Shown here one piece after another: positions 1 through 64,000 of a stretch of 64,000 nucleotides of DNA. The stretch covers positions 64,001 through 128,000 of the forward strand of contig MTLP01000007.1 of the NCBI GenBank assembly GCA_002009975.1. Direction: 5' to 3'. The notes below the pieces were generated by a model. It saw nothing but the letters and a program-made list of their open reading frames with translations, was not told the DNA's origin and ran no database searches. The translations under genes were made by a program, and so were the position numbers. Source of the stretch: Thermococcus sp. JdFR-02. Lineage in GTDB: Archaea; Methanobacteriota_B; Thermococci; Thermococcales; Thermococcaceae. How positions within the stretch are numbered: the first letter of the stretch is position 1; every line of letters begins with the position of its first letter.

Positions 1-16
1 GTATTACTACTAGGCA

Positions 17-30
17 GAAAAATTTATAAA
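17..30 (+). promoter_or_regulatory. BRE/TATA promoter of the radical SAM operon
   Basis: GAAAAA (BRE-like) directly followed by TTTATAAA, about 35 nt upstream of ATG 65. Confidence 0.6.
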
Positions 31-64
31 TATGAAGATATATTCCTATATATAGTGAAAATTC

Positions 65-1522
65 ATGAAAGCAAATGATAAAAAGCTCGAGATTTATATA
101 TTTACAGTTGAAGATAAGTATTTTCTCCTTTCTCCTCCAACTGGTATAGTTTTTGAAATTGATAGAAAAACTTACGAGTTTTGTAATACTGTTAGTGTAT
201 TCGGGTGGAGTAAGAGTAAGGAAGAATTTGTGAGGAAATATTCTGAGAGTGATTGGGATGCTTTAATTAGTGAGATTAAGACTGATGAAACTTTGAACAA
301 AATCTTTTTTGGAGAAAAACCTAAGCCCAACCTTCCTCTTGGAAGTATTAAACCAAAACTCTCAAGCTTATCTTTGAATGTTATGGAGGATTGCAATTTC
401 GCTTGTGTTTACTGCTATGGTAACGCAGGCACTTATAACACTCCAAACACTAAGATGGATTTTGAAACTGGGAAGAAAGCCATTGATCTTCTTATAAAGG
501 AAGGAAAGCAAGTTGTTAATATCAGCTTTTTTGGTGGAGAGCCTTTGCTTAACTTTGCACTTATTCAAAAGCTCGTTGCTTACGCTAAAGAAAAGGCTAA
601 GGAGCATAATAAAACCATCAACTTCAGCATAACAACAAATGGTTATCTTATTAACGATGAAGTTATTGACTTCTTCCTTGAGAACAACTTCACGGTAACA
701 TTGAGTTTTGATGGCCCAAAGGAAATTCAGGATTATAACAGATCTCTGAGGAGTGGTGCTGGAACTTTTGATGTTGTTTCAAAGAATGCCAAGAAAATGC
801 TTGAAAAAGGAGTCAAGGTTAGTGTTAGGACCACAATCTTACCAAGCCAGCTTGAAAAGTACTATGACATCTACCGCTTTTTTGTAGATTTCGGGTTTAG
901 AAGTGTCCACTTGGAAATGGCAACAATAAACGAAAAGCCCACGGAAGAACACATTGCGATAATCAAGGAGGCTCTGGAAAAAATTGCAAAGGATGAGTTA
1001 GGACACTACAAGGAAAAGGGGATAGTTTACACTAAGTTAAGGGATATAGTGAGGAGCATCTACTCCACGGCAGTCAAACAGTATCCTTGTGGTGCAGCGA
1101 GGACTTACTTTGGAGTCTCTGCTGATGGAACTATCTACCCCTGTCACAGATTTGTTGGAATGAGCAATTTTATTGTTGGAGGTGTTGATGACTTCAAGTG
1201 GGAGAACGAGTTTATTCAAAAGATCCTCCACTTCACTGTGGACAAGAGACCCTACTGTAGGGATTGTCCAATAAGGATGTACTGTGGAGGAGGATGTATT
1301 TACAACAACTTCTACTATAATGGCGACATTTTCAAGCCTGATGCGTTTCATTGTGCGTATATGGAAGAGTTGTTTAAGTGGGGTGTTTGGCTCTACTCAA
1401 ACCTTGATGAGGATTGGTTGAATAAGGCTTTTTCACGCTCACCCCGTGAAGGGGTGAGGGATGAGACACAAGCCGATGAATCCGAACAAAAAAGAAAGGG
1501 AGGTGATGGAAGTGGCGTTTAG
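65..1522 (+). CDS. Radical SAM/SPASM peptide maturase with N-terminal RRE-like domain (SCIFF/CteB/PapB-like thioether-forming enzyme)
   Basis: CNFACVYC radical SAM motif; FFGGEPLL, ITTNG, SFDG; SPASM cysteines PCGAA...IYPCHRF...CRDC-x5-CGGGC...HC; ~90 aa N-terminal beta-rich extension typical of an RRE; adjacent Cys-rich peptides. Confidence 0.9.
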   Translation: MKANDKKLEIYIFTVEDKYFLLSPPTGIVFEIDRKTYEFCNTVSVFGWSKSKEEFVRKYSESDWDALISEIKTDETLNKIFFGEKPKPNLPLGSIKPKLSSLSLNVMEDCNFACVYCYGNAGTYNTPNTKMDFETGKKAIDLLIKEGKQVVNISFFGGEPLLNFALIQKLVAYAKEKAKEHNKTINFSITTNGYLINDEVIDFFLENNFTVTLSFDGPKEIQDYNRSLRSGAGTFDVVSKNAKKMLEKGVKVSVRTTILPSQLEKYYDIYRFFVDFGFRSVHLEMATINEKPTEEHIAIIKEALEKIAKDELGHYKEKGIVYTKLRDIVRSIYSTAVKQYPCGAARTYFGVSADGTIYPCHRFVGMSNFIVGGVDDFKWENEFIQKILHFTVDKRPYCRDCPIRMYCGGGCIYNNFYYNGDIFKPDAFHCAYMEELFKWGVWLYSNLDEDWLNKAFSRSPREGVRDETQADESEQKRKGGDGSGV

Positions 1523-1664
1523 AAAACTGAACAAAGAAAGAGAGACAATATCACCACTATGTGCGTGGGTTGATATCTGCATAGACTACGACTATTGTGT
1601 TTGGGACGATTGTGGAAAGTTTGATGTATGTATATATGACAACTGCCTTGCGGATACTGATTAA
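1506..1664 (+). CDS. RiPP precursor peptide 1 (6 Cys, Asp-rich core)
   Basis: RBS GGGAGGTG at 1498-1505, start ATG 1506 or GTG 1512; (MEV)AFRKLNKERETISPL-CAWVDICIDYDYCVWDDCGKFDVCIYDNCLADTD. Confidence 0.85.
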   Translation: MEVAFRKLNKERETISPLCAWVDICIDYDYCVWDDCGKFDVCIYDNCLADTD

Positions 1665-1688
1665 AACTTCATACAGGAGGTGTTACAA

Positions 1689-1862
1689 ATGTTTAAAAAG
1701 CTTAATAATAAAAGCCAAAAGACCCAACCATCTCCTGAATGGTGCATTGACATCTGTATAGGTGGCGATGTATGTGGAGCATGTGATACAGCATGTGATC
1801 AGAATGACAGTTGTATTACAGATGGATGTATATTTGACTGTTATTTAGACATTACACCCTGA
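1689..1862 (+). CDS. RiPP precursor peptide 2 (8 Cys, Asp-rich core)
   Basis: RBS GGAGGTG at 1676-1682, ATG 1689; MFKKLNNKSQKTQPSPEW-CIDICIGGDVCGACDTACDQNDSCITDGCIFDCYLDITP; leader shared with precursor 1. Confidence 0.85.
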   Translation: MFKKLNNKSQKTQPSPEWCIDICIGGDVCGACDTACDQNDSCITDGCIFDCYLDITP

Positions 1863-1877
1863 AGGTCTCGTTGTTAA

Positions 1878-1889
1878 TTTTTTATTTTT
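1878..1889 (+). terminator. Oligo-T tract after the precursor genes, possible archaeal intrinsic terminator
   Basis: TTTTTTATTTTT about 15 nt after the precursor 2 stop. Confidence 0.4.
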
Positions 1890-1905
1890 ATAACCTAAAC
1901 AAAAT

Positions 1906-2793
1906 ATGGTGAGGAGAATGCTCAGAGTATTCATCAAAAAAGCACTGTATGATAGAACTGTAATTCTTGGTGTTTGTCTTTTTCTCATATTCTACTTTAA
2001 TATCCTTTTGGGAGTGAAGAACTCTACTTATTTTGAAAGCTGGCAATACTCAAAACTTGTTCTTAACTATTTTAGCGACATGCCTTCAATAGTTATTTTA
2101 ATCTTTGCAAGCATTTGGGGTTCAAGAAGCATAAACACCGAGTCTTTGCCATTGATTTTAAGTAAACCCCTTTCTCGATATAATTACTTACTTACAAAAG
2201 CCATGTCCTCTTTTTTATTCTTTTTAGCTTTGTCTCTCTTGTTATATCCAATTTTATTACTTTCTTCTCTTGCTTTTGGGACCTCTATCAGCTTAAACCT
2301 GAGCTTTGTACTAATATTTGCTCTATTTCTCTCTGCTTTCTATTCTATTGGTATGCTCATCTCAACTATAACTTCTCCTAAAAAAGCTCCTGTAGTAGCA
2401 CTCATTATAGTTATCTTATTTGTATACCTAGAATCTACATTTCACCATACAATTGAAAAAGAAGTGCTGAGGATGTACAATATTACCCAATATGATATGG
2501 CAAGATATTTTGCTACTAACGAAAAAATCTTTTGGAAAATTTCAAGTGACATATTTGCTCTTAAAGTCAAGAAAAGCTGGGAACAGTTTTTTAATCCTTT
2601 CACCCACTTTAGAATTTTGTTAACATATATAATGAGCAATGGAAACTTATGGAATTACTACCATTCTCCTGAAATATATTCTATATTCCAAATGCCTATA
2701 AAAGCGTGGAGAGCCTTGGGTTTTCTAATTCTCGATACATTATTACCATTAGTTATAACATTAAAAATCTTTAATCAAAAAGATTTAAGGTGA
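1906..2793 (+). CDS. ABC-2 type exporter permease
   Basis: About 6 TM segments; LILSKPLSRYNYLLTK motif; C-terminal FNQKDLR. Confidence 0.8.
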   Translation: MVRRMLRVFIKKALYDRTVILGVCLFLIFYFNILLGVKNSTYFESWQYSKLVLNYFSDMPSIVILIFASIWGSRSINTESLPLILSKPLSRYNYLLTKAMSSFLFFLALSLLLYPILLLSSLAFGTSISLNLSFVLIFALFLSAFYSIGMLISTITSPKKAPVVALIIVILFVYLESTFHHTIEKEVLRMYNITQYDMARYFATNEKIFWKISSDIFALKVKKSWEQFFNPFTHFRILLTYIMSNGNLWNYYHSPEIYSIFQMPIKAWRALGFLILDTLLPLVITLKIFNQKDLR

Positions 2794-2797
2794 TAAC

Positions 2798-3715
2798 ATG
2801 TGGTCGTTCAAGCTTGAAGCAAAGAACAGCTTGAGAACTAAAAAGTTTTGGTTAACAATAGTGCTGATCTCTCTAGTGTACGTTATAGCCTTTAGGGAGA
2901 TAAAGGACAACCTTAAAGCTACTACTAACCTCCAGGGGGTGTTGACTTTCAGTCTAATAGGCTATATACTTGCGAGTGCTTTTTTGTTCATAGGGTTATA
3001 TGTCCTTATTTTAGGAGCTACATCAATCAACGGTGACCTTGAAAATGGAACGGTTCAGATATCCTTAAGCAAGCCTGTTAATAGAATACAGTATCTAATC
3101 GGAAAGTTTCTTGGACAGTTCGTTTCAATCATTGTTGCACTTCTTTTCGCTACACTCCTTTCTCTTGTCATAACAAGATACTACAGCATATCCATAACAG
3201 TCAAAATAATTTCTGATCTTACAATAGCCAATGCTCTCACGCTCCTCTCAATGCTTCAGCTACTCGCACTCGGCTTACTTATCTCAACCTTCATTCGCTC
3301 TCAGAACACTGCTATCAGCGTTGTTCTCATCCTCTTCCTTGTTACCGGATTGGTGGCACCTCAAATAGTCGACAGCATGGCAAAAGACAGAGCTAGAGAA
3401 GAGTTCCACATCAAAACACCTGAAGATGCCATGAAGATGCCTGTTGAGGAACGCAACAAGTATCACCAACGTCAAATAGAACTCCAGAAGGAGTACCACT
3501 TAAGATACCTGTTCTACATTCCTCAAGTGCTCCTTGAGGATATAGTGATAGATATGCAGAGAACCACTTTTATCAAGGGGAAGATCAGAACAGAGTATAT
3601 CAGGGCTTGGGACGCCATCAAGAACAATCCTTTGAGGGTCTCTCTTCTTGTGGGACTAACCTTGGTCTATCTAATCATGGCAGTTTTTCGCTTTGTTAGA
3701 ATGGACCTGAGGTGA
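2798..3715 (+). CDS. ABC-2 type exporter permease
   Basis: LGATSINGDLENGTVQISLSKPVNRIQYLIGKF motif; C-terminal FVRMDLR. Confidence 0.85.
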   Translation: MWSFKLEAKNSLRTKKFWLTIVLISLVYVIAFREIKDNLKATTNLQGVLTFSLIGYILASAFLFIGLYVLILGATSINGDLENGTVQISLSKPVNRIQYLIGKFLGQFVSIIVALLFATLLSLVITRYYSISITVKIISDLTIANALTLLSMLQLLALGLLISTFIRSQNTAISVVLILFLVTGLVAPQIVDSMAKDRAREEFHIKTPEDAMKMPVEERNKYHQRQIELQKEYHLRYLFYIPQVLLEDIVIDMQRTTFIKGKIRTEYIRAWDAIKNNPLRVSLLVGLTLVYLIMAVFRFVRMDLR

Positions 3716-4635
3716 CAATTGTGTTGAGAATTGAGAATCTAATCAAGATTTACAAGGATATTAGGGCTTTGGATGGCTTGAATTTGGAGGTTAAAGAGGG
3801 GCAGATTTACGGATTTTTAGGACCTAACGGTGCCGGGAAGACAACAACAATCCTGAGCATTCTTGGAATGATATTCCCGCAGAAGGGCAGGATAGAAGTG
3901 CTAGGTGAGGAAGTCTTCAACGGAAAGTTCGATGAAGAGAAGCTCATCAAAGTCAAGTACATGATTGGTTACATGCCTGAGGACGCTACACTCTGGGATT
4001 TTTTAACGCCAATGCAGACGCTTGACATTATTGGTGAAGCTTTTAAAATGTCCAAAGCAGAGAGGCAAAAACGCTCAGAGGAGCTTTTAAAGCTCGTCGG
4101 CTTATGGGACGTCAAAGATAAAAAAGTTGGCAAGCTCTCAAAAGGAATGCGCCAGCGTTTATTGTTGGCACAGGCGCTCATTAATGATCCAGAACTTTTA
4201 ATCTTGGACGAGCCCATGAGCGGATTAGATCCAAAAGGTATTGCTGAATTCAAAGAGTTGATTAGGCAGTTCAACAAGGAAGGAAAAACAGTCTTCTTTT
4301 CATCGCACATCTTAGCTCATGTCGAAGAAATCTGCGACACTGTTGGCGTTATTGTTAAAGGAAAGCTGAGAGCCCAAGACTCTTTGGACAATATTAAAAA
4401 AGAGTTCTTAAGACGGGCTGGCCACACGATACTGATTGAGACAAACAAACCCATCCATATAGATCTTGAGGGAGTCAAAGTTGAGGTTATTGGTACTAAT
4501 AAATACAGGATTATCACAAGCAAAGATGTTAGGGAAGAACTCCACGACTTGATAGCAGTTCAAAACGCAAAAATTCTAACAATGCAGATTAAAGAGCCGA
4601 GCTTGGAAGAAATATTCCTAAAAATGATCGAATAA
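3712..4635 (+). CDS. ABC exporter ATP-binding protein
   Basis: Walker A GPNGAGKT, signature LSKGMRQ, Walker B LILDEP, SSH switch. Confidence 0.93.
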   Translation: MTIVLRIENLIKIYKDIRALDGLNLEVKEGQIYGFLGPNGAGKTTTILSILGMIFPQKGRIEVLGEEVFNGKFDEEKLIKVKYMIGYMPEDATLWDFLTPMQTLDIIGEAFKMSKAERQKRSEELLKLVGLWDVKDKKVGKLSKGMRQRLLLAQALINDPELLILDEPMSGLDPKGIAEFKELIRQFNKEGKTVFFSSHILAHVEEICDTVGVIVKGKLRAQDSLDNIKKEFLRRAGHTILIETNKPIHIDLEGVKVEVIGTNKYRIITSKDVREELHDLIAVQNAKILTMQIKEPSLEEIFLKMIE

Positions 4636-4704
4636 AGTTTTTCATGTTCATCCCGTGAAATAATGAGGCATATGCTGATGAGACAGATTTAAGGGAGGTG
4701 GGGG
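4630..4704 (+). repeat. Diverged copy of 1420-1505 (hairpin plus RBS module upstream of precursor genes)
   Basis: TTTCATGTTCATCCCGTGAA vs TTTCACGCTCACCCCGTGAA (17/20); ATGAGGCATATGCTGATGA vs ATGAGACACAAGCCGATGA (15/19); both end in AAGGGAGGTG. Confidence 0.7.
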
Positions 4705-4829
4705 ATGAAGTTGGAGATTTTAAACAAAGAAGAAACCCTTAAAGGAATGCTACCAAACTCCTGCCTACTCCAGCAGACTGGATTTGTTGGTGGCTAGAGG
4801 ACTACTGTGATCTTCACGAGCCATATTGA
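4705..4829 (+). pseudogene. Third RiPP precursor, frameshifted
   Basis: RBS then MKLEILNKEETLKGMLPNSCLL... (stop at 4795-4797); the -1 frame reads ...PADWICWWLEDYCDLHEPY* to 4829; followed by a T7 tract. Confidence 0.6.
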
Positions 4830-4929
4830 ATTATGAGCCAATTGTTCCTCCCCACTTTTTTTAATTATTTAGGGAGTAGGAGGTGCTACCTTCATAATTC
4901 AAGCACAGGATAATAAAGGAGGGAGTGTA

Positions 4930-5976
4930 TTGAACCAGAGAGTATTTTTAACAAGTGTTAAAAGAATATCAGAGATTGCAATAATCTCTATTTTAATTCT
5001 GCTTATCCTGACATCACTGACTGTTGAAGCCAAGAAGAAAACCCTTATTAACAATAACATGAACCTGCCTCTTTTCTTATGGTACGCTTCAAACAAAACT
5101 GCACAAGAGGAAGCCAAAGTACTTGGAATGAATCAAACAGAGTACTTAGAGTACGTAATCCTTAGAAAATTCGGTTTGAACAAACCGCTCTATGTCTTGA
5201 TTCCCCAACAAATTAAAAGCGCGATAACTTATATTGGGCAGAATAGGGAGTATATACTCATCTCCACTTTTAGAACTGTTCTTCTTCTCCTACTCGTTCA
5301 AGGTTTTATCTTGGTATTTGGTCTGCTCATTGGAGTTCTAGCTGGTTATAAAAGAGACGGCTTTTTGGATAAGCTAGTTTCAACATTGGCGCCTGTGTCA
5401 AACGGAGTTCCCAGCTGGTGGATTGCGGGCATGTTACTCCTTATTCTTTCTCTCAAATTTAATCTATTTCCCGCTTCGGGATATATGTCAATACCTCCAA
5501 AGACGGGTCTTTATTATTATTATCTTGATATTGCTAAGCACTTAGTTCTCCCATTTTTAGCCCTCTTTCTAGCTCGTTTCTGGGAATATGCTTTTATTGT
5601 TAGGAGCTTAATTTTTGAGGAGTTCAAAAGGGATTATATACTCGTTGCTGAAGCTAAAGGTGTTCCAAAAAAGAAAATTTTATGGGGACATGCCCTAAGA
5701 AATATCCTTCCCTCATTCCTTACCTTCACAACATACAACTTTCTCGACCTGCTCACAAGTGTCTTTGTGATTGATATAGTTTTCGATTTAAGAGGACTTG
5801 GGACTTTGTTAAGGATAAGCTTTTTCAGAACACTTGTAAGTGCTAGGGGAATTTTCACAACATTGAGACCAGAGCTTTTCCTTTCTATTTGTATTATTAT
5901 CATGATCCTGTACTTGGTTGTATCCGCAATCTTAGAGACCCTCTACATTTACCTCGATCCAAGAATTGGGGGATAA
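4930..5976 (+). CDS. Peptide ABC transporter permease (OppB/DppB-like)
   Basis: EAA loop DYILVAEAKGV...HALRN; C-terminal YLDPRI. Confidence 0.85.
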   Translation: MNQRVFLTSVKRISEIAIISILILLILTSLTVEAKKKTLINNNMNLPLFLWYASNKTAQEEAKVLGMNQTEYLEYVILRKFGLNKPLYVLIPQQIKSAITYIGQNREYILISTFRTVLLLLLVQGFILVFGLLIGVLAGYKRDGFLDKLVSTLAPVSNGVPSWWIAGMLLLILSLKFNLFPASGYMSIPPKTGLYYYYLDIAKHLVLPFLALFLARFWEYAFIVRSLIFEEFKRDYILVAEAKGVPKKKILWGHALRNILPSFLTFTTYNFLDLLTSVFVIDIVFDLRGLGTLLRISFFRTLVSARGIFTTLRPELFLSICIIIMILYLVVSAILETLYIYLDPRIGG

Positions 5977-5980
5977 GTAA

Positions 5981-7306
5981 ATGATTGAAGAAAAATCCAT
6001 TAAATATGGTTTCCTGATCATAACCTCTTTCATCCTTTTATCTCTCCTAACTCCCTTTATAGTTCCTGAGGAAAGGGTTAAGTACTGGAACGATGGTAAT
6101 TACTGGATTAAGAATCCTAAACTTGCGCCACCCAAGTGGTACAACTATTTTACAAGCAAAGACAGAACACCAACTGAGATTCTCACTCCAAAACAAAAGA
6201 AAATTGAGAATTTTAATTCTTTAAGGATGTACAATTTCTCCTTTGAATATGACTACACTTATTATGTTCCTCCTCAAGATATTTGGATAAATCTTAATGT
6301 TAATTCGAGCAATGCACTTTATGAGGTTTCCTTTATCCGTCCAGATAGGATCAATATTCTGCTCCTTCAAGGGGAAGTCCAAAAGGGAGAAATCTCCCTA
6401 AAAACACGTCAAGAAGTCAGAAAAACTGTCATGAACTTTGCAATGGAGAAGCTTGATGTAAAGACATTCAACCAGCTCACCTTCAATCCCTTTGAATACC
6501 TTTTTTCATCCAAAAGCGGAAATCCTCTGAAGGGTGTTTATAGAATTGATGTTGTTATTTACTCTTTTAATCAGAGTGATGTTATTGAAGAGCCGAGCAT
6601 TAGAATTGTGGGAAGTTGCTATGGGATTTTAGGGACTGATAATATGGGAAGAGACTTATTTGTGGGTTTTATATGGGCTATGAGGAATACACTATTTTTA
6701 GCTTTATTTGTCGCTCTCTTCACAGTGTTTTTTGGAACACTCTTTGGTTTAATAACTGGTTACATAGATTCAAGATTAAGTAAAGCTCTTGAATTTGTAA
6801 ACAAAGTTTTCCTTGCTCTTCCTGTTCTTCCAACTGCTTTAATCATAACATATCTCATCTCGGTTCAGAGTGTGGGTAAGAGCGTGGAGCTTTCAACATT
6901 TGAGTTTTCAATTATACTGAGTGCATTACTTTGGGGAAAACCTGCACGGAGTATAAAGGCAATTGTTGAACAAGAAAAGGTTCAAGAATACGTTACTGTT
7001 GCTGAAAGCATTGGTGCAAGCAAATTCTATATTCTAAGAAGACATATATTGAAAAAAGTCCTCCCTTACTCTTTTGCAGTTCTCTCAATAACAGTTCCAA
7101 AGGTCATTGTTCTTATTTCGCTTTTTGGATTTTTTGGTATCGTTCCTGGGATTAATTGGGGCTCTTTCATGGCTGAAGCATTGGAAAGGGGTGGATTTTA
7201 TGGTGGTGTTTGGTGGTGGATAATTCCACCAGGATTAGCAATAGCCTTGATTGGGATTGGCTTCGTCTTGATAAATAAGGGAATAGAAAAATGGTTAGGA
7301 ATATAG
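5981..7306 (+). CDS. Peptide ABC transporter permease (OppC/DppC-like)
   Basis: LGTDNMGRD, EYVTVAESIGAS...RHIL, WWWIIPPG. Confidence 0.85.
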   Translation: MIEEKSIKYGFLIITSFILLSLLTPFIVPEERVKYWNDGNYWIKNPKLAPPKWYNYFTSKDRTPTEILTPKQKKIENFNSLRMYNFSFEYDYTYYVPPQDIWINLNVNSSNALYEVSFIRPDRINILLLQGEVQKGEISLKTRQEVRKTVMNFAMEKLDVKTFNQLTFNPFEYLFSSKSGNPLKGVYRIDVVIYSFNQSDVIEEPSIRIVGSCYGILGTDNMGRDLFVGFIWAMRNTLFLALFVALFTVFFGTLFGLITGYIDSRLSKALEFVNKVFLALPVLPTALIITYLISVQSVGKSVELSTFEFSIILSALLWGKPARSIKAIVEQEKVQEYVTVAESIGASKFYILRRHILKKVLPYSFAVLSITVPKVIVLISLFGFFGIVPGINWGSFMAEALERGGFYGGVWWWIIPPGLAIALIGIGFVLINKGIEKWLGI

Positions 7307-8629
7307 CTACGCTAGCATTTCTTTAACTTCCTTAGCTATCTTTTCAATTTCAATGCTCTTCTGTTCTCCGCTTATCATGTCTCTAATAGTTGCTTTTCCT
7401 TCAGCCAAATCTCTCTTTCCAAGTATTATCACGAGAGGTATTTCAACTTTATCTGCATATTCTAAAGCCTTTCTGAGCTTTCTCCCTTGTAACTCATACT
7501 CTGCTTTAATTCTTTCTTTTCTTAGCATTTGGGTTATTTCAATAACTTTCTTTTTAATTTCAAGCTCTTTTCCAATATAAACAACCAAAACGTCAGAGCT
7601 TAATCTAAGGTTAGGTAATAGACCTTTGCTTTCTAAAATTGGGATTAAACGTTCAATTCCAATGGCAAAGCCTGTTGCTGGGGTTGGTTTTCCTCCAAAG
7701 ACCTCAATTAAGTTGTCATATCTTCCACCGCCACCAATTGAACCTATCCCCAAATCGTTTTCTGCAATGGCTTCAAAAACTATGCTTGTGTAATAATCAA
7801 AACCTCTCGCAATTCCAAAGTCAATTAAAGCATAATCATAAACGCCGTAAGCCTTTAAAAGTTCAAAAAGCTCTTCTATTTTCTTCAGCTCTTCTTTAGC
7901 CTCTTTGCTTGTAAAAAGCTCGTAAGCTTTTGGTAAAACTTCATCTGGTTTTCCTTTAAGCTCAATTAGAGAGAACACCTTTTCTATTGCATCATCATTT
8001 AAGCCGAAGTCTTTTAACGCTTCTATAAACTCTTCTCTGCTCATCTTATCTTTCTTATCAATCAAGCGCATTAAGCCAATATCATCTTTAACGCCAAGCA
8101 TTTTAGCGAATTCGTCAAGGAGAATTCTATCGCCAATGTTTAGTGTGAAATCTTTTAGCCCAGTACTCAAATATGATTCAATCATTAAGGCAATAACCTC
8201 AGCATCGGCTTCAATATTTGGTGAACCTATTAACTCTACCCCAGCTTGCCAGAATTCCCTTAAGCGACCGCTTTGTGGTTCCTCATAGCGGAACATGTTC
8301 GTTATATAGTACCACTTTACTGGTTTTGGAGCGTTTTGAAATTTATTTACAAATAAACGAGCAACACTTGAAGTTAAATCTGGTCTTAGAGAGACATCTC
8401 TGCCGCCTTTATCTTTAAATGCATACAGCTGTTTTACGACCTCTTCACCGCTCCTCAATTGGAAAAGCTTCGTATATTCAAAGGTTGGTGTTAGGATTTC
8501 TTTAAAGCCATAAACCTCAAAAACTTCTCTTATTCTCTCAAATACATATCTTCTTTTTACCATATCCTCTGGAAGCAGATCCCTTGTTCCTTTGACTCTC
8601 TCAATTTGTTGCTTTGCCATTTCTCCCAC
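7307..8629 (-). CDS. hisS: Histidine--tRNA ligase
   Basis: KGTRDL, LRPDLT, FRYEEPQSGRLREFWQ, RGFDYY, GGGRYD. Confidence 0.97.
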   Translation of the reverse strand: MGEMAKQQIERVKGTRDLLPEDMVKRRYVFERIREVFEVYGFKEILTPTFEYTKLFQLRSGEEVVKQLYAFKDKGGRDVSLRPDLTSSVARLFVNKFQNAPKPVKWYYITNMFRYEEPQSGRLREFWQAGVELIGSPNIEADAEVIALMIESYLSTGLKDFTLNIGDRILLDEFAKMLGVKDDIGLMRLIDKKDKMSREEFIEALKDFGLNDDAIEKVFSLIELKGKPDEVLPKAYELFTSKEAKEELKKIEELFELLKAYGVYDYALIDFGIARGFDYYTSIVFEAIAENDLGIGSIGGGGRYDNLIEVFGGKPTPATGFAIGIERLIPILESKGLLPNLRLSSDVLVVYIGKELEIKKKVIEITQMLRKERIKAEYELQGRKLRKALEYADKVEIPLVIILGKRDLAEGKATIRDMISGEQKSIEIEKIAKEVKEMLA

Positions 8630-8693
8630 CTAAAGGCATAAAGCATAGAGCAGTTAAAAATTTTGTTAATACCCTTTTGTCACATTAACAAAG

Positions 8694-9317
8694 CTAACTT
8701 TGAGTACTTAAAAGTTTTAGGAATATTCCACCAACACCCTCTACCATCATCTGTGCCCCTATTGCCATGGTGAACAAACCTATGATCCTTATGAACACTC
8801 CTAAAGTTGTTTTCTTTACATTCTGAGCTAAATATAACGTGACCACCATTATCAACGCTGTTAATCCGATTGCAATTAGGATTGCAGATGTTGAAATTGC
8901 TATTCCATATTCAGCGGTTAAAGTTATTGCCGTTGTTATTGCGGCTGGACCAGCAATTAAAGGAGTAGCAACTGGGACTGCAGCTAAAGCTAATATATTT
9001 TTCTCCTTTTTTAGTGTTACCATTCCACCGCCTTCCAAAGCTTCCAAGCCAATTTTAAAAAGGACAAAACCTCCAGCAACTTTTAGGGCATTTAAATCTA
9101 TGTGGAATATCTCCTGGAGGATTATCTTCCCAGCTAAGGCAAAGACTATTAAGAGCAGAAAACCGATTAGGTTTGCCCTAATAATAAGCTGTTTTATATC
9201 CCTTAGATGGAAATCTTCCTTGAGTAGCGTAATTAACAGGATTTTATCGCTTGGATCAATCATGATGAGCATTAAAAGGGCACTGCTGAGAATTTCTGCA
9301 ATCATTTTCCTCACCAA
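8694..9317 (-). CDS. MarC family membrane protein
   Basis: [18 protein letters not shown] motif, six TM segments. Confidence 0.85.
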
Positions 9318-9359
9318 AGGGTTTTAAACAGGTGCGCTTTAAAAAACTATGGTTTTGCA

Positions 9360-9408
9360 ATGATGAAACCGGCACTGGATGAATGGTGATTAGTGCTCGG
9401 TTGTCTGA
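9360..9408 (+). ncRNA. C/D box methylation guide sRNA
   Basis: C ATGATGA - 12 nt - D' ATGA - C' GTGATTA - 12 nt - D CTGA, intergenic. Confidence 0.8.
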
Positions 9409-9439
9409 GCAGAAAAGCAAATAAAAAAGGGAATAAAAT

Positions 9440-10513
9440 TCATCCCCTTTCCTTAACAATCTCATCTGCACTTTTGCCTTCAACCATAAGCTTTGTCCAT
9501 TCCTCAAGCCATCTTGAATAATTCTTCTCTATCTCTTTTGGATCGAGGGTTACTATCTTATCAGGCTTTACAGCGTATTTGAATACTTCTGGCAGAGGGG
9601 CATTTTTATTTGCAGGGAACATCCAATTGGTTAATGGAATCTCCTTTTGGAATTCCTCGCTTAAAACAAACTCAATGAATTTTTGGGCTAGCTCTTTGTG
9701 CTTTGCTCCCTTTACTAACCCAATGCCTTCAATTTGTGGATATCCACCTTCTTTGAAGATTATTGCTCCAATATTTGGCTCTTTTCCACCTGCGTAAGCT
9801 GAATAGGCTGGATCTGTGGCATAGCTAACAAAGAGAGGAGCTTCTCCTTTGTCCCACATCTCCCATCCAGAATCCCAGCCTTTTGTGATTGTGTATATAT
9901 TTGGCTTTAGCTTTTCCCAGAAGTAGAGATATCCCGGATCTCCATAGACGGCTATGGTCCAAAGCAAGAAGGCTGCTCCAGTTGAGCTTGTCCTTGGATC
10001 TTCGACTATTAAGCTTTTGCTCCATTCTGGTTTCAATAAATCCTCAAAGCTTTGTGGTGGGTTTTTAACCTCATCTTTACGGTAAACCACCGCTATGAAT
10101 CCATAATCAAAGGGGACTACATGATAAGTTGGGTCAAAAATTAACTCTTGAGGAACAACGTCAATATTGCTTGGCTTGAAAGGCTCTAAGACACCAGATT
10201 CTATAGCTTTAGCTATTAAATTGTTATCTATTCCAATAACTACGTCAGCCCTTGGGTTGTCTTTCTCAAGAATTAGCCTGTTTAGAACTTCTCCAGCATC
10301 TCCAAGTGTTATCAACTTGACTTTTACCCCATATTTTTCTTCAAACTTAGGAATTGTTGCATTTGCTAATCCCCAGCTTACAAAGCTGTCGTAAGTATAA
10401 ACTACTAATTCCTGTTCTTTTGGACTCTCTGTCTCTGAAGTTTCTTTTCCAATACACCCAAATACTGGGACAATTAAAAGCATCAGGCTTAAGAGCAATG
10501 CAGCTTTTTTCAT
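9440..10513 (-). CDS. Thiamine ABC transporter substrate-binding lipoprotein (ThiB/TbpA-like)
   Basis: Lipobox FGC; VYTYDSF, DPRTSSTG, SYATDPAY, IPLTNWMFP. Confidence 0.88.
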   Translation of the reverse strand: MKKAALLLSLMLLIVPVFGCIGKETSETESPKEQELVVYTYDSFVSWGLANATIPKFEEKYGVKVKLITLGDAGEVLNRLILEKDNPRADVVIGIDNNLIAKAIESGVLEPFKPSNIDVVPQELIFDPTYHVVPFDYGFIAVVYRKDEVKNPPQSFEDLLKPEWSKSLIVEDPRTSSTGAAFLLWTIAVYGDPGYLYFWEKLKPNIYTITKGWDSGWEMWDKGEAPLFVSYATDPAYSAYAGGKEPNIGAIIFKEGGYPQIEGIGLVKGAKHKELAQKFIEFVLSEEFQKEIPLTNWMFPANKNAPLPEVFKYAVKPDKIVTLDPKEIEKNYSRWLEEWTKLMVEGKSADEIVKERG

Positions 10514-10593
10514 ACTCTCACCCCTATAACAGATTTTTCAATTTTCAAAAATTGGTAATTAAAGGAGACTTTTAAAGCTTTGCTTACTTTTTG

Positions 10594-11535
10594 TTAATGC
10601 ATGGATTGGGCGTACATGTATATGAAGTAGGAATAAACAAGCATTAAGAACGCTCCAACCTTTCTATCGACTTTATGACCCAAAATAAGGGAGGATGTTA
10701 ATGTTAACATTACTAGCATTGTTATTGGCATAGTGAAGGTTATAACACTTCCATCAACTTGTATTGGTCTTATGATGGCGGCAATACCTATTACCATTAG
10801 AATATCCAAGATATTTGCACCGATGACGTTGCCAACGCTGATATTTGGTAATCTTTTAAATGTAGCCGTTAGAGAGTTTGCAAGCTCAGGTAATGAAGTT
10901 CCCACGGAAACCAAGGTGAGACCTATCACAACTTCCGGGATTCCAAAGGCTCTTGCAAGTGTTACAGCACTATTCACGACCATTTTAGCACCAATCACAA
11001 CAACCATACCGCTTAAAAACATTATAACTGCTTCTCTCTTAGGATTTCCTCTACTTTCATTTACCTCTCCAATGCTGACATGTTTTTTGTAAAGATAATA
11101 CAAAAACCCGAGATAGATTAGTATTAGCGAAAAACCTTCAAGACGTGAGATTACTCCATTATACATCAAAAGCCATGCATAAGCTGTTACAGCAACCATA
11201 AATAAAGAGTTACGCCAAGCTATCTCCTCAACTTTTAGAGGTCTTATTAAAGAACAGATGCCCAAAATTAATGCGATGTTTGCTAAAGCACTTCCAACAG
11301 CATTTCCTATGGCAATTCCGCTCTTCCCTATATATGCCGCCATTGCAGAAACAGTTACCTCTGGTAGGGTCGTTGCTACACTTGCTAAAACTAATGCTAT
11401 CAAGAACTCGCTAACTCCAAAACCTTTAGCAACTCTTGATGCTGATTCTACAAATTTATCACTACCCTTTATCAGGAAGGCTAAACCTACTATGAATATG
11501 ATTATCTCTTTTACCATCTTTCTCGTCCCATGCAA
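10594..11535 (-). CDS. Ca2+/Na+ antiporter (YrbG/CaCA family)
   Basis: Two alpha repeats ATTLPE...GNAVGS and GTSLPE...GNVIGAN. Confidence 0.9.
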   Translation of the reverse strand: MHGTRKMVKEIIIFIVGLAFLIKGSDKFVESASRVAKGFGVSEFLIALVLASVATTLPEVTVSAMAAYIGKSGIAIGNAVGSALANIALILGICSLIRPLKVEEIAWRNSLFMVAVTAYAWLLMYNGVISRLEGFSLILIYLGFLYYLYKKHVSIGEVNESRGNPKREAVIMFLSGMVVVIGAKMVVNSAVTLARAFGIPEVVIGLTLVSVGTSLPELANSLTATFKRLPNISVGNVIGANILDILMVIGIAAIIRPIQVDGSVITFTMPITMLVMLTLTSSLILGHKVDRKVGAFLMLVYSYFIYMYAQSMH

Positions 11536-11561
11536 CTAAAGGAATGCCATGATTTAAAATG

Positions 11562-12080
11562 TTATCCCTCATAGCCTTCAGCTTTCTCTCCTCTGCTTTC
11601 CATTTTTATAACGTAGTCTGCTGCATTTTGTAGAGCTACACTGAATCCCGGCTCAATTCCGATAATCACAGCTTCCTTCCCTTTCCTTTTTGCTTCACTT
11701 ATAATTGGTAAGAAATCGGCATCCCTTGTAGCCAAAGCTAAGACATCAACATCCGAATTATAAATCAACTCCATTGCTTCTATAGCAACTCTAACATCTG
11801 TATCTCCAGCAACAATAATAGGTTCAAAACCTTGGTTCACGATGGCTTCAATCAATCCTTGAGGAGCGTATTGGTTTAAAACAACCTTAGCAACTCTTAT
11901 TTTTCCAAGTCTCTCTAAAGCTTCTTTAATATCTTCAAGGTGAAGTCCAAATTCCTTCCTTAAAATGTTTGGACCATCAATTATCAATCCCACTGACCTT
12001 TTTGTTTCCTCCTTCTTTTTTGGCTTAACCTCTTTAGCTTCCTCACCTTTCCTTAGTATCTTGAAGAGCCTTTTTCTCAT
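11562..12080 (-). CDS. NYN domain protein (TIGR00288-like)
   Basis: [22 protein letters not shown]. Confidence 0.85.
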
Positions 12081-12585
12081 CTACATCACCCTTTGGTGTT
12101 AAAACAATAACATAATCTGCTCCATGCTTTAAAGCAGAGCTAAATCCTGGCTCAACACCAATAACAACAGTTTCTTTCCCTTTTTCCTTTGCTTTGAGAA
12201 TTATTGGTAAAAACTCTGCATTTCTTGTGGCTATTGCTATGATGTCTATATTTGGGTTGTAAATCTCACGCATAGCTTCAACTGCTAACTTTACACCAAC
12301 TTCTCCTGGAACAACTATCGGCTCAAAACCTTGATTTGCTATTGCTTCGATTAATCCTTGAGGAGCGTATTGGTTTAGTATCACTTTTGCAACCCTTATA
12401 TTGCCCAACTGTTCAAGGGCTTCAACTATATCCTCGAGATGTATTCCAAATTCCTTTCTAAGGATATTAGGACCATCAATCAAGAGGGCGATTTTTTTAC
12501 CCCTCTGCATCTTTCTTTTCATAGTTGCTATACTCTTAACTCCCTCTTTTGTTATCGAGACGATTCTCTCCCAATTGGTGGGCAT
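12043..12585 (-). CDS. NYN domain protein (TIGR00288-like), paralog with substituted acidic residues
   Basis: [22 protein letters not shown]. Confidence 0.85.
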
Positions 12586-12670
12586 ACTATCACCACATCG
12601 AAATTATCATCTATACATTGATTTTAGTTTAAATTTTTGTTAGAGAAATATAAAAGGATTAGCTTTGAGG

Positions 12671-15124
12671 TCAATCTTTCAAATTAATCACATGCTTATA
12701 GTAGTACCAGAGACCTCTAACTATATCCCTGACTTCAATCATTGTAAACATTGGACTCCTCTCTATGAGCTTTGCAGTTTCTTCCCATGTGTGTGCCTGT
12801 AGAATGCGATAGATTAGGAGGATAATTTGACGCTCATCTAAATAGGGTTTCATCCATCCATCAAGGAAATAGAGTTTTACTATTGGCTTTACTGCATCTA
12901 AAACAGTATCATAGGTCAAAACTTTGCCAACAAACAGCTCCAATCTCTTCTTTTGAGTCCTTGTTAAGTATATTGGGTAATCCACTGCCTCTTCAAATGG
13001 GCTTTCGAACAACCATCTTGCGATCTCAGGCTCTAAATCTCTATGTGTATCTCCCAGCCACTCTAAAAGCCTAATCCTAAATTCTGCATTTGCTTGCTTA
13101 ACGATTTGCTTTGCCCTTTCACTTATAGGCTTAATCACGATAGCCGTATATTCCCCACTAACGGGATTTCTTGAAGGACTTAAATGGACAACTGCAAATC
13201 CATTTCTTATCCAAAATCTAATTAACTCCTCACTTGCACCAAATCCGCTTCCAACCCAATCTAAATTTTTCTCTTGGGCTTCTTTAATCAAAAGCTCTAA
13301 AGCTTTGCTTCCCAAACCGCGATCCATTGCATCTGGATGTGTTGCAATCCTAACAACCCTATAACCTCTAAGCTTTGCAAACTCTTTTGCATAGTGATGC
13401 TTCACCATCATATCTGGAATGATATTTCCCCTTGGCTTGTAACCTTTAATCATCTTTTCAATTACTCCCTTTGGAATTCCTCCCTCTTTGGCTATTTGTA
13501 CAGCTGTGACTATTTTTCCATTCTTTAAGCGAAGTACTCTAGCTTCATGATGAGGTGCATCTGCTAACAGAGCTACATCGCTTGGTCTATTTTTATAATG
13601 AGCTAAAACATAGATTCCAACGAAATTTCTTAGGTCATCTTCACCTTTTCCTTCAAACCAGTTATCCAAGTTAGGTTCCTCAAAATAAACTTCTTTCTTC
13701 TTAATTAGCTCATAGTCTTCTTCCGTTAGCTGAACAGGTTCTGCATCAAGCAGTAAGACATCAAAGAGCCATTTTTCGATAGGATCATCATCCGCATATC
13801 TAATTGGCGTTGATAGGTGTATCTCTTTAAATCCTCTCTTTTCTCTTGCTTTTTTGAGGAACTTAACTGAGAAACCTCTTCCAGCACCTTCATAACCGTG
13901 AATCGTTGAGGAATAAATTACCTTATCCATAGTTAGATACTTATGCAAAATAGGAACGTGAATTCCAGCGGCTTCATCTAAAACATAAACATCAGCACTC
14001 TTTTTGAAGCCTTGAGCTGGTGGGTAATATCTGAGCCCAATTTCTCTAGCATAGATTTCTTTTATTAACCTTCCTTCGTAGACTACCTTAACTCTGTAGC
14101 CAAGCTTCTCTAAGCTCTTCTTTGCAAACAAGAAAAGACTTTGGACGTTAGCTAATTCTGGAGCTGTGATTACTGCTCTAAATCTCTTTCGCTTAGAGCT
14201 TAAAGCTAAACCAACAACACCAATTCCAACACTAACACTTTTTCCCCTTCCTCTGTCTGCTGTTAAAACAACCATTCCATTCTCATTTGAGAGGGATTCT
14301 AAGGCTTTTAAGACCTCAACTTGACCTTCCGTTAGACATATCTCGTAAAGCTCTTTTGGGAACGTTATTTCACTTGGAATTTCTGGCTTCTCTCTTTCAA
14401 AAAGTCTTGCCTGCTTCTTCTCTTTTTCAGGAGCTTTTAGGATTTTTTGATTTTCAGCGTTCACAATGTAAATTCCTTCATGTTCGTTGAATTTCCTAAT
14501 CAGACGTTTGTTGAATCGCTTTTTTACATCATCGATTGTGTATGGGGGGGTGACTAAATTTTTATGAAAGCCAGTCCACATTTTTTTCCATTTTTCAAAG
14601 GGATTTGTTAGAACAAAGATCAAGCCTCCTCCTCTAACAGTTTCGATTATCCTTCCCAAATCATTAGGGGAGAAGTCATAGCTTAAGTCTAAAACAAGCA
14701 TGTCAAAGGTTCTTCCTAAAATATCTTCGGTGTATTTGAAGGGAATAGCCTCAACTTTAACTTTATCTCCAGCTAAAATATCAAAGTGTTTTCTAAACTC
14801 CTCATATCTCGCCCTTCCAAAAGTATTTTCCCCCAACGCATCGGTTGCATAAAGGAGAACAACATCTTTCTCATTCTCATCTCTGAGCTTCCTCTCGATT
14901 AAATCATCAACTAAAGATGCCAAAACATTAGCAGCCGATCCTCCCAAAATTCCAGCAAGCTTTGCTTTATTTAGAGTTTCACCTTGTAAAATTATCATTC
15001 TCCTTTGAAAGCTTTCTAAAGCTTCAGCTAGAGCTGTTTCGGTGAGCTTTAGAAGTTCGTCTTTCACTCTCTCACTCCTGGCGTATTCTCTCACTTCTTT
15101 ATTAAAACGCACTTTCACGGTCAT
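12671..15124 (-). CDS. tmcA: RNA cytidine acetyltransferase TmcA/Nat10
   Basis: ADRGRGKS, DEAA, STIHGYEGAGRGF, AHYKNRPSD, GNAT RIATHP...GLGS. Confidence 0.93.
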   Translation of the reverse strand: MTVKVRFNKEVREYARSERVKDELLKLTETALAEALESFQRRMIILQGETLNKAKLAGILGGSAANVLASLVDDLIERKLRDENEKDVVLLYATDALGENTFGRARYEEFRKHFDILAGDKVKVEAIPFKYTEDILGRTFDMLVLDLSYDFSPNDLGRIIETVRGGGLIFVLTNPFEKWKKMWTGFHKNLVTPPYTIDDVKKRFNKRLIRKFNEHEGIYIVNAENQKILKAPEKEKKQARLFEREKPEIPSEITFPKELYEICLTEGQVEVLKALESLSNENGMVVLTADRGRGKSVSVGIGVVGLALSSKRKRFRAVITAPELANVQSLFLFAKKSLEKLGYRVKVVYEGRLIKEIYAREIGLRYYPPAQGFKKSADVYVLDEAAGIHVPILHKYLTMDKVIYSSTIHGYEGAGRGFSVKFLKKAREKRGFKEIHLSTPIRYADDDPIEKWLFDVLLLDAEPVQLTEEDYELIKKKEVYFEEPNLDNWFEGKGEDDLRNFVGIYVLAHYKNRPSDVALLADAPHHEARVLRLKNGKIVTAVQIAKEGGIPKGVIEKMIKGYKPRGNIIPDMMVKHHYAKEFAKLRGYRVVRIATHPDAMDRGLGSKALELLIKEAQEKNLDWVGSGFGASEELIRFWIRNGFAVVHLSPSRNPVSGEYTAIVIKPISERAKQIVKQANAEFRIRLLEWLGDTHRDLEPEIARWLFESPFEEAVDYPIYLTRTQKKRLELFVGKVLTYDTVLDAVKPIVKLYFLDGWMKPYLDERQIILLIYRILQAHTWEETAKLIERSPMFTMIEVRDIVRGLWYYYKHVINLKD

Positions 15125-15223
15125 GGCTCATCCCTAAGCTTTCTTCTTACGTTGGCTTAATAAGATTTGGGAAAAGTTATATACTTAAACCATTAAAATC
15201 TTTATCGAAACATTAAGCTGAAG

Positions 15224-17146
15224 GTGGAAAACATGAAAAAGCTTGAGATTAATGATTTGGGAAAGTTTAAGCTTGTTCACAACTTGGATGTCTATAAAAA
15301 TAAAGCAATTTTCGTAGTTACAAGTATAGACCTTGAAAAAGATGACTATTTTAGCAGACTTTATCTTTACGATGGAAGGAAAGTCTTTCAGTTTACCTTT
15401 GGACCAAAGGATAACAACCCAAAATTTTCTCCTAATGGAAAACTAATCGCTTTTACATCAAAAAGGAATAAAGAAAGCAAGGAAAGTGAGCTTTACATTA
15501 TTTCAACTAGTGGCGGAGAGGCAAGACTCTTAACAAGGTTCAAGTATGGGATAAACTTCTTTGATTTCTCTCCAGATAGTGAGAAACTCTTAGTTCTAAG
15601 TCCTGTTGAGATTAAAAGGAGAAGAAAAAAAGAGAAAAGCGATGTTCATGTTATTAAAGAAATCCCCTTCTGGTTCAATGGCATTGGTTGGATTTATGGA
15701 AAAAGGTCTCAGATCTTTTTAGTCGATGTTGAAAGTGGCAGAAAGAGGAAAATAACAAGAGGAACTTTGAACATCACCTTCGCTAAGTTTAATTCAAAAG
15801 GGGATAGCATTTTCTTCATTGCTCAAGAGGATAGAGAAAAGAAGCCTTTGATCAGCGATTTGTTTGTTATGGACTTAAAAAGCAAGAGAATTGAAAAGCT
15901 AACAGATTCAACAATGAGCATTAATGCCTTTGAGTTCGTTGATGAGGAACGTTTGGTTTTGAGGGCAAAGAGCTTGGAGAGAGGACTTCCAACAAATACT
16001 CACATTTACTTGTTTAATGTTGAAACAAGAGAAATGAAAAAACTTACGGCTAAGCTTGATAGGAGTGCCTACAACTCATTGAACAGCGATGTTAGAGGAG
16101 CATCAAGAAATCTGCTTATTTACAAGGATGGATGGATTTATTACATTGCAACTGATGGTCCAAAGGCGAATCTATTTAGGGTTAATTTAGAAGGGGACAT
16201 TGAAAAAGTTATCAGCGGAAATAGAAGTGTTGAAACCTTTAGAATTGGCAAAGGGATTTTCTTCATAGCTCAAAATTCTACAACCCCCACGGAGCTTTAT
16301 TTGTTGAGAGATGAAAAAGAGAAGAAGCTAACTAACTTTAATGATTGGATTAAGGAGTATAAGCTTTCAGAACCAGAACATTTTAGAGTTAAAGCGAGTG
16401 ATGGTGTTGAGATAGACGCTTGGATCATGAAGCCTGTTAACTTTGAAGAAGGAAAGAAGTATCCCGCCGTTGTTGAAATCCATGGAGGACCTAAAACGGT
16501 CTATGGCTATGCTTTCATGCATGAATTCCAAGTTTTAGCGGCGAAAGGCTTTGTTGTGATTTTCAGCAATCCAAGAGGAAGCGACGGTTATGGTGAGGAT
16601 TTTGCAGACATAAGGGAGCATTATGGTGAAAGAGACTACCAAGACATCATGGAGGTTGTTGATGAAGCCATTAGAAGATTTGATTTCATTGATGAAGAGA
16701 GAATAGGAGTAACTGGAGGCTCTTATGGCGGTTTCATGACCAATTGGATTGTAACTCATACAAATCGCTTCAAAGCGGCAGTGACTCAAAGATCAATAAC
16801 AAATTGGATTTCTTTCTTTGGAACAACGGATATAGGCTATTACTTTGCTCCAGATCAGATTGGAAAAGATCCCTGGGATAATTTAGAAGGATATTGGGAA
16901 AAGTCACCTTTAAAGCATGCCAAAAATGTTGAAACGCCCCTTTTAATAATCCATTCAATTGAGGACTATAGATGCTGGCTGACTGAAGCACTGCAATTCT
17001 TTACAGCTCTGAAGTATTTAGGCAAGAGAGTTGAGTTAGCTTTATTCCCCGGAGAAAACCACGATTTGTCAAGGAGAGGGAAGCCAAAGCATAGAATAGA
17101 AAGGTTAAAGTTAATTGTCAGCTGGTTTGAGAAATATTTAGCTTAA
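15224..17146 (+). CDS. S9 family (acylaminoacyl) peptidase
   Basis: Beta-propeller N-terminus; HGGP, GGSYGG nucleophile, DYRC, ENH. Confidence 0.92.
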   Translation: MENMKKLEINDLGKFKLVHNLDVYKNKAIFVVTSIDLEKDDYFSRLYLYDGRKVFQFTFGPKDNNPKFSPNGKLIAFTSKRNKESKESELYIISTSGGEARLLTRFKYGINFFDFSPDSEKLLVLSPVEIKRRRKKEKSDVHVIKEIPFWFNGIGWIYGKRSQIFLVDVESGRKRKITRGTLNITFAKFNSKGDSIFFIAQEDREKKPLISDLFVMDLKSKRIEKLTDSTMSINAFEFVDEERLVLRAKSLERGLPTNTHIYLFNVETREMKKLTAKLDRSAYNSLNSDVRGASRNLLIYKDGWIYYIATDGPKANLFRVNLEGDIEKVISGNRSVETFRIGKGIFFIAQNSTTPTELYLLRDEKEKKLTNFNDWIKEYKLSEPEHFRVKASDGVEIDAWIMKPVNFEEGKKYPAVVEIHGGPKTVYGYAFMHEFQVLAAKGFVVIFSNPRGSDGYGEDFADIREHYGERDYQDIMEVVDEAIRRFDFIDEERIGVTGGSYGGFMTNWIVTHTNRFKAAVTQRSITNWISFFGTTDIGYYFAPDQIGKDPWDNLEGYWEKSPLKHAKNVETPLLIIHSIEDYRCWLTEALQFFTALKYLGKRVELALFPGENHDLSRRGKPKHRIERLKLIVSWFEKYLA

Positions 17147-18031
17147 CTACTCTTCCAGCATTTTAAATTCTTTTTTAAGCAAAGCGATTTGTTGGGGAGA
17201 AAAGGCATCTTTTTCTATAATCACCGCTATGAATGATTTTGTGAGCAGGGCATGGTCTTTTAGGGTCGCTAGCATTTTAAACACACTCTCAAAGTCATTT
17301 TCTATAACGAGATATTCTATCCCATCTATCAGTATTACTTTGGGCTTTCTCTCTTTTTTCATGAATTCTACAAGAGAGTGAAGTATAAAAGGCAAACGAG
17401 AAGGGTGAATTGAATTTGGCGCTTCAATTTTTGTTATCCAGTAGATTGGAATATCTTTAAGGAGTGTGTGTTTCTCTTTGATGATTATCGGGGAATCTCT
17501 TGCTAGGATTATCCCAGGGTATTTGTCTATCAGGTTTAAGAAGAAGTTAAAGGCTTTTGATTTACTTGAGAAGAGATAAAGTCCAGGGGAAACATTAACA
17601 TCTCCCAGAAGCATGCCTCTTGCCTTAACTAATGGTATGTCAATATATTTCTCAGCATATTTTGAAAGCCACAGTGTTGTTGAAGTTACAAATATGATAG
17701 CAAAGAGAGTATAGATAAGGAACATCTGCTCTAAGCTGAGATTGATTAAGGGTTTTCCATCAATATAAATATCATTGAAAATGTCTAGTATAAACCCTAT
17801 TATTGCGATAAACAGACCCAGAATAATGCCCTGATGGAAGAGTTTTATTCTAGGATACTCTTTAATTATAACCTCTCTTGTTGCCAAGAGTTTGTAAAAT
17901 AGATAAATTGAACAAATAAGCGCTATTAGGGGAATAGCAAAGCCAGGATTGGTATAATCTATACTTAGCATAGTGCGACTAATAGTTTGAAGGAGTATAA
18001 TAAATTTTCTATAAAAGATAAAGAGAAGCAC
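17147..18031 (-). CDS. Membrane protein with C-terminal DUF835-like domain
   Basis: Three TM segments then YWITK...IHPSRL...IDGIEYLVIENDF. Confidence 0.75.
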   Translation of the reverse strand: MLLFIFYRKFIILLQTISRTMLSIDYTNPGFAIPLIALICSIYLFYKLLATREVIIKEYPRIKLFHQGIILGLFIAIIGFILDIFNDIYIDGKPLINLSLEQMFLIYTLFAIIFVTSTTLWLSKYAEKYIDIPLVKARGMLLGDVNVSPGLYLFSSKSKAFNFFLNLIDKYPGIILARDSPIIIKEKHTLLKDIPIYWITKIEAPNSIHPSRLPFILHSLVEFMKKERKPKVILIDGIEYLVIENDFESVFKMLATLKDHALLTKSFIAVIIEKDAFSPQQIALLKKEFKMLEE

Positions 18032-18032
18032 G

Positions 18033-19484
18033 TTATCCTAAAAATCCTCTAAGCATGGCTAGATTTAATATTGTTTCCTTACTTATCTCACCTGTTATCA
18101 CTCTTTCAGTCATCGCTACATACTCTGAATTTTGCTCGATTCCCCATTCTTTAGCAAGTTCTACAATTGGCTTTAGGAATTTAAACTTTTTAGCGGCATT
18201 TGGGTTAAAGTGTGCAAAAGCAAAGCTTAAATCTCTGTAAAGTCCTTTGTAGTACTCGCTAATCAATTCGAATTCTTTTTCACTTAAAGCATTTAATCCC
18301 AAAATCTCGGGTGGTATTCCTAAGGAATAAAGCGAGGCTGTAAACTTTATTGCCCTTGGCAAAGCTGAACCATTAACCTCTCTTGCATAACCAAAAAGTC
18401 CAATATGGAGCTTTCTCTTTCTTCTTGAAGGCACAAAGTTGGCAACTTCCCTAATATAGGGAGCTAGAACCCTAAGCTGCTGTGAATACTCATCTTCGTA
18501 TTTTGTCAGAATTTGGAAAAGCCTCTCATCAATTGGTTCTGCTTTCTTTCTTTTTGTGTTTTTTATCTCCTCTATTGCTTTCATGACCTCTTTTGGAGGG
18601 TTGTCGTATTTGAAAGAACTCTGTATTGTGAAAGTTTGAGTGCTTGGGTATTCTTCCAGTACACCCTTAACATTATCTGGCGTCAAATGCCCTCTAAAAG
18701 GAGCTCCTCCAACGCCAACTATTGGATAAATGTCAATACTTATCTCCTCCTCAAGTTCTTGAAGTTTAAATAGGGCATATTTGTCATAAATAACCGCGCT
18801 AATTAGTCCATAGTTCATCGCAGGATCACTTCTTGCCAAAAAGACACGCTGATACTCAAAATCCTTTCCATCTAAATACTCCTCAACAATTTTGTGTGCA
18901 TTTAAAATTGCTTCTTTTGTCTCAAAAAGCGGAATTATGCTTATTTCAGTTGGATAAAACTCACCGATCCATTCATAAATCTTAATATCAAAAACCCTCT
19001 TGTACTGCTTTCCAGCTATGTATTTGGTGTAAAGCTCATACACCCTTTGAATTTCTTCAAATGAGGTTGTCATTGGTAAAATAACCTCAAAAATGGGGGC
19101 AATCTCGTCATTATAGAAAATTTTAGCATAATCAGCCGAGCGTGGAATACTCTCCAAAGTTTCAAGCAAAAGCTTTGCTTCTGCCTTTTCAACACTTGGG
19201 TTTGGGACTCTTGGGGTTAAGCGAAACTCCTCTCCAAGTTTGTGTTTTTTAAAGAATTCCCCATACTTTTCAAGGAGCTTTTTTATAACAAACTCATCAA
19301 CTTCTTTACCTTCAAAATCCCACATTTGTTCTTCTACTCCCAAAACACTAAAAGCATAGAAAGCTTCGCTTATCTCATCTTCTCCCCCTAAAACAGGCTC
19401 CTTCGCAAAGAAGGGTATAAAAACGTTGTCAGGATGTTGAGTACTCATTGTTCTTGGTATCAAATTTCCCATCCAAAAGTACAT
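18033..19484 (-). CDS. ppcA: Archaeal-type phosphoenolpyruvate carboxylase
   Basis: IPRTMSTQHPDN, MWDFEGK, FLARSDPA, LPRAIKF. Confidence 0.95.
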   Translation of the reverse strand: MYFWMGNLIPRTMSTQHPDNVFIPFFAKEPVLGGEDEISEAFYAFSVLGVEEQMWDFEGKEVDEFVIKKLLEKYGEFFKKHKLGEEFRLTPRVPNPSVEKAEAKLLLETLESIPRSADYAKIFYNDEIAPIFEVILPMTTSFEEIQRVYELYTKYIAGKQYKRVFDIKIYEWIGEFYPTEISIIPLFETKEAILNAHKIVEEYLDGKDFEYQRVFLARSDPAMNYGLISAVIYDKYALFKLQELEEEISIDIYPIVGVGGAPFRGHLTPDNVKGVLEEYPSTQTFTIQSSFKYDNPPKEVMKAIEEIKNTKRKKAEPIDERLFQILTKYEDEYSQQLRVLAPYIREVANFVPSRRKRKLHIGLFGYAREVNGSALPRAIKFTASLYSLGIPPEILGLNALSEKEFELISEYYKGLYRDLSFAFAHFNPNAAKKFKFLKPIVELAKEWGIEQNSEYVAMTERVITGEISKETILNLAMLRGFLG

Positions 19485-19577
19485 TTTAAATCTAAATTTA
19501 ATACTTTCGGCAAATTTTTTGGAAAAATGACAAGGTATTTTAAAAAGCTTTTTAAGTGAAACTCCCTATTTCAATCC

Positions 19578-20183
19578 ATGCGCGCTTACATTTTGGCATT
19601 TAAAGAGAGGGCATTTGATAACTATCTCTTGATGATAAATGATGAACCAATAGTTAAAATAGTTGAAGAAAGGCTTTTGATGTGTAAAAGAATTGATGAG
19701 GTTTTCACGATTGTTAGAAAAGATCAGCTGAAACGCTTTTCACTTCATGTTTCAAATCCAATAGGTGTTAAAGCAAAAAACAAAATTGAGGCTTTATATA
19801 AGTTTCTTCCCTCTTCAGGCGAAATATTTTTGATTGAAGGGAACATGCCTTTAGTGATGCCCTTCTTGGTAAACTACCTCTCAACACTCTTTTTAGATAA
19901 TGAAAGCGAAGCACTAATACCTTCTTGGAGCGATAAAACACTTGAAGTAACTCACGCTTTTTATGAAGCAAAGCCCTTAAAGAAAGCATTGGAAACCTGT
20001 TTAGCTGAAAATGAGAAAAAGCTTGGCTGTATGGCGAAGCATTTAGATTATGAAACGATTAGCATTAAAAAGTTAAGCAAAAGAAATGTTAAGGTAACTT
20101 TGAGCTTCTTTAAAGTTAGAAACTCCTTTGATTTGAGGTTTGCTGAGGAAACATTGAAAAAATTAGAAAAGGAGAGTAGTTAG
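19578..20183 (+). CDS. MobA-like NTP transferase family protein
   Basis: Degenerate EGNMPLV, ALIPSW...LEVTHAFY, SFFKVRN pattern. Confidence 0.6.
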   Translation: MRAYILAFKERAFDNYLLMINDEPIVKIVEERLLMCKRIDEVFTIVRKDQLKRFSLHVSNPIGVKAKNKIEALYKFLPSSGEIFLIEGNMPLVMPFLVNYLSTLFLDNESEALIPSWSDKTLEVTHAFYEAKPLKKALETCLAENEKKLGCMAKHLDYETISIKKLSKRNVKVTLSFFKVRNSFDLRFAEETLKKLEKESS

Positions 20184-20695
20184 ATCTTTACAGCCTTCTT
20201 AACTTTGTCCCCTATCACAACGGCAAGGAAGGCTTTAATGACATCAAACACTACGAAAGGAGCAACACCCAGTTTAAATGCCTTTACAAAGTCTCCACCC
20301 ATATAAAAACCAAGTCTAAGCCAGCCGAGGAGGTAAATTACCGTTAAGCCCAGCAAGCATGCAGTCAAATGCCACACTAAGCCTTCTCTTTTCTCGGCAA
20401 TGAAGCCTATTAAAAATGCCGCTATTGGAAATGCTATAATATATCCCCCAGTTGGACCGTAAATATGGACAAAACCTCCACTAAACCTTGCAAACACTGG
20501 GAGTCCTATAGCACCCATAAGTACATATATGAATTGACTTAAAAAGCCTAGTCTTGCTCCTAAAATCAGAGCACTCAGGAATATGACTAAAACCTGAAGT
20601 GTAAATGGTACTGGACCTAATGGAATGGCTATTTGAGCACCTACTGCTGTTAAGGCGGCAAATAAAGCTGAGAATGCTACATCTCGAGCCTTCAT
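20180..20695 (-). CDS. bioY: Biotin ECF S component BioY
   Basis: PVPFTLQ, GLPVFA, GPTGGY. Confidence 0.93.
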   Translation of the reverse strand: MKARDVAFSALFAALTAVGAQIAIPLGPVPFTLQVLVIFLSALILGARLGFLSQFIYVLMGAIGLPVFARFSGGFVHIYGPTGGYIIAFPIAAFLIGFIAEKREGLVWHLTACLLGLTVIYLLGWLRLGFYMGGDFVKAFKLGVAPFVVFDVIKAFLAVVIGDKVKKAVKI

Positions 20696-20718
20696 TTTAT
20701 CACCTCAAAGTTAGAGCA

Positions 20719-20751
20719 TTCGTTAACTTTAAAAATTTTATGGTTAACAAT
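20719..20751. promoter_or_regulatory. BirA operator in the divergent bioY/bioB spacer
   Basis: TTCGTTAAC-N15-GTTAACAAT, matching the established TGTTAAC-N14/16-GTTAACA BirA consensus; the spacer holds TATA-like TTTAAAAA. Confidence 0.8.
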
Positions 20752-20766
20752 ATTTAGTGCTAGGTC

Positions 20767-21741
20767 ATGAGAGAGAAGATACACAAGCTTGCGGATAAGG
20801 TCATGAATCATGAAACATTAAACCCTGATGAGAAAAGGTTTCTCTTTAGTGTTCCCAATGAGTACATACTTGACCTAATAAGCGCTGCTTATAAAATAAA
20901 GCTTAAATTTCGTGGGCAAAGAATCTCGACTTGTAGCATAGTAAGTGCCAAAACTGGTTTTTGCTCGGAAGACTGTGCATTTTGTGCTCAATCAATTAGA
21001 AGCACCTCAAAGATTCAAAGGCATTCACTCATCCATCCAGAGGAAATTTTGGAGGCTGCAATAGATGCTGAGGAAAGCGGTGCCGAGAGGTTTAGCATAG
21101 TAACGAGTGGAAGAGGATACAGCGGCGAAGAGAAGGAATTTGAGAGAATTTTAGATGTAGTAAAGCTTATTTTAGACAACACAAATCTAAATGTGGACGT
21201 TTCATTAGGCTCACTCAGCAGAAAAGCTGTCGAAAAGCTTGCAAAAGCTGGTGTTAAAAGAATTCATCACAATATTGAAACTTCAAAAAGCTACTTTAAA
21301 AATATCGTTTCTACACACAGTTTCGATGAAAAAATTGAAACTATAAAAACAATAAAAGAGCTTGGATTGGAGGTTTGTTCGGGATTCATAATTGGAATGG
21401 GCGAGGATGTTGAAGACAGAATAGAAATAGCTGAAATTTTAAATTCGCTAAATGTTGATTCTGTTCCAATAAATATACTGATACCAATAAAGGGAACTCC
21501 TCTAGGAAATCTAGTACCCATAACGCCCCTAGAAGCTTTGAAGAACATAGCAGCATTTAGATTTCTTATGCCCGATAAAGAACTAAGACTCTGTGGTGGA
21601 AGGGTTCAAAATCTCAGAGACCTGCAGATATTAAGCTTGTTTATAGTTGATGGAATACTCATCGGTAGAAAGGCTTTGACAACAGGAATAAGAGATCCAG
21701 AATTAGATATTACAATGATAAAGGACTTGGAATTTTATTAA
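20767..21741 (+). CDS. bioB: Biotin synthase
   Basis: AKTGFCSEDCAFCAQS, HHNIET, CSGFIIGMGE, SVPINIL...GTP, LRLCGGR; bioY/birA context. Confidence 0.88.
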   Translation: MREKIHKLADKVMNHETLNPDEKRFLFSVPNEYILDLISAAYKIKLKFRGQRISTCSIVSAKTGFCSEDCAFCAQSIRSTSKIQRHSLIHPEEILEAAIDAEESGAERFSIVTSGRGYSGEEKEFERILDVVKLILDNTNLNVDVSLGSLSRKAVEKLAKAGVKRIHHNIETSKSYFKNIVSTHSFDEKIETIKTIKELGLEVCSGFIIGMGEDVEDRIEIAEILNSLNVDSVPINILIPIKGTPLGNLVPITPLEALKNIAAFRFLMPDKELRLCGGRVQNLRDLQILSLFIVDGILIGRKALTTGIRDPELDITMIKDLEFY

Positions 21742-21892
21742 CTTCTAATTCCCCTTCACGGAGGAGATTTGTTCCTCTCTTTTACATATGTAAGAAATAT
21801 AATCAGAAATCTCAAAAGTTGACATATTAACAACTAAGTTAGCATAATCAGAAGAGGAATTATTATAAAGAGCTTCTTTCTAACAGTTAGAC

Positions 21893-22300
21893 ATGTCAAT
21901 GAAAATTAGAGCTCATCATCTTCTGTGTATGCAGGGATTTCAAGGATATGGGTATAGCAAAGAATTCGTAGAGAATATGACTAACATACTTGAGAGATTA
22001 AGTTCAAATCCAGTATTGGAGATAGTCGATGAATGTGATGAAATTTGCTCTCATTGCCCATACAATATAAATGGTGAATGCAGAAAAACATCAACTTCTT
22101 CTCAGACGGTCAAAAGCATGGATATTAAAGTTTTGAGAAAGTTAAGCTTAAGAAAAGGAGATAAAATTAGAGCAAAAGATGCTCTTTCTCTTGTGAATGA
22201 AAAGCTTGATTATGCGTCTCTCCAAGAAATATGTGGTGATTGTGAATGGAAGGAAAAATGCCTGTTTTTCATAAGAAAATGCTCAAAGACAGCAAAGTAA
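21893..22300 (+). CDS. DUF1284-like Cys-rich protein
   Basis: RAHHLLCMQGFQGYGYS, DEICSHCP, ICGDCEW...C. Confidence 0.8.
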   Translation: MSMKIRAHHLLCMQGFQGYGYSKEFVENMTNILERLSSNPVLEIVDECDEICSHCPYNINGECRKTSTSSQTVKSMDIKVLRKLSLRKGDKIRAKDALSLVNEKLDYASLQEICGDCEWKEKCLFFIRKCSKTAK

Positions 22301-23064
22301 AGCGTGAACTCTTAAAGGCTCTTCATGAAAGAGAAGTGGTTTCAGGTGATGCAATAGCATCAAAGTTAAATATATCACGAGTTGCTGTGTGGAAGCATGT
22401 GAAAGAACTTATTGAGCTTGGCTACGAGATAGAATCGACACCAAAGGGCTATAAACTTTTAAAAGAACCAAACAAACCCTATCCATGGGAGCTAAATGTT
22501 AAGGCTTACTATTTCTTAAAAATTGACTCCACAATGAACGTTGCTAAAGAGCTTGCTGAAAAAGGAGAGGAAGAGTGGACTTTTATAATTGCGGAAGAGC
22601 AGACACAAGGGAGAGGAAGATTGAAACGGTCTTGGGAGTCTCAAAAAGGTGGCTTGTACTTTTCCGTAATTTTGAGACCAAAAATAAAGCTTACAGAAAT
22701 TGAAAAAATTTTAATTCCATCATCGCTTGTAGTTGCTAAAACAATTGAAGGATATGGACTAAAACCTCAAGTTGGTTCAGCTGGAGATGTTTTTATCAAT
22801 GGAAAAAAAGTTGCTGGAATATTGGTTGAGGCTGAGGGAGAACTCGACATGGTTGATTTTCTCATACTTGGAATAGGTGTTAATGTGAACAACGATGTTC
22901 CAAAAGAGCTTAACGCAACATCCCTAAAAGAAGAGTTAAGGGAAGAGATAAATCTGCTTAGGTTTTCTGAAAAGCTGTTTGAAAATCTTAAGAAAGAAGT
23001 CGAACGGTTTAAAAATAATCCCAAAGAGGTTATTGTGGAGCAAAAGAAAAGCACAAATTTTTAA
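22279..23064 (+). CDS. birA: Bifunctional biotin ligase/repressor
   Basis: N-terminal wHTH (SGDAIASKLNISRVAVWKH); STM, QTQGRGR, KVAGILVE; start placed at ATG 22279. Confidence 0.9.
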   Translation: MLKDSKVKRELLKALHEREVVSGDAIASKLNISRVAVWKHVKELIELGYEIESTPKGYKLLKEPNKPYPWELNVKAYYFLKIDSTMNVAKELAEKGEEEWTFIIAEEQTQGRGRLKRSWESQKGGLYFSVILRPKIKLTEIEKILIPSSLVVAKTIEGYGLKPQVGSAGDVFINGKKVAGILVEAEGELDMVDFLILGIGVNVNNDVPKELNATSLKEELREEINLLRFSEKLFENLKKEVERFKNNPKEVIVEQKKSTNF

Positions 23065-23088
23065 AGTCTAAACTTGAAATTCAAAGCG

Positions 23089-23877
23089 ATGATTGAGGTA
23101 AGGAACCTTTGGCATATCTATGAAGGTAGAAAAATAGCTCTGAGGGATGTTAGCTTAGCCTTTGAAAATGAGATAGTTGCGTTAGTTGGTCCAAATGGTT
23201 CTGGAAAGACAACTTTAGCAAAGCATTTGAACGGTTTGTTAAAACCTACAAAAGGTGAGGTAATTGTTGATGGGCTGAACACAAGAGAGCACAGTGTTGC
23301 AGAGCTTTCTAGGATAGTAGGTTACGTCTTCCAAAACCCAGAAAATATGTTCTTTGAGGAAAACGTTTTTAAAGAGGTTGCTTTTGGTCCAAAAAATCTT
23401 GGATTGAGCGAGGAGGAGATAGAGGAGAGGGTTAAGTGGGTTTTGAAGCAAGTAAACCTTGAAGGATATGAAGAGAGACATCCCTATGGATTAAGTGGTG
23501 GTGAAAAGCAGCGCTTAGCCATAGCCTGTATCCTTGCTATGAATCCGAAATATCTAATTTTAGACGAGCCAACAACAGGTTTAGATGAAAAAAGTGCTGA
23601 GAGTGTTAAGACTGTCATCAAAAAGCTATATAGGGAAGGACATGGAATTCTGTTAATTACCCATGAGATGGAACTTGTTTTGGAGTTAGCGGAAAGGGTT
23701 GTTTTACTTTATGAGGGACAAAAGCTTTTTGATGGTAGTGTTGGTGAGTTCTTTGCTCTAAATTTGAGAGATTACTATCTAGACAAGCCAGAAATACTGA
23801 AAATTAGTGAAAACTTAAATTTGGGTTTCATAAGAAGTGTGGGTGACTTTTTAACCAAGCTGGAGGAATTGCTATGA
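23089..23877 (+). CDS. ECF transporter ATPase
   Basis: GPNGSGKT, VFQNP, LSGGEKQR, LDEPT. Confidence 0.9.
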   Translation: MIEVRNLWHIYEGRKIALRDVSLAFENEIVALVGPNGSGKTTLAKHLNGLLKPTKGEVIVDGLNTREHSVAELSRIVGYVFQNPENMFFEENVFKEVAFGPKNLGLSEEEIEERVKWVLKQVNLEGYEERHPYGLSGGEKQRLAIACILAMNPKYLILDEPTTGLDEKSAESVKTVIKKLYREGHGILLITHEMELVLELAERVVLLYEGQKLFDGSVGEFFALNLRDYYLDKPEILKISENLNLGFIRSVGDFLTKLEELL

Positions 23878-24632
23878 TGTATAACTTCTACGTGGAGAGA
23901 GATTCGATCCTGCACCGTTTAGATCCTCGGGTTAAAATAATTGCTTCAATTCTCGGAATAGCATCCATGATTCTTTTTAACAGCCCAACGATGCTTTTCC
24001 TACTTTTTGTAAGCATCTCCCTGAGCTTAGCATTTTTAGGAAAAATAACTTTTAGAGAACAGTTAAGAGTTTTAAAGCCACTCTTTCCTTTAATGATCAT
24101 AACCATTGCAATATGGCCCTTTATATTAGAACCAGCCAGCTTCGGACTTTTCATTGGCTTTGGATATGCTTTAAGGTTAGCCTCTATGGCAATGATAACC
24201 TTTGGACTCTTAATAACAACGTCTCAAAGGGAGCTTATTTTAGGATTTATAAAGCTAAAAATGCCCTATGAGATTGGTTTAACACTAACAATCGCTTTGA
24301 GATACATTCCTACTCTCTTTGGCTTAGCTCAAAAAATAACCGATGCACAAAAATCAAGGGGATTAGAATTGGAGAAAGGTAGCTTTCTCACCAGACTCAA
24401 AAATACAATCCCAATTTTGATCCCCTTAATAATTTCGGCAATTAAAACTGCTCATGAGCTAAGCATAGCCTTAGAGAGCAGAGCATTTGGAGCTAATAAA
24501 AGGAGAACTTTCCTCTACACGATAAAAATGAAATCAAGGGATTATTTTGCTCTGATTGTTGTGCTTTTCTTGTTTGGCTTAGCCCTTTATCTACGCTATC
24601 AGCTTAACATTGGCTACATTAAGCTTTATTAG
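23874..24632 (+). CDS. ECF transporter T component
   Basis: LDPRVK, ALRYIP, AQKSRG, ALESRAF. Confidence 0.9.
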   Translation: MMYNFYVERDSILHRLDPRVKIIASILGIASMILFNSPTMLFLLFVSISLSLAFLGKITFREQLRVLKPLFPLMIITIAIWPFILEPASFGLFIGFGYALRLASMAMITFGLLITTSQRELILGFIKLKMPYEIGLTLTIALRYIPTLFGLAQKITDAQKSRGLELEKGSFLTRLKNTIPILIPLIISAIKTAHELSIALESRAFGANKRRTFLYTIKMKSRDYFALIVVLFLFGLALYLRYQLNIGYIKLY

Positions 24633-25282
24633 ACCATTATCAGCTTGACTTTTTTATCTATGGGAACGCTGTGCTCTCCAATGTTCTTTATAAACTTTGG
24701 TGGTGTCTTTAAGATGCTTATGTTCATTCTGTAATGTCCTCTATACCCCGAGGTTCTTAAAACGAGAAGATACTCAAAGAGTTCGGGCGTTAAGAATAAC
24801 CTCCTAAACTCAGCATTTAGATTTAGTTCGTTTATCTCCAAGGTATTGTGGGAAATGATCATGAACAACCCCTTTTTATCCACGATTTTTCTCAAGTCAA
24901 TCAGCTTTTCCTTAGCTATCCCCTCTAAAATTCCAAAGTTTGACACAAAGATGAATGAATCTTCTTCAACCAACTCTAAAGCAGAAATCAATTCATCCAA
25001 TGTATATATCTTCCCCAAGAAAATGTTATCATTAGTGGGGGAGAATTTTTCCAAAAGTTCGAAGGAAAAACCATTTGTCGGTTCCAAATGATATGCTGTC
25101 TTATTTGCATTTAGTGCATTTGAAAGGGAGGAATATTGCAAAACAGCATGAGAAATAGCATCTGTGGTTATTACACCAGCTATGCTGCTCTCTTCTATAA
25201 AACCAACTAAGGGGGAGATTTCTTCTATTAATGCAACCCCGCTCTCTTTTTTAGTAGTTGGTTTATAGAACATGACCCTCAA
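24629..25282 (-). CDS. Hypothetical protein
   Basis: 217 aa ORF filling the gap between genes; no recognised motif. Confidence 0.65.
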   Translation of the reverse strand: MRVMFYKPTTKKESGVALIEEISPLVGFIEESSIAGVITTDAISHAVLQYSSLSNALNANKTAYHLEPTNGFSFELLEKFSPTNDNIFLGKIYTLDELISALELVEEDSFIFVSNFGILEGIAKEKLIDLRKIVDKKGLFMIISHNTLEINELNLNAEFRRLFLTPELFEYLLVLRTSGYRGHYRMNISILKTPPKFIKNIGEHSVPIDKKVKLIMV

Positions 25283-25335
25283 AAATTATCCTCTACTTTG
25301 GGATATTTATACTTTACCGAAAATAAAACTGAAAG

Positions 25336-25710
25336 TCAAAGGGCAGCTATTAAGGAAAGTCCAACGATTATACCCACGATTATCATTAGCACGAATGCTA
25401 CTACTATTGCAAAAAGCCAAGCAATCACTGCTTTTCCCCAGTTGGTATTGAAAACTGTTTTTACAACCCAAAGAAAAGCTATTAGTCCTATTAATCCTCC
25501 AATTACTGGAATTATATTACCCAATATCCCTGAAAGAAGCATGCCAACTAATGTTGCGATAAATGCTTTTCCAAAGCTTGCATCCTCGATTTTGGCGAAT
25601 CTTGCACCTATCCAGAGGAACACTGAATCTATTGCTATCATTACCAAAAATACGATAACTGCCATAGCACCTAAGGCACTCATCATTGCTCCAAACCCAT
25701 AGGGTGGCAT
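25336..25710 (-). CDS. Small membrane protein
   Basis: RBS GGTGA; about four hydrophobic helices. Confidence 0.7.
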   Translation of the reverse strand: MPPYGFGAMMSALGAMAVIVFLVMIAIDSVFLWIGARFAKIEDASFGKAFIATLVGMLLSGILGNIIPVIGGLIGLIAFLWVVKTVFNTNWGKAVIAWLFAIVVAFVLMIIVGIIVGLSLIAAL

Positions 25711-25815
25711 AGCATCACCTAAGTTCTCTCATATTTGCAAAGGCTATATAGCTTTGCCCTATGTGACAAAGGATAAAACTAATAAATGCTCCTTCACAAC
25801 TTTTGGAGGGCTTAA

Positions 25816-26640
25816 ATGGAATTGGTGGTTATAGGGCATGTTTCAATTGATCACATTAGGTTTCCAAAGAAAGAGGAAATACTTTTACCGGGAGGAGCAG
25901 CGGCAGCTGTTGCAACTTCTGCAGCTTTGAGCGGTGCAAAGGTTGGCTTAGTAACTAAAGTTGGAAGAGATTTCCCAGAGGAATGGATGGAGAAGCTAAG
26001 AACTGTTTTAGATATAAAAGGGATTCACATTCTCGAGGGAAAAACGATTAACATTTACATGATTTATCACGAAGATGGCACGGTTGATGCTCCAGTTGAT
26101 ATGGGTGTGGCTCAAAAGATGGGGGAAACAGAGATCCCAGAGGAATATTTGAATGCAAAGATGTTTCATATTGCCCCAATTCCACCAGAAGAGCAATTAA
26201 AATTAGTTAAGCGTTTAAAGGGGAAAAGAATAAGCATCGATTTTAATCCAACTTATATGGAAGATTACAAAACTAAAAAAGAGCTTCTGAGAGAAATAAT
26301 ATCAAAAGTTGAAGTTGCTTTCCCAAATGAGAGGGAAGCTTTGACAATAACTGGAAAGCGAAACTTAGAAGATGCGGCAAGAGAACTTCACAAGTGGGGA
26401 GCTAAGCTTATCATAATAACTCGTGGAGAAAAAGGAGTTCTCGTTTATGATGGGGAAAAGTTTGAGCACTTCAATTCCTTGCCTATAGATGAGATAGTTG
26501 ATCCAACTGGAGCTGGGGATGCATTTGCGGGTGGATTTTTAGCATATTACGTTAAAAATAAGCCATTAAAGGAATGCATAACTCAGGGGCTTTTTAGAGC
26601 TAAAGAAGTCTTGAGGAAATGGGGAAGCTGGAGCGTTTAG
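25816..26640 (+). CDS. PfkB/ribokinase family kinase (possibly nucleoside kinase)
   Basis: PGGAA, NERE, DPTGAGDAFAGG. Confidence 0.9.
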   Translation: MELVVIGHVSIDHIRFPKKEEILLPGGAAAAVATSAALSGAKVGLVTKVGRDFPEEWMEKLRTVLDIKGIHILEGKTINIYMIYHEDGTVDAPVDMGVAQKMGETEIPEEYLNAKMFHIAPIPPEEQLKLVKRLKGKRISIDFNPTYMEDYKTKKELLREIISKVEVAFPNEREALTITGKRNLEDAARELHKWGAKLIIITRGEKGVLVYDGEKFEHFNSLPIDEIVDPTGAGDAFAGGFLAYYVKNKPLKECITQGLFRAKEVLRKWGSWSV

Positions 26641-26737
26641 CTTTTCTCTATTTTTACGCTAAGGAAAATTTGAAAGTTGCTCGTTTAGAAGAATGTAACA
26701 AAAAAGCTTTTAAAATTCGCCTTCAGATGTTCTAAAC

Positions 26738-27523
26738 ATGTCCGTAATTGATTCAATCAGAGAATTTTTGTGGGAATACTTCATAAGACCCATGTACACG
26801 AGAGAAGGTTATAATGCTTACAATACTCTTGTCTATGGCTTCCTCTTAGGTGTTGGCATAATCTACTCCTATAAAATTGTTGAAAGGCTTAAAATTAAAA
26901 TCGATGAAAGGCTCATCTATTCGGTTGCTCCTATGATAGTTTTTGGCTCAACAACGAGGGCTTTGGTTGATGCTGGAGTTTTGCCCAAAAATCCTCTAAT
27001 TTTAACTCCCGGAATATTTTTCACAGCATTTTTCCTAATACTCCCTGCTTTAGTCATCGATTCAAAAACAAAGAAATATCCCAAAATAACGGTTGCTTGG
27101 GGTTCCTTGCTAAGTCTAATAGCTCTTTATTTATTTGTAACCAATGTTGAATATCCAAAAGCCCTTTATCTGACAATAATATACACTCTAATCTTTTCAA
27201 TTCCCTTACTTCCATTCTACAAGAAAATTGATAGGATATTTTTCTATGCTCTCTTAGCTCACATGCTCGATATTGCTTCGACTTTGGTTGCAATTGTTTA
27301 TCTTGGCTACTATGAAGTGCATTGGATTGAAGGCTGGCTTTCAAAAACTTTTGACCCTTTTGTCCTCTATCCTTGGAAATTGTTCATCTTGGCAGTTATT
27401 TATTATGGCTTAAAGTATTTAGTACCTAATGAAGAAGAGAGGAGATTTTGGTACGTTGCAGTGTTTATCTTGGGCTTTGCTCCCGGAGTTAGAGATACCG
27501 TGCAAATGGTTTTAATGGGTTGA
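26738..27523 (+). CDS. DUF63-like membrane protein
   Basis: GYNAYNTLVYG, RALVDAG, LILTPGI, AHMLD, LGFAPGVRD. Confidence 0.8.
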   Translation: MSVIDSIREFLWEYFIRPMYTREGYNAYNTLVYGFLLGVGIIYSYKIVERLKIKIDERLIYSVAPMIVFGSTTRALVDAGVLPKNPLILTPGIFFTAFFLILPALVIDSKTKKYPKITVAWGSLLSLIALYLFVTNVEYPKALYLTIIYTLIFSIPLLPFYKKIDRIFFYALLAHMLDIASTLVAIVYLGYYEVHWIEGWLSKTFDPFVLYPWKLFILAVIYYGLKYLVPNEEERRFWYVAVFILGFAPGVRDTVQMVLMG

Positions 27524-30034
27524 GTTTTTAATTCTTCTTCCCTCTTCAAGCTCCCTCTTCAAAATCTTGGCGTTTTCTTCAACATCTCTTAATCTAAAGA
27601 CCTTTGCAATTCTCTCTATAGCTTCAAGCTTCCTTATTATCCCATCAAGCCAAGTGAAAACGTCTCCGGGATAGAGGATTAAAGAATACTGCCTTCTAAA
27701 GTACTCGGCAATTTGTGTTGGATGTTTGCCATTCCTTCTAAGCTCAATTATGAGTTTGCTCACTCTTTCCATTGCATATTCTGTGCATTCTTTTTCTTCA
27801 CACATGAAAAAGTCCTGATAAATTAGGAAAAGCTTATCTTGAATGTTTGCACTAACTTCTGGCAAAACTTTATCCAGCTCATCTAAAATTGAGGCAAAGC
27901 TTGGTGAGAAGATATTACTCGAGAGCTTCCCCCTAACGGCACTCTCTAATTCTCTCTGCAAAACACCTGTTAAGAAAACGTTTTCAAATGGCAACAGTTT
28001 TATGGCTATCTCCTCAACCTTCCTCTTTCTTAGGTTCTCTCTAATAAACTGGGCTTCATTTGGGAGTAAAAAGCTCATAGACACAGCTCTTCCATAGGGA
28101 GTGACATTAATTAGCTTTCCTCTTAAACGAACGAAATCGAATTCCTCAAGCTTCTTCAAAACTGCTTCAGCGTTTTGGTTTGCACCTAGGCATTTGCTCT
28201 GCAGTTCTTCCACATCATCTAAGTGAGAGAACAAACAGCTATGGGCTAAAACTTGGTCTTGCTCAAGCTCATCACTCCATTCCACAATAACAGGCTCAAT
28301 TGGTGAACTTAATAGTTTAAAGGCTATTTCATCTTCACTTTGCTCCATTTGAGCCGAATATTTCTTACCTGGCTCAACTATGAGGTAAACTTTCCCTTTC
28401 TCATGAAATGTAGGCCTTCCAGCTCTTCCAAGCATTTGGTAGAACTCTCTAACGCTAAGCCACTTATTTCCCATTGCCAAGCTTTCAAAGATGACTTGAG
28501 ACGCAGGAAAATCAACACCAGCTCCTAAAGCTGCTGTAGTTACTACCACATCAAGCATTTGAGCTTGAAACTCCATTTCAGTTATCTTTCTTTGTGCGTA
28601 AGGTAAACCGCTGTGGTATGGCTTAGCTTTAAGTCCTCTACTTGTCAAAAAGGCTGAAAGCTCATGACAACGCTTCCTTGAAAAAGTGAAAACAATACTT
28701 TGTCCTTTAAACCCTTGAGGTGATTTCCTAAGGCTTTCCGCTTTACAAAGCTCCGCTATATAACGCCATTTATCGCTCTCGTTTCTTGCAATAATTATAT
28801 GCCTCTCTAAAGCTACAGGTCTTTCATCGTAGGGGACTAACTTAAGGTTAAGCTCTTTTGCAAGATCTTGAGGGTTTCCAATCGTTGCACTTAAGCCTAT
28901 GAACTGGGCTCTCGGATAGAGTTTTCTCAATCTTGCGATTAATCCATCTAAGCGAGGTCCCCTCTCTTCGTCATCAACCATATGAATTTCATCAATAACT
29001 ATTGTTCCAATTTTTCCCAATTTTCGCCCAGCCCTTAAAAGGAAATCAACACCTTCGTAAGTTCCAACGATTATTTCAGCATCTATTCCAGTATCAACAA
29101 CTACAAGCTCATCTCTCGTCTTAATTCTGCTCATCCCAACTCTAATGGCAACTCTTAATCCAAGCTTGCTATAGCGACGCTTAAAGTCTTCATACTTTTG
29201 ATTAGCTAAAGCAACAAGAGGAACTAAAAAGAGCATTTTTTCTCCTTTTAAAGCTCTTGGAATTCCTGCTAATTCACCAATGAGGGTTTTTCCACTTGCC
29301 GTTGCAGAGACTATTAAAAGGTTCTCCCCATCTAAAAGCCCATTTTGGATTGCTAAACTTTGAACTGGTAAAAGCTCATTGATTCCTTCTTCTTTCAAAA
29401 CCTCTTTAAATTTCTCTGGAATGTTGATTTCATCAATGCTGAGTCTTTTAATTTTCAAGCGCTTTGGCTTAAGCTCATCCCATTTTGTTATTTCTGGATT
29501 TTTTATGGGGTCAAAGCGGGGATCAAAAACGGCCAAAACTTTATCTAAATCTTTAAATCGGTTCAAAAGTTTTTTTGCTTGGTCAAACATTGCTATGCTT
29601 CTAAATCTAAAGCGGAGCTCATTTTTTAGCTCTTCCTCAGCACAGCTTTGGCAGATATATTCTCTATGAAACCTTATTTTATTCCCTTCTGTTAGGACTG
29701 TGATATGACCATTTAAGAGGCAAAACCTGCAAAGATTCGCCTTCTCAACTTGCTTATTTTGGAGTCTCTCTTTAAAATAGCGCTCTATTTCATCATCAAC
29801 TTCCACTAAAACAATTCTCGCTTTTTTTAAAGCCTTTTCAATCTCCTTTGGATTTTTATACTCACTCTTCTCAAGAACTTTAAATAACCTATTCTCTCGC
29901 ATTATAAAGCGATAAATCTTATCTGCTTTTAACTTTTGCATTTGAGACAGCTTTTCAGGTTCTTTTTCAATGTAATACGCTTCAAGTTCATTTTTCTTTC
30001 TGCCCTTTCTCACCACAAAAAGCATTTCTCTCAC
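27512..30034 (-). CDS. Archaea-specific Ski2-like DEAD/DEAH helicase (ASH-Ski2)
   Basis: N-terminal CRFC...CQSC; ATASGKT, DEIH, SAT, QMLGRAGR. Confidence 0.88.
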   Translation of the reverse strand: MREMLFVVRKGRKKNELEAYYIEKEPEKLSQMQKLKADKIYRFIMRENRLFKVLEKSEYKNPKEIEKALKKARIVLVEVDDEIERYFKERLQNKQVEKANLCRFCLLNGHITVLTEGNKIRFHREYICQSCAEEELKNELRFRFRSIAMFDQAKKLLNRFKDLDKVLAVFDPRFDPIKNPEITKWDELKPKRLKIKRLSIDEINIPEKFKEVLKEEGINELLPVQSLAIQNGLLDGENLLIVSATASGKTLIGELAGIPRALKGEKMLFLVPLVALANQKYEDFKRRYSKLGLRVAIRVGMSRIKTRDELVVVDTGIDAEIIVGTYEGVDFLLRAGRKLGKIGTIVIDEIHMVDDEERGPRLDGLIARLRKLYPRAQFIGLSATIGNPQDLAKELNLKLVPYDERPVALERHIIIARNESDKWRYIAELCKAESLRKSPQGFKGQSIVFTFSRKRCHELSAFLTSRGLKAKPYHSGLPYAQRKITEMEFQAQMLDVVVTTAALGAGVDFPASQVIFESLAMGNKWLSVREFYQMLGRAGRPTFHEKGKVYLIVEPGKKYSAQMEQSEDEIAFKLLSSPIEPVIVEWSDELEQDQVLAHSCLFSHLDDVEELQSKCLGANQNAEAVLKKLEEFDFVRLRGKLINVTPYGRAVSMSFLLPNEAQFIRENLRKRKVEEIAIKLLPFENVFLTGVLQRELESAVRGKLSSNIFSPSFASILDELDKVLPEVSANIQDKLFLIYQDFFMCEEKECTEYAMERVSKLIIELRRNGKHPTQIAEYFRRQYSLILYPGDVFTWLDGIIRKLEAIERIAKVFRLRDVEENAKILKRELEEGRRIKNSTH

Positions 30035-30077
30035 CGCTGAAAAGCTCGCAAGTTTGGTTTATAAGCTTTTAAGTTGA

Positions 30078-30572
30078 TCATCTACGGCGAGGACTTTTTC
30101 TCTTTTCAAAAGTTACCCCGTTCTCTTTGATTGTATCGAGGATCACGGTAACCTTATACTTTTTTAAATTCGCCTTTAATACGGTGTTCATTAGATATTC
30201 AACGAACTTATTAAGCTCACTCATATCTTTGAAGTTTGCCCTTATCATTATCGGGAACTCTCCAGTTTTTCTGTAAATTCCTAAAACATTTTCAAGTCTT
30301 CCAATTGCGTAAAGCTGTGTATTAACATGGGGACCATCCCTAATGACCTCTATTTCTATAATCGCTTGAATAAATTCGTTAAGAAAAGTCGGTTCGACTA
30401 CTGCAGTGTAACCTTTAATTGCTCCCAATTTTTCAAGCTTATCAATCCTGTTTTTTATGCTTGCGGGACTTAATCCCAATTTAAAACCTAACTCAGTTAG
30501 AGTTATTTTTCCATTTTTTCTAAGTTCTCTTAAAATAGCCTCATCCTTTTCATCGAATGCCATTTTCATCAA
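30078..30572 (-). CDS. Lrp/AsnC family regulator
   Basis: HTH DEAILRELRKNGK...RIDKLEKLGAIKGY. Confidence 0.85.
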   Translation of the reverse strand: MMKMAFDEKDEAILRELRKNGKITLTELGFKLGLSPASIKNRIDKLEKLGAIKGYTAVVEPTFLNEFIQAIIEIEVIRDGPHVNTQLYAIGRLENVLGIYRKTGEFPIMIRANFKDMSELNKFVEYLMNTVLKANLKKYKVTVILDTIKENGVTFEKRKSPRRR

Positions 30573-30603
30573 AGAAAAAATTAGAGGTTAGAGGTTAATA
30601 AGT

Positions 30604-31311
30604 TTATTCAATTGTGTGTAGTTGAGGTAGAGTTGAAACTTTTATTGGTTCTCCAAATGCTCTATCTCCTGCATCTCCTAAACCTGGTAAGATATATCCT
30701 TTGGCATTTAACTCTCTGTCAATCTTTGTTACAAACACTTCAACCTCTGGAAACTCTTTTTTAATTCTTTCAATTCCTTCTGGTGCTGCTAGGACTCCTA
30801 AAACTATTATCCTCTTTGGAGTTCCGTATTTTTTAACCTCTTGTATCACTTTGATTAAAGTTGAGCCTGTTGCAATCATTGGATCTGCAACAATCACCGT
30901 ATCCTCTGGTCTTATATGTGGAATCTTGACATATTTCATCTCTATTTCAAATTTTGGTGGCTTTCCTCTGGAAGCTGAGATAATTCCTACCCTTGCATGC
31001 TCCAAAACTTTAATTAGCCCTTCCATTAAAGGAATTGCTGCTCTAAGGACGGTTATGATGACAACGTTTTTCCTATCTTTGGCAATAACTCCCTCCGTTT
31101 CTTCCAGTGGTGTTTCAACTTTAATTTTCTCAAACTCCATAGTTTTTGTTAGCTCATAACCCATGTATCTTCCAAGCTTAACTAATCCTTTCCTAAATGC
31201 TATACTGTCTGTGTTTTTGTCTCTAAGCTCTGTTAAAACTTCCATCAAAAATGGGGAATCCTCAAAGGAATATACACCTTTCCAACGCTTATCTTTCCTC
31301 ATTTCCCTCAC
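30604..31311 (-). CDS. upp: Uracil phosphoribosyltransferase
   Basis: [29 protein letters not shown]. Confidence 0.95.
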
Positions 31312-32591
31312 CTCAAGAGTTGATCTAAAATTATAGCGGTCAAAGCTCCAACAGCCATTCCAGATTCTAAAATGCTCCCAATTATTTTAGGAAAATGCTC
31401 TAAAAACTCTGATGGAAGTTGTGGAGAGCCTAAACCAACTATTAAAGCACTTGCAATTATCAGCATGTTCCTATCGTTAAGCTCTACTTTTTCCTTTATT
31501 AGCCTAAGCCCTGTAACGCTTATCATTCCATAAAGTGCTATAGTTAAGCCGCCCAAGACTGGAGCTGGAATTGAAGCCAATATCCCAGAGAATTTTGGAA
31601 TTAGTGAGAACAGGATTAAGATTACTCCGCCTATTTGAACAACTTGTCTGCTTGCAACTTTTGTTAGAGCTACTAGTCCTATGTTTTCTGAGTAGCTTGT
31701 CGTTCCACATGCTCCCAAAAGTCCTGCAATTGAACATGCCAAACCTTCACTCATTATTCCCCTGTTTATGTTTGTGTTCGTTATCTTTGCTTCACTTATT
31801 GCCGAAATAGCATGATAATCACCAACACTCTCGATTATACTCACCATAAAGGCAAATAGGAGTGTAATTATTGCTGTAATTTCAAAGATTGGCACTCCCC
31901 ATGGCAAGGGCTTTGGAATGCTAAATGCTGGCAATTCTTTAACTAAGCTTAAGTCTACCATACCAAGGACTAAGCTAATGAGATAACCAACGAAAGCTCC
32001 AACAATTACGGGCATAGCCCTTAATGAGCCTTTACCCTTTAGAGCTACGTATATTGTGGTTGCAAATGTTGTCAAAGCTATAAATGAAGCCTTTGGAATT
32101 GAAGCTCCAGAAGGATCAGCAAAAAAGTTGAAGGTGTATTTCACGGCTACATGGGCTAAGCTAAAGCCTATGAGCATTATTGTAACTCCTGTAACTAGTG
32201 GGGAGAATAGCTTTTTAACTTTCCCCACAATTCCAAATCCTCCAATCAAAGCTTCAAAGATTCCGCCAGCAATTAGAGCGCCTTCAACCGCTGCCAACCC
32301 TAAGCCTTTGCCAATGCTTATTAACCCTGGAATAAATGCAAAACTCGATCCTTGAACTATTGGATATCTCGACCCTATGGTGGTTTGCAAAAGCGTCGCT
32401 ATTCCCATTGCTAAAAGTACCACTTGAATCATAAGAGCTATATCGCTACTTTTAAGTCCTATCGCTGTTCCGACTACCAAAGGAACAGTTACTGTTGCTC
32501 CGAACATTGCAAGAACATGTTGAAGACCAAGAAGAACGGCTTTTTTATATTCAACTTTGTCCTCGATTCCAAATCTTATTCCATCGCTCAT
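31308..32591 (-). CDS. Uracil/xanthine permease (NCS2)
   Basis: [29 protein letters not shown]; start placed at MSDG. Confidence 0.92.
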
Positions 32592-32664
32592 TAAAAGCCC
32601 GCTCAAGCTGTGAGAAATTTTGCTTAAAAAGTTTTCGGAAAAGGTAAAAATTAACAAAGATATG

Positions 32665-33036
32665 TTAATCTCCAACTTCTGATGGAGGAATGTTATCTTC
32701 CCTTATTGGAATTAAGCAAAGAAATTCGAAGGTCTCTGAATCTTCATTTACAAATTGATGAAGTTCATTAGGCTTTATGAATGCGAAACTCCCAGGAACG
32801 AGCTTTATCTTTTTTCTTCCATCGGTTAAGTATCCTTCACCTTTAATCACGAATACCTCATGCTCCCATTCGTGTTGGTGTAGGGGGCTATGACCGCCTT
32901 TTCTAATAACAAAATAACGCATAGCAAAGGTTTTAGCACCAATTTTTGGAGCTATGAGCCACCTGATTGTTGTATTTTTGACGCCTTCCATTTCAACTTC
33001 TTTCTCTTCAATATCTTTGTAGTGGGACACAAACAT
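32665..33036 (-). CDS. Cupin domain protein
   Basis: HQHEWEHE...PNELHQF. Confidence 0.88.
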   Translation of the reverse strand: MFVSHYKDIEEKEVEMEGVKNTTIRWLIAPKIGAKTFAMRYFVIRKGGHSPLHQHEWEHEVFVIKGEGYLTDGRKKIKLVPGSFAFIKPNELHQFVNEDSETFEFLCLIPIREDNIPPSEVGD

Positions 33037-33154
33037 AATATCACCATAAAGAATAGCCTTTAATACTTTTTAAAATTTCTAAAGTGAAGTTTGGCTTTCG
33101 CTCCATAACAGCTTTAAAAAATGAAGAACAATAGTTTTTCTTAGGTGGAGCTTA

Positions 33155-34846
33155 ATGAAAAAACTATTGGTGTTGTTTTTAATAGGTTTGGTGTTGTTTT
33201 CAGCTGGATGTGCTCAAAAACAAGAAACACAAACTTCAGCTGCTTCATCCCCAACTCCAACTCAAACTCTGACAGAAACCGTAAAACCTACAGAGAGTGA
33301 AACAATTACAGAAACCCAAACAACAATTGCGAAAATAAAGAAGGAGATCAATTTTAAGGAGTATAAGAGAGGAGAAATAATTGCCAACTGGGATAAACTT
33401 TTTGATACTAGTGTTATTTATGTTAGCGAAGGTTATGAGGACCTGGTTAGGTACTATTTCCCAAATGCAAAGATAAAACCTGCCAGTGAGTTCCAAGAGG
33501 GGATAGCTATTCTCTCCCCAAAAGATGCAAGGGAATTGCTAAGAGGAAAACCAATGCTAATAACGATAAATGATTACTTTGGCTACGTAACTTACAAGGT
33601 TGGCTACAAGTTCATTGGCGAGGATATTGGAATGATGATTGCTTACAAAGAAGATGGTAAAGACAGGCTCATTTTCACAGGAAATGGAAAAGCTGGCATA
33701 GGATCTTCCATTAGATATGCAATGGAGCTTAAAGAGGGTAAAAGACAGCCCAACCCAACCTATACCCTAAGAAGGGGAGAATTTGAAGGAGTTGTCGTTA
33801 AGGAAATTGGAGACAATGATTGGGATGGAATAGCGGATGAAGATGAGTACTGGGTTCTAAAGGAGATTTATTTCAAAGAGCCTTTTATTTATAATTGGCG
33901 TATTGTAAAAGGAGAAAATGTGACGGTAAAAGGAGGATTTATACGGCTTGTCAATGGTTCTACCGTCTATATAAGAGCATTAGGGTTCAATATAAGCGTG
34001 GAGATTAAAGGATCTAAAAACGCCGCCATAGCATATGTAATTGAGAACATCAATCCGAAGATCATGGAATTGCCCCAGGGCATTGAAGTTGGGGAGACGT
34101 GGATTAAGTTTACAACAAATAAGGAGGAGTTTAACATCTATGCTAAGGACATTGATGATTACACCTTCATTGCATTTGGTGATAACAGACCCGGAAGTGG
34201 TAAAAAGCAGCCGGAAGTTTTCTTAAAGCTCATGGATATGATGAACAATGAAAACGCATTATTTATTGTGAGCGGTGGAGACTTGGTTTATTCTGGAAGG
34301 GTGGATGAATGGGGCGAGCTAATGAAAGTTTGGAACTTTAACAAGCCAGTTTTCATTGCTCCAGGTAATCACGAATATCAGGGAGAAGGTGTTAATGTTT
34401 ATCATAAACTCTTTGGACCCGGAGATTACTCGTTTATTCTGGGCAATTACTACTTCATCTTTATAAACAACGTTGAAAATGGGTATAAGCTGAGCAAATC
34501 CCAATGGCAATGGTTTGAAGGTGAGCTTGAAAGAGCTAAAGTTCTTAACAAAACACCAGTAATCATTATGCATGCTCCCCCAGTTGATCCAAGACCAGGA
34601 GGAAAGCATTCAATGGACGAAAAAGAGGGTAAAAAAGTTCTAGAGTTGATGAAGCAGTACAATGCCTTTGGAATTTTCAGTCATATTCATATTTACTGGT
34701 ATGGAGAAATTGATGGTGTAAAATTCCTAGTTACTGGAGGTGGAGGAGCTCCACTGTATGCAAAAGAAGAGGAAGGAGGCTTTTACCATTACGTGAAGAT
34801 TAATGTAAACGACAAAATACAGGTGGAACCAGTTAAAGTTAGCTAA
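33155..34846 (+). CDS. Lipoprotein with C-terminal metallophosphoesterase
   Basis: Lipobox SAGC, Thr-rich linker; GDNR, GDLV, GNHE, SHIH. Confidence 0.85.
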   Translation: MKKLLVLFLIGLVLFSAGCAQKQETQTSAASSPTPTQTLTETVKPTESETITETQTTIAKIKKEINFKEYKRGEIIANWDKLFDTSVIYVSEGYEDLVRYYFPNAKIKPASEFQEGIAILSPKDARELLRGKPMLITINDYFGYVTYKVGYKFIGEDIGMMIAYKEDGKDRLIFTGNGKAGIGSSIRYAMELKEGKRQPNPTYTLRRGEFEGVVVKEIGDNDWDGIADEDEYWVLKEIYFKEPFIYNWRIVKGENVTVKGGFIRLVNGSTVYIRALGFNISVEIKGSKNAAIAYVIENINPKIMELPQGIEVGETWIKFTTNKEEFNIYAKDIDDYTFIAFGDNRPGSGKKQPEVFLKLMDMMNNENALFIVSGGDLVYSGRVDEWGELMKVWNFNKPVFIAPGNHEYQGEGVNVYHKLFGPGDYSFILGNYYFIFINNVENGYKLSKSQWQWFEGELERAKVLNKTPVIIMHAPPVDPRPGGKHSMDEKEGKKVLELMKQYNAFGIFSHIHIYWYGEIDGVKFLVTGGGGAPLYAKEEEGGFYHYVKINVNDKIQVEPVKVS

Positions 34847-34943
34847 CCTCTCTTTTATGTTCTTTTTTGTTCTTTAATGCCTCAAGTTGGTTAGAAAGGT
34901 TATTAAACTCTTAATGCATGAAAGAGCAATTGGAGGTGATATT

Positions 34944-35114
34944 ATGCAGCCTCCTAAAAAGAAGAGACCTCTTGAGGAGGAAGAGTTTGAAGAGGAGTTT
35001 TTTGAAGAAGAGGAAGTGGAATTTGAAGAGTGGGATGAGGATTGGGAAGAGGAAGAATTTGAAGAAGATTGGGAGGAAGACTGGGAAGAGGAGTGGGACG
35101 AGGACGAGTGGTAG
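34944..35114 (+). CDS. Small highly acidic Trp/Phe-punctuated protein
   Basis: RBS GGAGGTGA at 34932; MQPPKKKRP followed by an E/D/W/F tract. Confidence 0.7.
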   Translation: MQPPKKKRPLEEEEFEEEFFEEEEVEFEEWDEDWEEEEFEEDWEEDWEEEWDEDEW

Positions 35115-35224
35115 TTTCTTTTTGTTAAGGTCTGTTTGACTTTTGATATATATTCTATATAGTAATTTCTGGATGTCTATATTCTATTGCGGAAAACTAT
35201 TTATTTATCCCCTCTTAGCGGTAT

Positions 35225-36466
35225 TTGGTGGTGATGATGATCGATATAGCTCTGTTAACTAATCCCTGGTTTTTAATCACGATAGTTGTTGGTCTTTCTA
35301 TGGCTTGGGCAATAGGAGCTAATGATGCTGCAAATTCAATGAGTACCGCTGTTGGTGCAAGGGCAATAACTCCAAAGCAAGCGGTTTTAATCGCTGCAGT
35401 TTTAGAGTTTACTGGAGCCTATTTCTTTGGAAAAAGCGTTACTGAGACCATAAGGAAAGGTATAATCGATCCATCTATGATAAGCGAACCAAATGTATTA
35501 ATTTATGGTTCAATAGCCGCTCTTTTAGCGGCAACCCTTTGGTTGCTCATAGCAACGAAGTTCGGTTTGCCAGTTTCAACAACTCACTCAATTATAGGTG
35601 GAATAGTTGGTTATGGTATCGTTTATGCTGGATTTGGAATAGTAAATTGGGGCAAAATGACTCAGGTAGTCTTGAGCTGGTTCCTTTCACCGGTTTTTGG
35701 TGCAATAATGGCATATGTTGTATTTAGGACGATTAGAAAAAGTATTCTAATGTCTAAAGATCCAATTAAGAGTGCTAAGCGTTATGCTCCAGTTTGGATT
35801 GGGTTAGCCTTTGTTGTTATTGGAACTATGTTTTACATTAAAACCCTGCATGGAAAGGATATAATAACAGCTTTAAAGTATGGAGTTTTAGCTGGATTCT
35901 CAGCTTTCTTGATAAGCTTCTTCTTATTGAGGAATCATGTTCTAACAAAAGATCCCTATTTAGCAGTTGAGGGAATATTTAAGAAGGTTCAAGTCTTAAC
36001 TTCTTGTTATGTGGCTTTATCACATGGGGCAAATGATGTTGCAAATGCCATAGGTCCAGTTGCGGCAGTTTATGCGGTTGCCACAATGGGTTTAGCTGGA
36101 ATGAAAGTTCCCGTTCCAAAGTGGATTTTGGCAATGGGTGGATTAGGAATTGCAGTGGGTGTTGCAACATGGGGTTACAAGGTTATGGAGACCGTTGGAA
36201 AGAGGATCACAGAGCTTACAAATACGAGAGGATTTAGCATAGACTTTGCCGCTGCAACGACTGTATTAATTGCTTCACGCCTGGGTATGCCAATTTCAAC
36301 AACACATACTGTAGTAGGTGCTGTTATTGGTGTTGGATTAGCCAGAGGAGTAAAAGCAATAAACAAGAACGTCGTTAGGGATATTATAATCTCATGGTTC
36401 ATTACAGTTCCTATAGCGGCAATAATTTCGGCGATTATATTCAAGATTTTAATGTTTATGGGGTGA
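35225..36466 (+). CDS. Inorganic phosphate transporter (PiT)
   Basis: GANDAAN and HGANDVAN; PVSTTH and PISTTH. Confidence 0.95.
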   Translation: MVVMMIDIALLTNPWFLITIVVGLSMAWAIGANDAANSMSTAVGARAITPKQAVLIAAVLEFTGAYFFGKSVTETIRKGIIDPSMISEPNVLIYGSIAALLAATLWLLIATKFGLPVSTTHSIIGGIVGYGIVYAGFGIVNWGKMTQVVLSWFLSPVFGAIMAYVVFRTIRKSILMSKDPIKSAKRYAPVWIGLAFVVIGTMFYIKTLHGKDIITALKYGVLAGFSAFLISFFLLRNHVLTKDPYLAVEGIFKKVQVLTSCYVALSHGANDVANAIGPVAAVYAVATMGLAGMKVPVPKWILAMGGLGIAVGVATWGYKVMETVGKRITELTNTRGFSIDFAAATTVLIASRLGMPISTTHTVVGAVIGVGLARGVKAINKNVVRDIIISWFITVPIAAIISAIIFKILMFMG

Positions 36467-36470
36467 GAAA

Positions 36471-37145
36471 ATGCAGGTTTGGAAAAAACTCTTTGCGAAA
36501 AGTCCTTTTAAACCTATGATAAAGCATGCAGAGGTTGTTTTAGAAACGGTTGAAACCTTAGAGAAGGCTTTGGAGTTGTGGGATCAAGGTAATTATGATG
36601 AAATGGAAAAAGTAGCGGTTGAGGTTGATCACTTAGAGGATATTGCGGATAGAATAAAAGAGGAGATTAGGGATAGCTTAAGCTCAAAACTTTTCATGCC
36701 GGTCAACAGGGGAGACATTTTGAGATATCTTCACATGCAAGATAAAATTGCTGATGCTGCAGAAGATGTTGCAAAATGGCTCTTAGTGAAAAGACCCGAT
36801 GGAGTTCCAGAGGAAATTAAGGGAATTCTAATAAAGATGGGAAAGGAGAGTATAACTGCTGCAAAGCTCGTTTATAATGCCATAGTTCAGTTAGATACAG
36901 TATTGGAGAGTGGGTTCAATGAAAGAGAAATAGCTAAGGAGTACGAGCTTATAAAACAAATTGAAAGTGTCGAAAACAAAATCGATGGATTGGACACAAA
37001 GCTTATGCAACTTGTCTTTGAAAGAGCCAATGAGCTTAGCTGGGGAGAAGGGATTTACATTTTAAACATCGCAAGATGTTTGAGCAGTATCTCTGATAAA
37101 GCAAAGGATTCCGCAGAAAGAATAAGGTTGATGATGTCAAAATGA
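36471..37145 (+). CDS. DUF47/TIGR00153 phosphate transport regulator
   Basis: FAKSPF, LEDIAD, QDKIAD; operonic with PiT. Confidence 0.88.
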   Translation: MQVWKKLFAKSPFKPMIKHAEVVLETVETLEKALELWDQGNYDEMEKVAVEVDHLEDIADRIKEEIRDSLSSKLFMPVNRGDILRYLHMQDKIADAAEDVAKWLLVKRPDGVPEEIKGILIKMGKESITAAKLVYNAIVQLDTVLESGFNEREIAKEYELIKQIESVENKIDGLDTKLMQLVFERANELSWGEGIYILNIARCLSSISDKAKDSAERIRLMMSK

Positions 37146-38015
37146 CTACATAACACAGCACTGCTCTATTATCTCCACTTCTCTAATTTTCATCGCCCAT
37201 TCTATAATTTTTCTTGGAGGATTTGTTATTCTATCAACGCCTATCAAAATTGCCCCTTTATCGAATTCTAAACGCCATTTGCCAAGGGGTCTCATGCATC
37301 CTATACTTAGCTCACCATTAAACTTTTCTCTTGCATATTTGACAACTTCCAAGCTTTCTTTCACGCTTGGTTTTTCTGCATTTTCCATCTCGGTACCTTT
37401 AGTTGGGATTAAAACATCTAAAACAAGGACATCAATTGGATATTTCAAGAGCATGTCTATAGCTTCGTATTCCCACCAAATTTTTCCAAAATCTAAGCCT
37501 ATCGTTATGTGAGGAGCAACTTTAACTCCATTAGAGGTTAGGATATCTAAAATCTTAATGTAGTCCTTAACTGTTTTGTTGATCTTATAAACCCGCTTTA
37601 TAACATCGTTATTTCCAACAAAGTCTAAAGAAACAGCGTCTACATATTTAACCCATTCTAAATCATTTTCGTCAATAAAGCCAACGTGAGCATTTAACTT
37701 TAAACTCGTCTCTTTTTTTATAAGCTTTATTTCATCGGCAAACTTGTCTAAGGGAACTTTTAAGCGTTCATCAAGTCCTCCACTCAAGAGACAGCCAACA
37801 TAACCTTCGCGTTCTAAGTGTTTACAATATTCTACCAGATTAAAACGCGTAACTTTCCTCATACCCTCTAAATAGTGCCTATTGCAGTGAGCACAGTTTA
37901 AAGAGCAATAAGCACCTGTTAAAGAAATAGAAGGAAACTTAGAGCCAGGAATGTAAATTTTGAGCTTTTTTCGTAAAGAGTTCATTTTTTCACCCGTCAC
38001 TTCATAAAATTCCAC
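37146..38015 (-). CDS. Radical SAM protein, LipS1-type lipoyl synthase component
   Basis: CSLNCAHC, GCMR motif, C-terminal CC; coupled to lipoate ligase. Confidence 0.75.
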   Translation of the reverse strand: MEFYEVTGEKMNSLRKKLKIYIPGSKFPSISLTGAYCSLNCAHCNRHYLEGMRKVTRFNLVEYCKHLEREGYVGCLLSGGLDERLKVPLDKFADEIKLIKKETSLKLNAHVGFIDENDLEWVKYVDAVSLDFVGNNDVIKRVYKINKTVKDYIKILDILTSNGVKVAPHITIGLDFGKIWWEYEAIDMLLKYPIDVLVLDVLIPTKGTEMENAEKPSVKESLEVVKYAREKFNGELSIGCMRPLGKWRLEFDKGAILIGVDRITNPPRKIIEWAMKIREVEIIEQCCVM

Positions 38016-38755
38016 TTTTCGTTTCCATAGCGCTCCTCTATGAGTTTTTCTGCTAATTCAAGTTCATAATCGGTCAATTTGCCTTCTTCAAGAGGGAACT
38101 CTTCAAAGAACTTGCTTTTCAAGAGCTCATAAACTTCTCTGCTACTCATTTTAATGCCCTCTTTTTCTAAGGTGGTCACCCTCTGCCAGATGCTTTTTAT
38201 TCCCTTGTCTTGGAGCTTCTTCTGTGAAACCTTAAGAACCGATACCAACGTTTCCAAACGTGTTGCATACATAAAAGTCCCATGCTGTAGAATGACTCCT
38301 TTCCTTCTCGTTTGTGCTGAACCACTTATCTTTTTGCCATTAGCTATTATATCATTTAGTCCGGAGAACTGTGCATTAATACCGAGTGCTTTTAGTGCTT
38401 CAACCAAAGGAGAAGCTAAAATGCGGTAACTCTTTTCTATGTTTTTCAAGTCTGGGTGAGAGTCTTCTTTAATAATCACGCTGTACGTTATTTCTCCATA
38501 TTCATCGTGGAAAACGCTTCCGCCACCTGTAATCCTCCTAACAACTGGAATATTGAGCTCTTTGCATTTTTCTAAGTTAACATCGTGCTCGATACTTTGA
38601 AATCTCCCCATAGTTATCGATGAAGGCTTGAAGATGTACAATCTAACTGTGTCCTCAACTTTTCCTTCGCTTCTAGCAATTAGTATTGCCTCATCAATAG
38701 CCATCTGAACCTCTGGGCGAGCGATTATCAATGGAACAAAACGCATGACTTTCAC
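37997..38755 (-). CDS. Lipoate-protein ligase, catalytic domain
   Basis: MAIDEA, RRITGGGSVFHD, KKISGSAQ, LQHGT. Confidence 0.92.
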   Translation of the reverse strand: MKVMRFVPLIIARPEVQMAIDEAILIARSEGKVEDTVRLYIFKPSSITMGRFQSIEHDVNLEKCKELNIPVVRRITGGGSVFHDEYGEITYSVIIKEDSHPDLKNIEKSYRILASPLVEALKALGINAQFSGLNDIIANGKKISGSAQTRRKGVILQHGTFMYATRLETLVSVLKVSQKKLQDKGIKSIWQRVTTLEKEGIKMSSREVYELLKSKFFEEFPLEEGKLTDYELELAEKLIEERYGNEKWNFMK

Positions 38756-39106
38756 CTATTCAATATTTGGTTTTATCTCCTCAACCTCTTCTAAAATTTC
38801 CTCCTCTTCCTCTTCAAGTAAAAATTGTTCTTCTAATCTTTCCTCAATAGCAACCTTCTTTCTCTCCTTCATTGTTAGCTTTTCAGCTTCAGCAACCATG
38901 TTCAATAAGACAGCAGCAACTCTTGCAGCAGTTTCAGTTCTTAAGGAAGCCTTGGATTCAATTCCTTCGTTGTGGATTATCATGCTTACGTTTGCAGGTC
39001 TAAAATTACCGTTGGAGTCAATATGAGGCTCCCACAAACTTAAAGCTATGTACTTATCCTTTGCTCCCATGTAAATCCTAATAGTATATCTCGGTTTGTT
39101 AACCAT
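38756..39106 (-). CDS. Hypothetical protein with acidic tail
   Basis: RBS GGTGA; abuts the lipoate ligase gene. Confidence 0.7.
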   Translation of the reverse strand: MVNKPRYTIRIYMGAKDKYIALSLWEPHIDSNGNFRPANVSMIIHNEGIESKASLRTETAARVAAVLLNMVAEAEKLTMKERKKVAIEERLEEQFLLEEEEEEILEEVEEIKPNIE

Positions 39107-39203
39107 AATATCACCGCTTTTTAATTATTCATTATCAATTAAAAATCCTTTCTTGGGCATGTCAAGTTACTATGGAAAGACATAAATAGTTTTCAGAATA
39201 ATA

Positions 39204-40511
39204 TTGATTAAGGTGTTTGAAATGAATTTAGCTTTTGTAAGATATGAAGAGCTTATGAATATTGAAAAGACTGGTCGTTTGATTGTTATGGAGTATGATC
39301 CGCTATGGAATTTGGAAAAGCAGTTTTTTAAGGTTGTAGAATTCATGGTAAATTCTGGATATGAGATTGTTGTAACTGACATCTTGGACGAACTAGCCAT
39401 TTATTCGTACCAAGCTGATGTAAAAGGGCTTGATTATTCGATCATCAAAAAGATTCCCGTTGTTAAGGTGGGTGGTCATAAAGATATTGGAAAGGTGATT
39501 GGGAAAGTACCTTTAGAAAGCTATTCAATGATAAAAAAGAAGTTGGCTGAGTCATTTTCTTCATATTTTAAAAATGAAGGAGTGGTAGTTAACATACTTC
39601 TTGGAATTGAGAAATATCTCTTGCTTTTAGAGACACATGAAGCGGTTTCTATGATACATGACATGGTTCTTACATCTGCATTAAACAAAAACTTCGTGAA
39701 TTTGCTACTCATAAACAAGGATGTGCTTGCTGGTATAAATGAGGGAGTAAGAGCTATGCTTGAAGAAGCCGCCTCTATGTTGCTCATTCCAAGAAAAAAT
39801 AGGCTTAAGATAATTAAGTCTCCTGATCCAGCATTAGTTGGAAAACATCTTTTGCTAAAGGAAGAGAGAATGGCTGAGATAGCCCTTGAGCAATTTTTGA
39901 ATTATTTACTGCCAAAAGAAACTGTTATTATTAACTTCAGATCAGTCGATACTCCCTATGAACTTGTGAGAGGAATACTGGAATGGGCTAAGGGCTATGA
40001 CGTAATAATAACAGACACCTTGGATAATCTTGAGATTTACAAACATTTCTTGGATGCTAAAGGGTATGGAGATTTGTTAAAGCGTGTAAATATAATAAAA
40101 ATTGGTGGAGTTTCAGAGAAAGGCAATATCATAAAAAGAGTTAACCTAAGCATAAGTCTCTCGGGAAGAGATGAGTATATGAAAGCCATTAGTAGTGTGA
40201 CTCACAAAAACAAGAAGGCTCTTAATTTAGTTATAGGTTTAGAAAAAGCTGCCCTGCTTTTTGATAGAAGAGGTGTGCTCAATTTACTAGACCATTTAGA
40301 ATATGTGCTCTTGGAAAAGCCTAGGAGTGTCTTTGATATTGCACTTGTGAACTTGGATATAATAGAAAAAGCTAGGATTGAAGTAAAAGGAATGGCAAAT
40401 GCTCTAGCAACAACCATATGTGTTGTGGAAAGGGAGAATGGGAATCTATACCTAAAAGTCTTAAAATGTCCAAAGGAAGAGTTAATAGGAGTAAGGGTAA
40501 TAACATCTTGA
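39204..40511 (+). CDS. Tandem DUF257-like (degenerate RecA/KaiC-fold) protein
   Basis: Twice-repeated pattern TD(I/T)LDxL...K(V/I)GG...G(I/L)EK...KxP. Confidence 0.7.
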   Translation: MIKVFEMNLAFVRYEELMNIEKTGRLIVMEYDPLWNLEKQFFKVVEFMVNSGYEIVVTDILDELAIYSYQADVKGLDYSIIKKIPVVKVGGHKDIGKVIGKVPLESYSMIKKKLAESFSSYFKNEGVVVNILLGIEKYLLLLETHEAVSMIHDMVLTSALNKNFVNLLLINKDVLAGINEGVRAMLEEAASMLLIPRKNRLKIIKSPDPALVGKHLLLKEERMAEIALEQFLNYLLPKETVIINFRSVDTPYELVRGILEWAKGYDVIITDTLDNLEIYKHFLDAKGYGDLLKRVNIIKIGGVSEKGNIIKRVNLSISLSGRDEYMKAISSVTHKNKKALNLVIGLEKAALLFDRRGVLNLLDHLEYVLLEKPRSVFDIALVNLDIIEKARIEVKGMANALATTICVVERENGNLYLKVLKCPKEELIGVRVITS

Positions 40512-40514
40512 GCG

Positions 40515-40563
40515 ATGATGAGATGTCACCGGGCGGAGAAATGAAGAAAGTAGCCACCACTGA
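40515..40563 (+). ncRNA. C/D box guide sRNA
   Basis: ATGATGA - 12 nt - CGGA - ATGAAGA - 12 nt - CTGA. Confidence 0.8.
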
Positions 40564-40567
40564 GCGG

Positions 40568-40617
40568 TCAGACGCCGATTAGTTCATCACCTTTCAGCAA
40601 CCTACCCTTAACATCAT
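40568..40617 (-). ncRNA. C/D box guide sRNA
   Basis: Minus strand ATGATGT - TAAGGGTAGGTTG - CTGA - GTGATGA - ACTAATCGGCGT - CTGA. Confidence 0.8.
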
Positions 40618-40619
40618 CC

Positions 40620-41084
40620 CTACGCTAACCCAAGCTTTTCTTTTATAATCATTGGAATGTAGCCTATTTTGGGGAACACAACTAGAGCTTTAGCTTTTAT
40701 AGCATCTTGAGGAATGCAATCTATCATGCCATTTTTAGTTGGATAGAAATCTGGGAAAGGGTTATTATCTCCCCAAGTGACAAAGCAAAGCTTTCCATTA
40801 TACTCTTTTATCTTCCTAACCCTATGAATTATTGGGTATTTTGTATAAGGTCTCTCATACACAACTACATCTCCGATTTTTATTTCTTCTGGATTTACTC
40901 CCTTTAAAAGAACCACATCCCCTCTATAAAAAACAGGTTCCATTGAACCGCTAACTACAATAACTAGAGGCGCATCGGTATGAAGAGCTATTTTGAGTCC
41001 ACTGTGAAGTGCAAAAACGAGTATTATTGAAATAACAAAAAATACAGCGGTTTCTTTTATCTCCTTGACAGTTCTTTCTTCCAT
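40620..41084 (-). CDS. Signal peptidase I (Sec11 type)
   Basis: VVSGSMEP, GD, IIHRV, GDNN. Confidence 0.92.
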   Translation of the reverse strand: MEERTVKEIKETAVFFVISIILVFALHSGLKIALHTDAPLVIVVSGSMEPVFYRGDVVLLKGVNPEEIKIGDVVVYERPYTKYPIIHRVRKIKEYNGKLCFVTWGDNNPFPDFYPTKNGMIDCIPQDAIKAKALVVFPKIGYIPMIIKEKLGLA

Positions 41085-41623
41085 TTTATGGCCTCCATTA
41101 AAGTCTTAATCTTCGTGGGAATTGAACCAATTGCAGTACAGGTTTCCAAACTTACTCTCTTACCATCTGTTATATCGAGATGATACTCAGCTAAGCTAAA
41201 TATCTCTTTTGGTAATCCATGTCTCCCGAGTCCCACTATTAAGAGAAAGCTCTCTCCTTTTAAAGCTCTTTCTGCAACTTCCACTGCTCTTATCTCCTTT
41301 TCACTTTTTGGTTTTCTCGTTGTAGCAACTGTTTTTCCAAACTGTGGTGGAAAACCTCTTTTTGGAAATTCTAAAAGATGAAATTTGTTTCTTTTTGCCA
41401 ATTCTAGAAGATAGCTACCGCTTTCACCTATTGTTGTATGCTCACTAATCTTTTCAGCTAAATCGAGCGCTTTTTTCTCTTTAAATGGAAAGCCAATTAA
41501 AGCTAGGTGAAAGTCAAAAGCATAACAAATCGGTGCTGCTCTTGCTATAGCCCTTAGATGAGCCTCATGTATTCTGTTAGGATCATAGGAGTTATATAGT
41601 GCTAAGGTTAGCATAACTACCAC
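41057..41623 (-). CDS. DUF531-like protein (SPOUT-like C-terminus)
   Basis: LYNSYD...HEAHLRAIARAAP, GLGRHGLP, SLETCTAIG. Confidence 0.8.
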   Translation of the reverse strand: MVVMLTLALYNSYDPNRIHEAHLRAIARAAPICYAFDFHLALIGFPFKEKKALDLAEKISEHTTIGESGSYLLELAKRNKFHLLEFPKRGFPPQFGKTVATTRKPKSEKEIRAVEVAERALKGESFLLIVGLGRHGLPKEIFSLAEYHLDITDGKRVSLETCTAIGSIPTKIKTLMEAIKWKKELSRR

Positions 41624-41749
41624 CGTTTATCAAATTTTGACCAATTTAAAGTTTCAATGGAGTGTTTATAAGTGTTTAGCTGCTTTGTTATGATAGTTAC
41701 GGAAACGGTTAAATATTTATTTAACAATCCTTTTTTGGTGGTTCTTGTG

Positions 41750-42688
41750 ATGATTTTCGATGCCCACTCTGATTTACCTACATACATTTATGATGAAAGG
41801 AGAGAAGGAAAGAGAAGGGTTTTGGAAAAGCGATATAATGAATTTTTTGGGAAGGGCAGTATCTGGAGCAGAGTCATGGCAATATGGACCAGACCAGATA
41901 AAAGATCCTCCGCTTTGAGATACAACCTAGAGGTTCTTAATGTGCTTTATAAAGATGTCTTAGAAAGTGACAGTTTTGTGATAGTGACTTCAGTTGATGA
42001 GATGAGGAAAGCGATAAAAAACGGCAGGGTAGCTCTGTGGGTTGGCTTAGAGGGTGGAGAGCCAATAGAAGACAGCTTAGATCTGTTGGAAATATTCTAT
42101 GAACTCGGCTTGAGGGTTTTAACCTTAACATGGAGCCTTAGGAATGCAATAGGTGATGGAGTTTTTGAAAGAACGAATGGTGGCTTAACTAACTTTGGAG
42201 TTGAGGTTCTTGGAAAAGCTGAGGAATTGGGAGTTTTAGTTGATTTAAGTCATATAAATGAAAGGGGCTTTTGGGATGCCTTAGAAACTACGAGCTTTCC
42301 AGTTATAGCTTCTCATTCAAATGCTTACTCTCTTTGTAATAATTCGAGGAATCTTAAAGATGAACAGATTAAGGCTATTGCCGAGAGAGATGGCGTAATA
42401 GGCATAAACGCAATCCCGAGCTTTATTGATAAAGAAAAGCCAACTTTGGAGAAAATGATCGAACATATCGTTTATACTGTGGATTTGACTGGTTATAAGC
42501 ATGTGGGCTTTGGATTTGATTTTGTTTACTACTTGAAAGGATGGAGCGGAAAGAGTGTTGAGGACTTTGAGAATGAAGCAAAAATACCTACCTTAATTGA
42601 AAAGCTCAGAGAGAGGCTTAGTGAGAAAGAAATTGAAGCTATAGCTTTTGAAAACTTTGAAAGGGTTTTCGAAAGAGTTATTGGTTAG
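41750..42688 (+). CDS. Membrane dipeptidase family (M19)
   Basis: DAHSD, GLEG, DLSH, SHSN, GFGFDF. Confidence 0.9.
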   Translation: MIFDAHSDLPTYIYDERREGKRRVLEKRYNEFFGKGSIWSRVMAIWTRPDKRSSALRYNLEVLNVLYKDVLESDSFVIVTSVDEMRKAIKNGRVALWVGLEGGEPIEDSLDLLEIFYELGLRVLTLTWSLRNAIGDGVFERTNGGLTNFGVEVLGKAEELGVLVDLSHINERGFWDALETTSFPVIASHSNAYSLCNNSRNLKDEQIKAIAERDGVIGINAIPSFIDKEKPTLEKMIEHIVYTVDLTGYKHVGFGFDFVYYLKGWSGKSVEDFENEAKIPTLIEKLRERLSEKEIEAIAFENFERVFERVIG

Positions 42689-42733
42689 CAAACTTTTTAA
42701 CATCTCCTTCTTTAGTCTCTTTAAGGTGAGGGA

Positions 42734-43594
42734 ATGAAAGTTGAATTCAGTGCTTACTTCTTAACGTTCAGAGAAGCGAGACGGTTATTGTTAGCGAGGG
42801 GAGAAGTAAAGCTAAATCTAGATTTGGGGAAAACAAGGAAGAAATACCCTCTTATTGTAGAGGAAGATAAAGTTATCTTTCCAGATGGAAGTGAAGTTGA
42901 GAAGGAGATTTTGGAGAGAATAGCCAAAGATGAAGGTACAGTTTATTTTGTTAAAGGAGGGGGAGTTTTTAAAGCTGCAATTGCGAAAGAGGGATTTTAC
43001 AAGCTTGTTCCAACAATTCCACCAACTATAGAAATTAACGGCATTAGAATGCACCGCACTAAAGATATTACTCCCTTAGAAGACACGTTAAATAAAGTGA
43101 ATACAATAAAGCCAAAGGAAGGCGAGATGATTTTGGATACCTGTATGGGTCTCGGGTATACTGCAATAGAAAGTGCGAGGAGGGGAGCGTTTGTAATAAC
43201 TATTGAGAAAGACCCAAATGTGATTGAGCTTGCAAAGCTTAATCCTTGGAGCTATGAGGCCTTTCACTCACAAAAAATCCAATTGATACAGGGAGATGCA
43301 TTTGAGATAATAAAACGCTTTAAGGATGAAACCTTTGATGCTATAATCCATGATCCACCAAGATTTTCTTTAGCAGGTGAGCTTTACAGCAAAGATTTTT
43401 ATGAAGAGCTTTTTAGAGTTTTAAAAAGAGGTGGCAGGCTTTTCCATTATGTTGGGACTCCCGGTAAAAAATACAGAAGAAAAGATCTTCAAAGGGGAGT
43501 AATGGAGAGATTAAGAAAAGTTGGCTTTAAGAACGTGAGGAGAGTGGAAGAGGCTTTGGGAGTTGTTGCTTGGAAAACTTGGGAAGAACCTTGA
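42734..43594 (+). CDS. Class I SAM-dependent methyltransferase
   Basis: LDTCMGLGYT, GDA, HDPPRF. Confidence 0.88.
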   Translation: MKVEFSAYFLTFREARRLLLARGEVKLNLDLGKTRKKYPLIVEEDKVIFPDGSEVEKEILERIAKDEGTVYFVKGGGVFKAAIAKEGFYKLVPTIPPTIEINGIRMHRTKDITPLEDTLNKVNTIKPKEGEMILDTCMGLGYTAIESARRGAFVITIEKDPNVIELAKLNPWSYEAFHSQKIQLIQGDAFEIIKRFKDETFDAIIHDPPRFSLAGELYSKDFYEELFRVLKRGGRLFHYVGTPGKKYRRKDLQRGVMERLRKVGFKNVRRVEEALGVVAWKTWEEP

Positions 43595-43896
43595 TATCGA
43601 GATTTTTGGAAGTATTTAATCAATGGTCTAATATCTTCTTCTCCTTAAAGAGCGAGGCTTTTTACAATGTAATAGTTAGATCACGATGTTATTGGCTACA
43701 CTAATTACTATGTCTGGTTGTTTTATTTTAACATTTTTAAAACTAACTTGGGTTATCCGATTAAGCCTTAAGTAATCAATTTTTACTTCTCATTTTATTA
43801 TTTAAAAAGAAAAAATTTAATTAATACAAGTTAGAAAAATTTATAAAATTTGGACGTATAATCTTTAATGTAAAAATTTGTTAGAGGTGATAACAA

Positions 43897-44889
43897 GTGA
43901 AGTGGAAACCAATATTAGCATTGTTATTTGGGTTGTTAGTGTTAGGAACAATTGCAGGAACAGTGAGTGCAGGATCAGGATACTGGAAACAAAAGGGAAA
44001 TGTTGGGCATGGATTCTATGAAGATCCTCTTATGGGATCTGTGGATGTGTATAATAGTGTTGCACTCGAGTACTATACAACTGCAGACTATATTGAATCG
44101 TTTGGAAAATGGTTATACTCTTTTAGAGAAGTCTCAGTGGGGGCAACCAGAGCTGGTGGTGAACCTTGGGGAGGAATAGTAAAGCAGAGTTTAGAGCTTA
44201 GAAAAGTTGGCGGTAGTGAATACTTTTCCTTCATGACTAATTTTGCAGATGGAAGAGTAGCAGCGGCGTGGCCATATTCTGGAATTAGCAATTACTTTGA
44301 GGATATAGCTCTTAGCGCAGCTGAACTGGCTATTGGGCAAATTTCGTATGTAGGATTTGCATTATCAGCTATGGATTTTGTAAACGCTCTGAAGGAGGGA
44401 TATGACCAACTTAATAATCCGGGGAACTTATATGTGGAATGGACAACATACGGTTCTGATGTAGGGCATTTTGCAAGGTGGTATGTTGAGGCAGATCCAA
44501 GTAGTCTTATAGAATTTTCGGTGATATCCAAGATGTACTATAATCCTTGGGACAGTGTGAATGTAGGATTTTACGTCATGATTGATGTTCCAGATTCTCC
44601 AGAAGTTTTCTTGGCAAGTTCTGTGAATAAGGCAACATTAGTAAATAATGCAGATGGAATCGAAGAATATTCAGTATATTTTGGAGATCATAAGACAAAA
44701 ATATACAAAATACCACCAAGTAAGCTTGAAGAATATGGGAGAAAACTCAATATTCCTAAAGAAATAATAGAAAAAGCCATAAGCTCTAAGAGTTATGTGT
44801 ATCATGTTGAGGGTATTCCAGGAGTTAAGATAGTGCGCTCTTTCAGCTATGTGGAAAGAAATCAGGGAGATAATGCGTTTAAGCCTTGA
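43897..44889 (+). CDS. Secreted hypothetical protein
   Basis: Signal peptide MKWKPILALLFGLLVLGTIAGTVSA; RBS GAGGTGA; BRE/TATA at 43834-43848. Confidence 0.8.
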   Translation: MKWKPILALLFGLLVLGTIAGTVSAGSGYWKQKGNVGHGFYEDPLMGSVDVYNSVALEYYTTADYIESFGKWLYSFREVSVGATRAGGEPWGGIVKQSLELRKVGGSEYFSFMTNFADGRVAAAWPYSGISNYFEDIALSAAELAIGQISYVGFALSAMDFVNALKEGYDQLNNPGNLYVEWTTYGSDVGHFARWYVEADPSSLIEFSVISKMYYNPWDSVNVGFYVMIDVPDSPEVFLASSVNKATLVNNADGIEEYSVYFGDHKTKIYKIPPSKLEEYGRKLNIPKEIIEKAISSKSYVYHVEGIPGVKIVRSFSYVERNQGDNAFKP

Positions 44890-44915
44890 ACCTATAGTAA
44901 AAGCGAGGGAGTTGT

Positions 44916-45416
44916 ATGAATAGGAAGCTCTCTTTAGTTTTGCTTTTTTTAGTTTTAGTTTCTGCATTGTCAGTTTACTATTCTTATCCTAGAAAGAAGC
45001 AAGAAGTAAATAGATCTAGCATACCAATACCCCCAGCAGACTACCTTCAAGATCTTTTTGTTCAGTCTTCAGAAGGTAGGGAACTTATTGAGGGGAAGGA
45101 GTTTGATCTTGATCATAGAGTCATCTATTGGGTGAAGGGAGATTACCCAAACTACACTGTTGTAAGAGCTAAGGCAATATTTTGGGTAGGAGGCGAGTGG
45201 ATAACTACCCCAGTCTCTTCGTCAGAGTATATAAGAAGATACACTGGAGGAGATCCCTACATAGTTGAATTTGACATGATTAACAAAAAGATACTCTCAA
45301 TAGAGAAAGCAGATGAGAAAAAATTGCAAGAATATTGGGCTATATACTACAAACACTGTCAGGTTTGCGAAAATCTCACTGGTTACAATGTAATAGTCAT
45401 AATAGAAGAAAACTAA
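44916..45416 (+). CDS. Membrane-anchored hypothetical protein
   Basis: Single N-terminal TM segment; CQVC near the C-terminus. Confidence 0.7.
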   Translation: MNRKLSLVLLFLVLVSALSVYYSYPRKKQEVNRSSIPIPPADYLQDLFVQSSEGRELIEGKEFDLDHRVIYWVKGDYPNYTVVRAKAIFWVGGEWITTPVSSSEYIRRYTGGDPYIVEFDMINKKILSIEKADEKKLQEYWAIYYKHCQVCENLTGYNVIVIIEEN

Positions 45417-45436
45417 GAGGGGGTGATAATGTTATC

Positions 45437-45718
45437 ATGTGGGAATCGTTTATAAACAAATTGCTAGCTGTTTCGTTCTCTTTAATCTTCGTACTTATCT
45501 CATATAAAGAGGCTAAAAAATACTATCACTCCCCTATTAATGCTATCATAGCCGTTTTATTGATATTAATCATCCCCAGCACTATAATTGCTACTTTATG
45601 GAACCTTAAATTGGTTAAAAATGAGAATATATTACCACCAGCCTATGCGATCTTAGCCGCTATTGGAGTAATGGTTAGTGAAAAACTATTTGCAAAACAC
45701 AAAAATGAGAAAGGGTAA
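45437..45718 (+). CDS. Small three-TM membrane protein
   Basis: RBS GGGGTGA, ATG 45437, three hydrophobic segments. Confidence 0.6.
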   Translation: MWESFINKLLAVSFSLIFVLISYKEAKKYYHSPINAIIAVLLILIIPSTIIATLWNLKLVKNENILPPAYAILAAIGVMVSEKLFAKHKNEKG

Positions 45719-45720
45719 TG

Positions 45721-47616
45721 TCATGCCTCTTTTTTCTCCAGAATCTCCTCAATTGGGAATCCTTTTTCTCCTTTAACAAGCTTTCTAATGAAGAATTCAA
45801 GGATTAGTTTGTGTCTCTTTGCCCTGTGCCTTGGAGAACCCCTTATGCTATGCCCATGGGCACCTTTTTTGAATATCGCGATGTAAGCTTCCTTCCCATA
45901 GTCCTTAAGAACATGATAGAACATTACCGATTGATCCAATGGACAGCGGTAATCCTCTAGGCTGTGAATTATTAAAATTGGTGCTTTGACATTTTTTGCA
46001 TAAAAGAGTGGGCTTAGCTTTCTATAGTTTTCATTTTCGAGTGGATTATCTCCAATTTCCTCCTTTTCAAACCATAAGCCTATATCTGAAAAAGCATAAC
46101 TTGTAAGCCAGTAGCTTATGCCATTCTCGCTTACAGCAGCTTTAAAGAGTTCACTTTGTGTAACTGCCCAGTTGGTCATAAAGCCACCATAACTAATCCC
46201 GGTTATTCCGATCTTTTCCCCATCGGCATTTGGTTCGAGCTTAAGAAACTCTTTGATTCCCCTAAGAATGTCTTAAAAATCCTCCAAGCCAGTTCTTTCT
46301 AAAACTTTTAGTGCAAAATCTTCATCATAGCCATTGCTTCCCCTTGGGTTTACAAAAACTATGTAAAATCCCTTATCGGCTAAAAGCTGCATCATGTAGT
46401 GGAAGTAATAGCCATACATCCCTTTAGGTCCACCGTGGACGAAGACAATCACTGGAGCTTTTTCTCCCTCTTTGATATCAGGCTTTAAGTACCATCCATC
46501 AAGCTCCAATCCATCAAAGCTTTTGTACCTAAAGTGGTTTACTGCCCTAACCTTTACGCGCTTTAGAATTTCACCGTTATAATCAGTCATCTGCTTTAAT
46601 CCCCCATCCCAGAGGAAAACTTCGCTTAACCTTGTATCGGTTTGTTTTAACAGAACAACTTTTCCATCATCACTCACATCAAAATCAACAATCCATGCGT
46701 TTTCATCAACTACTGGGATTTTTTCTTCCCCTTTAAGGACTTCAAGAGTTACTTTTCCTTCCTTGGCACTTATGAAATAAACGTCTCCTTGAGCATCAAG
46801 CTTTCCACGCCAGTTGTTATAGATAAAGCGCTCTGTTAAAGGCTTAACTTCCTTGCCATCCCATATATAAAGATAGTCATGCTCGCTAATCTTTTCCTTC
46901 TTTGGCTTTCCTATCAAGAGCAAGAGCTTTCCATTTGAATCAATAGCCTCAAAAGAAACCTTTTCAAAGAGCTTTTCGCTGTTTCCATCTTTGTATGCAT
47001 AGATGTCGTAAAATTTAAACAATTGTAGATTACCATCCTCGCGATGCGGCACATTATAAATTACTTCATCACCATGCCATATTCCAAAGGAGAACTTGTC
47101 TGTTGTAAATTCCTCTAAGACCTCCTCACCCTCGGTGTCGTAAATCCAAAAAGTGGTCTTCTCCCCATCAAAGAAACCCTTGTTATCAAACCAAACTGGT
47201 ACATCATCTTCAAAAATGAAGTCTTCGTCCTCCCTTCTCTTAAATCCCGTTATCAAAACTCTCCTATCATCTTTATTCCAGCTCACGTTGAGGATGTTTT
47301 TCACTTCCATAAGCTTTTTAGCACTCATTGATCTTAAATCTACGAGCCAGAGTTCGTTTGTCTTTTTCTCTTCATTTGGTCTAACAAAAGTCAGCTTATG
47401 GACACTTGGGGAAAATCTTGGCATCGTTGCATTCTCAACATATTTCCTTTCTCCGCTATTAATCTCCTCGATGACGATTGTATTTTCATATTTGTTATCT
47501 CTCATGTTTGCTTTTGTCAAGACGTAAGCTATTTTCTTTCCATCTTTTGAAATCTTAACATCACCTAAGTAGGCAAACTTTGCAAAAGTGTTTTCATCCC
47601 ATTCGAATTTTGTCAT
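45721..47616 (-). pseudogene. S9 family peptidase interrupted by an in-frame TAA
   Basis: The two ORFs are in the same frame; GLEDF*DILRG...GISYGGFMTNW with the stop at 46273-46275. Confidence 0.85.
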
Positions 47617-47685
47617 AACGTTATCACCTAAATGTTCAAGAAGTTTTTAAAGTATTTAATCCTTAAGGTTATGGAAGGGGAAGAA

Positions 47686-47997
47686 ATGAAGGAAGAGCAT
47701 GTTGTTATTGTAATCTTAGCTGTTGGTATTCTCATTTCATTGATAACGAGGAGGTATATAGGAATAGTGCTTTCAGCTATTGGGATACCTTTGTATTTGG
47801 CATATATTTCAAGAGAGCAGAATATTTTAGCAAAATCAAGGCTTTTTGAGAGGGATTTGTTTTTGATGATGACCGTAACGATTTTTATAGTATTAGCCTT
47901 TGAGTACTTTTCTGATCCAAGGTTAGGACTGGTTGGAATGGCTCTCTTTATACCCATCGTTTTTTATGTCCTTGATAAATTAAAGACTAGAGAGTAA
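47686..47997 (+). CDS. Small membrane protein
   Basis: Four hydrophobic segments; start placed at MKEEH. Confidence 0.7.
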   Translation: MKEEHVVIVILAVGILISLITRRYIGIVLSAIGIPLYLAYISREQNILAKSRLFERDLFLMMTVTIFIVLAFEYFSDPRLGLVGMALFIPIVFYVLDKLKTRE

Positions 47998-48633
47998 TTT
48001 AAGAATTTCCTTGGTATTTTTCTCCTTTTTGTAAATTGTCAGTGCCTTTCTCATATCTTTTAGGAAGCTTTCATCTATCTTAAATCTCTCCCTCACTCTC
48101 CTAGAAATCGCATTTTCAGAGAGGAATACCACAGATATAGCCGCGGTTAGATTCTTTGGCTTCCTTCTTAGACTCGCCTTTTCAAAGTCTATTATCCAAA
48201 CATCGCTCTTTCCTATGATTATATGCTTTCCTCCCTGAATCTGTCCATGATCAATGTTTAACCCATCAAGTGCAAGTGTTTTTTCAAAAATCTTCAACAA
48301 ATGATGCTTTTTAACATCTGCATAGAGAATTGGAATTCCTTCTGCAAATTTTCTAACTAAATAATCCAATCCTTCAAACTTTCCTGTAAAAAGGAGTTCT
48401 GGAATGATATTTGTCCCTTGTAGAATTTCAAGGATTTTTGCCTCTTTTTCTATGGTTTTTCTTGGGGAATCTTTCCTCTGGAGTTTTATGAGAATTTTTT
48501 CATTTTTAAGCTCTCCAGTGAAAACTAAGCTTGTATTACCCTTAGAAAAGGGAGTGATATTCTTTATTCCCCTTTCTTTTAAATGTTTGTAAAACCTCTC
48601 TAAGGTTTCTTCATCGATTAAATGACCTATCAT
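47980..48633 (-). CDS. Atypical Ser/Thr protein kinase
   Basis: SKGNTSLV, IK, IDHGQI, IIDFE. Confidence 0.8.
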   Translation of the reverse strand: MIGHLIDEETLERFYKHLKERGIKNITPFSKGNTSLVFTGELKNEKILIKLQRKDSPRKTIEKEAKILEILQGTNIIPELLFTGKFEGLDYLVRKFAEGIPILYADVKKHHLLKIFEKTLALDGLNIDHGQIQGGKHIIIGKSDVWIIDFEKASLRRKPKNLTAAISVVFLSENAISRRVRERFKIDESFLKDMRKALTIYKKEKNTKEILKLLSSL

Positions 48634-48688
48634 GGCATTTCGATAACCTTAAATACCTTGCAAGTTAAAATTATTTTGGTGGTAAACT

Positions 48689-48916
48689 ATGGTGACTGCA
48701 TTTATTTTGATGGTTACAGCAGCAGGGAAGGAAAGGGAAGTTATGGAGAAGTTATTAGCTATGCCAGAGGTTAAGGAAGCTTATGTAGTTTATGGGGAAT
48801 ATGACTTAATAGTCAAAGTTGAAACAGATACACTAAAAGATTTGGATCAATTCATAACAGAAAAGATAAGAAAAATGCCAGAGATACAGATGACATCAAC
48901 AATGATAGCCATCTGA
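48689..48916 (+). CDS. Stand-alone Lrp/AsnC ligand-binding domain protein
   Basis: VYGEYDLIVKV, TSTMI; no HTH. Confidence 0.9.
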   Translation: MVTAFILMVTAAGKEREVMEKLLAMPEVKEAYVVYGEYDLIVKVETDTLKDLDQFITEKIRKMPEIQMTSTMIAI

Positions 48917-49013
48917 TGAACTTCCCACTCCTAAATCCTTTCTTTTCTATAGGCTATTTGTGAATCCTTAAGTTTTTAAAACTTAAACAACCAGCTCTTT
49001 TAGGTGGGTTGAA

Positions 49014-49640
49014 ATGCCGTACCTAGTTATTGAGCATCTTGAGGAGATAAGTGAGTGGCTCTGGCTTGAATATTCTCATGTAGCTAAATGGTGGAAAGAT
49101 AAGCTCATTTTTACAAATGTTAGAGAAGATGAAAGGGAAAAATTAGCTAAACTTGGGAGCGTTATAAGTGAAAGTGTCACGAAATTTCCTTTTGATAGGT
49201 CAAAGATCATCGTTTTAGATCTGCAAGCAAAGGAAGAGCTGAAGCCTGAAGACATAAGCGAAGACACCATAATCGTCGTTGGCGGAATTTTAGGAGATGC
49301 TATTCCAAAAGGGAGAACGAAAGAGTTCATAACCTCAAAGATGGAAGGAGTAAAAGTTAGGCACATAGGAAAGCCGCAATATTCGATTGATGGTGCTTCA
49401 ATCGTGGCAAAGCTTATTGCAGATGGAAAAAGACTTGATGAAATAGGATATGAAGAAAATCCCACGATAAAGCTTGATGAATTCAGTGAAATAACTTTGC
49501 ATTATGCAGTTCCAAAGTTGAATGGAAAGCTTTTGTTAACGCCGGGGTTAATAGAGTTGCAGAAGAGGGAGCTTGGGTTTGATGAAGATATAGATGATGA
49601 AGAGATTGAGGAGTTCTTTGAAGGAAATAGAGAACTCTGA
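49014..49640 (+). CDS. SPOUT methyltransferase (Sfm1/Trm10-like)
   Basis: IEHLE...WLWLEY, VGGILGD...GRT, QYSIDGA. Confidence 0.8.
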   Translation: MPYLVIEHLEEISEWLWLEYSHVAKWWKDKLIFTNVREDEREKLAKLGSVISESVTKFPFDRSKIIVLDLQAKEELKPEDISEDTIIVVGGILGDAIPKGRTKEFITSKMEGVKVRHIGKPQYSIDGASIVAKLIADGKRLDEIGYEENPTIKLDEFSEITLHYAVPKLNGKLLLTPGLIELQKRELGFDEDIDDEEIEEFFEGNREL

Positions 49641-49650
49641 GGTGAGTTGA

Positions 49651-50187
49651 ATGGTTAAAAACTTTGAGCTTCCAGAAGAGTTGATTGAGATTCTCCAGAT
49701 ACTTGAGTCTTTGAATGCAAAGGCTTATCTAATAGGTGCAAGAGCCCTACTAATGCACGGTGCATTGGCAAGGACCACAAGAGATATAGACATTATGATA
49801 AACGTGGAGGATCTGAAAATCCTGCGCAGTGAATTAACAGAAAAGTTAAGGGAGAAAGGTTTTCTTGTTCAATGGCGTTCATGGGGATTGCTCGTGAAAA
49901 GCAAAAGTGGACTAGAAATAGACATAAATACCCCAATGCTTATTCTCGATGAAGAATTTCAGAAAAGGGCTATTCGAATATGGAGAAACTTCTACCTTCC
50001 TTCTGTGGAGGATTTAATTGTCACAAAGCTCATGTCACTGGAAAGAAAAGACTACGCCGATATTAAAGAAGTATTCAGATTAGCTAAGAACATTGACTTT
50101 GAATACCTGTGCAAAAGGATAAGCCAAGCAAATCTTAAGAGGGAGTTCAACAGAATAGCCAGCAGGATAGGTGTAAGAAAATGCTGA
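49651..50187 (+). CDS. Pol-beta-like nucleotidyltransferase (AbiEii/DUF6036-like)
   Basis: LIGARA...RTTRDID, EDLIVTKL...RKDYAD. Confidence 0.75.
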   Translation: MVKNFELPEELIEILQILESLNAKAYLIGARALLMHGALARTTRDIDIMINVEDLKILRSELTEKLREKGFLVQWRSWGLLVKSKSGLEIDINTPMLILDEEFQKRAIRIWRNFYLPSVEDLIVTKLMSLERKDYADIKEVFRLAKNIDFEYLCKRISQANLKREFNRIASRIGVRKC

Positions 50188-50450
50188 AGCTATACCATAT
50201 ATTACCACGTGAAATTCTCAGAATTTTGGCTAAATATAATTTCCGTCTTGTTGGTCCCTGGAAAGAGTATTATCTGGCAAAAGGGAATGTTTTCTTGATA
50301 CGTGAGCTACCTCTCAAAATTGCCTTCAAAGGGGAGGATAAGAGAATAATAGATGAATTGGAACCTTATGCCGAAAGGATAATCAGGAGCAAGAATAAGG
50401 TCTCATTTAAAATAGGAAGGCACTGGGTTATCCTGGAATTTGAGGATTAA
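50181..50450 (+). CDS. Small basic hypothetical protein
   Basis: Overlaps the 3' end of the nucleotidyltransferase gene. Confidence 0.6.
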   Translation: MLKLYHILPREILRILAKYNFRLVGPWKEYYLAKGNVFLIRELPLKIAFKGEDKRIIDELEPYAERIIRSKNKVSFKIGRHWVILEFED

Positions 50451-50529
50451 ATTTATTCAAGATGAAAAGGCATTTTTCACATTCCAGAGAGTTCTTTAAA
50501 ACAATTTAAAACAAAAGAAAGGGATAAAA

Positions 50530-51117
50530 TCAACGTTTCTTTCTTCTCAAAACACCCAAAGGCAAAAGGGCGAGTGCAATTAGGGAAGCTGGACCACAGA
50601 TTGCCTGAACACTGAGGCCTTTGTTTTCTTTGGGTGGGACGTAGAAAGTTATCTCCGAGCCATCTTCAAAGACAATTTTCCAGTAGCCGGGACGGCTTCT
50701 GTCTGGGCAGGGGACTGCTGGGAGGTGATAATAATATTCTCTTCCTGAACTTTTCAGCTTTCCTTCTGCATAGAATCCCTTCCCATATAGAACTCCATTG
50801 GGGTCATAAATTCCTACAGTTTTTGGTTTCATCCAATACTCGCCTGTATCACCATAGTTATAATACTTGTGCTTTGTAGTCTTAAAGGCAATAGCTTTAT
50901 CGAGGTCGCATTTTTCCTCGACAAGTTTTTGCAGATCTGACGCTATTGTTTGGTTGCTTGTATCCATGAACTTTAGCATGTTAACTTTATACCTTCCACT
51001 ACTATCCTTTTCGCCAATACCAATCTCATAGAAACTCCAAGCATTTGCAACTGGGAAACTCAGAGCCAAAACAATCAGTAGAAGCACTAGCGAACTTTCT
51101 AAACTCTTAAGTCCCAT
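50530..51117 (-). CDS. CGP-CTERM sorting domain surface protein
   Basis: Signal peptide; C-terminal ICGPA + TM + RRKKR. Confidence 0.88.
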   Translation of the reverse strand: MGLKSLESSLVLLLIVLALSFPVANAWSFYEIGIGEKDSSGRYKVNMLKFMDTSNQTIASDLQKLVEEKCDLDKAIAFKTTKHKYYNYGDTGEYWMKPKTVGIYDPNGVLYGKGFYAEGKLKSSGREYYYHLPAVPCPDRSRPGYWKIVFEDGSEITFYVPPKENKGLSVQAICGPASLIALALLPLGVLRRKKR

Positions 51118-51325
51118 TCCCTTCTACCTCCGGGTATTTATGTATTTCCCTTCTACCGAAGGGTTAAATATATACAAAAGTGACACACAGCAACATTATT
51201 GTTAAAATCCAAATTTTACATAGGGTGTAAATTACATGGTTATGTAAAAATGTAAGATCATCTAGGGAAACTTGATGGAAGACCCAGTGCTGAGAGTTGT
51301 TGCAGGGGAATTAGATTCATAAAAT

Positions 51326-51640
51326 TCAAACAACAATGCCTTCTCTCAGAGCTTCCCTAACAATTCCAAGGCTTCTCTTCTTCCGTTCAAACTCCTCCGG
51401 AGTGTAGCACAGAATCTCAAAATCTCCAACAATGCCAGCGTTCCACAAAGCCTTCAAAACATCGCTTGACCTTTCGGTGAAGTGCTTTCCTTTAAAAGTC
51501 TTGGAAACGACAATAATGTCGTAGTCGCTGTCCTTGAGATAATCTCCTCTAATCCGAGAGCCAAAGAATATAATTTTTGCATCGGGATAGTGTTGCCTTA
51601 TAACCTTTGCAATCCTTAAAGTCCAAGTTTTTGCCTGCAA
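51326..51640 (-). CDS. Minimal nucleotidyltransferase (MNT)
   Basis: FFGSRIRGD...SDYD, EEFE; start uncertain. Confidence 0.85.
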   Translation of the reverse strand: MQAKTWTLRIAKVIRQHYPDAKIIFFGSRIRGDYLKDSDYDIIVVSKTFKGKHFTERSSDVLKALWNAGIVGDFEILCYTPEEFERKKRSLGIVREALREGIVV

Positions 51641-52000
51641 AATTCAATCACCTTCTTGGCTTTTCGAGATGTTCAATCGCCATTCGCTCATTGTAAATCT
51701 TTGCCGGAACTTCATTTGCAGCATCAGGATACCTTGTAACGATGTACTCTGGATTCAAATCAAGAACACCATCAATTATCTCCTCGTCTTTAATTCCAAG
51801 TTCATTTGAAAGTCTTAACAAACTGTGAGTTTTCGGAGGGGATTCCCTTTTAACCTCAATATACAAAGCTTTCAAAGCTTTTTCAGCAGCTTGTTGAGAA
51901 AAAACACGCTGGCGTAATATCTTTTAACCTCAACTAATGCCTCAGCAGTTTTTAAATCTTCCAATGCCTGTTCCCATAAAAGTTTCGCTTCGTTTCTCAT
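51616..52000 (-). pseudogene. HEPN domain protein with two frameshifts
   Basis: MRNEAKLLWEQALEDL...YYASVFF / SQQAAEKALKA...KTHSL...TRYPD...EHLEK / AKKVIEFCRQKLGL*; single-base losses at homopolymers 51899-51904 and 51661-51664. Confidence 0.8.
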
Positions 52001-52030
52001 GTTTATCACAACAACTCTGCATGAGTGGAT

Positions 52031-52331
52031 TTAACTCTTTCTCCACTTCTCACTAATCTCTTCTATTTTCTCACTGACCTCCTTTCTGTCTTTCTTAATC
52101 AACAACTAGGAAAATTTCCTGAACACTGCCATTACTTTTTGCTAAAAGCTTTAATCCGGTTAGAGTTTCCCTAACAACTTTAATCTCAGAGCCCCGTGAA
52201 TCGCTTGCATAAGTCCTTCCGGGAATTACTTTCTTGACTCCTCCTATTTCAGCAATCTCTTCAAGAATCGATAAAATGCCCTTGAGGAGATGATGTTCAA
52301 GCTTGACGCCTTTTTTGATGTGCTTGGGCAT
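52031..52331 (-). pseudogene. DUF2103-like protein, frameshifted near the 3' end
   Basis: MPKHIKKGVKLEHH...VIPGR...SVQEIFLVVD*; removing one base near 52097 continues KKDRKEVSEKIEEISEKWRKS*. Confidence 0.65.
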
Positions 52332-52375
52332 CTCTAAGCCATCTCCACCCATTATCAAGTTTAAAATCCGTTATT

Positions 52376-53473
52376 TTATCCTAAATCTGCATTTATAAAC
52401 TTGATGTAGCCTACTATAAACATGCATAAGAAAGAACTCAACATAAGAATTAGATACTGCCACACAAAACTTAGAGCCTCCCAAAGAGAACCTTCCCACC
52501 CCATTGTGTAATCTGATAGGACAATGTCTCCGTTGGCGTTAATTCTCATGCCTGAACTCTCGGGCATAGTGTTACAATTCCCAACGCACACTTTTCTAAC
52601 GGCCATTTTTGAGATGATTCTTTTATACCATTCTCCCGGCACAAAGAGTGTGAGCTTTCTGTATATGTAGTCTGAGTTTTCACGGTACCGGATAATCATA
52701 TCATACATGTCTATTTTTTCATTAAGTGTACCGCTGATTTTTATTCTCTCTTCAAGTGAAGTTAAACCACCCGTACGCTCAATGTTTACTCCATAGGGTT
52801 CAAGTTCTTCCTGTAGTTCTTTGAAAGCAATGTTGCTAGCAGCTTTGAACACAAAGAATGGATATACCATCTCAACAAGTATTACAAGGAGTAAACCAAG
52901 AATCAGTGTGTTTTTCGGGTTCTTAATTAAAATCGAGATAAATATGCCGGTGCTCAGATAAATGAGGGTATAAAGAAAGGTTATAGGAAAAAGCACGCTC
53001 AAAACTTTTAAATCAAAGAGCGTTACGGGAATGCCTTTAACTAAAGCCAAACCAATGCCTGTTATGTAGAAGATTAAAAGACCGATAAATACTGTGGCTA
53101 ATGCTCCCAAAAACTTACCGATATAAAACTGATCTCTATAAAGAGGATGGCTTAAAGTTACCCTAATAGTCCCCTTTTGGATTTCTTGGTTTATTAAGTC
53201 AGCACCAAGAAGAATGCCTAGGAAAGGTACCACTTTTACAAGAACTTGGTGAAAGGGAAGGAAAATCCTTGTAAAGGGTGAAATCATGCTTCTGAGCTTG
53301 CCTGCGAGCTGTAGGAGCTGAGGATCATCAAAAGCATAGCTCCCAGAGGAAACATTGTAAATTGCTAAAACCGCAAATCCAACGAAAATCAAAAGTATCC
53401 CTGTAAATCTCTTCGTTTTTATGTTTGTTTGGATATCCTTTAGTGCTATATTAACTATTGGACTTAAGTTCAT
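52376..53473 (-). CDS. ABC-2 type permease with large extracellular loop
   Basis: LGADLINQEIQKGTIRVTLSHPLYR...GKFLG; C-terminal FINADL; start placed at MNLSP. Confidence 0.85.
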   Translation of the reverse strand: MNLSPIVNIALKDIQTNIKTKRFTGILLIFVGFAVLAIYNVSSGSYAFDDPQLLQLAGKLRSMISPFTRIFLPFHQVLVKVVPFLGILLGADLINQEIQKGTIRVTLSHPLYRDQFYIGKFLGALATVFIGLLIFYITGIGLALVKGIPVTLFDLKVLSVLFPITFLYTLIYLSTGIFISILIKNPKNTLILGLLLVILVEMVYPFFVFKAASNIAFKELQEELEPYGVNIERTGGLTSLEERIKISGTLNEKIDMYDMIIRYRENSDYIYRKLTLFVPGEWYKRIISKMAVRKVCVGNCNTMPESSGMRINANGDIVLSDYTMGWEGSLWEALSFVWQYLILMLSSFLCMFIVGYIKFINADLG

Positions 53474-53571
53474 AGTTGTTAATTTGAGTTTTAAATTTAA
53501 AAATTTATTGACAAAAATTTTATATACTAGCAAGCCGAAATAATAAACGAACCTCCCTTGGAGGTGATGAG

Positions 53572-53934
53572 ATGAGGAGGTTGCTCGCAGGAATGCTCCT
53601 CCTCGGGAGCCTCTTTTTGAGCTTAGCGGCGGCCGCAAATGGAATATCTCTACTGAGCTGTTGGTACCCATGGGACTACGACACTGATGTTCGCCAGTGG
53701 AATGATAATGAGTGGGTCTGGGCAGGAGTTCGCGGACAGGTTGAGATCTGTGATGGACAATTTCAGAGAATCCTTACAGACACCGTGAAGCATACTGCAT
53801 ACTGGAAAGGAGTAAACGTCATTGATGTGGTTAAATATAAGTCTCCTGAACGTGCAATAACCCAAATCCATTACAGAAGAACAAATGGCAATGAGGGATA
53901 CGCAACGGCATACATACCAAACTTCTACCGTTAG
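53572..53934 (+). CDS. Small secreted aromatic-rich protein
   Basis: RBS GGAGGTGA; signal peptide; two Cys. Confidence 0.75.
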   Translation: MRRLLAGMLLLGSLFLSLAAAANGISLLSCWYPWDYDTDVRQWNDNEWVWAGVRGQVEICDGQFQRILTDTVKHTAYWKGVNVIDVVKYKSPERAITQIHYRRTNGNEGYATAYIPNFYR

Positions 53935-53945
53935 GGGGCAAATGT

Positions 53946-54971
53946 ATGAAAAAACTTTTCATCTTTATTTTTTCCTTTCTGCTCCTTTCTCCTGCTTATG
54001 CTCTTCCTTCATGGTTTAAGGAAGGGGTTTATGTGAAATATGCCCTTCTGATGCCCAATGATAGGAATTCAAAAGAATTTCACCTGTTCTTCCTCCATCC
54101 AGCTTTAATCAGTCACGACGTTTATCAAAAGCTTTTACAGGTTAATGAAAGGTGGAAGGATGCCCCAGAGGTTAGCAAAGTGCGGGAAGATAAGCTCATT
54201 GGTCTTTCTGTTTATGGGAATGTTTTTCTGACTTTTAAGGTCATTAATGTTACTGAGGAGAGTGCACTGATTAATGTAACTCTTGAACTTTACAACATCA
54301 GCGTAAACTTCTGGCGTCCTCTGGATGCCTTGAATATTTCCACGCTTTTAGTTCTTAATTTGACGGATTTAACTTACAGGGATGAGAATGGAAGTGTAAT
54401 TGGAAGACCATCATTCTTCATCGATCCCCAAAATCCACCAAAGACAGGGGATTTATTTGCCAAGCTTGATATACCCGGCGTGTATGTTGAGGATGACCTT
54501 AAAATAGGGAACATCTCCTATACTACACACATGAATCAAACCCTTCTGACTTACGCCAGAAACTTCACCCCACCCTACATAACTGTAACTGCTAAACCCG
54601 TCTCAATGGCTTGGATAACTAAGGATAGCAGTTTGTCAGGGAGATACAGGTTTAGAGCAACTTATGACTTCATGAGTGGCGTAATGGTAGGGTCTCTTTT
54701 TACAATCTCCCCAGAGTTCTTGGAGATGGGTGTTGTTTTTACTACCTTCATTGACTATACTGCCACAAGGAATCTTGAGGAGCTTCAAAAGAACGGAGAG
54801 GATAAGGTTAAATGGTGGCTTCAAGGGTTTAATCTTTATGAAACTAATATAGAGTTCTGGGAGCCTAAAAAGGTTGAAGCTCCAGAAAGCAGCATGAAGT
54901 ACTTCTTTATCGTCGGGCTTTTCTTGTTGATCATAATACTTGTAAAAAGACTTATGGGGGAAAGAAAATGA
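53946..54971 (+). CDS. Exported membrane-anchored protein, paralog A
   Basis: Signal peptide, LPSWFKEG, C-terminal TM with basic tail. Confidence 0.8.
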   Translation: MKKLFIFIFSFLLLSPAYALPSWFKEGVYVKYALLMPNDRNSKEFHLFFLHPALISHDVYQKLLQVNERWKDAPEVSKVREDKLIGLSVYGNVFLTFKVINVTEESALINVTLELYNISVNFWRPLDALNISTLLVLNLTDLTYRDENGSVIGRPSFFIDPQNPPKTGDLFAKLDIPGVYVEDDLKIGNISYTTHMNQTLLTYARNFTPPYITVTAKPVSMAWITKDSSLSGRYRFRATYDFMSGVMVGSLFTISPEFLEMGVVFTTFIDYTATRNLEELQKNGEDKVKWWLQGFNLYETNIEFWEPKKVEAPESSMKYFFIVGLFLLIIILVKRLMGERK

Positions 54972-55891
54972 AGAAAACATGCGTTATCTTACTCACGATG
55001 CTCCTTCCTTCCGTTTACGCTCTTCCTTCATGGTTTAAGGAGGGAGCTTACGTAACTTATGCAGCATTCCCTTATAGGGATAGACCATTTCCCACGGCAA
55101 TAATGCTGACAGAGAACGATGCCATTCTGGAAGCCCATGGAAACGTCACCTTAACATTCAATATAACCAAGATATCCGGGAGCATCGCATATATAAACGT
55201 AACTCTCAAGCTTCTTGATGTTGAGATAAAACCCGAAGGAGAGCGCTTTGGAGAGATGGTATTCTCTGAGGTTTTAACCCTTGATCTGAAAAACCTAATG
55301 TACGTAGAGAATGGAACTCCCGCTGGAAAGCCTATCTTTTTTATTGACCCAAAAAATCCTCCTCAATTGAATGAAACAATCTTCGGAACCGGTATGAGAG
55401 TTGAAAATGTGACTCCCTCATTCCTTGCCCCAATAGTTTACGCTGGCAAAGTGAAAAGCGGTGTTGAACTGGAACTTAGGGGATACAACGCAACTGCGGA
55501 AGTTTCGAGAATCCTCGGCATTGAGGTTAAGGGAACATTCTACGACATGATGGATGGCGTAGAGAGGAGCACATATGATAACTCAACGGGTTTGCTTCTC
55601 TGCAATTTTCCTCCCGTTACCTATGAAATAAAGAAAATGGGCTTTAGATATGCCAACTTTTATGACCAGCTTGCAATGCACCGTTTCCTCGTGCAGCTGA
55701 AGCGCCATGAAGTGGTAAAGGAGAACCATGCCTACTGCGGCAGGGGGATGAACCTCTACAAAACGAACATTCCCGTGCCCTTTGAAGAGTACGTGTGGGT
55801 TGAGAGTGAGCGGAATTGGAAGGGCATGCTTATTGGAGCGGCGATAGGGATATTGGCGATCATTATCGTGCTCATAAAAATCCGGAGGTGA
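54968..55891 (+). CDS. Exported membrane-anchored protein, paralog B
   Basis: Shares LPSWFKEG, FFIDPxNPP and GxNLYxTNI with paralog A. Confidence 0.8.
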   Translation: MKKTCVILLTMLLPSVYALPSWFKEGAYVTYAAFPYRDRPFPTAIMLTENDAILEAHGNVTLTFNITKISGSIAYINVTLKLLDVEIKPEGERFGEMVFSEVLTLDLKNLMYVENGTPAGKPIFFIDPKNPPQLNETIFGTGMRVENVTPSFLAPIVYAGKVKSGVELELRGYNATAEVSRILGIEVKGTFYDMMDGVERSTYDNSTGLLLCNFPPVTYEIKKMGFRYANFYDQLAMHRFLVQLKRHEVVKENHAYCGRGMNLYKTNIPVPFEEYVWVESERNWKGMLIGAAIGILAIIIVLIKIRR

Positions 55892-55895
55892 TAAC

Positions 55896-56669
55896 TTGAA
55901 GACGCAATTGAATTGGGAGCTAAATGATCACCTGAATCTGCTTGTCTTTATATTTGGTTCCGTACTTACGGGAATAACCTTCCATATTCACCTCCTTGAA
56001 GGGGGAATAAACTTCTCGGTTAATCCCCCAACTACCTCGCAGATATTTCTCGAATCGATGAAAGCGCTTGGATTAAGCTTCCCACGACTGGCAGAGGATA
56101 TCTACACGATCTTGGTAATTACAGGAGTTCTGCTTTCTTCACTTACACTTCGCTACGATAAGGACACTCGGTTGGCTATGAGCATCTACAGCCTTCCTGT
56201 AAAGAACTACAAGCTGGTGCTGGCCAAGTTCATTGCATCCTTTATCCTCCTATTTTTGTCCGTGATTATTCCTTTCTTTCTGACGTTATTCTATACCTAC
56301 GGGGACGCTCCGAATCTGCTTAAAGGAGCATTGTTTGGAGAAGGGTTTTTCATTAGTTACTTCATATTTTGGTTGCTGGCGTGCGTATACGTGATATCTC
56401 TCTCAAGCCTGATAGCGGAGCTCTCGCCCAATCTGTTTGCATCGCTCCTTGGAGGTATAACTCTGCTGTATCTCCCAAAAATACTTAATACAACCTATCT
56501 ACCTCCAGCAGTGCTCAATTCGGCATTTCTAACTTCACAAACTGCCTTTGATAGTGTGGCTCAAAAAGTTCTCATGCTGGTGGATAAAGCCTTCGTTTCG
56601 TGCATTCTAATACCCTTGGTGTTGCTGGGGATGACACTCTTAATAAGTGAATGGAGGGATGTGGTGTGA
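55896..56669 (+). CDS. ABC-2 type permease
   Basis: YSLPV...LAKF motif, six TM segments, C-terminal WRDV. Confidence 0.75.
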   Translation: MKTQLNWELNDHLNLLVFIFGSVLTGITFHIHLLEGGINFSVNPPTTSQIFLESMKALGLSFPRLAEDIYTILVITGVLLSSLTLRYDKDTRLAMSIYSLPVKNYKLVLAKFIASFILLFLSVIIPFFLTLFYTYGDAPNLLKGALFGEGFFISYFIFWLLACVYVISLSSLIAELSPNLFASLLGGITLLYLPKILNTTYLPPAVLNSAFLTSQTAFDSVAQKVLMLVDKAFVSCILIPLVLLGMTLLISEWRDVV

Positions 56670-57109
56670 GGCTGTTAAAGGCTATCTTGATTTCGATTCT
56701 TATCATCACAGTCTTTTCACTTGCTACCCAAGAGAAAATCCTTCAGAAGCCCTATTCACAGGTTATCTTAACGGGAAGAGGGTTCGTTGTTCCTTCTGCA
56801 AGGGTTATTCTCCTAAACACGAATCCCAAGGGGGGCGAGTATATGATTGCAATCTTTGACCCCGAAGCGAATAAAACGATATTCTCAAGACGGACTGATA
56901 GACCGATTAACGAAGAGGTAACGCTTCCACATTCTGGACCTTACTACGTTCTTATAGATTCCGAACTCCCCGTCGTCTGTGCTCTTAAAGGCGTGGCAAG
57001 CTATCCATCAAAAGAGATTTTGAACGTTGAATACGGCATGGGTGGAGTTTCTGCACTTTTATTGGCTGGTATAATTCTCTTGGAGGGAAAAAGAAATGAT
57101 AAAAGCTGA
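56666..57109 (+). CDS. Hypothetical protein with N- and C-terminal hydrophobic anchors
   Basis: GTGA overlap with the upstream stop; RBS GGAGG. Confidence 0.65.
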   Translation: MRLLKAILISILIITVFSLATQEKILQKPYSQVILTGRGFVVPSARVILLNTNPKGGEYMIAIFDPEANKTIFSRRTDRPINEEVTLPHSGPYYVLIDSELPVVCALKGVASYPSKEILNVEYGMGGVSALLLAGIILLEGKRNDKS

Positions 57110-57758
57110 AAATTTAACTAAAAGGTTTGGAAAGCTCACTGCTTTGAATTCCATAAATCTCGAAATAGAGGAAGGCTTCACCCTTATACTTGGTCCTAAT
57201 GGAGGTGGAAAATCAACGTTCCTCAACCTGTGTGCCGGTATTTATAAACCCACAGAAGGGAGAATTGAGGTTTTTGGAGAAGAACCGTGGAGCAACGAAA
57301 AAGTCAAGAAACAGATTGGTGTTTCTTTTGATCCTCCTGCTTTACCGAAGCACCGCACAGGCTTGGAGTGGCTTTCATATATTGCCGAGTTCAAGGGAAT
57401 TGAGAAAAGCGAGATAATAAGTGTTGCCAAGCTGTTTTCAGTGAAACCTTTCTTAAACAGAAAAATTGGGGAATACTCTGCTGGAATGCTTAAAAGACTA
57501 AGCCTTTCTCAAGCTTTTCTTGGCAATCCAGACCTTATCTTACTTGATGAGCCATTGGCAAACCTTGACTTCAAAGGGATTAAAGAGATAACGGAGGTTC
57601 TAAAGAGGATTATTGAAGATGGGACAAACATGATTGTAGTTTCCCACATATGGCGACCTCTCATAGACGTAGCCAACAGGGTCGTTGTAATTGCTGCAGG
57701 AAAGGTAGTTTTTGATGGCGAGCCTGAGGATATTCTGCCGAAAATTGGAGAAATTTAG
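57096..57758 (+). CDS. ABC transporter ATP-binding protein
   Basis: GPNGGGKS, YSAGM, LLDEP. Confidence 0.92.
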   Translation: MIKAENLTKRFGKLTALNSINLEIEEGFTLILGPNGGGKSTFLNLCAGIYKPTEGRIEVFGEEPWSNEKVKKQIGVSFDPPALPKHRTGLEWLSYIAEFKGIEKSEIISVAKLFSVKPFLNRKIGEYSAGMLKRLSLSQAFLGNPDLILLDEPLANLDFKGIKEITEVLKRIIEDGTNMIVVSHIWRPLIDVANRVVVIAAGKVVFDGEPEDILPKIGEI

Positions 57759-57769
57759 GAGGTGGTAAT

Positions 57770-59503
57770 GTGAGATGGTTGAGAGCTGTTATGATTCTAA
57801 TCATGTTCCTTGCACATGTTCCCCTTGGGTTATCTGGAAACGATGTAATGCTTAAAATTGATTCGGTTCCGGTAGGGGCTGAGGTTAGCATTGAAGGTAT
57901 GAATAACACTTTTCGCACTCCAGTTATTTTAAGCATGTCAGAGGGAAAGAGGATAATAAAAATTTCCAAAGGAGCATATACGGTTCTTTACAACCTCTCC
58001 ATTAGCGAAGGGGAAATTCTAACGCTCTTGGTGGACTTTAGAAAGATAGAAAAAGCCATTGGAAAGGCTTTCATAAATGTCACAATAAAATACGGCTTCA
58101 ACATAACGGTGCCAACAAAGGAAAAGGAATATGAACCTCCAATGGCTACTCCAACTTGGGAGGGCTGTGGAGGAATAACAATGGAAGGATCGAGGAACCC
58201 ACCAATGGTAATCTACCAGTTCGATCCAGAAGACCCTTATTACCAGCTTGTCCTCAACAACACTCCCATAAGACTGCAGTATAAGAATATAGTGGGATGT
58301 ATCGTCGTTGAGAAAATTTTCTACCATGGGGAAGGTTATACAGTGATTGGAGGCGGAGGCTGGGATAACGCAACATACATAGCCCCGACAGCATTGTTAA
58401 CCATAAACTCAACGCCCCAAAATGCCACGGTTTACATCTTCGACTTTCACAGATTCGGAGAGTGGTTTACACCGATGGAGTTGAGAGTTCCCGTGATAAC
58501 AGAACCTCAAATGAACGTTAGGGTGTACACAAAATATTCCAACCTTACAATCCCGTATATCCCAGAACTCCATGCATACAAGATTTCCATAGGTCATAAT
58601 GGTTATCCCTTCTTTGAAGGATGGGTGGATTTGAAACCTAATGAAACACTCACCCTTAACGTTGATCTCGGGCTTCTTAAGGAAGCCGTGACCGTTAAAA
58701 AAGAAGAGGGTGTATTAGAAGTGGTCAGCCAGCCAGAGAATGCAAGTATAACGGTGAAAGACGCTCAAGGGAGAGTCTTGGGAAGCGGGACTTCTCCCTT
58801 AAGGATTGAACTGCCTCCAGGATTTTATGTTATCTCGGCTTTTATGGACGGTTATGGTAGCGCTGTAAAAAATGCAACGGTGTTTTCCAATAAAACCATT
58901 AGAGTATATGTGGAGCTTAACCCTACTCCCGCTAAGCTTTCTATAGAAAGCTCTCCAAGTGGTGCAGTAGTGTTGGTGGAAAATAAGAAATGCACAACTC
59001 CGTGCAATCTAACAATCCATGCAGGTGATTACAATATCACAATTAGAAAGGAAGGGTTTATTGACGAGAGCAAAAGGGTCATTTTAAATCCGGGAGAAGA
59101 GGTTAACTTAACTTTCAATCTAACCCCCAAGCCAAGAGTTATAATAAAGACAACACCTTCTGGAGCAGTTGTAACTGCAGATGAAACTAAAGCATGCACA
59201 ACTCCATGCAACATAACACTTGATCCCGGAAAGCACATCTTAAAGCTTGATCTTGACGGATATGAAAGTGAGATAGTGGTTCTTCAACTGAATAAAGGTG
59301 ATGTTGTACCGATAAACATTAAGTTACGCCCAGAGCAAGATGCATTCAATAACTTTAAAGGAAAACAGAATACCAATTTAACTACCACTCAAAAAGATAT
59401 AACAAAAACTCAACCAACAAATCTAGAAACCTCAAACTATGGGAAGCTTTTGTTCATAGTAGGGATACTAGCACTATTAATAGCAATTGGCATTAGGAGG
59501 TGA
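57770..59503 (+). CDS. PEGA-repeat surface protein
   Basis: Repeats SxPxGAxV...TP...GxY/H; signal peptide; C-terminal TM; many N-x-S/T sequons. Confidence 0.85.
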   Translation: MRWLRAVMILIMFLAHVPLGLSGNDVMLKIDSVPVGAEVSIEGMNNTFRTPVILSMSEGKRIIKISKGAYTVLYNLSISEGEILTLLVDFRKIEKAIGKAFINVTIKYGFNITVPTKEKEYEPPMATPTWEGCGGITMEGSRNPPMVIYQFDPEDPYYQLVLNNTPIRLQYKNIVGCIVVEKIFYHGEGYTVIGGGGWDNATYIAPTALLTINSTPQNATVYIFDFHRFGEWFTPMELRVPVITEPQMNVRVYTKYSNLTIPYIPELHAYKISIGHNGYPFFEGWVDLKPNETLTLNVDLGLLKEAVTVKKEEGVLEVVSQPENASITVKDAQGRVLGSGTSPLRIELPPGFYVISAFMDGYGSAVKNATVFSNKTIRVYVELNPTPAKLSIESSPSGAVVLVENKKCTTPCNLTIHAGDYNITIRKEGFIDESKRVILNPGEEVNLTFNLTPKPRVIIKTTPSGAVVTADETKACTTPCNITLDPGKHILKLDLDGYESEIVVLQLNKGDVVPINIKLRPEQDAFNNFKGKQNTNLTTTQKDITKTQPTNLETSNYGKLLFIVGILALLIAIGIRR

Positions 59504-59563
59504 AAGATTGCCCAAGATTGATTCTTTCAAGCTCCTGATTTTATTCCCAGAAAAAGTAAATAG

Positions 59564-61279
59564 TTAGACTTTTTTCCTAACCTTCACGGCTATTCCTCTT
59601 CTCGCTTTAATCATCTCTTCTCCATTTAGAACAGCTTTCCCAACTCCAACAACTTTTTCATCTCTAACCACGCCTACAATATCATCTGGTCTAATTTGAG
59701 GATCAGCTTCATTAACACCAACAGCGAAGACATCTCCCTTCAAATCGAAATCAATCTTAACGTAATAACTCCTTAGCTTATCATAAATTCTCTGCATTCC
59801 AAAAGGAGTTATGCTTATTCTTCCCTCTTCAAAAGTTCCTGTCTGCTTATTTTCAACAAATATTCTAAGCATCTTCGAACCTTTAATGTTGGCATTTTCA
59901 GGTAAAATAGCTTCACCTGCACCTAAGCCAAAATAGAAGTCAAAGACTTTCCTAATGTTTTCTTGGAAGCGGTAAGTTCTCTCTTCTTTTCCAGCAACTA
60001 AGTCAAGGTTTGGTTCTCTAATGGTCTCTTTTAAAGCGTTTAAGCTCTCTTTACTTGTTGTCCCCTCTTTAATGGGCACAAAGGTTATTTCTCTTCCGCT
60101 CATCTCACTCGCTCTCTTCGCAACTTCAACGTAGGCTTCATCTAAATGAGCAATGATTGGAATTTCTTTTGGATACTTTTCTAAGGCTTTTGCAAGCAAA
60201 TTGGCAGCAGAGCTTATCTCCTCCTCGCTCCAATGCCCCGTAACGACTATATCATATTTTGCTAACCACTCCCACTCTCTTGGAACGACACCGAAAGGTG
60301 AAGTTAAGATCAGCTCGTGCATGAGATAGATACCATTCCCTAATGCTTCTTTTAGGGCTTGTCTGTAAAGCATGTGACTTCTTGATCTTGAATAAGGCTT
60401 CTTAGCCGAGCATGGAAAAAGCAAGAGCAATTTGACATTTTTTGGTGGTTCAAAGCGCTCTACAACTCTTTGATGCCACCTCTTTACCTCTGGTCTGTTT
60501 TGGGATGCATCGCTTATGAAATAGACAGTTTCCTTTTGGATTGGAGTGTACTTTTCTAAGTATTCTCCATACTCCTTATCCGCGATCCTCAAAATTCCCG
60601 CATTGCTTTGTGTATAGAAGAAGTTCTCAACTAAATATCTCAGTTTTCCTTCTTTAAGGGCTTTTTTTACTAAGTTTATAATCTTCTGAGCCCAATCTAA
60701 AGAGTTTTCCCCATCTTCCCAGAGTATTGGGGCAAACGGAGTAAAAGCTTTTTTTCTAAAATCGTAAAGCTTTAAGCTTTTTGTGTCAAAAGCATCGACA
60801 CCAAGATAAACGGCTAAGGGATAAAAGAATGGCTCTAAATCAGTTATTATCATTAAGTTTGGATCCTTTTCTCTTATTAAAGCCAAAGTTGCAACGAATC
60901 TTCGATAATCTTTAACTAAAACTTTTGAATTGCCCAAATAAATCGCTTCAAATTGATATTGACTCAAAATTTTATTGAGGAACTCCTCCAGCAAATCTAA
61001 ATACCTAATTGCGGGGAGATAAAGGGCATTAAACTTCGAGTAATCAACGTTGTATAACCTGCTGAATGCTTTTTCAACAATTTCAAATGGGGCATAAAAG
61101 CTAACGTTTATTGATGGAGCTAAATTTACATCAAACTCATTAAATTCCTTAGGATAGAAATAGGAGTTAAAGGGTGATAAGGTAAAGTCTAACCCTGCTA
61201 AAGCAGGAGTTTTGATTTTTCTTTCTCCAAACTTAACTAACCCAAGCCTTGCAGGACCTTCGTGCTTCAGTATTTCCAT
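59564..61279 (-). CDS. arcS: Archaeosine synthase subunit alpha
   Basis: HEGPARLG, PCSAKKPYSRSRSH, YDIVVTGHW, C-terminal PUA domain. Confidence 0.9.
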   Translation of the reverse strand: MEILKHEGPARLGLVKFGERKIKTPALAGLDFTLSPFNSYFYPKEFNEFDVNLAPSINVSFYAPFEIVEKAFSRLYNVDYSKFNALYLPAIRYLDLLEEFLNKILSQYQFEAIYLGNSKVLVKDYRRFVATLALIREKDPNLMIITDLEPFFYPLAVYLGVDAFDTKSLKLYDFRKKAFTPFAPILWEDGENSLDWAQKIINLVKKALKEGKLRYLVENFFYTQSNAGILRIADKEYGEYLEKYTPIQKETVYFISDASQNRPEVKRWHQRVVERFEPPKNVKLLLLFPCSAKKPYSRSRSHMLYRQALKEALGNGIYLMHELILTSPFGVVPREWEWLAKYDIVVTGHWSEEEISSAANLLAKALEKYPKEIPIIAHLDEAYVEVAKRASEMSGREITFVPIKEGTTSKESLNALKETIREPNLDLVAGKEERTYRFQENIRKVFDFYFGLGAGEAILPENANIKGSKMLRIFVENKQTGTFEEGRISITPFGMQRIYDKLRSYYVKIDFDLKGDVFAVGVNEADPQIRPDDIVGVVRDEKVVGVGKAVLNGEEMIKARRGIAVKVRKKV

Positions 61280-61285
61280 ATTAAA

Positions 61286-62227
61286 TCACACTAAGTTATA
61301 ACGTTGCAACAGCAATATTTCATCCAAAGTTAGTTTTTCTCCGCGCTTGAACTTTTCTAAAGCTTCTACTGCTTTTTCGAAGGTTGCATCTCTCTTTGCT
61401 CTCATTCTTGCAACAAGCTTGTAAGCTATTAGCTCCTTGTGTTTCTCGTCATACTCCATTATTCTCTTCTCTACATCCCTCAATTGTCTTCTTATGTCTC
61501 TGATCTTCTCTCTTAGCTCCAAAACTTTCTTGTGGTATTCATCTGCCTCTTTCTTTACTTCATCTGCCCTTTGGAATGTCTTTATCATTTCTTCATGGAA
61601 CTGCTGGCTTTGATTTGCTAACTTTTGTATTTCCAAACTTATTGCTCTCCTTGCTTTCTTTAAACTCTCAATCTTCTTCCTCGTCTCTTGAAGTTTTTGA
61701 TGGAATCTATCTGATTGTTGAATTATTTCAAGCTCAGTTGCTAAAACCTGGATTTGATCAACTATTTGTTTTTCCCTTTCAGAGGTTATATTTGGATTTG
61801 TCTGTAATTCCCATTCGAGCTTTTCAATTCTCTCTTCTATTTTCTCCTTAGGCATTTTTAACCTTCTAAGCTGATTGTATTCATCTCTCTTTGTTCTATA
61901 CTCAACAACCTCTTGATATAGGAGGTCGAGCTTTGCGTTTATCTCCTCTCTGTTTTTCTTCAGCTCCTGTATCTGTTTATTAACATTATCTCTCTTCTCT
62001 CTCAATTCTCTCGCTTTCTGTCTCAACTGTTGAACTTCTCTATTTTTCTCATCTCTTTTTTGTATCCAAATATTCAATTCCTTTTGTAACTCGTCTAACT
62101 TAGCTTGGATTTCCTTTTTCTCCTTCTCCAATGCTTCTATCTCCTGCTTTACCCTCTTTATCTCTTCTGGATCTACTTTTACTTGCATGGTCTCTTCCCC
62201 TTCCACAATTTTAGAATAGCTAATCAT
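61286..62227 (-). CDS. Archaeal coiled-coil protein
   Basis: Continuous heptad E/K/Q-rich sequence; LEWELQT; FKRGEKLTLDE. Confidence 0.8.
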   Translation of the reverse strand: MISYSKIVEGEETMQVKVDPEEIKRVKQEIEALEKEKKEIQAKLDELQKELNIWIQKRDEKNREVQQLRQKARELREKRDNVNKQIQELKKNREEINAKLDLLYQEVVEYRTKRDEYNQLRRLKMPKEKIEERIEKLEWELQTNPNITSEREKQIVDQIQVLATELEIIQQSDRFHQKLQETRKKIESLKKARRAISLEIQKLANQSQQFHEEMIKTFQRADEVKKEADEYHKKVLELREKIRDIRRQLRDVEKRIMEYDEKHKELIAYKLVARMRAKRDATFEKAVEALEKFKRGEKLTLDEILLLQRYNLV

Positions 62228-62438
62228 GATCTCACACCTTTATTTAAGCCTCAGCTAAGAGAAAAGGCAGAAGTAAATAAAAACTTTTTGGATATTAAAA
62301 ACTCGTAATTGGGAATGAAGACAGGCATAACAGACTTTAACAACTTTATTTTATCCTTGTTGGGCATACAATATGATACACAGCAAATCAAGAAAAAAGG
62401 TTACTCAAAATGATTGTAGGGGATAAAGAGGTTGGAAT

Positions 62439-63395
62439 TTAATCTCTAATCACTTGTGTTCCTGTTTTTTGTTTTAGGGCTTGGACTGCTTTGTCTAAAG
62501 CGGCAATAACAGCCCTCTCACCGCCCCATTCAACAAATCTTATTGCCGCTAAAACCTTCGGACCCATGCTCCCCTTTTTAAAATGCCCTTCCTCATAATA
62601 ACGCCTCAACTCGTCAAGTGTAACTCTACCAAGCCACTTCTCATCTGGCTTCCCATAATTAATAGCAGCACCATTAACATCTGTTAAAATCATAAAAACA
62701 TCAGCATTCACAACCTCAGCCAACCTTTCACCGGCCAAATCCTTATCAATCACAGCCTCAACACCCTTTAGCCGACCATCCTCCTCAACAACCGGAATCC
62801 CTCCACCGCCGCTGGCAATGACAATAAAGCCTCTCTCAACCAAATCTCTAATTACGTCTTTCTCCACAATATCCTTTGGACCCGGTGACGGAACGACCCT
62901 TCTCCAGCCCCTACCAGAATCCTCTATAACTACCCAACCTTTTTCTCTAGCTAATTTCTTGGCAGTCTCCTCATCATAAAAAGGACCTACTGGCTTGCTT
63001 GGGTTTTGAAAAGCCGGATCGTCTTTATCAACTAAGACCTGAGTTACTATTGTTGCCACGGGCTTATATAAGCCTCTTTTCTTAAGCTCATTGGTTATTG
63101 CTTGCTGAATCATATAGCCGATTTGTCCTTGAGTCATTGCTCCGCAAACATCCATTGGTTGGGCTGGAATATTATAAGCTTCTCCAGCATCTTGTTGTAA
63201 CAGTAGATTTCCAACTTGAGGACCGTTGCCATGAGTTATTATGACGTCATAATTGTTATCGAGAATTATTTCAACAATCTGCTTTGCAGTTTTTCTAACA
63301 TTACTCATTTGCTCCTCATAAGTTCCCCTCTGACCTCTCTGAAGAATAGCATTCCCGCCCAAAGCAATAACAACCCTCTTCCTCATAACAACCAC
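62439..63395 (-). CDS. arcC: Carbamate kinase
   Basis: [37 protein letters not shown]. Confidence 0.95.
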
Positions 63396-63565
63396 CTCGC
63401 ATTTGTAAACAAAATTTTGTCGATTCTTGATAAAAGGGTTTGTTAGTGATAAAATGCTTTATTTGGGAAAAACTTCGGGCATCTTCAGTAAAATTTTTAT
63501 GAATGTAAAATACCTACCAAACACCTTTAAATTCATCAAGTTAAGTTATTGAAGGGGTGCTAAGT

Positions 63566-64000
63566 GTGAAGGAATTTGTTAATAAAAATGCAAAAAATAT
63601 CCATGAGCTCTTGAATTTCATTTGGAGTGAGATATTTAAGCTTAATGAAGAACTTAAGGGGAACTTAAAACCTTTGGATCTTAAAGTAGAGCCTGTCGAA
63701 GAAGTTTTTAATGCTTATATATTTTTAGATGGGGAATGGAAGGAAATGCTCTATCCTCATCCAGCCTTTGAAGTTAAGCCACAGGGTGAAGTTGGGGCAA
63801 CTATTCAAGGATTTTACTTTGTATTTGGGATTTTGAGGGATAAGATAACAAAGGAATTTATAAAGGAATTTCTTAATGAATTCCCAAAAAGCTACATCTA
63901 TGGAAGTGAGAGCTTTTTGGAGGATATTTATAACTACAACAATCCTAGGAACTATGAGGAAGTTTTTGAAAAAATAAAAAGTGGAAGAGAGATACTACTC
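63566..64000 (+). CDS. DUF3201-like protein, truncated by the window end
   Basis: RBS GGGGTG, GTG 63566, open to the end: ...VEPVEEVFNAYIFLDGEWKEMLYPHPAFEVKPQGEVGAT... Confidence 0.7.
   Translation, partial: MKEFVNKNAKNIHELLNFIWSEIFKLNEELKGNLKPLDLKVEPVEEVFNAYIFLDGEWKEMLYPHPAFEVKPQGEVGATIQGFYFVFGILRDKITKEFIKEFLNEFPKSYIYGSESFLEDIYNYNNPRNYEEVFEKIKSGREILL

Follow-up and report, generated by a model that had tools for sequence, protein, structure and literature searches.

Is the joining of sulfur to carbon within peptides, a chemistry well known in bacteria, also encoded by a compact gene unit of the hyperthermophilic archaeon Thermococcus sp. JdFR-02? The unit lies at the beginning of the window, the stretch of 64,000 nucleotides analysed here. 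Positions 65-4635 of this window exhibit, tightly packed on the forward strand, genes for a maturase, two peptides, two ABC-2 permeases and an ATPase (the type-1 genes), which overlap or are separated by gaps of a few bases. An earlier note on this DNA had proposed a ranthipeptide-type gene cluster, and each part that it listed was found in its place. As we detail below, the locus is very probably a RiPP cluster of the ranthipeptide kind. The cluster does not begin at position 65, as had been thought. Directly upstream, on the same strand as the maturase gene, lies a conserved pair of genes, of which one (G000:C5:62186-62983) encodes an ABC-2-type permease and the other (62993-63985) an ATPase. 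Two other genomes also possess this pair ahead of the orthologous enzyme, and it exhibits 72-77% identity in the genomes G033 and G064. The remark that a leader protease is missing holds for the unit and for the ~8 kb examined upstream, where no peptidase gene was found.

The maturase ORF (65..1522, forward strand) encodes 485 aa with matches to PF04055 (E-value = 2.2e-25), PF13353 and the SPASM model PF13186 (residues 342-402, 22.1 bits against a cut-off of 21.5). The CX3CX2C motif (C110, C114, C117; positions 392..415, forward strand), assigned to the SAM-cleaving 4Fe-4S cluster, is invariant in 86 aligned homologues. In the SPASM region (1088..1354, forward strand), where conservation and the PF13186 match point to two auxiliary clusters, we identified seven cysteines (C342, C360, C398, C401, C407, C411 and C430), each invariant or at least 90% conserved in alignments of homologues. 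Both a radical SAM core with CX3CX2C and a SPASM domain with seven cysteines are defining features of the ranthipeptide class, and the maturase exhibits both.

Against the NCBIfam models, the maturase exhibits the highest score for PapB (NF047865; 279.9 bits, cut-off 340), followed by the nif11-like peptide maturase (TIGR04064; 276.7 bits, cut-off 518.7), QhpD (TIGR03906; 254.8 bits, cut-off 453) and the SCIFF maturase (TIGR03974; 254.8 bits, cut-off 425). For no NCBIfam family, PapB included, does the score attain the curated cut-off, and we therefore describe the enzyme as PapB-like and not as a member of the PapB family. A grouping with the anaerobic sulfatase maturases, which would have spoken against the proposal, did not occur: the corresponding model (TIGR03942) yields 130.4 bits against a cut-off of 349, far under the peptide-maturase models, and this assignment was ruled out.

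The best solved relative by sequence is CteB of Clostridium thermocellum (PDB: 5wgg; E-value = 2.6e-58, maturase residues 17-443), the enzyme of the SCIFF-type ranthipeptide thermocellin and its precursor CteA, with a full-length identity of about 27-28%. A structural search with the AF2 model of the maturase (pLDDT 91.4) also places CteB first (Foldseek E-value of about 1e-30 over 445-460 columns, TM 0.85-0.90 normalised to target), the likeness of fold including the N-terminal domain. Structures of anaerobic sulfatase maturases rank under CteB and cover only about 375-393 columns. The SCIFF enzymes themselves form a separate large clade of Bacillota, and no match to a SCIFF precursor was found among the peptides of the cluster. 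The same cluster could yield a sactipeptide, in which cysteine sulfur is joined to alpha carbons and not to side-chain carbons. The enzyme architecture alone does not separate the two products, and the top structural match is still named a sactipeptide enzyme in its PDB entry title. In addition, excerpts of a preprint (10.64898/2026.07.27.741052) propose a subtilosin-like sactipeptide cluster in other Thermococcus. We regard a sactipeptide as improbable, since the top family scores are those of PapB, nif11, QhpD and SCIFF, with sactisynthase models far lower (e.g. RumMC, 101 bits), and since the near one-to-one pairing of Cys with Asp described below fits the side-chain links made by PapB (PMC9413430, in part) and QhpD (PMC13692751, in part).

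The RRE, by which a ranthipeptide maturase binds the leader of its precursor, was part of the architecture originally proposed. The radical SAM and SPASM domains are found by Pfam, while maturase residues 1-100 exhibit no Pfam PqqD/RRE match, even at an E-value of 0.1. The RRE is nevertheless backed by alignment with CteB, by fold and by a complex model. DSSP analysis of the AF2 model delineates an RRE-like domain at residues ~11-82 (95..310, forward strand), with three strands (11-15, 18-23, 28-32) followed by three helices (34-58, 61-73, 75-82), and this region aligns with the N-terminus of CteB in both sequence and fold. A model of the maturase with peptide B as the partner chain received a score of 0.81, whereas the best of three controls received 0.00. 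Of 80 solved complexes, 58 attain the mark applied, as do 2 of 110 mismatched pairs, counts that are only rough here because our own alignments were used. Peptide residues 1-7 contact maturase residues 21, 27-33, 35-36 and 70-77, with at least 23% of the contacts agreeing between runs and a partner pLDDT of at least 35; the fold of the peptide itself is poor (pLDDT 35-36). Resemblance to a solved complex may account for the passing score. CteB was reportedly crystallised with part of its peptide. The modelled binding supports, without proving, the docking of the leader on the RRE, and the presence of this domain, a further mark of the class, is indicated by fold, superposition on CteB and the complex model.

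The two peptides expected from the earlier description, with ribosome-binding sites, a shared basic leader and Cys/Asp-rich cores, are both present. Peptide A (50 aa; 1512..1664, forward strand) begins with a basic leader of 16 aa, and its core contains 6 Cys and 9 Asp. Its listed ATG is at 1461; given the GGAGGTGAT box at 1499-1507, we infer a start at the GTG at 1512, the in-frame alternatives being 1506 and 1461. The leader of peptide A aligns with those of 17 other peptides. Peptide B (57 aa; 1689..1862, forward strand, ATG at 1689) follows a GGAGGTG box 6 nt upstream of its ATG. It exhibits the leader M-F-K-K-L-N, aligned likewise, and a core with 8 Cys and 8 Asp. The back-translated leader has a sole exact match in the genome, peptide B itself. 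Peptide A exhibits no NCBIfam match, and peptide B a single weak and unrelated one.

The type-1 peptides share a common leader (M-F-[KR]-[KR]-L-N) and exhibit hypervariable cores. An Asp is found at +3 or +4 of all six Cys in peptide A and of six of the eight in peptide B. In the 18 cores from nine genomes (113 Cys and ~125 Asp in sum), this holds for 92 of the 113 Cys; shuffled cores give a mean of 36.8 (sd 4.7), and 92 was reached in none of 2000 shuffles, although the statistic overstates independence owing to the relatedness among the 18 peptides. The Cys-Asp periodicity exceeds chance. The logic is similar to that of PapB-type precursors, with their repeated Cys-X3-Asp/Glu, but the spacing is mixed, with C-x-x-D (Asp at +3) occurring 52 times and C-x-x-x-D (Asp at +4) 42 times, in contrast to the strict CX3D of freyrasin.

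These cores could also be made without thioethers, through other radical chemistry (carbon-carbon links, epimerisation), or could serve in binding a metal or an iron-sulfur cluster. SPASM enzymes perform many reactions, several non-thioether maturase families are among the weaker NCBIfam matches of the maturase, and acidic Cys/Asp-rich peptides could chelate metals. Such an outcome appears very unlikely, given that the four closest families all form Cys thioethers, that the best fold match is CteB, and that a fixed Cys-to-Asp spacing within hypervariable cores is what an enzyme motif predicts, and not a metal site.

Orthologues of the type-1 enzyme (67-87% identity) are present in 9 of the 97 genomes of the family. 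All nine loci possess one to three adjoining peptides with the same leader, 18 in total, so that a further ranthipeptide characteristic, the short neighbouring precursor whose Cys-rich core follows a conserved leader, is found twice in the present cluster and throughout the orthologous ones. Adjacent peptides are likewise kept in all four type-2 loci described below, and in all five more distant Thermococcaceae loci examined. Family scores, likeness to CteB and these conserved neighbours favour the ranthipeptide-type interpretation originally advanced. Enzymes within one genus share 86-93% identity, whereas identity between the best-matching cores is mostly 23-44%. In the phylogenetic analysis, the maturase and 16 other Thermococcaceae enzymes form their own well-supported clade of 17 sequences. 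Two bacterial relatives passing the PapB cut-off (399 and 384 bits) lie outside this starred clade, in a different one. The lineage appears to be separate from the bacterial ones and confined to Thermococcus-like archaea.

A third, broken peptide had also been reported behind the ATPase gene. The gene is indeed broken, but its leader is not that of peptides A and B, and it belongs to a different precursor family. The type-2 precursor gene (4705..4829, forward strand) starts at 4705 behind a GGAGGTG box; one frame (stop at 4797) encodes its leader and first Cys, and a second frame (stop at 4829) its Cys/Trp-rich end. Intact homologues, peptides of 48-50 aa, adjoin type-2 enzymes in four genomes, and in a MAFFT alignment with these the present gene exhibits a 14-nt gap, a deletion. 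Two additional runs, which belong to other studies, contain contigs with the same letters. Immediately upstream, a non-coding segment (4640..4704, forward strand) aligns at the nucleotide level with the last ~65 nt of type-2 maturase genes in G033 and G065, and also with the 3' end of the type-1 enzyme gene (1440-1505). No type-2 enzyme was found anywhere in the JdFR-02 genome (99.99% complete). The third peptide is a member of a paralogous cluster type that has decayed here. With so clearly decayed a neighbour, the type-1 unit might itself be a decaying or silent remnant, productless in this organism. We consider this extremely unlikely: all type-1 genes are intact and possess good ribosome-binding sites, their letters are identical in contigs of three runs, and the closest orthologous cluster, that of G119, retains the same intact genes at 42-87% identity.

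This probable ranthipeptide cluster can be compared with known systems. PapB and PapA (freyrasin, Paenibacillus polymyxa) likewise combine an RRE/radical SAM/SPASM enzyme with a short precursor whose core repeats Cys and then Asp. According to excerpts of PMC9413430, PapB acts on CX3D motifs, where it joins Cys sulfur to the Asp beta carbon, and it tolerates spacings from 0 to 6 residues. The present system differs in its hyperthermophilic archaeal host, its two ABC systems and its C-x-x-D motif, as common as C-x-x-x-D. QhpD, a quinohemoprotein amine dehydrogenase maturase, also relies on an RRE and links Cys to the side chains of Asp and Glu through thioethers (PMC13692751, in part). In contrast to the QhpD context, no dehydrogenase subunit genes are found near the maturase, its neighbours being ABC transporter genes and peptides, and its substrates are peptides of 50-57 aa with hypervariable cores.

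The view that the characterised examples are all bacterial is outdated. CrpC of Methanococcus voltae, an archaeal RRE/radical SAM/SPASM enzyme, was reported in 2026 (PMC13692751, in part) to form ranthionine links on the Cys-rich C-x-x-Q/D repeats of CrpA. The present maturase scores only 95.5 bits on the CrpC family (TIGR04463, cut-off 525), and, from the same portions of that study, the CrpC substrate is a large protein and the screen was restricted to proteins of at least 100 aa. Archaeal ranthipeptide clusters had previously been counted by genome mining (PMC12144867, in part). The subtilosin-like radical SAM cluster mentioned above, which includes an ABC ATPase, was proposed for Thermococcus celer and T. 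nautili, members of the same archaeal family. Its precursor resembles subtilosin A, with three Cys and aromatic acceptors, and the cluster has been argued to derive from bacteria by recent transfer (10.64898/2026.07.27.741052, in part). In contrast, the present peptides are Cys/Asp-rich and the maturase belongs to a clade of 17 Thermococcaceae sequences.

The two ABC-2 permeases and the ATPase of the original description were all confirmed by domain matches. A T-rich spacer (1863..1905, forward strand; TTTTTT, TTTTT) separates them from the peptides and, judged from its letters, might function as a leaky archaeal terminator or else as an internal promoter. Permease a (295 aa; 1906..2793, forward strand; PF12679, E-value = 4.6e-15) exhibits 58% identity in G119, and permease b (305 aa; 2798..3715, forward strand; PF12679, E-value = 1.2e-45) 42-59% identity in G119, G033 and G064. 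The start of the DrrA-like ATPase gene (307 aa; 3712..4635, forward strand; PF00005, PF13732) overlaps the stop of permease b; this protein scores 233.8 bits on TIGR01188, under the cut-off of 312, and exhibits 83% identity in G119 and 71% in G033. Beyond the broken precursor lie an OppB-like permease (348 aa; 4930..5976, forward strand; PF00528, E-value = 8.5e-27) and an OppC-like permease (441 aa; 5981..7306, forward strand; PF00528 at residues 252-437) with a long N-terminal extracytoplasmic stretch. No binding-protein or ATPase gene is present beside the OppB-like permease. The latter exhibits 38% identity over 197 aa to the permease following the type-2 peptide in G033, and 28% identity to the permease ending the type-1 cluster of that genome. 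In G033 and G064, a similar Opp permease pair (34-35% identity) comes after the type-1 cluster.

From these features we infer crosslink formation, the acceptor carbon and number of crosslinks, export, leader removal and a biological role. The precursors of 50 and 57 aa would be translated from their own ribosome-binding sites, and the basic leader (M-F-[KR]-[KR]-L-N ... P) would dock on the RRE by forming a strand against its third strand and third helix. The radical SAM centre (C110, C114, C117) would cleave SAM, and the radical would remove a side-chain hydrogen from an Asp located 3 or 4 residues past a Cys. The Cys sulfur would then be joined to that side-chain carbon, aided by the two SPASM clusters; by analogy with PapB and QhpD, the acceptor is most likely the Asp beta carbon. 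Repeated along the core, the reaction would close as many as 6 small in-line rings in peptide A and 6-8 such rings in peptide B. The two ABC systems of the cluster would then act on the acidic stapled products: one system probably exports them, and the other may provide the producer with protection. In view of the hypervariable cores, we favour a role of these archaeal peptides in strain-level antagonism or signalling.

The window carries, tightly packed in one row on its plus strand (65 to 4635), the genes of a cluster that we refer to as type 1. The first ORF (65 to 1522) encodes a 485-aa enzyme combining an N-terminal leader-binding domain (RRE), a radical SAM core and a C-terminal auxiliary-cluster domain (SPASM). 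It is followed by two short ORFs, each behind a GGAGGTG box. The ORF of peptide A ends at position 1664; as its box (1499 to 1507) abuts the ATG at 1506, we infer that translation really starts at the GTG at 1512, yielding 50 aa. Peptide B (ATG at 1689, end at 1862) is 57 aa long. The earlier note's description of two RBS-equipped peptides of 50-60 aa is thus borne out. Two ABC-2 permease genes (1906 to 2793 and 2798 to 3715) and an ABC ATPase gene (3712 to 4635), the start of which overlaps the stop of the preceding permease gene, complete the row on the same strand. A third short ORF, again with a GGAGGTG box in front, starts at position 4705 of the plus strand. All genes that had been listed at 65-4829 are present, but the unit does not begin at 65: directly upstream and on the same strand lie an ABC-2-type permease (62186 to 62983 of contig C5 of the source genome, on which the window spans 64001 to 128000; 10186 to 10983 of L008, the stretch fetched around this locus) and an ABC ATPase (C5 62993 to 63985; L008 10993 to 11985). 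Genes for an aminotransferase, a sodium:alanine symporter and alanyl-tRNA synthetase are found 5' of this pair, and a histidyl-tRNA synthetase gene on the opposite strand lies 3' of the unit. No peptidase gene is present in the unit or in the neighbouring genes read around it, as had been remarked for a leader protease. T runs occur 3' of peptide B (1863 to 1905) and 3' of the third ORF (4838 to 4860); judging from their sequence, these might be archaeal terminators setting the ratio of peptide to transporter transcripts.

The enzyme matches the Pfam radical SAM, Fer4_12 and SPASM models. Its top NCBIfam scores are to PapB (279.9 bits), a nif11-type family (276.7), QhpD (254.8) and SCIFF (254.8), although it passes the curated cut-off of no NCBIfam family. 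By sequence, the top-ranked models are thus those of thioether-forming peptide or protein maturases. A grouping with anaerobic sulfatase maturases, which the earlier note had held to speak against a ranthipeptide enzyme, is not what the HMM scan indicates, the corresponding NCBIfam model reaching only 130.4 bits versus 279.9 for PapB. The closest solved relative in sequence is CteB (5wgg; E-value = 2.6 × 10-58, residues 17-443 aligned). An AlphaFold2 model built with 86 homologues exhibits a mean pLDDT of 91.4, and its N-terminus comprises strands at residues 11-15, 18-23 and 28-32 followed by helices at 34-58, 61-73 and 75-82. Three strands and three helices are the layout of an RRE. Pfam returned no PqqD/RRE match in residues 1-100, even at an E-value of 0.1. 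A Foldseek search against the PDB places three CteB chains on top (E-value = 10-28 to 10-30, target-normalised TM 0.85-0.90, 445-460 columns), followed by a sulfatase maturase (about 375-393 columns). The CX3CX2C motif and seven SPASM cysteines are conserved among the homologues. A defence-system reading was considered and rejected: on six cluster proteins PADLOC gave generic partial matches only, viperin models being hit by the radical SAM core and ATPase models by the ABC ATPases.

Among 97 Thermococcaceae genomes, 15 exhibit a match to the enzyme at an E-value of 10-60 or better. Type-1 orthologues (67-87% identity) are present in nine of the 97, namely the source genome, G119 of one genus, and G063, G064, G086, G097, G103, G114 and G033 of another. 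Each of these nine loci harbors one to three short ORFs beside the enzyme gene, so that homologues lacking adjacent peptides, a possible objection of the earlier note, were not encountered among them. The 18 peptides lie directly 3' of the enzyme gene in all but one case, the third G063 peptide being about 500 nt further on. Their alignment reveals a common leader, M-F-[KR]-[KR]-L-[NT], followed by 7-9 residues, a proline and the first cysteine; F2, L5 and P16 are invariant. The cores diverge widely: within one genus the enzymes are 86-93% identical, versus mostly 23-44% for the best-matching cores. Accordingly, the type-1 peptides exhibit the conserved leader and variable core typical of RiPPs. 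Cysteine and aspartate are roughly equal in number in the cores, and 92 of the 113 core cysteines have an aspartate at +3 (52) or +4 (42). Shuffled cores gave a mean of 36.8 (sd 4.7) and none of 2000 shuffles reached 92, a figure that overstates independence as the peptides are kin. These peptides are covered by no Pfam or NCBIfam family. Seven type-1 precursors were recovered when 5.8 billion proteins were searched by a word index, and exhaustive profile searching of 1.84 billion representatives yielded only 11 at an E-value of 0.001 or better, all of the same build; the family is thus rare. The named precursors among the database matches are all hypothetical proteins from Thermococcus species.

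A model of the complex between enzyme and peptide B, both entered as alignments, supports docking of the leader on the RRE. It scores 0.81 versus 0.00 for the best of three controls, a mark that 58 of 80 solved complexes attain, as do 2 of 110 mismatched pairs; these counts are only a rough guide here since the alignments were our own. Agreement in contacts between runs is at least 23%, with a peptide pLDDT of only 35-36. The confident contacts link residues 1-7 of peptide B, within the conserved leader, to enzyme residues 21, 27-33, 35-36 and 70-77, that is, to strand three and helix three of the N-terminal domain, as well as to 332-335 and 441-457. Such strand/helix docking is the usual mode in which an RRE holds its leader. 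Because a like complex has reportedly been solved for CteB, the score points to likeness rather than proof of binding.

The third ORF is of a different origin. It is indeed broken, as had been described, but it is no sibling of peptides A and B, whose leader it lacks. Its Cys/Trp-rich end matches intact peptides of 48-50 aa that follow a second enzyme type (type 2, about 37-41% identical to the window's enzyme) in G033, G063, G064 and G065. Relative to these intact genes the window exhibits a 14-nt gap that shifts the frame, and the 65 nt preceding the third start correspond, in alignment, to the 3' end of the type-2 enzyme gene. No type-2 enzyme was found in the source genome, which is 99.99% complete. 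From the gap, the enzyme remnant and the missing enzyme, the third ORF is, by sequence comparison, part of a decayed type-2 cluster adjoining the intact type-1 cluster. Decay was preferred to a programmed frameshift, which was rejected: the intact relatives do without a shift, the difference is the 14-nt gap, and no cognate enzyme is left. Assembly error is unlikely: contigs of two further runs from other studies, produced by one assembly pipeline, carry the same letters over 4404-4921 with zero differences.

Further enzyme types occur in G111, G082, G083, G097, G020 and G001. Of the more distant (type-3) maturase loci, all five examined (L010, L011, L105, L106 and L107; L110 was left out) carry one to four tandem peptides of 31-42 aa, with a leader like M-R-A-L-[VT]-[KR] and a core like C-x4-D-x2-C-E. 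These precursors are located at L105 2681-3180, L010 2876-3113, L011 1255-1383 (reverse strand) and L106 2852-2947 (in the orientation of the enzyme), and also in L107. A third precursor family thus adjoins the more distant maturases, and the linkage of enzyme and peptide extends across the whole archaeal clade.

We computed a quick, unrooted maximum likelihood tree of 86 enzymes (458 columns, SH-aLRT support only), with the best 80 loci among the listed contig matches, almost all bacterial, as outgroup. In this tree all 17 Thermococcaceae enzymes fall in a single starred clade (99), apart from three bacterial groups. The groups were labelled by an NCBIfam scan of seven bacterial representatives and three Thermococcaceae enzymes: among those scanned, representatives of a large Bacillota clade pass the SCIFF cut-off, those of a small clade that of PapB, and one member of the third that of nif11, while the type-2 and type-3 Thermococcaceae representatives pass no family cut-off. 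Public copies of these enzymes, from Thermococcus species, bear just the names "hypothetical", "radical SAM" or "SPASM domain-containing" protein. No sign of a recent transfer from bacteria was found, the nearest bacterial enzymes among the matches listed being 24-32% identical in the alignment (at most 37% in the best tblastn segments) and, for the best 80 loci, outside the Thermococcaceae clade of the quick, unrooted tree. The flanking genes of the source genome's cluster (aminotransferase, symporter, AlaRS and HisRS) were not found near the G033 and G064 clusters within the stretches retrieved (L112 and L113, compared with L008). The cluster thus occurs in differing neighbourhoods, which fits its patchy distribution. 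The source genome also exhibits a second SPASM-type radical SAM gene (contig C22, 25749 to 26762; L002 1378 to 2586) that shares 29% identity with the enzyme. The gene may encode a further maturase, or C22, which seems to have a higher G+C content than the window, may be a contaminant.

The transporter part of the cluster varies between genomes, as three additional permease genes (252, 218 and 517 aa) separate the peptides from the conserved permease in the G033 type-1 cluster (L112 4973 to 7939). The G064 cluster appears to lack the downstream ATPase. In the window, an OppB/OppC-like permease pair (4930 to 7306) follows the broken type-2 peptide; type-2 peptides elsewhere are likewise followed by such a pair, the window's OppB being 38% identical over 197 aa to that of the G033 type-2 locus. 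Similar pairs, at L016 3125-4418 and L112 875-3107, follow radical SAM peptide clusters. A pair also closes the type-1 cluster in G033 and G064, but not in G119. These pairs thus stand after two cluster types in several Thermococcaceae genomes, with no binding-protein or ATPase gene beside them; the OppC-like partner is extended by about 210 aa at its N-terminus. Uptake or sensing of the peptides is a possible function of these pairs.

PapB is described as joining the cysteine sulfur to the beta carbon of aspartate in six Cys-X3-Asp motifs, with spacings of 0 to 6 accepted (PMC9413430), and QhpD as forming Cys-Asp and Cys-Glu side-chain links (PMC13692751). By analogy, the window's cluster would work like PapB/freyrasin and CteB/SCIFF, yet its enzyme falls outside both curated families. 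The earlier note's view that characterised examples are bacterial no longer holds: CrpC, an archaeal enzyme of a different family, has been shown to make ranthionine links on a large protein, in a study whose screen was restricted to proteins of 100 aa or more (PMC13692751). In the sources consulted, this is the sole characterised archaeal enzyme, and archaeal ranthipeptide clusters appear so far only as genome-mining counts (PMC12144867; PMC13635244). For other species of Thermococcus, a preprint (10.64898/2026.07.27.741052) proposes a subtilosin-like cluster. Our literature search returned no report tying Thermococcales to ranthipeptides, nor any description of an archaeal ranthipeptide product. 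Thermococcus clusters of this sort may already figure in the supplements of PMC12144867 and PMC13692751. To a specialist an archaeal ranthipeptide cluster is no surprise in kind. The cluster in the window is real, intact and conserved, and its family is unannotated.

What the analysis shows is the anatomy and the modelled docking; how the peptides are modified, exported, freed of their leader and used is inferred. By analogy with PapB and QhpD, the enzyme would staple each cysteine to the aspartate 3-4 residues downstream, producing a string of small rings, and the ABC systems would export the products and perhaps protect the producer. The candidate is bench-ready: a single enzyme comes with two natural substrates, the leader is defined and the motif predicted. 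Orthologues are present in cultured Thermococcus species, and public proteins of the family are assigned to T. celericrescens and T. thermotolerans. PapB is already in use as a promiscuous peptide macrocyclase; a hyperthermophile relative with mixed Cys-Asp spacings, as read from the sequences, could be a robust tool. Tentatively, and with rather low confidence, all these observations may be read together: Thermococcaceae would possess their own radiation of RRE/radical SAM/SPASM enzymes (the 17 of the single clade) with three or more mutually unrelated families of precursors. The products, hypervariable, exported and stapled by thioethers, would act in antagonism between strains or in peptide signalling at 80 degrees C or above, with the Opp-like pairs of two cluster types as a route of uptake or sensing. 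If true, hyperthermophilic archaea would possess a system of communication or warfare based on peptides, and heat-stable macrocyclising enzymes would be obtainable from them. With enzymes conserved and cores hypervariable, one may ask whether peptides are the means by which these archaea fight or talk.

Follow-up and report, generated by a model that had tools for sequence, protein, structure and literature searches.

The window analysed here, a 64,000-nt stretch of the Thermococcus sp. JdFR-02 genome within which all coordinates are given, carries a radical SAM/SPASM maturase gene followed by two short precursor genes, which probably represent an unannotated archaeal ranthipeptide family with thioethers between Cys sulfur and Asp C-beta, the type of cross-link and its acceptor atom being assigned from homology alone. 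The maturase and precursor genes and their associated signals are located as follows.

65..1522, forward strand: radical SAM/SPASM peptide maturase, 485 aa (Pfam Radical_SAM, Fer4_12, SPASM)
1499..1507, forward strand: Shine-Dalgarno motif GGAGGTGAT of precursor 1, read in the sequence
1512..1664, forward strand: precursor 1 (GTG 1512 the likely start, ATG 1506 the alternative; stop 1662-1664)
1676..1682, forward strand: Shine-Dalgarno motif GGAGGTG of precursor 2, 6 nt before ATG 1689
1689..1862, forward strand: precursor 2, 57 aa, read as an open reading frame (ATG 1689; stop 1860-1862)
1878..1889, no strand assigned: oligo-T tract TTTTTTATTTTT directly 3' of precursor 2, read in the sequence

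The start of precursor 1 overlaps the 3' end of the maturase gene, and its Shine-Dalgarno motif extends into ATG 1506 and ends 4 nt upstream of GTG 1512. Position 1512 is more likely than 1506 to be the true start, because in most orthologous first precursors the same motif is followed after 5 nt by a GTG or ATG codon that immediately precedes Phe. Both precursors would be translated from strong ribosome-binding sites, with precursor 1 translationally coupled to the maturase gene. Oligo-T tracts act as termination signals in archaea, and the tract at 1878..1889 may be one. Both leader strings named in the sequence-only reading that preceded this analysis were recovered from the two precursors, as A-F-R-K-L-N...S-P-L in precursor 1 and M-F-K-K-L-N...P-S-P-E-W in precursor 2. 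The family profile detected precursor 1 in its own genome at an E value of 2.9e-13, and a word-index protein search with precursor 2 returned no match besides itself.

The cluster was found in 9 of the 97 Thermococcaceae genomes searched. Maturase and precursors were adjacent, with start-stop overlap, in all nine maturase-bearing genomes, and a metagenome scan added four further loci with the same adjacency; a separate search of genome contigs for the maturase locus identified a single locus, from a Thermococcus MAG, at 87% identity. In one genome (G083) the precursor is intact and lies next to the permease pair described below, and the clade-A maturase was not found there. Each locus encodes two or three divergent precursors of 42-61 residues, with a leader of approximately 14-17 residues that carries F-[KR]-[KR]-L-[NT] and then a Pro just before the core. 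Across 22 precursor sequences F2, L5 and the pre-core Pro are invariant while mean column identity is 35%, and the architecture, judged from these sequences, is that of a conserved leader and a hypervariable core.

The maturase has an N-terminal RRE-like leader-recognition domain, a CX3CX2C radical SAM motif (C110/C114/C117) and the set of seven SPASM auxiliary-cluster cysteines, and in an alignment of 58 rows the residues C110, C114, C117, C342, C360, C398, C401, C407, C411 and C430 are invariant. The best-scoring model was that of PapB (NCBIfam NF047865; 279.9 bits, below the cut-off of 340), the maturase of PapA (freyrasin) in Paenibacillus polymyxa, followed by a nif11-type NCBIfam model (276.7 bits; cut-off 518.7), QhpD (TIGR03906; 254.8 bits, below the cut-off of 453) and the SCIFF maturase (TIGR03974; 254.8 bits, below the cut-off of 425). 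These four models, at 255-280 bits, all describe maturases forming Cys thioethers on non-alpha carbons; no thioether-maturase model in NCBIfam reached its curated cut-off with this protein, and the Thermococcus relatives of the enzyme (P0003-P0009 and P0012) were likewise assigned to no family at E <= 1e-95. Among solved structures, CteB (5wgg; E 2.6e-58), the maturase of CteA (SCIFF, thermocellin), is the nearest relative; the alignment spans residues 17-443, almost the whole protein with its N-terminal recognition domain, and the seven-Cys SPASM pattern is common to both enzymes. In a quick tree the maturase occupied its own archaeal branch, apart from the SCIFF- and PapB-labelled rows (SH-aLRT 99).

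Structure prediction for the leader and the recognition domain, which the sequence-only reading had proposed as a check, placed the leader on the N-terminal domain of the maturase. In the predicted complex, residues 1-7 of precursor 2 lie against maturase residues 21-36 and 70-77 with a docking score of 0.89, compared with 0.00 for the best of three controls; 116 of 157 solved complexes attain the mark applied to this score, as do 2 of 215 mismatched pairs. Runs agreed in at least 24% of contacts, the pLDDT of the partner was 32 or higher, the core was modelled at low confidence, and the pass may reflect mere likeness to the solved CteB-substrate complex.

The arrangement of Cys and Asp was counted in 18 homologous precursors containing 113 Cys. 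An Asp occurs before the next Cys or the C-terminus at 105 of these, compared with a mean of 82.0 when the non-Cys core residues were permuted, and a CX2D or CX3D unit occurs at 89, compared with a shuffled mean of 43.9; neither value was reached in any of 5000 rounds, counts that overstate independence because the peptides are related. Allowing Glu as well as Asp, an acidic residue follows 111 of the 113 Cys, leaving two without one in their own gap. The sequence-only reading had held that its interpretation would fall if Asp positions were not conserved relative to Cys, and across 25 related core pairs they are conserved: Cys was kept at 154 of 159 aligned positions (97%) and Asp at 159 of 180 (88%), against 241 of 573 (42%) for other residues. 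When precursor 1 is compared with its orthologue at the locus with the 87%-identical maturase, ring 2 retains its CX3D Asp but not the CX1D Asp. Among the 105 Cys followed by Asp the spacing is X2 in 49, X3 in 33 and X0, X1 or X4 in 23; each of the 18 peptides combines different spacings from the X0 to X4 range, and CX3D is the final unit of several.

Within this genome, core 1 contains six Cys separated by 5-5-4-5-4 residues and nine Asp, with a net charge of -8, and its Cys-to-Asp units are CAWVD, CIDYD, CVWDD and CGKFD (CX3D) followed by CIYD and CLAD (CX2D), with five D-x-C units that account for all five internal gaps. The spacing and motif order that had been described for core 1 were thus borne out. 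The corresponding list for core 2, three CX3D (CIGGD, CGACD, CDQND) and then three CX2D (CITD, CIFD, CYLD), was accurate as far as it went and missed both the first ring unit, CID (CX1D), and the match of eight Cys to exactly eight Asp. Core 2 likewise has a net charge of -8, and the description of the cores as aromatic holds mainly for core 1, which has six aromatic residues compared with two in core 2. Taking both cores together, an Asp comes ahead of the next Cys or of the C-terminus for 13 of the 14 Cys. As an order, N-terminal CX3D followed by C-terminal CX2D is no rule of the family, the strict form of it failing across the 18 peptides. Mixed ring sizes, as predicted from the spacings, are the family norm and less unusual than first supposed: PapB, which joins Cys sulfur to Asp C-beta, also accepts Glu and tolerates CX0-6D (PMC9413430, PMC12373016), and in vitro it cross-linked CX0D to CX6D, with X1 to X5 reaching completion (PMC9413430). 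The earlier interpretation persists in its shared leader, variable cores, PapB-like maturase and Cys-then-Asp register, and is lost in its ring order.

The polarity of the register could in principle be reversed, with each Cys linked to the Asp two residues N-terminal to it (D-x-C) and the first Cys and last Asp left free. D-x-C occupies 54 of the 95 inter-Cys gaps and is the commonest and sharpest single spacing, with no Cys-to-Asp spacing as sharp, which keeps some life in this arrangement, as does its occupation of every internal gap of core 1. Thioethers to an upstream Asn, in N-x-x-C, have been described for a streptococcal radical SAM RiPP. The ends of the peptides, however, argue in the other direction: all 18 peptides have an Asp no more than five residues past their last Cys and end 0-3 residues past that Asp, whereas the first Cys has an Asp in the preceding five residues in 2 of 18 and lacks one in the other 16, and on this basis the sequences favour a PapB-like polarity, in which the Cys precedes its Asp, over D-x-C. 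The equal numbers of Cys and Asp in 12 of 18 cores also count against the reversed register. A point against the preferred reading is that several cores have spare Asp, as in the nine Asp for six Cys of precursor 1. Further to the reversed register, the acceptor used by PapB must be C-terminal of the Cys (PMC12373016), and the reversed arrangement is considered very unlikely.

It is also conceivable that the enzyme makes a different link, such as an alpha-carbon thioether (sactionine), a bond to a residue other than Asp or Glu, or another radical modification, with the Asp serving recognition or solubility. The separate branch of the maturase and its scores below every curated cut-off mean that its chemistry could differ, SPASM enzymes are chemically diverse, and sactipeptide maturase models also gave weak matches, the best being RumMC (101.1 bits, cut-off 720). 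Set against this are the four non-alpha thioether maturase models, scoring 255-280 bits compared with approximately 100 bits for the sactisynthase, and the conservation of only Cys and Asp between related cores. Sactipeptides follow a hairpin pattern. The in-line pattern of one Asp per Cys found here instead corresponds to the substrate logic of PapB (PMC9413430), and a different link appears unlikely. Scores for the Cys-every-fifth model (CefB, NF038107) were 119.8 bits against a cut-off of 600, despite the approximately five-residue Cys period of core 1, and those for CXXX-repeat systems were far below cut-off, on which grounds both assignments were set aside. A reading in which the peptides are unmodified, as small metal-, Fe-S- or disulfide-containing proteins merely beside a radical SAM gene, draws on their richness in Cys and carboxylates and on the one genome that has a precursor without its cognate maturase. 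The precursors matched no Pfam or NCBIfam metal-binding family, and an all-disulfide fold does not fit the odd number of Cys in 11 of the 18 peptides. The constant adjacency and start-stop overlap in the nine maturase-bearing genomes, the combination of conserved leader and hypervariable core, and the predicted docking of the leader on the recognition domain at 0.89 versus 0.00 all run counter to such a role, making it very unlikely.

Under the preferred reading of a ranthipeptide family with Cys-S to Asp-C-beta thioethers, the leader would bind in strand form to the N-terminal recognition domain of the maturase, and this enzyme, by homology to PapB, QhpD and CteB, would then join Cys sulfur to Asp C-beta. 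Repetition of this reaction would give approximately six small thioether rings in precursor 1 and approximately eight in precursor 2, mostly of the CX2D and CX3D type, and one-to-one pairing in the C-x-x-C-D-x-x-C-D stretch of precursor 2 would give overlapping rings. The strongly anionic and heavily cross-linked products may then be handled by an ABC-2 transporter, an Opp/Nik-type permease pair or both, encoded by the genes that follow the precursors.

1906..2793, forward strand: ABC-2 family permease (Pfam ABC2_membrane_2, E 4.6e-15)
2798..3715, forward strand: ABC-2 family permease (Pfam ABC2_membrane_2, E 1.2e-45)
3712..4635, forward strand: ABC transporter ATPase, DrrA-like (NCBIfam drrA, 233.8 bits; Pfam ABC_tran, DrrA1-3_C)
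4930..5976, forward strand: Opp/Nik/Dpp-type permease, B subunit-like (Pfam BPD_transp_1, E 8.5e-27)
5981..7306, forward strand: Opp/Nik/Dpp-type permease, C subunit-like (Pfam BPD_transp_1, residues 252-437)

The second ABC-2 permease (2798..3715) has counterparts at 57-59% identity in the maturase-less locus L055 and in three clade-A loci for which wide context was available. The ABC-2 exporter is absent from one clade-A locus and from each of the three clade-B loci. No other neighbour accompanies the precursors as constantly as the permease pair, which is linked to them at 8 of the 9 clade A and B loci with enough context, including one that lacks the maturase. The B-like member of the pair best matched the NCBIfam models Opp2B (nickel), Opp4B and NikB, with scores far short of the cut-offs, and the C-like member, which carries approximately 200 extra residues before the transport domain, matched Opp4C, Opp2C, NikC and CntC, also below cut-off; the best family matches of the pair are nickel, opine and peptide importers. 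No protease gene was seen. The combination of acidic products and importer-type permeases hints at a function other than that of a classical cationic bacteriocin. As a more specific and rather unlikely proposal, the cross-linked anionic peptides would be secreted and re-imported through the Opp/Nik-type pair, serving hyperthermophilic archaea as a carrier of metals or a signal between cells and not as a toxin, a suggestion based on the constancy of the permease pair, the frequent absence of the ABC-2 exporter and the importer-type family matches.

In comparison with known systems, the precursors resemble PapA in repeating a Cys-then-Asp unit, each Cys having one putative acidic acceptor C-terminal of it. 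They differ in that freyrasin has uniform CX3D units whereas CX0-4D are mixed in the natural archaeal substrates, in the archaeal leader of approximately 14-17 residues with its F-K-K-L-N motif, in the two or three divergent precursors per locus, in the linked Opp/Nik-type permease pair and in the separate archaeal branch of the maturase. The link in thermocellin is from Cys to Thr C-gamma, not to Asp; the precursors showed no match to SCIFF peptide models, and the maturase lies outside the SCIFF-labelled branch. QhpD, which uses an RRE, forms both Cys-Asp (S-C-beta) and Cys-Glu (S-C-gamma) thioethers (PMC13692751) during maturation of quinohemoprotein amine dehydrogenase, its substrate QhpC being an enzyme subunit in contrast to the short free-standing peptides described here; no dehydrogenase subunit genes were present near the archaeal cluster, whose neighbours are all transporter genes. 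In Methanococcus voltae, also an archaeon, the SPASM radical SAM enzyme CrpC introduces ranthionine links into a Cys-rich C-X-X-Q/D substrate (PMC13692751). The CrpC model (TIGR04463) scored 95.5 bits against the Thermococcus maturase with a cut-off of 525, and the substrate, CrpA, is a large protein built of repeats whose leader-like region alone has 47 residues, compared with the 42-61 residues of an entire Thermococcaceae precursor.

In archaea, the large methanogen protein is the substrate on which ranthionine links have been demonstrated to date (PMC13692751), and ranthipeptides are cited as recently reported in archaea in PMC13635244. Full-text literature searches found, among the matches listed, no published description of such a cluster in Thermococcales, and the main text of PMC10288494, the supplements of which may list such proteins, makes no mention of archaea or Thermococcales. 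PapB is under development as a peptide-stapling catalyst (PMC9413430, PMC12373016), and a thermostable relative whose spacing is naturally relaxed and whose leader is very short could serve the same purpose. If the interpretation is correct, the cluster, with a maturase that falls outside all curated maturase families, would represent a peptide-sized ranthipeptide family of hyperthermophilic archaea, in which the natural substrates already use many ring sizes, and an instance of bacterial-type peptide chemistry in a little-explored host.

The locus is most likely a ranthipeptide-type RiPP cluster, and its maturase, precursor and transporter genes were located as follows.

65-1522, + strand: radical SAM/SPASM protein (maturase) of 485 aa, an ORF with domain matches
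1512-1664, + strand: precursor 1, small ORF overlapping the maturase 3' end, likely start GTG 1512 (alternative ATG 1506)
1689-1862, + strand: precursor 2, second small ORF
1906-2793: ABC-2 permease, downstream of the precursors
2798-3715: ABC-2 permease, downstream of the precursors
3712-4635: DrrA-like ATPase, downstream of the precursors
4930-5976, + strand: B-like BPD_transp_1 permease, after the DrrA-like ATPase
5981-7306, + strand: C-like BPD_transp_1 permease, after the DrrA-like ATPase

This gene order, the leader/core layout of the precursors and the family resemblance of the enzyme were observed directly. A GGAGGTG-type ribosome-binding site was present at both precursor ORFs. That of precursor 1 (1499-1507) spans ATG 1506 and lies 4 nt upstream of GTG 1512, and in orthologues the same motif lies 5 nt upstream of the GTG/ATG immediately preceding Phe, making GTG 1512 the likelier start. 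Between precursor 2 and the ABC-2 genes there is a TTTTTTATTTTTATAA tract (1878-1893), which could be an oligo-T stop and also a TATA-like element, and it may keep the ratio of peptide to transporter transcripts high.

The four best NCBIfam models for the maturase were all of thioether maturases, none of which attained its cut-off: PapB (279.9 bits, cut-off 340), nif11-type (276.7 bits, cut-off 518.7), QhpD (254.8 bits, cut-off 453) and SCIFF (254.8 bits, cut-off 425). The nearest solved structure was CteB (5wgg; E 2.6e-58, residues 17-443 aligned), and C110/C114/C117 along with seven C-terminal Cys (C342, C360, C398, C401, C407, C411 and C430) were invariant in a 58-row alignment with relatives. 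By analogy with PapB, QhpD and CteB, the enzyme would use a radical mechanism to join each Cys sulfur to the carbon beside the carboxylate of the next Asp or, rarely, Glu, giving approximately six and eight small rings of mixed size in precursors 1 and 2, respectively; that it forms another type of link is unlikely. Cys-Asp/Glu thioethers are already known as a kind, being made by PapB and QhpD. An archaeal SPASM enzyme, CrpC, was recently shown to form ranthionine links in a large protein that carries C-X-X-Q/D motifs (PMC13692751); the window enzyme scored only 95.5 bits on the CrpC family model.

The window comes from a Thermococcaceae genome, and Thermococcus proteins are the closest named relatives of the enzyme. 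In a quick maximum-likelihood tree of the 58 rows, unrooted and from a short search, the window enzyme grouped with three Thermococcus proteins (SH-aLRT 97). Adding two more Thermococcaceae clades and an unnamed row to this group gives a nine-row branch (SH-aLRT 99), separate from the 13 rows passing the SCIFF cut-off and the one row passing the PapB cut-off. The window's own genome (G000) also carries three more distant radical SAM/SPASM-like matches, with 22-29% identity to the maturase.

Contig C22, 25749-26762: distant match (locus L018)
Contig C1, 132213-133172: distant match (locus L025)
Contig C1, 147880-148428: distant match (locus L026)

Of the 97 Thermococcaceae genomes searched, nine, counting the window's own, carry maturases with at least 68% identity, and in all nine the gene was followed by one to three same-strand small ORFs with the same leader; the first search also covered 24 genomes of other families, where the best match reached E 3.3e-49 at 33% identity. 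Four metagenome loci supplied variants, and a 22-peptide profile searched against 1.84 billion representative proteins gave 11 matches at E <= 0.001, each of which shared the leader and the core logic. No matching Pfam or NCBIfam model was found for the precursor peptides, the two weak hits falling far under cut-off, and the sole match in a word-index search with precursor 2 was precursor 2 itself. Precursor number and transporter content vary among loci, as one (L029) has a third precursor at 493-666 (- strand), about 0.5 kb past the second, and another (L030/L045) has a single precursor with no ABC-2 set downstream. At a further locus (L055, on contig C44 of genome G083) an intact window-family precursor (4306-4506, - strand) lies directly after the B/C permease pair and before ABC-2 genes. 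This locus lacks the maturase gene, and no window-type maturase was found at E <= 1e-60 in this 99%-complete genome.

The leaders, Cys spacings and D-x-C, CX3D and CX2D units described in the sequence-only reading are all present; that reading omitted both the eight Cys and exactly eight Asp of core 2 and its first unit, which is CX1D. Across 18 precursors from nine genomes, the stretch between a Cys and the next Cys or the C-terminal end contained Asp for 105 of 113 Cys, and Asp or Glu for 111 of 113. Spacing to the first following Asp was X0 for 10 Cys, X1 for 8, X2 for 49, X3 for 33 and X4 for 5. When Cys positions were fixed and the remaining core residues shuffled over 5000 rounds, the mean number of gaps with Asp was 82.0 and the mean number of CX2D or CX3D units 43.9 (observed 89/113), with 0/5000 shuffles as high as observed in either case, although these counts overstate independence because the peptides are related. 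Each of the 18 peptides mixed at least two spacings, so that variation in putative ring size characterizes the family as a whole. The earlier proposal of CX3D units first and CX2D units last holds in the window and is common, but is not general, several peptides ending in CX3D. In the precursor 2 stretch C-G-A-C-D-T-A-C-D-Q-N-D, one Cys has no Asp in its own gap, and in-order one-to-one pairing would give overlapping CX3D, CX4D and CX3D rings. According to PMC9413430, PapB accepts spacings from CX0D to CX6D, and its cross-linking is complete for X1 to X5.

Which register homologous cores retain had been raised in the sequence-only reading, with a reversed D-x-C polarity, linking Cys to the Asp two residues N-terminal, as its alternative. 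D-x-C is indeed the most frequent single spacing (54/95 inter-Cys gaps), but the core ends decide against it: Asp occurs within five residues after the last Cys in 18/18 peptides and within five before the first Cys in 2/18, and the peptides end 0-3 residues past the last Asp. Further, 12/18 cores have as many Asp as Cys, a partner for each Cys exists only in the Cys-then-Asp register, and the PapB acceptor must be C-terminal of the Cys, as stated in PMC12373016. The reversed register is very unlikely. In 25 core pairs of similar length and 45-95% identity, Cys was conserved at 154/159 aligned positions, Asp at 159/180 and other residues at 241/573, a measure that is partly circular because the alignments are anchored on identities. 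At the sequence level, the Cys-then-Asp rule and its polarity are conserved. That these are unmodified metal or disulfide peptides is also very unlikely.

Leader binding, which had been suggested for structure prediction, was modelled as a complex of precursor 2 (22-row alignment) with the full-length maturase (58-row alignment), SAM and three 4Fe-4S clusters. The docking score was 0.89 vs 0.00 for the best of three controls, passing a mark attained by 116/157 solved complexes and 2/215 mismatched pairs, a pass which may reflect likeness because a comparable complex, of CteB bound to its substrate, has reportedly been solved. Contact agreement between runs was at least 24% and partner pLDDT at least 32. 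Confident contacts involved precursor 2 residues 1-7, containing the conserved F-K-K-L-N, and maturase residues 21, 27-33, 35-36 and 70-77, with a few near 332-335 and 441-457. Binding of the leader by the maturase is thus predicted, with support from the model; the core was placed at low confidence.

The best NCBIfam matches of the Opp/Nik-type B/C pair, all sub-threshold, were to B and C subunits of nickel, oligopeptide, dipeptide and staphylopine importers, and the C-like subunit has approximately 200 extra residues preceding the transport domain. Beside the pair, no gene for a protease, a solute-binding protein or an importer ATPase was seen. With context extended to 14-16 kb, the pair lies after the maturase in the window and in 3/4 other loci with window-type maturases, and likewise in 3/3 loci of a second maturase clade (~40% identity). 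The ABC-2 set is absent from these three second-clade loci and from one window-type locus, and another ABC-2 permease and ATPase lie upstream of the maturase, beyond the window. Two related maturase clades have precursors of their own.

Locus L015, 2922-3074, + strand: second-clade precursor (likewise at L039, L040 and L035)
Locus L036, about 2760-3180: third-clade precursors
Loci L037/L038, 2810-2947: third-clade precursors
Locus L041, 2670-2975: third-clade precursors
Locus L003, 2861-3113: third-clade precursors
Locus L004, 2887-3042: third-clade precursors

The different, 49-51 aa second-clade precursor has the leader M-E-F-E-V-V-N-P-G-D and four Cys, each with Asp or Glu at CX3 (CGVLD, CPFPE, CWWPE, CYGPE), with the Opp/Nik-type permease pair directly 3'. 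Third-clade maturases (37-46% identity) precede a ~30-aa precursor present in one to four tandem copies, with the leader M-R-A-L-V/T-K...K-P and a two-Cys core resembling C-x4-D-x2-C-E-x3-E, again with acidic residues after Cys.

A survey (PMC13635244) describes ranthipeptide clusters as 'only recently reported in archaea', and a literature search turned up no publication on one of this type from Thermococcales. Four features set the cluster apart within its known kind: its maturase falls on a separate branch that is unclassified, its precursor family was new to the searched libraries, the putative ring sizes are naturally mixed, and it is linked, unusually, to an importer-type permease pair.
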